Below are positions 1 to 36,214 of a stretch of 36,214 bases of DNA, in pieces. The stretch is taken from positions 1 through 36,214 of IMG/VR virus record IMGVR_UViG_3300025470_000044, one strand, 5' to 3'. The notes below the pieces were generated by a model, which was not told the origin of the DNA, made no database searches, and saw nothing but the letters and a program-made list of their open reading frames with translations. The position numbers and the translations under genes are program-made. This DNA is from a virus (taxonomy: Duplodnaviria > Caudoviricetes). Position 1 is the stretch's first letter, and every line of letters starts with the position of its first letter.

Positions 1-107
1 TGCTGAACTGGCCGGGCGTGGCCGGGCAGCGCGCAAGGGCAGATGACTCCAGAATGGCAGAATTGACCGAAAGACACCGGAAAGCAGCAAAGATCAGGCA
101 CTTACAC

Positions 108-138
108 GGTTTTCAGACGACGCGGGGAGGTTTCGGAA
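108..138 (+). repeat. Left-end candidate transposase-binding sites
   Basis: GGTTTTCAGA (108-117) and GGTTTCGGAA (129-138), 21 bp apart; the second is the exact reverse complement of TTCCGAAACC at 36203-36212. Confidence 0.6.
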
Positions 139-210
139 GATTTCTGGCAGAAGTGGCCAAATTGAAATGGTTTGTACCCCAAAACCGTCCTTTTTAACCA
201 CCGCGCCGGC

Positions 211-244
211 AAATAAAAGCGCGCCCTGGGGCAGCCAGAGCGCG
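211..244 (-). terminator. Intrinsic terminator closing the leftward arm
   Basis: Minus strand CGCGCTCTGG-CTGCC-CCAGGGCGCG stem (one G-U) followed by CTTTTATTT, just after the last leftward ORF. Confidence 0.7.
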
Positions 245-264
245 GCGTAAAGGGTTTTAGGGGG

Positions 265-414
265 TTACTTGGCTTTTGCTTTCGCCCACCGCGCCATGAC
301 GGCCTTGCGGGCTTGTTCGCTCGTCACCTTGCGGGCTTTGGCGGCTCCGGTCCCGGCTTTGCCACCGAGGCGACCGAGGGCGACGGCGGCGGGGTTTTTA
401 TTGGGCTGTTTCAT
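265..414 (-). CDS. Small basic protein (49 aa, KNPAAVALGRLGG motif), probable nucleic-acid binding
   Basis: MKQPNKNPAAVALGRLGGKAG...ARKAVMARW resembles small basic proteins of phages and mobile elements; start reassigned to ATG at 414. Confidence 0.7.
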   Translation of the reverse strand: MKQPNKNPAAVALGRLGGKAGTGAAKARKVTSEQARKAVMARWAKAKAK

Positions 415-433
415 GCGGTCGATTCTGCGGGGC

Positions 434-628
434 TTAGGCGACGAGGCGGCGGAAGGCTGCGTTGATTTTTGCGCGATCGGAGACTGTGAGCGCGGCGAAA
501 TCATCATGCTTGTTGACGAGCGCCGCCGCGCTTACGCGCTGCCATTGCTGGAGGTAAATCGAGAAATAGCTGATAGTGCCATCTTTGTGGATGGTGATTT
601 CTTGGTGCGGCTTGATGGTCGGATTCAT
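434..628 (-). CDS. Hypothetical protein (64 aa)
   Basis: Protein-like composition, A-rich leader, downstream of a good sigma70-like promoter. Confidence 0.65.
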   Translation of the reverse strand: MNPTIKPHQEITIHKDGTISYFSIYLQQWQRVSAAALVNKHDDFAALTVSDRAKINAAFRRLVA

Positions 629-671
629 ATGATTTTGATGTTTTTCAGTGAGTTGGTCACTGTCTGCTCAA

Positions 672-700
672 ACAATACAGCAACCGCTTGCCGAATGCAA
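672..700 (-). promoter_or_regulatory. Sigma70-like promoter for the two-gene left-end operon, with near-palindrome in spacer
   Basis: Minus strand TTGCAT-17 bp-TATTGT; spacer contains GCAAGCGGTTGC (680-691). Confidence 0.6.
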
Positions 701-756
701 CAACTATTTTCAATTAGACCGACCTTAACGGAGCGTTAACGGCGGGTTAAGATCCC

Positions 757-1416
757 TCAAAACGGCATGCCGACTTCCTGGTCGACCGACGATCCGAGCT
801 CCGGATCCAGGGTGCATGCCGCGTCGAGCTCCGGATCGCCATTTGACTGCGCAACTCGCGTTCCACGGCACACGGCACAGGTGCATGGCAGGCTGGCCCG
901 GAGGCGCATGTCGTGGATGGTGTCGCCGGCCTGCCCGCGCTTGGTATTGAGCCGAGCGGCCAGGGTGAAACGCACCTGGCGCAACTGGCCGGCATCCAGG
1001 TCCATCAGGGTGAGCGCCCTGGTCGGGCGATCCACGCGGCGATAGCGCGTTTTTGCCTCCATGATTTCCGTCAGATAGCCGCGAACGTCCTCCACATAGA
1101 GCTCCAGGCACGGGATCAAGTCCGTGAGGATATGGTGGCGCAAGATGCGGCACTCATTGCGCTCGGGCTCCACGGTCTCCAGGGCGGCGGGCAGACTGGA
1201 TCCGCGCAAGACGATCAGCTCATTCAGCACCTTGGTGAAGCCGGCGGTGCGGTCCACCAGCGTCAGGGAGTCGAAGCCACACCGTTTCAAAAAATCCTTC
1301 CGGCAAGCGTCGATCTGGGCGGCCGTCATGCCGGCTTCCCGCGTCCAGGACATGGCTTTGCATGTGGTAGACCACTCTCGCCAGAAGCGTTGGACCTGGG
1401 CGGGGGAAAGATTCAT
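757..1416 (-). CDS. GemA/Mu gp16 (DUF1018)-like protein
   Basis: Start MNLSPAQ at 1416 with ATGA overlap; RKDFLKRCGFDSLTLVD and MDLDAGQLRQVRFTL patterns plus position at end of a Mu-like early arm. Confidence 0.5.
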   Translation of the reverse strand: MNLSPAQVQRFWREWSTTCKAMSWTREAGMTAAQIDACRKDFLKRCGFDSLTLVDRTAGFTKVLNELIVLRGSSLPAALETVEPERNECRILRHHILTDLIPCLELYVEDVRGYLTEIMEAKTRYRRVDRPTRALTLMDLDAGQLRQVRFTLAARLNTKRGQAGDTIHDMRLRASLPCTCAVCRGTRVAQSNGDPELDAACTLDPELGSSVDQEVGMPF

Positions 1417-1844
1417 TTGAACGGGAGAAAAATCATCCCCTTGCACCGCTTGGCAACGGTGTCCTTGTGGGTGTCGCAATAGCGCAGGCCGCGACGCGGG
1501 CCGGAGCGCTCGCCCTGCCACTCGGCCGGGGCATTGCAGCGCTGCTGACGGCCAGCGGGGTCGCGCTCCAGGTATTCGCACCCGTCCGAATCGGCCGGTG
1601 CGATCGCCGGGCGCTCGCTCACGGTGTCCAGCGGATGAGGCATTCCCAGGTCCGGCCCATAGCGCATCCACATGCGATCGGCCGAGACCCGGCGGCCATC
1701 TGTCAGCCATCCATCCTGGCGCACGCGCTGGCTGAAGCTGGCCAGGAACCGCTGCTCCCATTCGGAGATCGTCAAGGGATTCTGGCCCATTTGATCGGCC
1801 ACGAGTTTGGCCAGGAAAAGCTGATATTGCTGGTCAGCAATCAT
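1413..1844 (-). CDS. Hypothetical protein with C-terminal Cys/His putative Zn site
   Basis: ATGA overlaps at both ends; CEY...QRC...YCDTH. Confidence 0.7.
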   Translation of the reverse strand: MIADQQYQLFLAKLVADQMGQNPLTISEWEQRFLASFSQRVRQDGWLTDGRRVSADRMWMRYGPDLGMPHPLDTVSERPAIAPADSDGCEYLERDPAGRQQRCNAPAEWQGERSGPRRGLRYCDTHKDTVAKRCKGMIFLPFK

Positions 1845-2239
1845 AGGTCTTTGGAGGTGATTACAATGCCGAAAAAAGGCAATCCATGCTCGGCTTTGAA
1901 CCAGTCAAATAACTCACGGAGCGAACCAAATCCATCGGCTTTTGCAAATCCATCCCAACCGTTGATGCCCCACCAGTCTTGCCGAAGTGCGGTCGCGCCT
2001 TTGACTGCGAAATGATGCGTCCCCCAAATGTCACCATGGATCTCAATCGTTTCAACCGCTATGATCTGGACCTTGGCCAGCTCCTGCTGCAGGCTCCAAT
2101 ACGGGCGCCCGGTCCATTCGCGCCAGCTCTCCCGGTCCCCGATCTGCGGCATGCGTTTGGGTACCGGCCGGATCGTCTGGCGTTTCGCGCCGCTCTTGAC
2201 AAGCGGCGCGAAACGCGGTTGGAACATCCTTACTCTCAT
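1841..2239 (-). CDS. ASCH/PUA-like domain protein
   Basis: FQPRFAPLVKSGAKRQTIR (GxKxxTIR) and FAKADGF...LFDWF; start MRVRMF at 2239. Confidence 0.7.
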   Translation of the reverse strand: MRVRMFQPRFAPLVKSGAKRQTIRPVPKRMPQIGDRESWREWTGRPYWSLQQELAKVQIIAVETIEIHGDIWGTHHFAVKGATALRQDWWGINGWDGFAKADGFGSLRELFDWFKAEHGLPFFGIVITSKDL

Positions 2240-2243
2240 AAGC

Positions 2244-2729
2244 TCACTTCGGGTCCAGCCCATGTTCTTCGATATAATCCAGTATCCGTTCCATATCGGG
2301 ATATCCACGAATCGTGCGATCCTTCGAGCGCTCGAAGGCCAGCATACCCTTATATGCCTCACGCAAACCCTCAATCACTTCGGCGCGATTGATCGGCTTG
2401 CCTTCCACGTCCGTGATCGGTGGCCGGCCACCCATTGCGCTAACGCTTTTCGGTTGAAGCGTGGCCTGCCAGATCCGATGGCCTGGTGCCGTCTCCTTGA
2501 GTGAGATCCGAGTCTCCAATTCGTCAACATCGGAATTGGGTTCAACGAGTTGATGGAAAGTCTCCACCGCGCATCGGCGCGCCCCTTCCTCAATGGCCAG
2601 TGTGCTACTCCGTTGGATGCCCAACCATTCGCTATAGTTCAGGCGCCCATTATTTGGCATGGCATATGAGCGGAACGATCGGTGCACTGCCGAAAAGCTG
2701 TTTGACTGCTTGATGATGATCTTGATCAT
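2244..2729 (-). CDS. Hypothetical protein (161 aa)
   Basis: ATGA overlap with upstream ORF; fills operon. Confidence 0.65.
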   Translation of the reverse strand: MIKIIIKQSNSFSAVHRSFRSYAMPNNGRLNYSEWLGIQRSSTLAIEEGARRCAVETFHQLVEPNSDVDELETRISLKETAPGHRIWQATLQPKSVSAMGGRPPITDVEGKPINRAEVIEGLREAYKGMLAFERSKDRTIRGYPDMERILDYIEEHGLDPK

Positions 2730-3004
2730 GCGAATTTAAATTGGAGCTGATAGGGGGCAATTTTATAGACCAGTTCCCAGGCTGTGTTGCAGACGACCAG
2801 GATGCGATTCTGCTGGCGCATCCAGTCGAGCGTGTCGTGGATCTGAAATGGCGCCGGCTCAAGCAGTGGGTATTTCTTGGCCAATGCCATGCGGATGAGG
2901 CTGGAGGTGAAAACGCCCTTCCAGCGATAAACCAGGCGGCGAACTGCACCGGCCACGCCGCCCAGTTTAAAAATGAGAAATTCCAATTGGCGAAAGCGCT
3001 TCAT
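2726..3004 (-). CDS. Hypothetical protein (92 aa)
   Basis: ATGA overlaps at both ends. Confidence 0.6.
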   Translation of the reverse strand: MKRFRQLEFLIFKLGGVAGAVRRLVYRWKGVFTSSLIRMALAKKYPLLEPAPFQIHDTLDWMRQQNRILVVCNTAWELVYKIAPYQLQFKFA

Positions 3005-3633
3005 TTTGATTTTTTCCAGAGGTCGAAATGGGCTTTGATCATCGACAAGGCGGCCAGGTATTCCTTTGAATGGTTGTTTTCGCCGTGGGTGGTTTTGAGC
3101 TTAGCCACAAACTCTTCGATGGATCCGAAAAAACAGCCAGTGCGGAGCCTGATGCCTTGCTTAGTGGAGAATGCGAACAAGGTGCGCTGATCGCTGCCAA
3201 TCGGCCCCATGGCGAAAAACGGTCGCTCGTTGTCATCTATGAGTTCTCCATTGTCGAGCTTCCCTCCCTTGAGGTCAGCGCCCGTGAGGTCAGCGCCCGT
3301 GAGGTCAGCGCCCGTGAGGTCAGCGCCCTTGAGGTAAGCGCCCGTGAGGTCAGCGCCCTTGAGGTCAGCGCCCTTGAGGTCAGCGCCCGTGAGGTCAGCG
3401 CCCGTGAGGTCAGCGCCCGTGAGGTAAGCGCCCGTGAGGTAAGCGCCCGTGAGGCAAGCGCCCTTGAGGTCAGCGCCCGTGAGGCAAGCGCCCTTGAGGT
3501 CAGCGCCCGTGAGGCAAGCGCCCTTGAGGTCAGCGCCGTTTTTCACTGCCAATTCAACAGCAATTTTTACGGCCTCTGCCTCTACCGACAATAAAATTTT
3601 TCCGGACCACCAGTGTTTGATCTCAATTTTCAC
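3001..3633 (-). CDS. Pentapeptide-repeat protein
   Basis: 18 GA(D/C/Y)L(T/K) repeats; C-terminal GPIGS...RTGCFFGSIEEF domain; GTG start with GGAGGT RBS. Confidence 0.9.
   Translation of the reverse strand: MKIEIKHWWSGKILLSVEAEAVKIAVELAVKNGADLKGACLTGADLKGACLTGADLKGACLTGAYLTGAYLTGADLTGADLTGADLKGADLKGADLTGAYLKGADLTGADLTGADLTGADLKGGKLDNGELIDDNERPFFAMGPIGSDQRTLFAFSTKQGIRLRTGCFFGSIEEFVAKLKTTHGENNHSKEYLAALSMIKAHFDLWKKSK
3266..3537. repeat. Tandem 15-bp coding repeat (18 copies)
   Basis: Unit CCC(G/T)TGAGG(TC/TA/CA)AGCG, head to tail. Confidence 0.95.
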
Positions 3634-4163
3634 GCGGGCACCTCCGAATCCGTCAAATTCGGTTCCACAAAAAATGCCTCCGCCTGGGTGACTTTGAGCC
3701 CACAGCGCGGCAGCACAGCCTGGATGGCTTCCTCATCCCGCTGGCCGATGATGGCCTCTTTGTCGATCTCGGGCCGTGAACGGATGAAGTTAGGCAGGAA
3801 CCGGCCCACGAGATCCGTGGCTGTATCCCAGGTGAACGCACGGCTGAGTAATGCCAGCTTGGGGGTGCTCGTGCGGAAACCCAGCGAGCCGGTCAAAAAG
3901 TCAATCGACTTGCGGCCTTTTGCAAACTCTTGCGGATTCGCTTCAGCCCATGCTTCCAGGATAATAGTTTTGGCCTTGAGTTCGGCATCGCACTGCGCCA
4001 GACCGGGAGCAGCTTCCTCCTGGGCCTTGAGGACGGCCGCATCCAGGCGCGCAGTCAGTTTCCGTTTATTGTTGGCAATGTTGGCGATTTCGTTCATGAC
4101 CGCTTCAGCCTCATCGCGCGAGGCCAGCAGTGTGACAGTGTTCTTGATTCGATTTTTGGACAT
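3630..4163 (-). CDS. gam: Mu Gam-like host-nuclease inhibitor (DNA end protection)
   Basis: N-terminal coiled coil, KGRKSIDFLTGSLGFRTSTPKL, FIRSRPEIDKEAI, GLKVTQAEAFFVEP; downstream of MuB; start at 4163. Confidence 0.85.
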   Translation of the reverse strand: MSKNRIKNTVTLLASRDEAEAVMNEIANIANNKRKLTARLDAAVLKAQEEAAPGLAQCDAELKAKTIILEAWAEANPQEFAKGRKSIDFLTGSLGFRTSTPKLALLSRAFTWDTATDLVGRFLPNFIRSRPEIDKEAIIGQRDEEAIQAVLPRCGLKVTQAEAFFVEPNLTDSEVPA

Positions 4164-4185
4164 GTTTTTTTTCTTGGTTGAGGGT

Positions 4186-4452
4186 TTACAAACGGACCGC
4201 CTCGTCAAACGAGGTGGTCAAACAATGGGGACTAAGGCCGCCCAACATGGTGAGGTAGATTGCCTCGCCATTTTTGAGCCGTTCGAGATCTGTTGGGGAT
4301 GGCAGCCACGCGACCGTGGCGAAATCAATGCCATCAAGGTTGCCGCCCTGGATTGTGCCGCGATAGGCTGCGATTGCGCTCACTTGCGTTTCATCCATGC
4401 CTGCCGGCGCGCCATAACGGCAATTCGCCTGGGGAAAAGTGGTTGGACTCAT
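4186..4452 (-). CDS. Hypothetical phage protein (88 aa)
   Basis: Start MSPTTFPQAN with ATGA overlap; WLPSPTDLERLKNGEAIYL. Confidence 0.7.
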   Translation of the reverse strand: MSPTTFPQANCRYGAPAGMDETQVSAIAAYRGTIQGGNLDGIDFATVAWLPSPTDLERLKNGEAIYLTMLGGLSPHCLTTSFDEAVRL

Positions 4453-4574
4453 AGAAGCAAAAGGGCAAATGCCGTCGCGAGAACGATCGCCAGGGCGATC
4501 GTGTCCTCGATCCACTCGCGCGGAGATCCCAGCGTGGCCAGTGTGCCGATCGGCCGGTGGAAGATGGCTTTCAT
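4449..4574 (-). CDS. Small membrane protein (41 aa), below ORF-track cutoff
   Basis: Hand translation MKAIFHRPIGTLATLGSPREWIEDTIALAIVLATAFALLLL; ATGA overlaps at both ends. Confidence 0.65.
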   Translation of the reverse strand: MKAIFHRPIGTLATLGSPREWIEDTIALAIVLATAFALLLL

Positions 4575-4792
4575 TGCCGTTGCGTGATGGTCAGGAGCTT
4601 GAGGCGCGTCTCAATGGCAGCAGCCAACGTCAGCGCTTCGCGAAAACAGCCATCCTGAGCCAGATCCACCAGCGCATGCAGCGCGATGGCCAGCGCCGGA
4701 TCATGAATTGCCACGTGAAAGAATGGCGTTGGCAATTTCTCCACCAGGCGGTCCTGGGACGATTGGGATTGGGGTGAGAGCGTGGCGTTCAT
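4571..4792 (-). CDS. Hypothetical protein (73 aa)
   Basis: ATGA overlaps at both ends. Confidence 0.65.
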   Translation of the reverse strand: MNATLSPQSQSSQDRLVEKLPTPFFHVAIHDPALAIALHALVDLAQDGCFREALTLAAAIETRLKLLTITQRQ

Positions 4793-4989
4793 GCGACCCC
4801 CATTTTTGCCCGCCGCGCACGCTGACGATCCAGCTCCTGGCGACGGCGGAAATTTTTGATGGCCATCTGATTGATGGCATTGAACATGGCGCTGATGCTC
4901 CGATCCGTGCGCCGGATCGCGCGTGTGACTTGTTCCTCCTCCAGCATCCAGGCGGGGACATTGACGAGGTTATTGGGCGGGTTAAACAT
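4789..4989 (-). CDS. Hypothetical basic protein (66 aa)
   Basis: ATGA-coupled to next ORF; helical, Arg-rich C-terminus. Confidence 0.6.
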   Translation of the reverse strand: MFNPPNNLVNVPAWMLEEEQVTRAIRRTDRSISAMFNAINQMAIKNFRRRQELDRQRARRAKMGVA

Positions 4990-5028
4990 AGCTTTATCCG
5001 CGGTTAATGGGTTGCAGCGTCACGCTGC

Positions 5029-6036
5029 TCAGTTGAGGTTGTAGTTGCGCACCAGCATGGTGTGCGCGGCCCGGAACGCCGCCACGTAAGTCAGTTTGGG
5101 ATTGCCCGACTTCACCTCCACGGCCACCTTGAGCTGCTTGTGCACGCTCCGGTAATGCCCATGCTCCCGAGCGACCTGCTCGCACAAGTCCAGCAGCTCA
5201 TCCATTTCGCCATTCGCCTTGGGCACGAGCTGAGTGACCAGGTGCTTGAGCAGCGGCCGGTCAATCACCATGCGTCCCTGGTCGTCCTGTTTCTTGATCT
5301 CGAACCGCAGACCCACGCGGCTGAAAATTTGCGGGTCGGATTCGATCTTGTTCAGCAGATCATACGTGCCGGCCAGCGCCAGCGGACATTGCGTGGCGTC
5401 ATGGAAATGGACCCACCACAGCAGCGCCGTGTAGTGCAAAAAATGCGCGTCATCCACCACGAGCAACCGCTCCGAACCCCGGAACCGTTTCACTGCATGC
5501 ACCGCGCGCGGCGTGCGGCCGTCGTAACCCGTCTGGCCGGCCTTCTCGAACATGAAGTTTTGCGCCGCCCCTTTGGCCGTGGTCCACGAGTAGCATTGAT
5601 ACAGAATTGCGGTCGGATTCTCCTTGCAATAATGCTCAATGCCCCGCGACTTGCCCCCGCCACTCTCGTCCAGGATCACGCCGATATCGCTCGTCTTGCG
5701 GATGTATTCCAGGGCCACCCGCGTCTGGTCCACCTCATCGCACTTGGCGGTCTCCACGCCGCTGGCGCGCCGGCGCGCCTCATTATTGAGCAGATCGTCA
5801 ATCTTACGCTCCAGGGCATTGACATCGCCGGGATAGATACAGCCAGCATCATTGAGATATTGGCTCACCACGGCCGCGCTCACGCCCAGGCGCCGGGCAA
5901 TGACATTATTGCTCCAGCCGGGCTGTTCGCGCAGATTGATCAGGGTTTGGCGCAGCAGCTTGTCGCAAGTCGATACCTTGCGATCCTCAGTGGCACTGGG
6001 CATCTCGCGCTCTTCAGGTTCAGGGTGTGATAACAT
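5029..6036 (-). CDS. MuB-like AAA+ transposition ATPase with N-terminal HTH
   Basis: HTH WSNNVIARRLGVSAAVVSQYL, Walker A ESGGGKS, Walker B LLVVDDAH, QIFSRV arginine finger; GGAGG RBS before ATG at 6036. Confidence 0.9.
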   Translation of the reverse strand: MLSHPEPEEREMPSATEDRKVSTCDKLLRQTLINLREQPGWSNNVIARRLGVSAAVVSQYLNDAGCIYPGDVNALERKIDDLLNNEARRRASGVETAKCDEVDQTRVALEYIRKTSDIGVILDESGGGKSRGIEHYCKENPTAILYQCYSWTTAKGAAQNFMFEKAGQTGYDGRTPRAVHAVKRFRGSERLLVVDDAHFLHYTALLWWVHFHDATQCPLALAGTYDLLNKIESDPQIFSRVGLRFEIKKQDDQGRMVIDRPLLKHLVTQLVPKANGEMDELLDLCEQVAREHGHYRSVHKQLKVAVEVKSGNPKLTYVAAFRAAHTMLVRNYNLN

Positions 6037-6064
6037 ATTTAATCCTCCGGCGGTTACGGCCGCA

Positions 6065-8350
6065 TTACGCGGCCAGGTTGCGCAGCGCCTCGCGGGCAAT
6101 GGCGGCATCGTCATTGCGGCGCTGCTTTTGTTTTTCGGTCGCTAACTTCTCGCCCCGGACCGCCATTTGATGGGCGGCCACGGGCGAAGAAAGAACTTGG
6201 CCGCCATTCCCCATGGGATTGGAGACCGTCACAAAATCATTGCGGGCTTCGGCTACTTGCTGGTTATGCGCCCGCATGGCAGTCAACTCGCGCACCTCGC
6301 CGGCCGCCAGTTGCGCCTCGCGCACCTTCGCATCATTGAGCGCCGATGCGCTCAGTCGGATCGCCGCTGACAGCGCCTCGCGATCGTCGTGCCGGACCAG
6401 GCCGCGACGCAGCCAGGTGCCCAGGATGCCGCCCCGGCCGTCGGTCAGGGTGAGGAAGCGCGGATCATCTGGATTGAAGTAACACAGGCACGTCGTCTCC
6501 GGAGGCAGCGCGAAATCGGGCGCCGGCGGCGCAAACCGCAAAATCTTGCCCTCGTGCGTGAACTCAATCTCTCCGTTCTGCTCCACCGGCCGGCGACGCT
6601 GGGTGTGCTCGTAGAATGACACCATCACCTCCGGCGCCACGCGGGACCATTCGCCAGGATATTGCTGCACCAGCTTGGCCGCGCGCTCCAGCGGCGTCTC
6701 CATGCGCGCCCGCACGCGCGGTTGGGAATCGTCAGCCGAGCTCTCGCGAGTCGCGGCCACGGTTGTGGCCGGCACCCAGTTGGTGCCGTCGAACATCTCC
6801 ACCACGCGCTCAAAGCCCTCGCACGTGTGATCCGTGCGCTGATTCTGCTGGCGAAACATCTCAAACAACTTCTCGCGCGCCTGGGGAATGGTCAGCACCG
6901 GATAAATCAGATGTTCCCGATCCTCCGGACGATGATTCCGCCAGATATCAATGGCCTCGCGCTCGCGGTCGATCAGTTCAGCGGGCCGGTGGCCGTAGGT
7001 CATGCCGATCTGCCCAGGGAAACAGCTCGTCATCATGTGCTGCAGCCGGTTCAAACTTTCCAGCATGGCCTTGGCCTTGGAATTGCCCACGCGCTTTTCC
7101 AAATAGCCCGTGGCGTTGCGGCCACCGATCATGCTCGCCATGCGGAACGTGATCCGATCGCCCAGCATTTCCGCCAGCGCCGCGCGCACCGCCTCGCTCA
7201 GCGTGGCCGTGCCATTCTCCAGCAGCCATTCCATGGCCCAGGGCGGAAGGCCGTACGTCTCCAGCAGCCAGCCACAGAGCTGCTTCATGTCTTGCAGCTT
7301 CAGATGTTCCTGACTGCCGTCATCGCGCGCCAGGGCCGGCCGCATGCCAAAGCCCAGCAGCATCGTGGTGGCCACGTCACGCGCCACCAGGAGCCACAGA
7401 TCGCAGATCTGGCCGCGCACGGTGTCGATGACCCGGAAATCGCATCGCACGTCGTCGAACTGGCACAGCTCCAAAAACCGCAGACCTTCGCGCGTGCCAT
7501 GGACTTGCGGCAGATAATCCCGCGCCGATGCTGCGCCGTGATGCCGCAGTGCCTTCACTGCCCTGGTAAACTTGGCCCGTGCCTTGAGTTGTCGGCGGAT
7601 ATTCGACGAGCTCCAACCAGCCGGCTCCAGGTTCACGGTGCGCGTCTCCCAGCCATCGGCATAGCCGGGAATTGCGTGCGATTGACCGCGTTGGTCACGG
7701 CCCGTGCGCCATTGGCGGCGGATGCTCAAGATGGCCTGCTCGCCGGCATCGCCGCGCTTAAAGTCGCCCATGCGCGCCGCCACGTAATCTAGGAACTCAT
7801 CTGGCAACCCTATGGCTGACCGCAAGGTCCAATCCGGGCCGGCCTTCGCGCGATTCACCAGCACCAGCCAATCTTGTGCCTTTAGCCAGGCATCATACTT
7901 GCCACGATACGTCTTGAGGGGGCGAAACTCCGCATAGATGGCCAGCGCCCGCTCGCACGCCGCCTGCACGCTCAACTTGTTGCGCCCTGTTGCCAGCCCC
8001 AGGACGAACAGTACAGACGCCTGCATGCGGCGCACGGCCGCGCGCTGGTCGATCGGCAGCCGGCGGAATAGCGGCTCTTCCTGCTCCCAGCGCGGCACCG
8101 GCGTGCGCTGGGCCAGGTACGCCCGCACATCCGTCACCAGACCGCACGCTGTTAGTGCCACTGTTCCATGTGGAACCGTCAAAGCGCTCTGCGGAATGAT
8201 TAGGGAGCTACTGGATCTTGCCGCCGCACCTGGCCCGGTAGTCAGCGATACAGCGCCAGCGCCGCTGACGGTGATGCTCAGTCCGGTTTCAGCCGTGTTC
8301 TCGGCGGTCTTACCGTCGTTCGCTCCCAAATTGGATAGGTCGGAGATCAT
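6065..8350 (-). CDS. MuA-like DDE transposase
   Basis: 761 aa upstream of MuB; QFDDVRCD, LLVARDVAT, LLENGTA, GNSKAKAMLESLN; C-terminal CYFNPDDP pattern. Confidence 0.85.
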   Translation of the reverse strand: MISDLSNLGANDGKTAENTAETGLSITVSGAGAVSLTTGPGAAARSSSSLIIPQSALTVPHGTVALTACGLVTDVRAYLAQRTPVPRWEQEEPLFRRLPIDQRAAVRRMQASVLFVLGLATGRNKLSVQAACERALAIYAEFRPLKTYRGKYDAWLKAQDWLVLVNRAKAGPDWTLRSAIGLPDEFLDYVAARMGDFKRGDAGEQAILSIRRQWRTGRDQRGQSHAIPGYADGWETRTVNLEPAGWSSSNIRRQLKARAKFTRAVKALRHHGAASARDYLPQVHGTREGLRFLELCQFDDVRCDFRVIDTVRGQICDLWLLVARDVATTMLLGFGMRPALARDDGSQEHLKLQDMKQLCGWLLETYGLPPWAMEWLLENGTATLSEAVRAALAEMLGDRITFRMASMIGGRNATGYLEKRVGNSKAKAMLESLNRLQHMMTSCFPGQIGMTYGHRPAELIDREREAIDIWRNHRPEDREHLIYPVLTIPQAREKLFEMFRQQNQRTDHTCEGFERVVEMFDGTNWVPATTVAATRESSADDSQPRVRARMETPLERAAKLVQQYPGEWSRVAPEVMVSFYEHTQRRRPVEQNGEIEFTHEGKILRFAPPAPDFALPPETTCLCYFNPDDPRFLTLTDGRGGILGTWLRRGLVRHDDREALSAAIRLSASALNDAKVREAQLAAGEVRELTAMRAHNQQVAEARNDFVTVSNPMGNGGQVLSSPVAAHQMAVRGEKLATEKQKQRRNDDAAIAREALRNLAA

Positions 8351-9195
8351 TGTGGTGTGCCATGCCGGATGAAGCCGCGCGCGGTTTCCATGGCTTTGTC
8401 GAGCTGGATCAATTCGGGAGTTCCGAATAGCTCGCCCAGGCCCTTGTCATCACTCATCTCCACCAGCCATTCGGCGATCTCCAGCGCCTTGAGTGTCTTC
8501 TCGGTGATCCGCTCCTGGCGTTCCAGTTCCTCCGCATTGGCGCGCTGCTCTTTCGTGGCGCCGCCCTGGCCTTTGAGCCGGCCACGTTTGGGCTTGTCAC
8601 TGTCCTCCTCCGCCTGCTTAAATTCCATGAACAGTGAGCGCTGCGTCTTGCCGTCCACGATGGCGCAGATCTTCTCGCGCACTTCCTTCAGATCTTCGGG
8701 CACCTTTTTGTCCGCGATCAGGAGGAAATCCCCCGGCTTCAAATGCGCATCGTTTGCGCATTTGGCGACTGTCTCCAAATAGCCGCTGATGGTCGAAATG
8801 CCCACGGATTCCAACACATTCTTGGTCAATTCCATGTAGCCTTGGAGGGACCGCGATGGCTTCGCCTTGCCGGTCGTGGTATCGGTCGTTACAAGTTTCG
8901 GGCAGTGTTCCGCCAGCCAGGCCCCGAACTCGCCGTGCTTGAGCTTGCTCTCCTTGAGTTCCCAGGCGAACAGCCCCAGTGAGATGATCTTCCGCATGCC
9001 CGTCTGGGCCTCGGTGAACATCTTATTGAGCTGCTTGGCTGCCTTCTTGTCGCTGCCATCCGCCAGGCGCGGCACGGGTGGCAGTACCTCCAGCGCCTTC
9101 TCGTCGGCCCGGTCGCGCTTTATTTTGGCCCAGCGCATTTCCTGGGCGGCTTTGATCCTGGCGAATCGTTCTGGGTCGTTTTGTCGCATGCTCAT
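8347..9195 (-). CDS. DUF3102-like protein upstream of transposase
   Basis: GLFAWELKESKLKHGEFGAWLAEH...RSLQGYM; start at 9195 by ATGA overlap; usual Mu-like position. Confidence 0.6.
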   Translation of the reverse strand: MSMRQNDPERFARIKAAQEMRWAKIKRDRADEKALEVLPPVPRLADGSDKKAAKQLNKMFTEAQTGMRKIISLGLFAWELKESKLKHGEFGAWLAEHCPKLVTTDTTTGKAKPSRSLQGYMELTKNVLESVGISTISGYLETVAKCANDAHLKPGDFLLIADKKVPEDLKEVREKICAIVDGKTQRSLFMEFKQAEEDSDKPKRGRLKGQGGATKEQRANAEELERQERITEKTLKALEIAEWLVEMSDDKGLGELFGTPELIQLDKAMETARGFIRHGTPQ

Positions 9196-9416
9196 ATGTC
9201 TTTTTCGTCCGCTTCGATAATGGATAGTTTTTTGAACCGCGTGCCCGACATATCCGCGTTGGGCATCAACTCCTTGAGCAGGGCAAACAGCACCTCCTCG
9301 TTGGCGCACACAAACGCGATCTGATCTTCGCCGATCGCGAACAGCGTGCCGCAGCCGCTCAGCGCCCCGACGCGCTTTGGGCGGGAAATCAAATGGGATT
9401 TTAATTCGCTGCTCAT
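9192..9416 (-). CDS. Hypothetical protein (74 aa)
   Basis: Start MSSELKS; ATGA overlaps at both ends. Confidence 0.65.
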   Translation of the reverse strand: MSSELKSHLISRPKRVGALSGCGTLFAIGEDQIAFVCANEEVLFALLKELMPNADMSGTRFKKLSIIEADEKDI

Positions 9417-9619
9417 ACGGTCTTCACCTTTCCAATCGTGCGCTCGACAATGGTCTTTTTGATTTCGCTCAGCTCCATCGCCCATTTGGTCAGCAGAGCG
9501 CTGGTTCGCAGATGTTCCAGTCGGGTTACTGCAATCTGGCCTTCCAGCCAGGCTTCCTGCTCACGCAGCTTGGCCAGGCCAGTGCGCTGTAGCCGGTGCT
9601 TGGTCGGTTTCCAGCTCAT
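9413..9619 (-). CDS. Hypothetical coiled-coil protein (68 aa)
   Basis: ATGA overlaps at both ends; heptad pattern. Confidence 0.65.
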   Translation of the reverse strand: MSWKPTKHRLQRTGLAKLREQEAWLEGQIAVTRLEHLRTSALLTKWAMELSEIKKTIVERTIGKVKTV

Positions 9620-10146
9620 TGCAGCCTCCCATGCAGCCAGGTCTCAAAGCTGTCGCGCCGGATCACCCATGATCCGCCCGGCCCTGGCTGGCTCTTTTTA
9701 ACGGCCGTTAATTGGCCGCTTAATACCAGGTTCTCAACGTGGCCCCGGTCGCACAGCAGCGCCCGGCGGATCTCCAACCCGGTCAGCACCGCCGGCTGAT
9801 GCGGGCCGGCGTCCCGCTCGTGAGGGGCCACCAGCCGGAAGATCTTGGGCCACTCCAGCTCGTGATATTTCTTGCCGCCGGTCGCGCGGAAAAACTCAAT
9901 GCTCTTGGTCAGCACGCGCAGCTCGGCCTTGGAGTCCAGGTCCACCGCGATGTTGAAGGCAATCATGACGCCGCTTTCGATGAGCGCCCGCACCGTGTCC
10001 AGGTCCATCTCAAACTCGCCCAGATCCCGCAGCACCGTCTTCAGGTCGCTTAGCGGCCGGAAGCGCGGATCATTCAGCCCCAGTTGCTTCTGGATCGCCG
10101 GCGGTAGCACCGGTCGCACGCTCAAGCCTGTTTCAGTCATGCTCAC
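9616..10146 (-). CDS. DNA-binding protein with apparent tandem Xis/MerR-type winged HTH
   Basis: C-terminal LTGLEIRRALLCDRGHVENLVLSGQLTA...GSWVIRRDSFETWL; similar N-terminal LDTVRALIESGVMIA...ELRVLTKSIEFF; start 10146 (GTG) or 10140. Confidence 0.65.
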   Translation of the reverse strand: MSMTETGLSVRPVLPPAIQKQLGLNDPRFRPLSDLKTVLRDLGEFEMDLDTVRALIESGVMIAFNIAVDLDSKAELRVLTKSIEFFRATGGKKYHELEWPKIFRLVAPHERDAGPHQPAVLTGLEIRRALLCDRGHVENLVLSGQLTAVKKSQPGPGGSWVIRRDSFETWLHGRLQ

Positions 10147-10164
10147 GGGTTCGTGGGGTTAAAC

Positions 10165-10434
10165 GTCCGGTTGCGAGATTTGCGGAGACCGGAGGCTCCC
10201 GAAACGCTGGCCGCATGGCATCAACACAGAGCGCCCCACCATGCGACCCCGGCAACTCGCTGGCCGGACTGTGAGTAGGGGCGAAGAAGTTAAAGAAACT
10301 GCCGAGACGATGAGCCGTGGCATCGGCGGGGAAGGGAGCCATCGTCTTCCGATCAGGCGTGCGGCTATTAGCAGACCGCAGTGTTGTCCTTGATCCCATT
10401 GGCGGCAGGGGAGATTCGAGAATTTACGGTCTGC
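10165..10434 (-). ncRNA. Candidate structured RNA region (three successive stem domains)
   Basis: Closing stems GTCCGG/CCGGAC plus GCGAG/CTCGC (10165-10269), AGACGATG/CATCGTCT (10305-10347), GCAGACCG/CGGTCTGC (10371-10434); most inner G-U pairs favour the minus strand. Confidence 0.4.
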
Positions 10435-10451
10435 GGCTGACGGGCTACAAT
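10423..10451 (+). promoter_or_regulatory. Sigma70-like promoter for a leaderless antisense gene
   Basis: TTTACG-17 bp-TACAAT; ATG begins after a 7-nt gap (10459). Confidence 0.65.
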
Positions 10452-10458
10452 GGTGCCC

Positions 10459-10776
10459 ATGAACACCATCAGCGAGGACGTTTTGCGAGGCATTGATGCT
10501 GCCTTGGCGCGGCACGCTCCGCACCTCCGGCCCAAACTGCATGCCATCATGCGATCGGGTTTGGCCAGCCGGGCACAGCTCTTGCCGGGCCAATCTATCC
10601 ACGGCACGCTCACAGCCTCGGTCCCATTGCCGGACGGCGAGGCGATTCTGCGAGCCCTGGAAACGATTGAGCGTGATCATGGTTTCAACGCGAAGTTTGC
10701 TGACCGGCAGATAAATTGGCTGGTGCTTTGCTGGCGGCGTTTCGCAGAGCCCCCTCAATTGCCGCCTGAACCATGA
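10459..10776 (+). CDS. Hypothetical protein (105 aa), moron-like, antisense to early operon
   Basis: Own promoter; globular-looking sequence MNTISEDVLRGIDAAL...QINWLVLCWRRF. Confidence 0.6.
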   Translation: MNTISEDVLRGIDAALARHAPHLRPKLHAIMRSGLASRAQLLPGQSIHGTLTASVPLPDGEAILRALETIERDHGFNAKFADRQINWLVLCWRRFAEPPQLPPEP

Positions 10777-10927
10777 GCTCCCATCTTCCTCGGATATCCC
10801 GTTTGGTGGAGCCCGTTGTTTGTTGCCATGCTGCGCGTAAACCGTGCAGATCCTGCAAATCGGTCAGGATGTTTTCTACTGCGGCTTCCGCGCACTGCTT
10901 GATCAATTCTGGCGTGAATGAGGTCAT
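10685..10927 (-). CDS. Hypothetical protein (80 aa)
   Basis: MTSFTPELIKQCAEAAVENILTDLQDLHGLRAAW; 3' end overlaps the antisense gene. Confidence 0.55.
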   Translation of the reverse strand: MTSFTPELIKQCAEAAVENILTDLQDLHGLRAAWQQTTGSTKRDIRGRWELMVQAAIEGALRNAASKAPANLSAGQQTSR

Positions 10928-10938
10928 GGTGCGGGGGA

Positions 10939-11133
10939 TTACGTCCAACGAGGTTTGCGGTTTGTGCAGGCGGCGGCGTTCAGTTCGCCGAAGCGGGCGC
11001 TGATGGCTTCACGAATCTCGATGCGCTGGCGGGGGAAAAGCTCCCCGTCTGTCGGAACTTGTTTAGACAGGTTGTGCAGCGCGGTGGCCGTGGTGGCCTT
11101 GGCGACTTCCACGAGGTAGGCGGATTTGTTCAT
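10939..11133 (-). CDS. Hypothetical protein (64 aa)
   Basis: Start MNKSAY with ATGA overlap. Confidence 0.6.
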   Translation of the reverse strand: MNKSAYLVEVAKATTATALHNLSKQVPTDGELFPRQRIEIREAISARFGELNAAACTNRKPRWT

Positions 11134-11309
11134 GGGCAATAGCAGTTATCATCACGAAACGTCCGCGTGGCTGTACGTAGGCAAAGCGCCGCCTTTTCCG
11201 GATCGGACTGGCGCAGCTCCTTCCAATGCTTCGCCCAGATGCGCATGACCTTCCGGCAATGCGGGCAATCGCGGCCAATTCTAACCGTGCGGTAGGTTGG
11301 CAGGCTCAT
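11130..11309 (-). CDS. Small Cys-rich protein (59 aa)
   Basis: CPHC...CYC; GAGGT RBS; ATGA overlaps at both ends. Confidence 0.6.
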   Translation of the reverse strand: MSLPTYRTVRIGRDCPHCRKVMRIWAKHWKELRQSDPEKAALCLRTATRTFRDDNCYCP

Positions 11310-11452
11310 TTGACCACCTCGCAATCGAACCTGAGGAAGGTGGTGATATCACCGGAGGCCTCGTGGACGGCCGTCCAAAGCATCCCGTCGCTGGTCAGCA
11401 GCCGGTGGGGGCGGCCGTAATGACGGCCCGAATAGACGATGACGTATTTCAT
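11306..11452 (-). CDS. Small hypothetical protein (48 aa), below ORF-track cutoff
   Basis: Hand translation MKYVIVYSGRHYGRPHRLLTSDGMLWTAVHEASGDITTFLRFDCEVVK; AAGGAGGT RBS; ATGA overlaps at both ends. Confidence 0.65.
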   Translation of the reverse strand: MKYVIVYSGRHYGRPHRLLTSDGMLWTAVHEASGDITTFLRFDCEVVK

Positions 11453-11631
11453 GCGACCTCCTTAACTTGCAATTTTTCCTCCAAGGCGCGGCGCAGCAAT
11501 TTGGAACGGTCCAGATCCTGCGACTCTACCCACAGATCAATGCGGGACAGTAGTTCAGAGGGCACCCACGCGCCAATGAAGGTCACTTCTGCCTTCGTCC
11601 GAGTTCCTCTTTTAGTGGTTCTGCGTGTCAT
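11449..11631 (-). CDS. Ribbon-helix-helix regulator (Cro/Ner position)
   Basis: FIGAWVPSELLSRIDLWVESQDLDRSKLLRRALEEKL, CopG/Arc-type pattern; first early gene. Confidence 0.8.
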   Translation of the reverse strand: MTRRTTKRGTRTKAEVTFIGAWVPSELLSRIDLWVESQDLDRSKLLRRALEEKLQVKEVA

Positions 11632-11640
11632 GTTGTAACT

Positions 11641-11707
11641 AGGTTAAACTCAGTTTAACGCCCGGTCAACATTTATTTTGACTTTTTTTAAGGCGGGCGT
11701 TAAAAGT
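11641..11707. promoter_or_regulatory. Back-to-back promoters and operators of the lysis/lysogeny switch
   Basis: Leftward TTGACC-17-TAACCT (11669-11641); rightward TTGACT-17-TAAAAG (11678-11706); palindrome GTTAAACT-C-AGTTTAAC (11643-11659); GGGCGTTAAA in both promoters. Confidence 0.75.
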
Positions 11708-11712
11708 GAATT

Positions 11713-12045
11713 ATGCCAGGTGGTCATAACGAAAACACAAAGCTGCTAGGATTTTTCGCCGATAACGATTTGATCGCGCGCGTTGACGCTGCACGCGGAG
11801 GCCAAGCGCGCTCGCAGTTTATGCGCGAGGCGACTGTCGAATATATCGAAAAGCACGGTGGCCAGGTGCCCGAGCATCTAAAGCACCCGCCCAGCCGCGC
11901 TGGTGTTGGAGGCCCCAAGAAAAAGCCAGGGCCTCAAGCTGACCGAACGTCAACTAATTTGACCAAAGCGAACGATGCCGCATCTGAAGTCGGCAAGCGT
12001 ATAAATCGCAAGATTCGCAGCCGCCACAAACCCGCCCAAGAATAA
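11713..12045 (+). CDS. Ribbon-helix-helix regulator (repressor position) with basic disordered tail
   Basis: KLLGFFADNDLIARVDAARGGQARSQFMREATVEYI; divergent from the early operon; probably leaderless. Confidence 0.75.
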   Translation: MPGGHNENTKLLGFFADNDLIARVDAARGGQARSQFMREATVEYIEKHGGQVPEHLKHPPSRAGVGGPKKKPGPQADRTSTNLTKANDAASEVGKRINRKIRSRHKPAQE

Positions 12046-12207
12046 TGCGAGCAGCCTCCAGCATTTGTTCCGCCGCTTCCCGGCATTCCTCCGGTGACAG
12101 CCCTTCCATCGTTTCCTCAGCAATTTCCTTTGTGGACTTCATACCCAACTGTGTTGTTCAGCAGATTAGCCTGAAATTATCCGCGTGAACAAGTCGCCGA
12201 TAACGTT

Positions 12208-12777
12208 ATGAAGGCAGAATCCCTACCCAGCGAAATTCACTTTGACTGCCCGAACTGCGAGCGCCACATGAAGGGGGAGCGTGCGCTCTTGGGGGAGATG
12301 GTTCAGTGTCCTGACTGCGAGACGAATTTCGTCCCATCACCCCGCAAGGATAAAAAAACCACATCCAAACCACCGCTTAATTGGAAGCGTAACCTTTATG
12401 GAGCGGTGATTCTATTGGCTGTTTTTGGCGCGGGTTATTTCATTCACCAATATTTGCGTGCCACGCAATTCAACGATCCCAATAATCTTGGGAATTACCT
12501 TGGCCCGCACGATGAACAGTCCATTAGCGCACTGGCCAAAATCAGCGAGCAGTTAATTTCGCCCAAGACTGCACAATTCGTTCATGGCAAGTTTTGGAAT
12601 GTTGATGGCCCCCAGAAAACTCTCGCGAGGATCACCATAGATTCTCAAAATGTTTACGGCGCTCTCATTCGGACAGAGTGGGGTATTCAAATGCACTTGT
12701 TCAGATACGAGACGAACAACTGGTGGTCCGTTGACGATTGTTTATTGCTGCAAGGCAGCAGAACCGTGCTTAAATAA
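12208..12777 (+). CDS. Zn-ribbon + single TM membrane protein (possible exclusion/lysogenic conversion)
   Basis: CPNC...CPDC, TM LYGAVILLAVFGAGYFI, C-terminal IDSQNVYGALIRT; visibly more AT-rich. Confidence 0.8.
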   Translation: MKAESLPSEIHFDCPNCERHMKGERALLGEMVQCPDCETNFVPSPRKDKKTTSKPPLNWKRNLYGAVILLAVFGAGYFIHQYLRATQFNDPNNLGNYLGPHDEQSISALAKISEQLISPKTAQFVHGKFWNVDGPQKTLARITIDSQNVYGALIRTEWGIQMHLFRYETNNWWSVDDCLLLQGSRTVLK

Positions 12778-12817
12778 ATTTCGTGACATTCCCTTCGGTT
12801 CTGCTTAGATAGTCCCC

Positions 12818-12851
12818 GGAGCGCGCGACCAGAGGTTGCCGCTCCTTTTTT
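12818..12851 (+). terminator. Intrinsic terminator separating immunity region from late operon
   Basis: GGAGCG(C)GCGACC-AGA-GGTTGCCGCTCC followed by TTTTTT. Confidence 0.8.
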
Positions 12852-12920
12852 CGTCTCCGCAGTTTCCCCCCCAGAAAAACGCTAGTCGGCGATGGTCGCG
12901 TTCCGGCCCCGGCGAGTTCC

Positions 12921-12929
12921 TGCCATAGT
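12921..12929 (+). promoter_or_regulatory. Candidate late promoter (extended -10 only)
   Basis: TG-C-CATAGT without a recognisable -35, between the terminator and first late gene. Confidence 0.3.
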
Positions 12930-12970
12930 CGCGCCTGTGATCAGCGCGACATCCGATAAGTCAATAATAA

Positions 12971-13048
12971 CCAATTCCGGCAGCCGGGCGGCAATCCTCC
13001 GGCGAGCGGTCGCGCGCTTGTCTACACGCAGCCTGGCTGCCGTATTGG
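12971..13048 (+). ncRNA. Long structured leader hairpin of late operon
   Basis: CCAAT/ATTGG, CGGCAGCCGGGC/GCCTGGCTGCCG and GGCGAGCG/CGCTTGTC stems with G-U pairs valid on + strand; internal loop AATCCTCC. Confidence 0.5.
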
Positions 13049-13079
13049 CTTTGCCGGTCCCAACCCCACTGAATCCACC

Positions 13080-13835
13080 ATGAATAAAATCAAGTCCCTC
13101 TTTCTTGCCACTGTGTGCGTTTGCACGGTCGTCGCCAGCTCTCCGGCTCCGGCCCAGACAATTGCCATCACTGGCACCAGCCTGAGCAACATCCTCCAAC
13201 TTGCTGGCCTCTCGGCGCAACTCGCCAATAACCAACTCGTCCAGGTGGGTGTGCCCTTCACCCTGAACGGCAATCAGACGTTTCTGATCACCACCAACTC
13301 GGCCGGTCTATACACCATCACGACTTCCGGGCCGGGTGGCACCAACAGCTTCACGCCGCCCAGCACGCTCAGCTCCGCCCTGGCCACCAGCGAGAACTGG
13401 GTGGCCGCGAACAATCCCGCCAATATCGGCTACTATGCCACGAATGAGATCGAAGCGCGCGTGGGGGTGATGTACCTCCAGAATTCGGGCGAGGCAGCCG
13501 CAGTGCTGAGCGTGCAGAAATATGGCTGGTTCGGGTTTTCCAACTGGGGCGTGGGTGCGGGCATCTTGCAAGGCAACAAGGCCGGCCAGAGTGGCACGGC
13601 CGCTTACTACGGCGAGGTGGATTACCGCAAGCCCATTGGCGACGTGTCGGCGATCGGAGGCCTGGTGGGCGGCTATGACAAATGGAACTCCACCGGTTTC
13701 ATCGGTGCCAAGGCCGGGTTGGAATATCGCCAAAGCGCGCACCTGGGCGAATTCCTCGACGTGGTTTATGCCTACGAGTCCGGTCAATCGGATCGCGGCC
13801 TCATGATCGGCGGCGGCATCACCTACGCGTTCTGA
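13080..13835 (+). CDS. Signal-peptide protein, predicted small outer-membrane beta-barrel
   Basis: Signal MNKIK...APA|Q; about 8 amphipathic strands in the C-terminal half; ends GGGITYAF (BAM-type C-terminal Phe). Confidence 0.75.
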   Translation: MNKIKSLFLATVCVCTVVASSPAPAQTIAITGTSLSNILQLAGLSAQLANNQLVQVGVPFTLNGNQTFLITTNSAGLYTITTSGPGGTNSFTPPSTLSSALATSENWVAANNPANIGYYATNEIEARVGVMYLQNSGEAAAVLSVQKYGWFGFSNWGVGAGILQGNKAGQSGTAAYYGEVDYRKPIGDVSAIGGLVGGYDKWNSTGFIGAKAGLEYRQSAHLGEFLDVVYAYESGQSDRGLMIGGGITYAF

Positions 13836-13864
13836 GCTGGTTTGAGTCCACGGCTGAATTCCCC

Positions 13865-14674
13865 ATGAACCTCACCGCCCAAGAGTTTGACCTGGTCAAC
13901 GCCCGCGCTTGCCTGCAAGCCAGCGCGGACGCTTATCAGCGATCCACGATTCGCGTCACAGCCACCGACACGAATTGTCTGATCGTCGAGGATGCTGATT
14001 GCATCGTGCTGGCGTTCCGTGGGTCTGCCAGCATCCGCAATTGGATTACTGACGCCCAGTTCCAACGGACGACGCTTGTTTCGGGTGTGGATGGCACGGT
14101 GTCGAAGATTCACAAGGGTTTCGAATGGGCGTTCAACAGCATCTTCGAGCAGCTCCTGCTCGCCCTGGGCGGATGTAGTTTCGCTTCCCGCCAGAGCGGC
14201 AAGCCGCTGTTCATCACCGGTCATTCGCTGGGTGGCGCCTTGGCGATCCTGGCCGCGTTGGAATTGCAGCGCAACGGTTTTCGGATCGCCCAGGTATACA
14301 CCTTCGGCCAGCCACGCGTGGGCAATGGCGACTTTAAGCAGCGTTATGATGCCGTCCTGGGCCGGACAACCTTTCGGGTGGTGTATCAGGAGGACATCGT
14401 GCCACGCATCCCGCACCTGCCGGCCTGGCATGATCCCTATCGGCACGTGGGCAACGAAATGTTCATCAGCAGCCTGTCGCCGTTGAACAGCAGTCCGTTC
14501 TGGCTCAATCCGCCGATCTGGCGCCTGCTACTCTCTGATGCCTGGGGAATTTACCGCGCATTCACGGTTGCGAAGTTCGCCGGGGCATTGGATCCCGTCA
14601 TCGACCATCACATCAACAATTATCGCCTCGCGCTGGATGCAGCGGTGGAGACTGCATATACCGCCATCAAATAA
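13865..14674 (+). CDS. Class 3 lipase (alpha/beta hydrolase)
   Basis: VLAFRGS, IHKGF, ITGHSLGGALA, VYTFGQPRVG, DIVPRIP, YRHVG, DHHINNY; start MNLTAQ; no signal peptide. Confidence 0.92.
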   Translation: MNLTAQEFDLVNARACLQASADAYQRSTIRVTATDTNCLIVEDADCIVLAFRGSASIRNWITDAQFQRTTLVSGVDGTVSKIHKGFEWAFNSIFEQLLLALGGCSFASRQSGKPLFITGHSLGGALAILAALELQRNGFRIAQVYTFGQPRVGNGDFKQRYDAVLGRTTFRVVYQEDIVPRIPHLPAWHDPYRHVGNEMFISSLSPLNSSPFWLNPPIWRLLLSDAWGIYRAFTVAKFAGALDPVIDHHINNYRLALDAAVETAYTAIK

Positions 14675-14676
14675 CT

Positions 14677-15066
14677 ATGCTGACCCTGGCCGACATTACC
14701 TGGACCCAATTGGGCGAAGCTGCCATCGCCATCGGCACGCTTGGCGCGTTCGTCGTGGCCCTGTCCCTCGCTGGGCGCAAGACGGCCGTGAAGATCGACC
14801 AGGATCCCACTCCGGAATTCCGGAAGGCGTCCAAAAGGTACAACCACGATGCCACGGAGCAGCGCTTCGTCCACGTGGAAGCAATCGTCGCCCGGCACGA
14901 GTCCGATATCGACCGGCTAAAGGATCTATTCCGTGTGGATCTGCCGGCCATGGAACGACGCCTGGATGACGCCAGCGAAGGCCGGATCAGCGAGGTGCAT
15001 GATCGCGTGAACGAGATCCTGGGAGAAGTCCGGGAGCTGCGCGGCGAGATGAAAGGCAAGAAGTAA
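14677..15066 (+). CDS. N-terminal TM + coiled-coil protein (Mu gp25/DUF2730 position; possible lysis role)
   Basis: TM AAIAIGTLGAFVVALSLAG, then heptads; position before gp26-like gene. Confidence 0.65.
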   Translation: MLTLADITWTQLGEAAIAIGTLGAFVVALSLAGRKTAVKIDQDPTPEFRKASKRYNHDATEQRFVHVEAIVARHESDIDRLKDLFRVDLPAMERRLDDASEGRISEVHDRVNEILGEVRELRGEMKGKK

Positions 15067-15067
15067 T

Positions 15068-15322
15068 ATGAAATCAAAGATTCTCCGGGCCATCCTGGTC
15101 AGCTTGCTCCAATGCGATGGCACGCCAATGCCCGAGCCCGCGCTGCTGACCGCCGTGCAGATCCTTTGCCGGCCTGGCGAACCCACCGATGATGACGTGC
15201 GCGAGAAGCTCCGGTCTTTGGCCGGCGACCGGTATATCTGCGGCGTGACGGATGATCTCACCCAGGAGCGTTCCTGGACGCTCACGGACAAGGGCACGCA
15301 CAAGGCACGGCAGCTTCACTGA
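15068..15322 (+). CDS. Mu gp26-like winged-helix protein
   Basis: ILRAILVSL...VREKLRSL...WTLTDKG; position before small terminase. Confidence 0.6.
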   Translation: MKSKILRAILVSLLQCDGTPMPEPALLTAVQILCRPGEPTDDDVREKLRSLAGDRYICGVTDDLTQERSWTLTDKGTHKARQLH

Positions 15323-15329
15323 CTTGATC

Positions 15330-15995
15330 ATGGCCAAACAGCGCGCATCCAGCCTTGACCCGTTCGCCGCCCGGCTGACTCAGTGGCTCACTGCCCGAGA
15401 GGACGGCGGCGACGGCCTCACGCTGGCCCAGGCGCAGGAGCAGCTCGCGGCCGATGGCTGCCAGATCTCCGTCGGTCGTCTCTCGGAATGGTGGGCTGAC
15501 AAACAAAAGCGGGATGCCGACAAGCGATTCCTGGAGAACATCGCCAACGGCAGCCGGATGAGCAAACAGGTCAAGGCCGCGTTCGCCACGGAAGCGCCGC
15601 CGGAGATCCAGACGCTGATCAATGTGGTGCAGTCGCTCATCATGACTTTGCAGGTCAAAGGCGAGGCCAATCCGAAGTATTTGGAGATGGCCGATCGGCT
15701 GTTGCATTCCGTGCTGGAGTTCGCGCGCATGCAGACCGAAGCGGGCTTCGAGAAGATCAAGATTGAGATTCGACGGGCAGCGGAAGCGCGCATGCAGGAG
15801 AAGCTGCAGCTCGAACGCTCCAAGTTCGAAATGGAGTTCTGCGAAAAGATCCTGGACAAGGCCACGCGCGAGGCCGCGGAGCGGATCGCCGGGAGCAATC
15901 TGAGCAATGCCGACAAGATCGCCGCCATGCGCAAGGAAGCGTTCAAGGGCGTGGATGAACTCCAGGCCAGCGGAAAGGTGGTTATCCCCAAGTGA
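15330..15995 (+). CDS. Putative terminase small subunit (Mu gp27/DUF3486-like)
   Basis: MAKQRASSLDPF, HTH LTLAQAQEQL...ISVGRLSEW, coiled coil; directly upstream of TerL. Confidence 0.65.
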   Translation: MAKQRASSLDPFAARLTQWLTAREDGGDGLTLAQAQEQLAADGCQISVGRLSEWWADKQKRDADKRFLENIANGSRMSKQVKAAFATEAPPEIQTLINVVQSLIMTLQVKGEANPKYLEMADRLLHSVLEFARMQTEAGFEKIKIEIRRAAEARMQEKLQLERSKFEMEFCEKILDKATREAAERIAGSNLSNADKIAAMRKEAFKGVDELQASGKVVIPK

Positions 15996-17575
15996 AAAGG
16001 ATCCGCCGAGAATATCAGAACGTGGCGCTGGTGGCCGTGCGCGAGGTGCGGCAGATCGCTCTCTATTGGGCGCGCCGCTGCCGCAAGTCCACCACGTTGG
16101 GCGATATCGCCTTCGACGAAATGTCGAAGGAATCCGGCCGCATGGTCATTGCTGCCAGCGCATCACTACTCCTGGGCAAGGAACTGGTCGGGGTCACGCT
16201 CTCCGCTGCCGAGCAAGCCATGCTGGTGATGAACGAGGCCGCTGCGGTGCGCACGGTGTTCGAAACCGGGGCCGACGAAAACAAGCTCAGCTTCCAGGTG
16301 GCCGATTCGAGCACGGACAAATTGCTCAAGGGGCTGACCCCGGAAGATTTTGCGGAGTTGTACCAAAGCAGTCGGATGGAGCTCCGGCTCTATTTTGACA
16401 AGACGCACTTTTCCCGCCTGCAGGTGATCGCTCCCAATCCGGCCACGGCCCGCTCCTGGCGTGCCACGGTGCTCCGGGATGAGGCCGGTTTCACCAACGC
16501 CAATTTCGAGACCGAGCTGCGCATGGCCACCGATCCCATGATGCGCGACACCCCCGATCTCAAGATCATCTATGCCTCGAATCTTTCGAGTAACGACCGT
16601 CATCCGTATTTCGAGACCACCATGCCGCGCGAGATCACGGCTGAGACTGAGGATGAACAGTTCCCCGCCAATCCGGCCGGGCATCTCTATATTGGCCAAC
16701 ATGGGATACTGATCCATCGCGTGGCGCTCAAGGACGCTTATGCGGCCGGCCATAAGCTGTTTGACGATCACAGCCAGCCCATGACCTATGAGCAATGCCG
16801 GATGTTTCCCCAGTTCAAGTCCGGCTGGGACGGCACCTATGCGCTCAATCACAAGTCAGGTGGCGCGGCGGCGATCGACCTGATTGCGCTACTTTCGGCC
16901 CAGCGCCGGGGCATCGGCCAAAGCCATTTCGTGTTTGTGGAGACCGAGAGCGATGCCCGGCGCGCGTTCGACCTATTGCGCGGTTCACTCCGTGACGGCC
17001 CGGTCGGGGTGGGCTTTGACGTGGCCAGCACGACCGGCGAGATGAGCAACCCCAGTTCCATCACGTTTACCGAGAACGTCAGTGGCGAACGATTCCAACG
17101 TCTGGTGCTCGTGTTCAAATCCAAGAAGCGGGCGGTGATGTCGGATTATCTCCAGCGTGGCGTTCGCGTGGTCCGCGAACGTCCCGCTGGCGGTCCGGCC
17201 CGGCGGTTGTGCATTGATGCCAGCAACGAGCGCCTGGCCGCCGAAGAGACCAAGGATGATCTCTCGCCGCTGATCCCTATCGAACTGATCCTGGGCAATG
17301 CCAAGGTGGAACCCAAGCCCACCGGCTACGGGAATGACATCAACTACAAGACGTACCAAGGCGACTTGTATTGCGCCGCCGTGAATGAGGGGCGCACGGT
17401 CCTGCCGGCCGACGACTACATCAAACAGGATCATCGCCTGCCCATGAAGGCACAGGGCAAATACACCTGCCCGGTGGACAGCGACGGCCGGCACGGCGAC
17501 ACCTTCGACTCCGGGAAACAGGCCGAGTACGCCCTGATGGATCGCCCCCTCAACTTATGGTGCGCTACCGTATGA
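15992..17575 (+). CDS. Terminase large subunit
   Basis: WARRCRKST (Walker A variant), VLRDEAG (Walker B), IIYASN, nuclease VGFDVA, LCIDAS, GRHGDTF. Confidence 0.85.
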   Translation: MKRIRREYQNVALVAVREVRQIALYWARRCRKSTTLGDIAFDEMSKESGRMVIAASASLLLGKELVGVTLSAAEQAMLVMNEAAAVRTVFETGADENKLSFQVADSSTDKLLKGLTPEDFAELYQSSRMELRLYFDKTHFSRLQVIAPNPATARSWRATVLRDEAGFTNANFETELRMATDPMMRDTPDLKIIYASNLSSNDRHPYFETTMPREITAETEDEQFPANPAGHLYIGQHGILIHRVALKDAYAAGHKLFDDHSQPMTYEQCRMFPQFKSGWDGTYALNHKSGGAAAIDLIALLSAQRRGIGQSHFVFVETESDARRAFDLLRGSLRDGPVGVGFDVASTTGEMSNPSSITFTENVSGERFQRLVLVFKSKKRAVMSDYLQRGVRVVRERPAGGPARRLCIDASNERLAAEETKDDLSPLIPIELILGNAKVEPKPTGYGNDINYKTYQGDLYCAAVNEGRTVLPADDYIKQDHRLPMKAQGKYTCPVDSDGRHGDTFDSGKQAEYALMDRPLNLWCATV

Positions 17576-17732
17576 TTTTGACCCTTTCCAGCATGCCCAG
17601 AATGGCCCCAGGAAGGCCCGTGACGGGTTTTTGGCCGCAGGATGGTGGCTCGGGCACGTCCAGCCCTGCCAGCGGGCGCGCGCGCCTGATTAACGGGCCA
17701 TTAAAAACTTCACCCTACTCGGAGGTAAACGC

Positions 17733-20072
17733 TTGAAATTGACCTTCGGCAACCTTTTTTCCGGTTTTTTCGGTCCAACCCCCTCCGGGATCCGGGCTTC
17801 GGACATGGAAATCAGCCGCCGCGACCCCACCGATGCCGGCATCGGGACCGGGAATTTCACCCAGGGACTGCCTGCTTTTTGGTTTGCGCGGGGCGTTGGT
17901 CACAATTCCAGCGAGAATCTTTACAAGCCGTATGCCGAATCCGCCTGGGTCCGGAGCGCCATCAAAAAGATTTCTCAGCCGATCGCCTCCTGCCAGGTGC
18001 TATTTAGCCGGCCGACCGGGGTTACCGTCCGGCGGCGGGGTAGCCGCCTCCGGCAGCTTTCCACCGCGCGCGGGATCGTTTACCGGTCCGATAGCGAACT
18101 GATCGACCTGCCCCAGATATCCGAATGGCTCAAAGAGCCGGTCGCAGACTTGACGTACCAAGATTTTGTGGAAGCCAGCGTTGGCTGGCTCAAGATGGCG
18201 GAGTGTTTCTGGGTCATCATGGATGCCGGCAACCGGGTGCCTTTTCCGGAGGTGAAGCTCAATCCGTATGCGCCGATCCTCATCCCGCAACCTGACCGGA
18301 TGCGTCCGACCATTGAGGATGGCGAAATCGTCAAATGGACGATGACCCGCGTCGGTGGCCAGACGGTGAATCTGGATCCCGACCAGGTCGTGCGGCTCCG
18401 CGGCTGGAATCCATACGACGAACATCGCGGCCTGGGCGATTACCGAGCCGTGCATGTGGCGGCGGAGGCGGACTGGCTGGCCGGCAAATTTGCCCGCAAC
18501 CTGATGGCGAACAATGGCGACACTTCGCGCATCATCAGCGTCAAGGGTGGCAATCCGGATGACAAGCAACGTGCCCAGTTGATTGCCGAGTTCAAAGCGC
18601 GCCGCATGGCCAGTTTGCGCGGCGAGAGCCGCGACGTGGTCGTGGGTGGCGATGTGGAACTGCACAACGCCGAGCTGGCCAGCATTGATCCATCGTTTGT
18701 GGCCCAGCGGATTGAGCATCGGCACGAGATCTATAATGGGCTGGATGTGCCCATGTCCATGGCCGACATTAAAGCGTCCTACTCCATCGGCAGCGCTTCG
18801 GACATGTTCCAGCTCCTGATCAATGCATGCATCCCGACCGGCGGAAAGTTGTGCGGCGCCCTGGAGAAATTATTTTTCAAGCTGACCGGCCAGCGGATCG
18901 AAGTGGGGCTAAACTGGGATGAGCATCCGTGCATGCAAGAGGTTCGGAAGGAGAGGCTAGACAGCATCGCCAAATTGGCGGCCCAGGGCATGCCCATGGA
19001 AGAGATCAATGAATATCTTGCCCTGGGACTGGTGAAGTATCCTGGCTGGGAAGTCGGTTATCTACCGGTGAGCGTCACGCCGGTGCTCAACGAAGATGGT
19101 GAAGTGAATCCCGCTCCCACGCCTGGCGACTTCAGTGAGACAATCGGTGATGACGGCGGCCAGCCCGGCGCGATCGACGACGGCAGCGATACTCCCAAGG
19201 ATGGCGACGCCCCCGAAGTAAAGGCCATGCTTGCCGCCCTCCGCTGCAAATGCGCGCCGCCCGGCCAATCCAAAGTCAAATCCTCCAAGAACGAAAAGCT
19301 CTGGCAATCTCTGATGCGTCTCCGCACCAAGAGCGTGAAGATGTACCAGAGCAAGTGCAGCAAGCTCTTCCTCCAGTACCGGGCCGCCGCGCTGCGCAAA
19401 CTGGAACACGCGCACACCGACAAGTCCGCCCAGACCAAATCCCTGGTGGACGTGATCTTCGACCAAGTGATGTTCAAGCACGATATCAGCAGTGCGCTGG
19501 ATCCTGTCACCCAGATCACCTTGCAGACTGCCGGCACGGAGCTGCTGGAAGAAATCGGCCGCAAGGATGATCCGTGGAAGTTTCCGCCGGCTGATGCCAA
19601 GAAGTTCATTGCCAGTCGGGAAAACCTGATCAAGGGCGTATCCGACACGGCGTTCAACCAATTGCGGACCGCGCTCAAGGCCGGCCTGGATAAAGGCGAG
19701 ACCATGGCAGAGCTCGCCGGACGCGTCAAAACGGTGTTCAACCATTTGAGCAACTTCGAGGCGCGCCGGATCGCCATGACAGAGACCAGCGCGGCCTATG
19801 GCTTCAGCCGCAACGTGGCCATGGAAAACGCCGGCATTGAGTACAAGGCATGGTTGACCAGTCATGGCGACAATGTGCGTCTGGCTCACCAGGAGGCCGA
19901 AGAGAATTTCGGGCCGGATAATCCGATCCCGCTGGATCAGCCCTTCCTGGTGGCCGGCGAAGAGCTGATGTATCCGGGCGATCCCGCCGGCTCGCCGGAG
20001 AATGTGATCAATTGTCACTGCGTGCAGATCGCCGTGCAGGCGCCTGCAGGTGAACAGGAGGAAGAAGACTAA
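17733..20072 (+). CDS. Portal protein (HK97-like) fused to Mu gpF/SPP1 gp7-like head morphogenesis domain
   Basis: TTG start with GGAGGT; WVRSAIKKI, WLKEP, PDRMRP, EEINEYLAL; C-terminal ARRIAMTET, KAWLT, VRLAH, YPGDP...ENVINCHC. Confidence 0.85.
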   Translation: MKLTFGNLFSGFFGPTPSGIRASDMEISRRDPTDAGIGTGNFTQGLPAFWFARGVGHNSSENLYKPYAESAWVRSAIKKISQPIASCQVLFSRPTGVTVRRRGSRLRQLSTARGIVYRSDSELIDLPQISEWLKEPVADLTYQDFVEASVGWLKMAECFWVIMDAGNRVPFPEVKLNPYAPILIPQPDRMRPTIEDGEIVKWTMTRVGGQTVNLDPDQVVRLRGWNPYDEHRGLGDYRAVHVAAEADWLAGKFARNLMANNGDTSRIISVKGGNPDDKQRAQLIAEFKARRMASLRGESRDVVVGGDVELHNAELASIDPSFVAQRIEHRHEIYNGLDVPMSMADIKASYSIGSASDMFQLLINACIPTGGKLCGALEKLFFKLTGQRIEVGLNWDEHPCMQEVRKERLDSIAKLAAQGMPMEEINEYLALGLVKYPGWEVGYLPVSVTPVLNEDGEVNPAPTPGDFSETIGDDGGQPGAIDDGSDTPKDGDAPEVKAMLAALRCKCAPPGQSKVKSSKNEKLWQSLMRLRTKSVKMYQSKCSKLFLQYRAAALRKLEHAHTDKSAQTKSLVDVIFDQVMFKHDISSALDPVTQITLQTAGTELLEEIGRKDDPWKFPPADAKKFIASRENLIKGVSDTAFNQLRTALKAGLDKGETMAELAGRVKTVFNHLSNFEARRIAMTETSAAYGFSRNVAMENAGIEYKAWLTSHGDNVRLAHQEAEENFGPDNPIPLDQPFLVAGEELMYPGDPAGSPENVINCHCVQIAVQAPAGEQEEED

Positions 20073-20073
20073 T

Positions 20074-20277
20074 ATGCGAAAAACTTTTGCCAACACGATC
20101 CGGAAGGATCTTATCGTCAACCGCAATCGTCGCGGCGTCGCTGTGACGGTGCAAGATTGCCCTGGTGGCAAGCTCACGTACCACAGCCAGCATGCCAATG
20201 CCGACACTGCGGCATATTTGAACAGCAAGATGCCGACAATGGCTCTTGTCGGCCCCAATCTCCAATCCCGCCCATGA
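20074..20277 (+). CDS. Hypothetical protein (67 aa)
   Basis: Fills gap; ATGA-coupled to protease. Confidence 0.55.
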   Translation: MRKTFANTIRKDLIVNRNRRGVAVTVQDCPGGKLTYHSQHANADTAAYLNSKMPTMALVGPNLQSRP

Positions 20278-20987
20278 AATCACTCTACCCCGCCAAAACC
20301 ACGATCCGCCGCACGATTCACCCGACCGTCAAGGTGATTGACGAAAAGGCGGGCATTGTCGAATACGTCGCCACCGACGAATCCCTGGACAGCTATGGCG
20401 AGGTCGTCAAGGCAGACGGCGCATGCTTCGATCGGTTCCAGAAGAACGCGCCGTTTGTCGATTCGCACAATTACGAGTCCGTGGCTTGCCTCCTGGGCCG
20501 CGTCATCGACTGGAAGGTTGCCAACCGTTCCGTGACTGAGACCGTAAAGTGGGCAATTGACGCCGGCCTTCCCGAAGATCATCTGGCAAACGTTGGTTTT
20601 AAGATGACCTTGGCCGGCTACCTCAAGGCGGTGAGCATCGGCTTCATGCCGATCAGCTACGTCACAAAGTGGGATAGCAACCAGAGCCAGTTCCAGGAAG
20701 CGCTTCGCGATTTGAACGTGCCCGCCGGCACCGATGTGCGCGCCATCCATCTCCAATGGGAGCAGATGGAACTGAGCGCCTGCGTGGTGGGCGCCAATCC
20801 CAACGCCGTGGCCAAGGCTTACAAGGCCGGCATCATCAATGATGCCTTGCTCGAAAAGATTTCAACGGAACACGCGAAACGTGAAACCGCCTCCAGCACC
20901 GACAGCCCCGACGCTGTGCTGGTGGCCCGGCGTCGGGCGCAGGAGCGCTTCCTGTTGGAAATGCAGTTAACCATCAATCAAATCTAG
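20274..20987 (+). CDS. HK97-family prohead protease
   Basis: ATDESLDSYGEVV, PFVDSH, LGRV, LKAVSIGF, MELSACVVGANPNA. Confidence 0.9.
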   Translation: MKSLYPAKTTIRRTIHPTVKVIDEKAGIVEYVATDESLDSYGEVVKADGACFDRFQKNAPFVDSHNYESVACLLGRVIDWKVANRSVTETVKWAIDAGLPEDHLANVGFKMTLAGYLKAVSIGFMPISYVTKWDSNQSQFQEALRDLNVPAGTDVRAIHLQWEQMELSACVVGANPNAVAKAYKAGIINDALLEKISTEHAKRETASSTDSPDAVLVARRRAQERFLLEMQLTINQI

Positions 20988-20993
20988 TAGTTC

Positions 20994-22559
20994 ATGAAAC
21001 AATATCTGAATCGTCAAAAAATGCTCGGCTGGCTTGGTTTTGCCATGCTCGCCGTGATCGCCATCTGCTTTGCGCTGCCCACACTCGGCGCATCGCTGCT
21101 GCTGCCCCTGGCGGCGGTATCCCCCAAACTGTTCCTGGGCGCCCTGGGCATGATGCACAAAGGCGTCTTCGCCTGTGCGGCGCTTCCCTTCGGTTGCATC
21201 CTTCGGGACAAGGCCGGCGCTGAAGGCGGCGAAAGTGCCTCGTTCGAAAGCAAGGTGCTTAAAGGCGTCGAGAAACTGACCGAGACGCAAACCAAACAGT
21301 CGAACGACATCGCCAAGGTGCTCGCCGATATGGATCGCGCCGACAAAGAAGTCAAATCGGCCATGGAGGAATTGACCAAGGTCAAGAACGCCACCAATTC
21401 CAGCGTGGAGGACATCAACAAAAAGATCATGGCTGTGCAGAAATCGGTTGCCATCAATGCGCGTTCCAGTTTCCGCAGCCCCATCGCGCGTGCCTTGGCG
21501 GATGAAGAATTCCGCTTCGGAATCAATGCTCTGGCTCGCTACATCCTGGCGGCCAAGGGCGCCAGCAAACTGGATCCGGCCCATCTGAAGTTCGTTGAAG
21601 ACGGCAAGGCCGCCCACAAGGCGCTGACCGGCGTGGACACCGGCCTCGGCCAGGCTACTGTGCCCACCGCGACGTTTGACACCATCTATGATTTGCTCCT
21701 GCAGTATGGCGATTATGCCACGCTGGGAGTTGATCGGGTGGGCGCCCGCACCAATGTGCTGCCCGTGGCCACCAGCCGCCCGCAGTTCTATTGGATTGGC
21801 TCTCAATCCAGCTTGGCGGAATCCTCGCAGATCACGGCGGGTGCTTTCGGCGGCGGTCAGGTGCTCCTGATCGTCCAGACGTTGGCCGTGCTCATGTATG
21901 TCGCGCGCGAACTGCTCCAAGACTCCACCGTGGATCTGGCTCCCTACGTCGTGCGCCAGATGATCCAGTCGATCGCCTGGGGCATGGATACCGCTGCCTT
22001 TATCGGCAACGGCAATGCGGACACCACCAATGCCGGCTACGTCGGGATTTTCAACGCCGCCCTGGCGAACTCCAACCTGGGCGTCAGCGCCGGCGCCGGC
22101 CGCACCGTCGTCAGCAAGCTGTTGATTGACGACTTCGTGGCCACGATCCTGGGCGTGAGCGCGCAAGTACTCAACAAGAAGCCCATGTGGTGGGCGCACC
22201 CGCAGATGATGGCGCGCATCGCGCTGATCAAGGACGGTTTGGGCCGACCGATCTTCCAGACCTGGCAGGAGGTTCCCTCGCCGGGCTCGATCGGCAGCAT
22301 CCTGGGCTATCCCGTCCACCCGACCGCCATCGCGCCTAACACGGACGGCAACAGCCAGCCCGTGGCGGCATTTGGCGATCCCGATGGTCAGGTCAACGGC
22401 ATCCGCGCCGACTTGGAACTGGCCACCAGCGAGGATATTGGCTTCCCGCAAAACCTGGTTGCCTATCGCACGCTGTTGCGCGCCGGCGTCAAGATCCTGA
22501 CGACTCCCGGATCCACCACCCTCAAACCGTTCGCCGTTCTCTCGAACGCGGCGGTCTAA
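20994..22559 (+). CDS. HK97-family major capsid protein with hydrophobic N-terminal extension
   Basis: Coiled-coil delta domain, KALTG...GQATVP, VARELLQDS, AFIGNG, LIKDGLGRPIF, SILGYPV, AFGD. Confidence 0.92.
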   Translation: MKQYLNRQKMLGWLGFAMLAVIAICFALPTLGASLLLPLAAVSPKLFLGALGMMHKGVFACAALPFGCILRDKAGAEGGESASFESKVLKGVEKLTETQTKQSNDIAKVLADMDRADKEVKSAMEELTKVKNATNSSVEDINKKIMAVQKSVAINARSSFRSPIARALADEEFRFGINALARYILAAKGASKLDPAHLKFVEDGKAAHKALTGVDTGLGQATVPTATFDTIYDLLLQYGDYATLGVDRVGARTNVLPVATSRPQFYWIGSQSSLAESSQITAGAFGGGQVLLIVQTLAVLMYVARELLQDSTVDLAPYVVRQMIQSIAWGMDTAAFIGNGNADTTNAGYVGIFNAALANSNLGVSAGAGRTVVSKLLIDDFVATILGVSAQVLNKKPMWWAHPQMMARIALIKDGLGRPIFQTWQEVPSPGSIGSILGYPVHPTAIAPNTDGNSQPVAAFGDPDGQVNGIRADLELATSEDIGFPQNLVAYRTLLRAGVKILTTPGSTTLKPFAVLSNAAV

Positions 22560-22565
22560 ACCCTA

Positions 22566-22587
22566 TACCCCGAAATCCTTCGGGGTA
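22566..22587 (+). terminator. Perfect hairpin after capsid gene (weak terminator or mRNA stabiliser)
   Basis: TACCCCGAA-ATCC-TTCGGGGTA, no U-tract. Confidence 0.55.
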
Positions 22588-22618
22588 AACACCAACTCCA
22601 ATCATATCCTGTTAATAT

Positions 22619-23548
22619 ATGTTGAAATCCGAATCTGAAATTAAAGCGCTCCCCTTGGATGAGCTGCAAAAGCTCGTCGTTGAGCTGGGCTTGGTTCCGT
22701 CCAATGACAAGAACTACGCCAACAGCCGAGCCCTGTTGGAATTCGCCACTGGGTTGAAAAAATTCAAACCCGCCGAACAGATCACCGTGGAAAACACGGC
22801 TGATTTCCCGATCCCGGTGGATGGCAAAGTCATTGCTCCCGGAGAGACCGCGAAGATCTATCCCTGGCAATACACCAGCCTTAGTCGCTGGCTCTCGAAG
22901 GTGGCCGCTGCCGCCGCCCTCATCTTGGCCACTCTGTTCCTGAGCTTTGCGCCCAGCGCCCAAGCCCAGGTGCAGCCGTATGTGTTTGGCAATCCATCGC
23001 AATACAACGTCATGGCCGTCAACGGCTACGCCGGTTGGACGAATCTGCTGAACACCTCCGGCGCGGCCACCAACGGCACCGGCGGCTGGTCCAACATCGT
23101 CAGTACCGCAACCGCCGTGTACTACACCGCGGCCATCACCAATGCGACCACGATCATCACCAACGCCAACTGGCAGTTTAACACTGGCATCTGGACGAAT
23201 ATCCCGACCTATACCACCAACATCACGGTGAATTACCCTGGCTTGGTCTCGGTCGTGAACAGTGACACCCTGGGCATCGAGCTCGGCGGCCAGCTCCTGA
23301 ATGCTGGCACTGGCACCAACTTCGTGGCCAACTGGGATTATTCCAACGATGGCGTGTACTGGCAGACCAATGCACTCACTCAGTCGCTCATCCTGAACGG
23401 CACGACCTACGTCGCCACCAATACCCAGTTGACGCTGTTCGCGCCCGGCTTCCTTCGCCTGGACAGTCTCAGCACCTTGCCCATCGGCGCCACCGTGACG
23501 AATGTCACCGTGGAAATCGCCAAGAAGCCGTACCGCACTGGTCCGTAA
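22619..23548 (+). CDS. Head-module protein: soluble N-domain + internal signal-like segment + Thr/Asn-rich beta domain
   Basis: LPLDELQKLVVELGL (HeH/Rho-N-like); RWLSK-VAAAAALILATLFLSF-APSAQA|Q; YSNDGVYW Asp-box-like motif. Confidence 0.8.
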   Translation: MLKSESEIKALPLDELQKLVVELGLVPSNDKNYANSRALLEFATGLKKFKPAEQITVENTADFPIPVDGKVIAPGETAKIYPWQYTSLSRWLSKVAAAAALILATLFLSFAPSAQAQVQPYVFGNPSQYNVMAVNGYAGWTNLLNTSGAATNGTGGWSNIVSTATAVYYTAAITNATTIITNANWQFNTGIWTNIPTYTTNITVNYPGLVSVVNSDTLGIELGGQLLNAGTGTNFVANWDYSNDGVYWQTNALTQSLILNGTTYVATNTQLTLFAPGFLRLDSLSTLPIGATVTNVTVEIAKKPYRTGP

Positions 23549-23563
23549 TCCAGCCTTAAGCCC

Positions 23564-23755
23564 ATGTTAAACACCCCGCCAAAGGATCGCATGCCCGACC
23601 CGCGCACCCTAAAGACGCGCGTCCCAATGCGTCCTTTGGCGGGCTTTGCCCCTCAGCCCCATCAGTCGCATCCGTCTCACCCCGCTAACTGCGAGGCCTG
23701 TGGCTCTCATCCCAGCGTGCGTAAATCGTCAATCGTGAATCGTAAATCCCCATGA
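23564..23755 (+). CDS. Small protein (63 aa), low-complexity C-terminus
   Basis: PPKDRM motif; ATGA-coupled to connector gene. Confidence 0.5.
   Translation: MLNTPPKDRMPDPRTLKTRVPMRPLAGFAPQPHQSHPSHPANCEACGSHPSVRKSSIVNRKSP
23720..23747. repeat. Heptamer tandem repeat CGTNAAT x4
   Basis: CGTAAAT CGTCAAT CGTGAAT CGTAAAT. Confidence 0.85.
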
Positions 23756-24411
23756 ACGCCGGTTTTTCCAATCTTGCCTATCTCAAAAACTATTTGCTGG
23801 CCGGCACGAGCAAAGCTGATACCCGCTTTGACTCGCGCATCCAGGCGCTGGGCTTGGGCGTGGTGGGCCAGTTCGCGCAATACACCAATCGTGAATGGAT
23901 GTATGCGCAGAACATCCTGGAAGTTTTCAGTGCCGATCGGCCTCACTGGTTTACCCGGCGCAACCCGGTGACGCAGTTCACGAAAGTCGAAATCCGCTAT
24001 TTCGCCGCCGACGCCTGGGCGAACATCACGGCCCAGCCCGTGAGCACCGATGAGGAAAAAGGCTACATTGATTTTGGTTACATGCTCGGCCGCCGGCCCA
24101 TGCAGGTGCGGCTCACCTACAACGGAGGCTATTGGTGGGAGCAGCTTGAGCCAGATGATCCGAACTATCCGAGCACCGTCCCCAGCGATATCACGGCCAA
24201 TCAGGCGGGCATCGGTGCCGACAAGTTCATGCTTCCGGCCGAGCTTTTCCAGGCCTGGCTCACCCAGTGCGAGCATGTGTGGACCAACAGCAACAAGCTC
24301 GGCACGAATCTGCTCAAGGCTGGCGCGGATACCAGCATTCGTTTTCCGGAAGACTGGGCCGCCAATGTGGAGAACACCCTGAAGAGCTTCAAGCGCTTCC
24401 AGCTCACATGA
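23752..24411 (+). CDS. Head-tail connector/adaptor (gp6-like)
   Basis: LAYLKNYL...FAQYTNR...PVTQFTKV...VRLTYNGGY...LPAEL...LKSFKR; position. Confidence 0.75.
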   Translation: MNAGFSNLAYLKNYLLAGTSKADTRFDSRIQALGLGVVGQFAQYTNREWMYAQNILEVFSADRPHWFTRRNPVTQFTKVEIRYFAADAWANITAQPVSTDEEKGYIDFGYMLGRRPMQVRLTYNGGYWWEQLEPDDPNYPSTVPSDITANQAGIGADKFMLPAELFQAWLTQCEHVWTNSNKLGTNLLKAGADTSIRFPEDWAANVENTLKSFKRFQLT

Positions 24412-25028
24412 CGCCCATCATTAAAATTGAGCTCTCGCCCAAGGCGGAGAAGATCGTCGCCAGCTATCAGACGCTGCCCGCGCGCCTGGTGCAGGCTGTG
24501 GCGCGTGGCATGGACAAGGCCAATGAATATGCCAAGGCAAACATTGAGCAGAAGCATTTGACCGGCAAAGGACCGTTCCCGCCGGCTGAGCACAAGCTGG
24601 GCGTTCGCTCTGGATTGTTGCGCAAGATGGCCTATGCAAGCCCGGCCCAGCAGATCACGGCCACGACCGTGCAGAGCGCAATAGGCGCGGCAGTGAAATA
24701 CGCCGCCATTCACGAGTTCGGCGGCCGGATCCACCGCGAGCCGCGCCAGATGACCATCCGGCACAAAACCGATGCGCGCGGCAACCTGGTGACCCGCACG
24801 CTCTCGCGCCTTTCCAAGAGCGGAGTTGTTACCAGTCCCAACAGCATGCTGATTTTTGCCAAGGCCGGGGCCAAGCGCGTTCGCGAGACCGTGGTGCAGT
24901 CCAAGGCCCACGACATCAATATGCCTGAGCGCGCCCCATTCCGCACCGGCCTGGCGGAATCGCGCGAGATCTATAACCTGCGCATCAGCTCTGCGATCGT
25001 GGCGGAATGGAAAGCCATGGGCTCATAG
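24408..25028 (+). CDS. Neck/tail-completion protein (Mu gpG / HK97 gp10-like)
   Basis: VRSGLLRK, VKYAAIHEFGG, MPERAPF; start at 24408. Confidence 0.8.
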   Translation: MTPIIKIELSPKAEKIVASYQTLPARLVQAVARGMDKANEYAKANIEQKHLTGKGPFPPAEHKLGVRSGLLRKMAYASPAQQITATTVQSAIGAAVKYAAIHEFGGRIHREPRQMTIRHKTDARGNLVTRTLSRLSKSGVVTSPNSMLIFAKAGAKRVRETVVQSKAHDINMPERAPFRTGLAESREIYNLRISSAIVAEWKAMGS

Positions 25029-25032
25029 ACCA

Positions 25033-25794
25033 ATGAATAATACAGACATCATTGATCGTCTGCCCCAGGAGCTCGCCAACTGCCTGGCCACTGACGCGTT
25101 CTTTGCGAATATCCCGATTGTGGTGGCCGAAAAGGGCGATGTGGCCGTCGAATATGCTCGTGCGCAAGCGGTGATCAGCGAGAAGGGCGGCCAGCGCGGT
25201 GTGGCAGTGATCGTCCTGCAGGTCGTCGCCGATGACATGAGCAACAATCTCCAATTCGGCCCGATGATTCTCAAGCCGGCAATCCAGGTGATGGAAAATG
25301 TCGAGCTGAATAATGATCCCAATGGCACCGGTTTGAGCGCGCGCAAAGTCGCCCGGAAGATCCGCGACGTGATCAAAACGCAAAACATGATTGGCCTGGT
25401 GGCCAATATGACCACCGGCAAACCTTGCATTGAGCCCGTGGAGATCAAGGACGCCGACGTGGCCACAATATCCTACCAGGTCAATTTTGAATGCGTTGAA
25501 GTGGGCCAGCAGCAAATGACGGCCGTGCAGATGCCTGCAATCCTCACGGCCACCGGCCCGGCGCGGTTCCAGCTTGCGTGCGCCACGCCTGGCGCCCAGA
25601 TCTGGTACACCTTGGATGATTCGTTTCCCTTCAATGGATCGAACCAGGTCTATCCAGGATCCACTGCCCAGCTCTTTGTCGCCGGCACGCCGGTCAATGT
25701 CCCCGTGGGCGGCTGCATCTTGCGTGCGCGGGCCTACCTGGCGGGCGACAACAATATTTCCAGCAGCATTAACCGGGCAATTTTGCCCAATTAA
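25033..25794 (+). CDS. Putative tail terminator with C-terminal chitobiase/Fn3-associated Ig-like domain
   Basis: Position; LACATPGAQIWYTLDDSFP...LRARAY; start at 25033. Confidence 0.6.
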   Translation: MNNTDIIDRLPQELANCLATDAFFANIPIVVAEKGDVAVEYARAQAVISEKGGQRGVAVIVLQVVADDMSNNLQFGPMILKPAIQVMENVELNNDPNGTGLSARKVARKIRDVIKTQNMIGLVANMTTGKPCIEPVEIKDADVATISYQVNFECVEVGQQQMTAVQMPAILTATGPARFQLACATPGAQIWYTLDDSFPFNGSNQVYPGSTAQLFVAGTPVNVPVGGCILRARAYLAGDNNISSSINRAILPN

Positions 25795-25806
25795 CCACCT
25801 CAAAAT

Positions 25807-26088
25807 ATGACCAAAACCACCCTATTCGACCTCGCCAAATCCGCCAGCGCCGCTGCCGAAGCCGCTGCCGGCAAAGACATCCTCACTGCCGATCAAATCA
25901 AAATGGACGCTTTCAAGGCTAGCGGCTTTGATACCCGCGACTATGCCCGCTGGTGCGCCATGTTTTCCGATCAGCTCACCTCCATCTCATTCCTGTCCCA
26001 GCAACTCGCGCCCTCCGCTGCGGCCGATGCCGCCGCCGCCCAAGCCGCAGCCATCAAAGCCGCCAGCGCTTCGCCCGAAAAAAACTAA
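25807..26088 (+). CDS. Hypothetical Ala-rich protein (93 aa)
   Basis: Clean ORF between terminator-like gene and tube gene; ends in A AAA AAC TAA. Confidence 0.7.
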   Translation: MTKTTLFDLAKSASAAAEAAAGKDILTADQIKMDAFKASGFDTRDYARWCAMFSDQLTSISFLSQQLAPSAAADAAAAQAAAIKAASASPEKN

Positions 26089-26125
26089 CCGCCGTCAAAC
26101 TCAGCGCCATTAACCGTCATCCCTT

Positions 26126-27124
26126 ATGTCTGCACAAACTTACTACACCGGCCCCGCCAAAGTTTACCTGGGCAACAACTCCGTTGCCATGCAGGCCAAT
26201 GGCGCATCGGGCCAGGTGAAATTCTCCATCAACGAAAAGACGAGCGACATTGCCACGGCCATGTTCGGCAAAATTGCCGAAGGCTTGGATGACGTTACCG
26301 GCGAAATCGACGTGACGCCCTTTGACGCCTGGCACTTGTTGCCCACGCTCCTGCCGCCCTACCTGGGCGTCACCACCGCCAGCGGTACCGGGTTTGGGGC
26401 CGGCGCATTGGTCATTGGCACCCGTCCGCATGGTGCCACCAACAGCCCAGCCAAAATCTTTACCCCGGACGGCCGCTTGTACATGCCCGTGCGCACGGCC
26501 GTGGTGGGACATCCCTCGCTCAAGCTGAGCCCTGGTGAAGGCCTTTATGGCCCCGTAAAGATATCCTGCCTGGGCGATCCTACGCTCGCGCCAGGTGCCA
26601 GTGGCTTTCTGCTGACGGGCAATGCCATTACCGAAACGGCCGGCGTGGATCCCGGCGACGCAATGGCCCTGACGGACTTCGTGCGCGGCCGGTGGACGGG
26701 TGCCTGGGGCACGCTCGCCGGCTGGGGTGGCGATGGCGCTTCCACGCTCGAAGGCGAGGACGGCTGGGAAATCATCCCGGATATCAAATACTCGCCGCGC
26801 ACCGTCCAGAAGCTCACCCGGCACATGGTGCTGGATTCGGTGGCGTTCATGGCCAAGGTGCGCCCGGTCGGTCCCACGCAGACGCAGATTGCCGCTGCTC
26901 TCCTGGCCCACACCCAGGGCTTGCGTTTGGGAGCCAGCACCAATGCGGCCGATCTGGTATTGACCGGCCCCAACAGCAAGACCATCACGCTCAAGCAAGC
27001 GGATATCAAGGGCGCCGGCTTCGAGTTTGGCGGGACCAAATTGGGCAACGGAGAGCTTGGCTTCGTGACAAGCATGACGTTCACGGCCGGCGCGCCGGCC
27101 GCGCTGTTGGCGTTCAGCGCCTGA
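26126..27124 (+). CDS. Major tail tube protein (putative)
   Basis: YYTGPAKVYLG...GQVKFSI; Gly/Thr/Ala-rich; position; no sheath gene. Confidence 0.65.
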   Translation: MSAQTYYTGPAKVYLGNNSVAMQANGASGQVKFSINEKTSDIATAMFGKIAEGLDDVTGEIDVTPFDAWHLLPTLLPPYLGVTTASGTGFGAGALVIGTRPHGATNSPAKIFTPDGRLYMPVRTAVVGHPSLKLSPGEGLYGPVKISCLGDPTLAPGASGFLLTGNAITETAGVDPGDAMALTDFVRGRWTGAWGTLAGWGGDGASTLEGEDGWEIIPDIKYSPRTVQKLTRHMVLDSVAFMAKVRPVGPTQTQIAAALLAHTQGLRLGASTNAADLVLTGPNSKTITLKQADIKGAGFEFGGTKLGNGELGFVTSMTFTAGAPAALLAFSA

Positions 27125-27133
27125 TTCTGATCC

Positions 27134-27529
27134 ATGACCGTTAACTACCAAGTCGTCGGCGGTTCTGGTTGGACGCTTCTCTTCAACGAAGCAGCCGGTG
27201 ATGCCAACGAACGATTTGCCCCCACGTTCCGCGACCAGTTGCAGAGCGTGAGCGGCTATGGCGCAGCCAATACGGTCAAGGTGCCCCAATCAAACACCCA
27301 AGGCCAATTGGCCTTGCGCTGGTCAAGCAACTACGCCAGCGCTGATGCCGCCCTGGCCGCTATCAAGACGCTTCGATCCACCTTCAAGGGTGTGGCCGTG
27401 AATCTGCAAGTGATCCAGGGTGCCACCACGCAATACTTCAACAACGCCGTGCTGAGCAGCAGCGCCCACGATCTCCACGGCAAGGAGTGCATGCACAGCA
27501 TGACCTTCGAGACCGACGATATTTCATGA
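27134..27529 (+). CDS. Tail-module protein (131 aa), possibly distal-tail-like
   Basis: Beta-rich ORF, ATGA-coupled to the next gene. Confidence 0.6.
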   Translation: MTVNYQVVGGSGWTLLFNEAAGDANERFAPTFRDQLQSVSGYGAANTVKVPQSNTQGQLALRWSSNYASADAALAAIKTLRSTFKGVAVNLQVIQGATTQYFNNAVLSSSAHDLHGKECMHSMTFETDDIS

Positions 27530-29787
27530 GAAAACTCGCCCTCATTTTTAGTTTTGCATTTTTAATTTTGCATTGCTCGGCCACGCCCGTGCTCTTTTCC
27601 TTGCAGGCATTAAACGGTAGCGCGGCCAACCGCACCATCTTGGTGACGCCGGATCCCGTCACGCCGGCGACTTATGGTACCAACCTGGTGCCGCTCACAT
27701 CCATCACCCTTCAGCCAGTCGGCGGCAGCATCACTACCAACCTGCTGAGCTGGGGATATACCGTGCGAGTGGACGGTTGGAGCCAGGGAATTCATATCAT
27801 TGTGCCAACAGCCACCAATACGATCAACGTCGTCACCTTGATCAATACGAATGCGTTTATCGGCTCCAACATTTATTTGCCTGGAGCTTTTTCCCTTGGC
27901 GGTTATGTCCCCGGCACAAATGGTAATCCTGTCGCCTGGATGCTTGGCTTGGATGCCTTCGGGAATCTCGCCAGCAATGCGGTACCCACTGGGGGTTCTG
28001 GCGGGGGCAGCGGAACTATCACCAATGCCTTGCCAACGAATGCGGCCCTGCCGAGCGTGGCAGGCCCGATCGTCTTCATCCCGACCAATTACGACAGCGT
28101 TGGTGCGGCCCAGAGTTCGACGAATGTCCTGGGCTCGGCTGCTTGGAAAAGCATTGGCTTCTTTGACCTTTTTGGTGCGGCTCAGAATGCGACGAACGGA
28201 TTGGTGAATGCCAACCTCTTTGTCACGCACACGGACGGCTACAACTATACGAACACCAGCGGCGTGTATATGGGCACGTTCGGTGGTGGCCCAAGTGCCG
28301 CCTATTTTGCCGACGGTGTGAGCAGCCTCTATGATTCAATCACTGGTGGCAGTAATGGCCTCGCAATACTTGGCAACATTGAATTGCCGGCCACCAACTT
28401 CTACTTTGGAAATGGAAAGTACCTCTCCAATCTTCCCCCGACCGCAATCGTTGGAAACGCGGTCACGAATATCGCAGCCGGCGGCGGATCCACGAACCTA
28501 CTCGGCACGACATCGGGCGGGGTCGAGGTTCCTGTTCCGTGGTCTGCGCTTCCGAGTAGTGGGGGATCAATGCCCAATGGCGTGGTGACGAATGGCGGGG
28601 GGCAGACCATCACGAACCTCGGGCCGAATGGCTACCAACTTGGGAGTGGTGGCGCAACTTGGTGGATAATGACGAATGCGCTCGGGGCGCTTTGCTTAAG
28701 CAATCAGTACGGCTCTCTTACGCTGTCCACCAATTTGTGTATTACAAACAACTCTGCCGCCGCGCTGATCGCAGGCCTTGGACTGGTTCAGTCAGGTGGG
28801 TACGTCTATGCCGGACGGCTAAACGCAAGTGTTTCGCTGCAAATTAATTCACAGGCTTCGCAAGCACTTAACGCGACGGCGGCTGGCCTATATGTCGGCG
28901 ACGGAGCTTCTCATCCGGTTGGCACCGTTATCGCGTCCAACCTGCAGTTGTCCGGCAGCGCATTCCTTTCCAACGGGTTTGCGGTGTATCAGAGCCCGGT
29001 AACGACCACGAATCCGTTTGCCGTGTACGGCACCAATGGAGTGAAGGTCCACTGGGTGGATACGAACAATTCGGTGTGGTTCTATGCGGGTGGAAACTCG
29101 ATGCAAGTCACCAACGGCGCGGCCGTCATTTTCCCGGATGCACCGGGCACCGGCTTCTACCCGAATTATGGACTGGTGGAGTCTGGCGGCAGTTTCCCGG
29201 CGTCCATTGACTTCTACAACGGCAACATCTACGCCAATTCAAACCTGTACGTCATGGGGGCTGAGACCATATATGGATCGTTGGCTGCGGGCAATGTGAC
29301 TGCATCTGGTGCGTTCAATGGGAATGGGGCTGGTTTGACAAACCTGAACCTGTCGACCGCCCTTCGAGTTGATTGCATACAGATGTGGAAGACAAACCCA
29401 ACCCCAACCATTGCAGCGTTGAACGCTATTACCAACTGGAATGGGACGACTGGTGTCAGCAATAATTTCACAGCCAACTTTCCCGCTGGAACCGTAACCA
29501 ATTTGAACGCCGGATTATTTGTGCTAAACACGCAAACGGATTACCAAAATAACAACGCAATTTCTTTGGCCGTCCTGTCCAATGGTGTTCCCATCGGGCC
29601 AGTAATTCCGGGCTCTTATGGTGGTGGATCAAGTGCGTCTGACCGTGGGCCGTGGATCAATGGGTTACTCGTGGTCCTGCCCGCGAACACAGCTATTTCT
29701 ATTGCACCAACCAATTATAATGGCCTCGGCCTGGTGGGCGGTGCGACGACAAACGCGATCATGTCCATTTACAAAATTTCCAACTAA
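27526..29787 (+). CDS. Fibre/adhesin-like protein with N-terminal signal peptide (753 aa)
   Basis: Start MRKLALIFSFAFLILHCSA|T by ATGA overlap; G/T/N-rich; YFGNGKYLSNL and FNGNGAGLTNL; C-terminal BclA/C1q-like pattern ending SIYKISN. Confidence 0.75.
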   Translation: MRKLALIFSFAFLILHCSATPVLFSLQALNGSAANRTILVTPDPVTPATYGTNLVPLTSITLQPVGGSITTNLLSWGYTVRVDGWSQGIHIIVPTATNTINVVTLINTNAFIGSNIYLPGAFSLGGYVPGTNGNPVAWMLGLDAFGNLASNAVPTGGSGGGSGTITNALPTNAALPSVAGPIVFIPTNYDSVGAAQSSTNVLGSAAWKSIGFFDLFGAAQNATNGLVNANLFVTHTDGYNYTNTSGVYMGTFGGGPSAAYFADGVSSLYDSITGGSNGLAILGNIELPATNFYFGNGKYLSNLPPTAIVGNAVTNIAAGGGSTNLLGTTSGGVEVPVPWSALPSSGGSMPNGVVTNGGGQTITNLGPNGYQLGSGGATWWIMTNALGALCLSNQYGSLTLSTNLCITNNSAAALIAGLGLVQSGGYVYAGRLNASVSLQINSQASQALNATAAGLYVGDGASHPVGTVIASNLQLSGSAFLSNGFAVYQSPVTTTNPFAVYGTNGVKVHWVDTNNSVWFYAGGNSMQVTNGAAVIFPDAPGTGFYPNYGLVESGGSFPASIDFYNGNIYANSNLYVMGAETIYGSLAAGNVTASGAFNGNGAGLTNLNLSTALRVDCIQMWKTNPTPTIAALNAITNWNGTTGVSNNFTANFPAGTVTNLNAGLFVLNTQTDYQNNNAISLAVLSNGVPIGPVIPGSYGGGSSASDRGPWINGLLVVLPANTAISIAPTNYNGLGLVGGATTNAIMSIYKISN

Positions 29788-29792
29788 AAATT

Positions 29793-30041
29793 ATGCCAAT
29801 CGAAATCAACCCCAACGTCATCACCACTCAATCCATCAGCGTCCCGCCGGTGCAGATCCAGCCGGCCGACCTGGACACCATCATAACCATGCTCGAGGCG
29901 GCGGGTGTGATTGCCAGTAGCAGCGTCAAAATCACCGCCAGCAATCTCCTCAGCCTCAGCGTTGACCGCAAGAACGACGGTGTGGTGGACGGAAATGGCA
30001 ACAGCCTACTCTATTTCGAGGCAAATATCCGCACCGTTTAG
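29793..30041 (+). CDS. Hypothetical protein (82 aa)
   Basis: Starts just after the fibre-like gene stop. Confidence 0.7.
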   Translation: MPIEINPNVITTQSISVPPVQIQPADLDTIITMLEAAGVIASSSVKITASNLLSLSVDRKNDGVVDGNGNSLLYFEANIRTV

Positions 30042-30077
30042 CAATAGCCATACGTCCGCAACCGCCCAATCTGTCCC

Positions 30078-31490
30078 ATGCCTGATCAAGACTTCAAGCT
30101 GCTCATCACCGGTGACGCATCCAGCGCCGTCGATGCCGCCCAGCAGACCGGGGATGCCCTGCAAAAACTGAAGGGGGAAACCGCCGGTCTTAACGATGAG
30201 ACCAAGGATACCACCGATGCTGTTGCAGATATGGGGGCATCCTCGGAGTCGACGGGAGAAAAGGTTGAAGAGGCCGGAAAGAAAGCAGGTGAGTCGGGAG
30301 AGAAACATCGGGCACTCCGGCGGATCATGGGTGAACTCAATCGGATCTCTCCTGGCCTGGGCGAAGTATTGGAGCTCTTGTCTTCCTCATATAGGGCTGC
30401 CGGGGAGGCAGCGGAAGGCGGCGCAGTTGGGGTTCAGGAGTTTAATGTGGCGCTGAAGGAAGTCCTTGTTTCCCTGGGGCCACTCGTTATTGCGATGCTG
30501 GCGGTTGAGGCCGTCATGGAGTATTGGGACATGTACAAGGAGAAGGTCAAGGGTGCGGCGGAAGCGCAGGAGGAGGCTACCAAACGCATTGTGGAATCCA
30601 CCAAATCAGCCTTGGAGGCTGTGCGCGAACTGGATGAAGCCATGCATCCCAAGGAGCAGGGCGTGGCGGAAAAGGACGAGGCAAATCTCAAGAAGAACCT
30701 CCATGATCTGGACAATGCTTATGCCCGACAGAAGGAGCTAAACAGGGCAGAAGAAGAGAAGGAAGTGGCTGCGGCAGGCAGTCCAGCGGAGAAGGAGGCA
30801 ATCAAGAAGAAGTTCGAGGCCTTGGATGCTCAGCTCAACGAATGGCGGGAGAAGCAGAAAGCGGCTGTCGAGTCAGCCATGGTCGGTACCATGCAAAAAC
30901 AGCTCGATGAACTCAAGGCGGCGGAGCCAGATCTGATCAAGAAGCTGGCGGCCCAATATCGCCTCGGGATTGAGACGGGCAATATGGGCCGCTACAACCA
31001 GACCCGAGACATTCTCAAGAAGAACGCCGAGGAGGCCAAATCTATCCGTGGGAAAATGGACGAAGTTAGCGAGCAAAAGGAGACCGACGCCGGAGACGCA
31101 GAGTTTAGGGAGGAGACCAATCGCCAGGTGTTTGAAACGAAGGGGGAAAAATATCAGGCACCAAAAGCGGGATTCGACATGCCGACACCCGATGCAGCTG
31201 CAAACGATGCGGCCGGCAAATTTGCCACTGGCAAATCCATTGCTGATACTGCGCTGGGCGGTGGCAACGTGGATTCCGCCTCGCAACAGTTTTTGGTTGT
31301 TTTGGAGCAGTCGATTACTGGCCAGAAGCTGACATTTGAGCAGGCTGTCCGCTTGATAGAGATGCAATCAAAAAATCACGATTTTGTGAGCACTTTGCTT
31401 GAGCGGAATATTCAGAAAATTGAAGCCGTTACGAGTCGATTGTCTACCCTCGAGTCGCGGATACGAGGCATTCCAGGAATGTCGAAATAG
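30078..31490 (+). CDS. Tail tape measure protein (short, 470 aa)
   Basis: FKLLITGDASSA N-terminus, Ala/Glu/Lys helical, hydrophobic LGPLVIAMLAV; position before tip genes. Confidence 0.75.
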   Translation: MPDQDFKLLITGDASSAVDAAQQTGDALQKLKGETAGLNDETKDTTDAVADMGASSESTGEKVEEAGKKAGESGEKHRALRRIMGELNRISPGLGEVLELLSSSYRAAGEAAEGGAVGVQEFNVALKEVLVSLGPLVIAMLAVEAVMEYWDMYKEKVKGAAEAQEEATKRIVESTKSALEAVRELDEAMHPKEQGVAEKDEANLKKNLHDLDNAYARQKELNRAEEEKEVAAAGSPAEKEAIKKKFEALDAQLNEWREKQKAAVESAMVGTMQKQLDELKAAEPDLIKKLAAQYRLGIETGNMGRYNQTRDILKKNAEEAKSIRGKMDEVSEQKETDAGDAEFREETNRQVFETKGEKYQAPKAGFDMPTPDAAANDAAGKFATGKSIADTALGGGNVDSASQQFLVVLEQSITGQKLTFEQAVRLIEMQSKNHDFVSTLLERNIQKIEAVTSRLSTLESRIRGIPGMSK

Positions 31491-31493
31491 ATT

Positions 31494-33947
31494 ATGGAAA
31501 CGATCGCTTACAAGGTCGGCTCAACGTGGACCGAGATTAGCTTCCTTGCCCTGGGTGTCGGCGCCTCGGCCCATTTGAACCTCGGCACGCATGGTGAGAG
31601 CAAGTTTACTCTGCCGTTGGCGGAATTGCCTCCGGAGACGGCCGTGGCCATCCCGTTCGAGGCTCCATGCATCATTTACACCGGCCGCACTGGAGCCGGA
31701 TCCACGTGGAGCGGTGGGAGCATCCTCTTCCAAGGACGACGTACGGACAACTCGGGGCAGGCCAGCGCCAGCGGCGCCAGCCAGGAGTTAGTGATCGAAG
31801 ACGCCTGGTACGATCTGCGCATGCTCACGCTGCAAGCCGCCTGGCCACAGATCACCGCATTTACCGGCACTACTCCGACGTTCGGGACGCCATTCACCTG
31901 GCCGGATTGCGTGTTATTCCAGGCATCTGCCAGCGGCCAGCTTCTGCCCAATGGCACATTCGGCACCTATTCTCCCGCCCCATCATATTCACACATCACC
32001 ACGGGCCAGACGATTGAAGAGATATTGGCGTATGCCATCTACTTTGGTGGGGTTACCCTACAGATCGGCACGCTGGCTGATTGCGCGACCTATGTTCCTT
32101 TCTATCCTGTTCGCGCCATGCGTTGTTCTGAAGCCATCAAGGTTGCGCTCCGGGTGCATCCGGACTGCATGTGCGAGATCGACTACACGACCACGCCCCC
32201 GACTTTCAACATCCGGAAACAGTCGAATTTGACCACCATCACGCTGCCCTACAAGGGCAGCGCCAGCAATCGCACCCATCTGACCAGCAGCGTGCGTCCA
32301 CGGCCGGAGCTGATCCCCTCGCGAGTTGGCGTCTATATCAAAGCCACGTCTACGATCAATGGCAACAGTGTCGTGAATGTGAGCTCAGACATCTATCCCG
32401 TGAGCACGCCCAGCGGTTTGCGTAGCCTGGATGTCTCGGTGGACATGTGCGGTCCCAAGCTCTCCAAGACCACGGCTACATTGGTGACATCCATATTTAA
32501 CCCTGCCAGCCTCACCTGGTGGGCCGCCAAGGTGCCAGCACTTCAATCTCAGGCCAATGGTGGCCAGATACCGAGCTCGGGCGCCGGGTCGCTTGCGTTG
32601 ATCGACGGCACCGTAAACGGCGGTACCGGAACCCACCCCAAAGGGATCCAGGTTGTCGACAATTCTGGCAACCCGATCAATTTGGGAACGTATGGATGGG
32701 AGTTGGTCACCGGAACCCCCTGTTCCTGGATGAATGTTGTGGGCGGCGGCGCGGCCGTGGCTGTTGTTGAGGCAAACATCGTGGCGTTTTTTTCGTACAA
32801 TAAAGTCACAAGCGCCGGCGCGTCCAGCCTGGTGGATCAGGTCTCTGAGCACATGCATACGTGCCGGGTGAAGTTGATCAACACTGCCTCCGGAGTTTTC
32901 TCGCTGTCGCAAACGCTGGCCACAGGTGAGACGTATCCGACTGGCTTTGCTCAGGCCATCTATGCGGCCCTGCAGACGCTCCAATACAGTTTTACGCATA
33001 CCATTTTGGAGGCGCCTTATGCCACGCTGATCAAGCCCGGAAAGCACTCACTAAACCTCAGCGGCGGAGCCACGGCATGGACAACAATGGCTGCCATGAT
33101 CCAGGCCGTTGACTACGAGTTCAGCTTTGCTCCTGGGATCCCCATGACGGTGAGTAAGACCACGGTGCATTGCGGGCCGGTCGCGCATCTCGATGTGGGA
33201 GAACTGATTCAGGTGTTCAATCTTTTCACGAACCGGGATCTATCGAAAATCAACCCCAGCGAGCGCGCTGGCGGCGTGGATCTGTCCGGTGGCCAAGTCA
33301 CCCTGGGCAATGATAGCCCCAAGGAAAATAGTGTCCCGGCGCCGGCAGTAAATGCTGTGCAGAATTTCACCGCGTCCGATACGACTGCCAGCAACGTCAC
33401 CAACATCATCACCCATGATGCAACCACACACCAGGTGAGCGTCGTACAGAAAAGCACCACTGCTGGGACCACGATCATCACCGGCAGCATCCCTGTCGAG
33501 TTCACCGGCTCTGGCGCACCGGGATCCAGCTCGCTGCCGGCAGCCGCCTATTTCCGGGTCGGCGACCATTATGTCGACACGACCGGAAACACCTTATGGC
33601 GGTGCACCGCCAGTGGTAGCAATAGCGGGTCCACCTGGGTGCAGATCAGCGGCGGCAGCGGTAGCATCACTGTCGAGCAATACAACAATGCCCACGGATA
33701 TGCCGTGGGCAGTATCGTATTTGTTTTTGCTTCCGTCCTGATCGGCACCGTGACAGTGCTTCCAGGATGCTACATCTGCGTCAACACCGTAATTGCCGGT
33801 GGCACCGGCAACCAAATCCCGCAATATCCACTGCCTGTGAGTGGCACGGTATACTGGTATTGCATCGCCATGGGCATCAGCCTGGTGAACACCTGCAGCG
33901 CTGGTTCTACCACCCAGATATATCTGAACAGCAGCGGCAGCTTCTGA
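31494..33947 (+). CDS. Tail tip/baseplate hub-like protein (817 aa)
   Basis: Follows TMP; ILFQGRR, VIEDAWYDL, TIEEILAYAI hub-like patterns; C-terminal GDHYVDT and YNNAHGYAVGSIV modules. Confidence 0.65.
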   Translation: METIAYKVGSTWTEISFLALGVGASAHLNLGTHGESKFTLPLAELPPETAVAIPFEAPCIIYTGRTGAGSTWSGGSILFQGRRTDNSGQASASGASQELVIEDAWYDLRMLTLQAAWPQITAFTGTTPTFGTPFTWPDCVLFQASASGQLLPNGTFGTYSPAPSYSHITTGQTIEEILAYAIYFGGVTLQIGTLADCATYVPFYPVRAMRCSEAIKVALRVHPDCMCEIDYTTTPPTFNIRKQSNLTTITLPYKGSASNRTHLTSSVRPRPELIPSRVGVYIKATSTINGNSVVNVSSDIYPVSTPSGLRSLDVSVDMCGPKLSKTTATLVTSIFNPASLTWWAAKVPALQSQANGGQIPSSGAGSLALIDGTVNGGTGTHPKGIQVVDNSGNPINLGTYGWELVTGTPCSWMNVVGGGAAVAVVEANIVAFFSYNKVTSAGASSLVDQVSEHMHTCRVKLINTASGVFSLSQTLATGETYPTGFAQAIYAALQTLQYSFTHTILEAPYATLIKPGKHSLNLSGGATAWTTMAAMIQAVDYEFSFAPGIPMTVSKTTVHCGPVAHLDVGELIQVFNLFTNRDLSKINPSERAGGVDLSGGQVTLGNDSPKENSVPAPAVNAVQNFTASDTTASNVTNIITHDATTHQVSVVQKSTTAGTTIITGSIPVEFTGSGAPGSSSLPAAAYFRVGDHYVDTTGNTLWRCTASGSNSGSTWVQISGGSGSITVEQYNNAHGYAVGSIVFVFASVLIGTVTVLPGCYICVNTVIAGGTGNQIPQYPLPVSGTVYWYCIAMGISLVNTCSAGSTTQIYLNSSGSF

Positions 33948-33950
33948 GCC

Positions 33951-35717
33951 ATGCCATCCAATGACTTTTTTGCCAGCGCTGCCGTTTTGAGCACAGCTAC
34001 GAGTGGAGGCGTCAACGGCACAACTACGGGGGCCAGTGCAAATACCGGCGCGGATACGGGTGAGCCCGGCCATTACAACTACGCATATGGACCACTCTAC
34101 CCCGTGGCCCGCGCCATCGTCGGCCCCTTTGCCAGCGTCTGGTATTCATGGACCCCGGCAACCAGCGGCAACTATTATTTCACGACGCGCAACATCCTGA
34201 CACTGGCCATCACCAACTATCCAAGCACGGTGCAGGCGTTTGTACAGACCGGCAGCGGCGTGACGGGCCTCAGCCGCGTGGATCGGCCGGTTCTCCTGCT
34301 TGATCAGTCCGTGGGAGACGGGAACGGTGTGGACGTTGGAGCTAGCATCTGCTTCACGGCCGTGGCTGGTACCACCTATTATATTCAGATTGATGGTCGC
34401 AACGGTGCTAGTGGCAATTTCAAGCTGCGTTGGGGCCTTTATACGCCGGCCATGCTGGGATCCTGTGCCGGTTCCACATTGAACACGGATCCTAGCACCC
34501 AATGCATGGCCAGCATTCAGGTAAATGGTGGCAGTTCGGATGCCTGGTTTTCCTTCGGAAGCCAGCCGGTGAAGGCTGGCAATTATCGTGTGGCCTATGT
34601 GGATGGCACGTCAGTTTTGCCCTATGCCAATAATTTTTCAGGCGGTCAAACATTCCCAATTCTGAGCATCGTGGATGGCGATATGTCGGGATTTACGGAA
34701 TGGAGCAGCGTCGCCACCTATGTGGCCGGCAACAAGGTGGTGGATCTGGAAAATAACTTGGATTACGCCGCCGCCCTAGCTGTTAGCGGATCCACCAATG
34801 TCCATCCCTTCAGCGGGGGAGGATCATGCAATTCGCAGTGGATTTGCTATGGGGGCACCGACACGATCCCGCAAACTCAGTGTGCCTATTCCGACCCGGT
34901 TCCGCATCCTGCGACCGGCGTGATCGGCATGATCTATTTGGCTGGGGGCACCAGCGGCATCAGCACGCCCTACCCGCGTTACATGTTGCTCTATTTCCCA
35001 ATGGATACCACCGTTTTGAGCAGTAGCCCTGGCTTCACTCTGAGCGGCAGCGGAACGAGCTGGAGCATCAACTTCAATATCCAAAACAACAGCAGCCAAG
35101 ACTGGGACAATACTACCGTCACATTGCTGAACACCGGCGGTGTCACCGGCGCCAGCGGTGCCATCTCGGGCTTGACCCTTACCCACGGCGCCAGCACAGC
35201 CACTGGCGGCTTCACCTTCACGGCTACCCCTGGCCTGGTCACTGCCACGATCCAGATCAGTCGGAACGGCCAGGTGGCTTGCACGCTGAGCTATCCGCTG
35301 TTTCCCGTCGTCAGCCTGGCATTCTGGCAATCCAGTGGGGTCAGTGGCTTGAACATTTACGAGCGCACTGGCTGCACCCCGGCCGCATGGGTGCAATCCC
35401 TGGCCATGAACACATCGTGGGCGGCAAATCTGCCGGCAAGCTGGGGCAATACCGTGGCGTTGGTTTTCAGCGTCGTGAGCGGAGGAGCCACCCTGACAAA
35501 TGACCAGGCGGCCAATGTCTGCCTGAGTGTGGCCAATATCACCAAAAGCTCTTTCGCGATCGGTGCCGGATGGCAATATGGCGTCATCAAGCCCGGATTT
35601 TGGGTGACCGGCGCGCTGCAAAACGTCCCCATTCAATGCACCCTGGCCTGGAACAGCGCCAGCGGTGCGATCAGCCTGCCCACCTTCACGCAGACCCTCA
35701 GCATCCCGCCCACCTGA
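33951..35717 (+). CDS. Putative receptor-binding/tail protein (588 aa)
   Basis: PSNDFFASA...GEPGH...SVWYSWTP...GTTYYIQIDG beta-sandwich; WSSVATYVAGNKV CBM-like motif; several Cys. Confidence 0.65.
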   Translation: MPSNDFFASAAVLSTATSGGVNGTTTGASANTGADTGEPGHYNYAYGPLYPVARAIVGPFASVWYSWTPATSGNYYFTTRNILTLAITNYPSTVQAFVQTGSGVTGLSRVDRPVLLLDQSVGDGNGVDVGASICFTAVAGTTYYIQIDGRNGASGNFKLRWGLYTPAMLGSCAGSTLNTDPSTQCMASIQVNGGSSDAWFSFGSQPVKAGNYRVAYVDGTSVLPYANNFSGGQTFPILSIVDGDMSGFTEWSSVATYVAGNKVVDLENNLDYAAALAVSGSTNVHPFSGGGSCNSQWICYGGTDTIPQTQCAYSDPVPHPATGVIGMIYLAGGTSGISTPYPRYMLLYFPMDTTVLSSSPGFTLSGSGTSWSINFNIQNNSSQDWDNTTVTLLNTGGVTGASGAISGLTLTHGASTATGGFTFTATPGLVTATIQISRNGQVACTLSYPLFPVVSLAFWQSSGVSGLNIYERTGCTPAAWVQSLAMNTSWAANLPASWGNTVALVFSVVSGGATLTNDQAANVCLSVANITKSSFAIGAGWQYGVIKPGFWVTGALQNVPIQCTLAWNSASGAISLPTFTQTLSIPPT

Positions 35718-35745
35718 TATCGGTCGAATCCGTCACCTCAGTCCC

Positions 35746-36102
35746 ATGCGTTTCGCCCTGACCGATCTTCTTCAAAGCCCATGTCCAAACCTCTGGCATG
35801 CGCTGCTGGGCGTAGGTCAATGGGAAGGAACGCATGTGGTGGTACCAGACACCATTGCCGCCCCCATCCTGGCCACCTGCAATGAGCCACCCGCGGATCA
35901 GCCTGCCGACCCGTCACCATTCACCGCCCGCCTCCGTACCGAAGCGCAAAAGGCCCCCCTTCGGGCTATCTGCGCCCAATGCGAGCACCATCGGGATGGC
36001 CAATGCCAGGCCAGTAGCTGTTGCGGGGGGAGGATTCCGGTCGAAGTCCGTCTGAATCTGACCAGCACCGCCTGTCCGAAGGGTAATTGGCCGGCCACTT
36101 AA
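35746..36102 (+). CDS. Small Cys-rich protein (118 aa)
   Basis: RAICAQC...C...CC...CPKGNW; start MRFALT at 35746. Confidence 0.65.
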   Translation: MRFALTDLLQSPCPNLWHALLGVGQWEGTHVVVPDTIAAPILATCNEPPADQPADPSPFTARLRTEAQKAPLRAICAQCEHHRDGQCQASSCCGGRIPVEVRLNLTSTACPKGNWPAT

Positions 36103-36181
36103 TGGCCCGCTATTGCCACCTTAACCCCCCATTAAAAACCTCGTGGCGGGCCTCCAGCGAAGTCGGTTTTTACTGCAAAGC

Positions 36182-36212
36182 TTCTGAAACCTTTACCATT
36201 CTTTCCGAAACC
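36182..36212 (-). repeat. Right-end candidate transposase-binding sites
   Basis: TTCTGAAACC (36182-36191) and TTCCGAAACC (36203-36212), 21 bp apart, inverted relative to the left-end motifs. Confidence 0.65.
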
Positions 36213-36214
36213 GC

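Follow-up and report, generated by a model that had tools for sequence, protein, structure and literature searches.

A lysis slot with a predicted outer-membrane barrel, a class 3 lipase and no recognisable endolysin in a Mu-like phage of probable Limisphaerales hosts

Tailed phages are taken to need an endolysin, and the locus studied here raises the question of how a phage may leave its host when its lysis genes include none that can be recognised. The locus lies in a 36.2-kb virus record of a transposable Mu-like phage (the window, by which we mean this whole stretch of DNA), in which the left arm encodes a transposase, a MuB-like ATPase and Gam and the right arm carries the head and tail genes. 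Between positions 13080 and 15066, three open reading frames on the + strand encode a predicted outer-membrane (OM) beta-barrel, a lipase and a protein with a single transmembrane (TM) segment, upstream of gp26-like, gp27-like and probable large terminase (TerL) genes.

Nearly all relatives of the window's TerL are found in records titled Verrucomicrobiota or unclassified. The MuB-like protein has its best match (54%) in genome G001, with four of 78 genomes matched, and the best matches of the MuB-like protein, the lipase, the TM protein (61%), gp26 (63%), gp27 and TerL (81%) all lie in prophages of the order to which G001 belongs. This order and that of a record named 'Limisphaerales bacterium' draw identical genomes, and the slot of the latter record itself holds a barrel, a lipase and a TM protein. 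For the portal, protease and capsid, a Chthoniobacter prophage gave the best match among the loci compared, and the window's TerL is 78% identical to that of a Spartobacteria prophage. Judged from these best matches, the host very probably belongs to the Limisphaerales (Verrucomicrobia).

The slot genes and their neighbours

The barrel gene (13080..13835, + strand, 251 aa) is the first of the late block, which is parted from an upstream membrane-protein gene (12208-12777) by a terminator-like hairpin and T run (12818..12851, + strand), a consensus match of a kind no more frequent than in shuffled sequences. Its product comprises a signal peptide (residues ~1-25, called by eye and hydropathy), an N-terminal domain of ~95 aa and a barrel at residues 123-250 ending in a C-terminal Phe, which is invariant or almost so among 40 homologues. 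In the AlphaFold model (pLDDT 85), eight strands follow one another over residues 123-250 and close at the terminal Phe, and the top Foldseek matches are OmpA, OmpX, Ail and OprF (E 1e-4 to 1e-3). The predicted signal peptide, antiparallel strands and C-terminal aromatic residue are those of an eight-stranded OM barrel, so that the signal-peptide beta-barrel described in the initial annotation is borne out by model and structural matches alike. No Pfam domain was found among the 40 homologues, nor any Pfam, PHROG or NCBIfam match that would place the protein in the Ail/Lom family. Hydrophobic moments of 0.26-0.49, values taken without a control, suggest an amphipathic helix ahead of the barrel. 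The gap between barrel and lipase genes is 29 bp, and no terminator-like site was found between them in the window; hairpins 3' of the barrel gene were considered as terminators and discarded, no consistent one being present.

The second gene (13865..14674, + strand) starts at the ATG at 13865 and encodes a class 3 lipase of 269 aa without an export signal, its GHSLGG motif beginning at position 14219. It matches Pfam Lipase_3 (PF01764; E 1.4e-32; 113 bits, cut-off 22), has the alpha/beta hydrolase fold assignment, and finds its closest PDB matches among fungal class 3 lipases (E 1.5e-35). Residues S121, D177 and H248 are invariant in 56/56 aligned homologues and a hydrophobic N-terminal segment is absent from 32/32 slot lipases, in full agreement with the original description of a cytoplasmic lipase with a complete Ser-Asp-His triad. 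As to whether the lipase is sporadic among relatives, it recurs in the slot: by eye, 28/33 viral lipase loci read in the order lipase, TM protein, gp26, gp27, terminase (L093, L096, L111 and L121 being left out as near-duplicates or already counted), and these 28 loci carry several unrelated terminase types. The loci recovered from metagenomes with the lipase profile were for the most part short or distant.

The third gene (14677..15066, + strand) encodes a protein of 129 aa with one TM segment at residues 15-33, as the initial annotation had read it, and with a coiled-coil character recognised by eye. An excess of K/R on the C-terminal side of the segment in 47/47 members of the family predicts an N-out/C-in topology with a cytoplasmic soluble part. 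Lying directly before gp26 with one N-terminal TM segment in this predicted orientation, the protein has the position and layout of the Mu gp25 releasin. No endolysin to serve such a role was found near it, and similarity to gp25 or PF10805/DUF2730 was lacking (no Pfam match; hhalign probability 2.4% with the one Mu sequence), so that membership of DUF2730 was rejected. Because the protein is predicted to face the cytoplasm and stands at the gp25 position, it is not an i-spanin; its predicted topology is opposite to that of an i-spanin and the slot of the window holds no lipobox protein, and neither a two-component Rz/Rz1 spanin nor a spanin pair formed by barrel and TM protein can be recognised. 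The pairing of these two proteins for OM and inner-membrane disruption, suggested in the initial annotation, is thus unlikely, the more so as the TM protein also occurs in endolysin-bearing phages.

Downstream follow, all on the + strand, a winged-helix protein resembling Mu gp26, which served as slot marker (15068..15322; hhalign to Mu gp26 E 1.7e-4, probability 49%), a small terminase called gp27-like from its position (15330..15995), one slot relative of which weakly matches Phage_Mu_Gp27 (E 3e-4), and the probable TerL (15992..17575). The latter is recognised by position and a P-loop-like motif, has relatives in Verrucomicrobiota prophages, and gave no Pfam or PHROG match.

Slot contents across host orders

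In relatives of the window's TerL, the corresponding place is taken by holins (Phage_holin_10, Holin_LLH) and by CHAP, Amidase_2 and DPBB proteins, and GH108 and M15 enzymes also lie there in relatives, as do the lysis genes in Mu; because relatives have holins and endolysins there, the reading of the region upstream of gp26, gp27 and terminase as a lysis slot stands. As previously reported for this window, no peptidoglycan (PG) hydrolase could be recognised in it, whether in 49 open reading frames searched with Pfam and PHROGs, 23 with NCBIfam and six further ones with Pfam, or by tblastn searches in which endolysins from relatives served as queries; structure prediction covered the barrel and the lipase.

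A gp26-profile search of 401 genomes from each of two orders matched 82 in Limisphaerales and 52 in Chthoniobacterales. From the stronger matches 60 and 40 regions, respectively, were fetched, loci already in the set, several at contig ends and weak matches being left out, and some of the fetched regions are remnants or false matches. Slots with less than 2.4 kb upstream (five and three) were dropped, giving 55 and 37. PG-hydrolase-like genes are present in 0/55 Limisphaerales versus 28/37 Chthoniobacterales slots (0/60 versus 29/40 if short regions are kept), and the missing endolysin is therefore general among the slots sampled from the probable host order. Twenty of the 28 positive calls fall in the Pfam-named families GH108, DPBB, CHAP and GH75, several DPBB and CHAP matches lying below Pfam's curated cut-off, while the other eight are labels given by eye (YkuD-like with an HxG...SxGC motif, lysozyme-like, and L396 families). 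These three families had no named match in Pfam or PHROGs, and the YkuD-like and lysozyme-like ones none in the PDB.

Since the tblastn queries were taken from the Chthoniobacterales set itself, independent checks matter. Among 74 slot proteins from Limisphaerales that were scanned blind with Pfam, a set from which evident host or regulatory cluster representatives had been left out, no PG hydrolase was found. GH108 was detected in 1/251 Limisphaerales versus 13/251 Chthoniobacterales whole genomes (p 0.0016), the sole Limisphaerales copy (L432), which may be genuine or mis-binned, adjoining a holin-like gene. No endolysin was found on nine whole contigs from phages of the lipase or C92 type, either by tblastn or by Pfam on 163/192 cluster representatives, where one NlpC/P60 protein was found in a tail region; Amidase_2 was found in 0/20 viral records, one of which is at least 90% complete according to CheckV. 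The endolysin-free slot is probably a lineage trait.

Slots from further orders extend the comparison. Those of five Opitutales hosts and one unplaced host, all without the class A PBP transglycosylase domain PF00912, hold no PG hydrolase and mostly holin-like genes and lipoproteins, and the slot of the cultured Geminisphaera colitermitum TAV2 is endolysin-less, with a holin-like gene, lipoproteins and no lipase. Two Verrucomicrobiales hosts with three and five PF00912 copies have slots with weak CHAP matches, and a Methylacidiphilales slot holds an M15 peptidase, PF00912 having been tested in a different genome from the group. Phages with and without an endolysin are intermixed on a quick TerL tree of 32 rows. 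The window's clade of six (support 99) includes two endolysin-type Chthoniobacterales prophages, which indicates that the type of cassette goes more closely with the host than with the packaging lineage.

What the endolysin-free slots hold instead is variable. Lipase_3 occurs in 19/55 Limisphaerales versus 0/37 Chthoniobacterales slots; lipase_3, another alpha/beta hydrolase or a permuted NlpC/P60 protein is found in 26/55 of the former, and 29/55 have no lipid-acting enzyme. In three of the 37 Chthoniobacterales slots an alpha/beta hydrolase or a C92 protein lies beside an endolysin-like gene. In the PDB, the C92 proteins are matched by YiiX and by a relative of it from Bacillus, and the YiiX group has been linked to lipid substrates in the account given in PMC12994826. 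C92, DUF1353, PLD and glycosyltransferase-like genes adjoin true endolysins in Chthoniobacterales slots, and because such accessory enzymes sit beside endolysins, position in the slot is in itself no proof of a lytic role. DUF1353, which has an invariant HD motif and was considered as a possible PLA2-like enzyme, found no support in the Atlas or the PDB and was accordingly not counted as lipid-acting.

The partner ahead of the lipase also changes. In 29 loci classified by script, the upstream gene is a barrel only in 10, a lipoprotein only in 12, both in two and neither in five, the last showing by eye a lipoprotein with a truncated start or a more distant barrel. Across the 55 Limisphaerales slots, a barrel was found by profile in four and lipoproteins in 32. 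The expectation that the triplet of barrel, lipase and TM protein would be conserved upstream of terminase did not hold: the barrel alternates with lipoproteins, and a fixed triplet was rejected given that over half of the Limisphaerales slots have no lipid-acting enzyme. Holin-like segments with a barrel or a lipoprotein fused behind them are found as well (L317, L324, L318, L337, L333, L361), and two proteins (L312, L332) have both a lipobox and TM segments at the C-terminus, as unimolecular spanins do, in slots without any endolysin. In non-Mu phages, the barrel family is found after holin-like genes and before a permuted NlpC/P60 protein or a patatin, the latter arrangement being that of L024. 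Being swapped with lipoproteins, fused to holin-like segments and present in non-Mu cassettes, the predicted barrel behaves as the exchangeable OM part of the cassette.

Peptidoglycan toolkit of the hosts

The distribution of slot types matches the PG toolkit of the hosts: host orders that mostly lack class A PBPs (aPBPs) go with slots without endolysins, Verrucomicrobiales have both and Opitutales neither. In a first set, PF00912 was present in 0/5 hosts of lipase- or hydrolase-type prophages versus 5/5 Chthoniobacterales hosts; in a comparison that took in 80/85 genomes, it was found as single copies in 7/49 Limisphaerales versus 31/31 Chthoniobacterales hosts, and across the Limisphaerales in 29/121 genomes. 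The single copies tested were PBP1C in 4/4 cases, and no PBP1A/B-type enzyme was found in Limisphaerales hosts. The remaining toolkit is kept, with FtsW/RodA in 61/61, MreB over the cut-off in 59/61, class B PBPs in 26/26 and MraY in 5/5, together with OmpA_C (Pal-type) in 5/5, YkuD (L,D-transpeptidase) in 4/5 and SLT (lytic transglycosylase) in 3/5. A host without PG was therefore rejected in view of MraY, SEDS, class B PBPs and MreB, while the earlier suggestion of a host with atypical PG agrees with the presence of SEDS proteins, class B PBPs and MreB where PBP1A/B-type enzymes were not found. Limisphaerales and Opitutales may share one aPBP loss, in which case fewer contrasts would be independent.

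This gene content is that of PG-intermediate bacteria at the level of the order, rather than of the window's own host, with mraY as the only lipid II gene covered and in incomplete genomes. Such bacteria are described in PMC8406291 as having less PG and probably a larger mesh. The supplementary table of that work gives Opitutus, Lacunisphaera and Coraliomargarita as having SEDS and class B PBP only; Pedosphaera and Limisphaera are not in it. Lacunisphaera, an aPBP-less member of the Opitutaceae, yields sacculi despite low DAP, as stated in PMC5303756. Our literature search found nothing on PG amount or cross-linking in Limisphaerales.

Exit from the cell and known systems

Exit by membrane attack is suggested by the lack of any recognisable wall-cutting enzyme in phages whose hosts mostly have no class A PBPs, and the wall is predicted to be loose because PBP1A/B-type enzymes are lacking. 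We cautiously favour membrane-directed lysis through a loose, SEDS-built wall without a recognisable endolysin. Among its parts, a role of the lipase in lysis appears reasonably likely, the aPBP-less wall is to a similar degree a credible cause, and the breaking of the OM by the barrel is a more tentative proposal. The barrel would be exported and inserted in the OM during late expression, taking the role of the lipoproteins of sister phages. The signal-less lipase would accumulate in the cytoplasm and hydrolyse the acyl ester bonds of phospholipids in the inner membrane, releasing lysolipids with a detergent-like action, and the TM protein at the gp25 position, which in the absence of a separate holin is the sole membrane protein of the window's slot, may time or assist the failure of the inner membrane. 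The lipase could then reach the inner leaflet of an OM weakened by the barrel, and turgor would tear the sparse SEDS-built wall, perhaps with the aid of host hydrolases. With 29/55 Limisphaerales slots devoid of lipid-acting enzymes, the lipase cannot be the general mechanism; it is an accessory, exchangeable part, and the feature common to the clade is the missing endolysin. Nothing in the model explains how a cytoplasmic lipase is restrained. More doubtful is the broader proposal that, throughout whole orders of free-living, aPBP-less Verrucomicrobia, tailed phages have lost the endolysin and leave the cell solely by attacking its membranes, with exchangeable lipid hydrolases and a spanin-replacing barrel that would form a new class of OM lysis proteins.

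The wall must still be crossed, as the hosts keep their PG machinery and Lacunisphaera yields sacculi, and this is one ground for an alternative that we regard as unlikely, although less so than those that follow: the wall would remain a barrier overcome by a PG hydrolase of unknown fold, or by the TM protein or another small protein that blocks SEDS-only synthesis or triggers autolysins, the lipase and barrel substituting for spanins at the OM only. The hosts do retain sacculus machinery and hydrolases; most late open reading frames are without a family match, folding having covered barrel and lipase; and peptides could be the target of the permuted NlpC/P60 proteins found in 5/55 slots. No gene but that of the TM protein is retained in almost every slot (45/58 and 27/39), and Mu gp25, at the equivalent position, has a lysis role presented as proven in PMC9239132. 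The TM protein is, however, equally present where an endolysin exists, and no common soluble protein of enzyme size replaces the endolysin across slots.

That the genes are cargo is less probable again. The barrel would then be a Lom/Ail-like or receptor-masking OM protein and the lipase would serve lipid scavenging or post-lysis release, while exit would require no more than the TM protein and host factors. The OmpX/Ail/OmpA fold is in keeping with this, eight-stranded barrels of such fold being widespread in phages; the slots additionally carry methylases, response regulators and glycosyltransferase-like genes, and more than half have no lipid-acting enzyme. Against it speak the presence of a barrel or lipoprotein ahead of the lipase in 24/29 loci by script, with both in only two, the fusion of barrels to holin-like segments, the 29-bp gap free of terminator-like sites, and the absence of lipase_3 from all 37 endolysin-type (Chthoniobacterales) slots. 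The window barrel shares with OmpX/Ail/Lom and OmpA-type proteins the fold, signal peptide, C-terminal aromatic residue and phage-encoded occurrence, but differs from them in having no Pfam family match and an extra N-terminal domain, in opening a lysis slot, in swapping with lipoproteins and in being sometimes fused to holin-like segments. Largely non-lytic release of virions in OM vesicles or blebs after inner-membrane digestion is very improbable: it would fit the lack of both endolysin and spanin pair and the TM or signal-like N-termini of capsid and tail-fibre-like proteins, but sister slots commonly hold holin-like genes, and the endolysin-bearing phages L063 and L037 also have signal-bearing tail proteins.

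For membrane-directed lysis, the closest precedent is a phage of Wolbachia, an intracellular bacterium not amenable to pure culture, and this is the one exception to the need for an endolysin that our searches found in print. Phage WO, as presented in PMC9203015, has no endolysin, and a patatin-based lytic cassette was proposed for it; this precedent is thus itself a proposal, and LysB comes next. WO and the window both lack endolysin and spanin, and in both a lipid hydrolase has as its neighbour a protein of <150 aa with a single N-terminal TM segment, which in the WO description has a charged coiled-coil tail (in the window, the coiled coil was recognised by eye); in both, sister phages carry GH108 instead. 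The host of WO is, according to PMC8406291, PG-intermediate and without class A PBP, like the probable host of the window. The window differs from WO, as far as that phage is described, in its class 3 lipase in place of a patatin (Pfam found no patatin in the window, and among relatives only in L024), in having as partner an OM barrel or a lipoprotein and not an ankyrin protein, and in belonging to a Mu-like transposable phage of free-living hosts; both systems are proposals. Mycobacteriophage LysB (PMC6116114), which acts on envelope lipids, resembles the lipase in being an alpha/beta hydrolase with a GXSXG motif and a Ser-Asp-His triad, encoded in a lysis cassette. LysB is described there as cutinase-like, accompanying LysA and cleaving mycolate esters, whereas the window has no endolysin and its probable host is a diderm without mycolates; of the LysB definition, a GXSXG enzyme downstream of LysA in a phage of mycolata, only the motif is found. 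In Mu, the lysis block is given as gp22-gp23-gp23.1-gp25-gp26-gp27-gp28, with gp25 N-out/C-in and needed for release of a SAR endolysin (PMC9239132). The window shares with this account the slot position, the gp26 similarity, the holin-less layout and an N-out/C-in single-TM protein before gp26, but has neither SAR endolysin nor two-component spanin, and its TM protein has no sequence link to gp25 or DUF2730.

In the literature searched, whose scope ended short of subscription journals and bioRxiv supplements, no title or abstract was found to describe lysis of this kind in Verrucomicrobiota prophages. The additions made here are that the endolysin is missing order-wide, that this loss matches the PBP content of the hosts and that the barrel is a component of the slot. 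Endolysin loss tracks missing class A PBPs across several free-living orders, and terminase lineages that are nearly identical differ in cassette type according to the host. Whether cells can be lysed without PG hydrolysis, and what load is borne by a SEDS-only wall, become testable questions, with lipases and small barrels as candidate OM lysis proteins. If the proposed relation is true, lysis cassettes would report the wall architecture of uncultured hosts.

Wall synthesis in the host order and the endolysin position

In Limisphaerales (the order of genome G001), which is large and free-living, PBP1A/B-type enzymes are mostly missing, but RodA, FtsW and MreB are present together with two class B PBPs. 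The order does not appear in the supplementary table of the study on peptidoglycan-intermediate bacteria (PMC8406291). Among 251 Limisphaerales genomes a single GH108 gene was identified (L432); it lies on a short contig (G221:C103) next to a holin-like ORF and represents either a real exception or mis-binning. In Chthoniobacterales prophages, the endolysin position is occupied by an unnamed family (phrog_3000; L392:4268-4837) with an L,D-transpeptidase-like HxG...SxGC motif, by another unnamed family at L382 and L038, and by an unnamed protein at L396:4009-4602, all of them candidate new endolysin families.

Spanin-like, holin-fused and passenger genes of the slot

Proteins combining a lipobox with a C-terminal TM segment, an architecture resembling that of unimolecular spanins, occur in slots devoid of endolysin (L312:3285-4199, L332:4099-4944 and L315:3391-4251). 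A holin-like segment can be fused ahead of a signal peptide, which is followed by a barrel or lipoprotein (L317:3520-4326, L324:3858-4580, L318:3184-3906, L337:3591-4163, L085:6788-7516, L333 and L361). Other slot passengers comprise a metacaspase (Peptidase_C14; L323:3262-4008), a DNA adenine methylase (L072:2932-3690) and, as recognized by eye, a glycosyltransferase-like family (L313, L067, L373-L375 and L078) and response-regulator receivers (L030 and L031).

Genome centre, head genes and possibly exported late proteins

At the centre of the window genome, a low-GC zinc-ribbon/TM gene (12208-12777) and two small, divergent regulator-like genes (11449-12045), one with a weak RHH match, separate leftward early genes from rightward late genes. 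This transposable phage has head genes of lambda/HK97 type; portal and Mu gpF-like head morphogenesis domains are fused in one gene (17733-20072). The HK97-type major capsid protein (20994-22559) carries a hydrophobic, TM-like N-terminal leader of ~50-70 aa, which is kept in three relatives (L413:1534-3033, L417:17167-18666 and L421:15634-17130), unlike in L430; this leader suggests membrane-anchored prohead assembly.

Using a simple heuristic, Sec-type signal peptides were detected on tail-fibre-like and other late proteins, including the window product at 27526-29787, and the 22619-23548 product contains an internal signal-like segment. By the same heuristic, such late proteins occur in L413, L416, L417, L421, L423, L427, L429, L022-L024, L063 and L037, and are common to endolysin-less and endolysin-bearing Verrucomicrobiota phages. 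These proteins may be exported and added to virions at a late stage.
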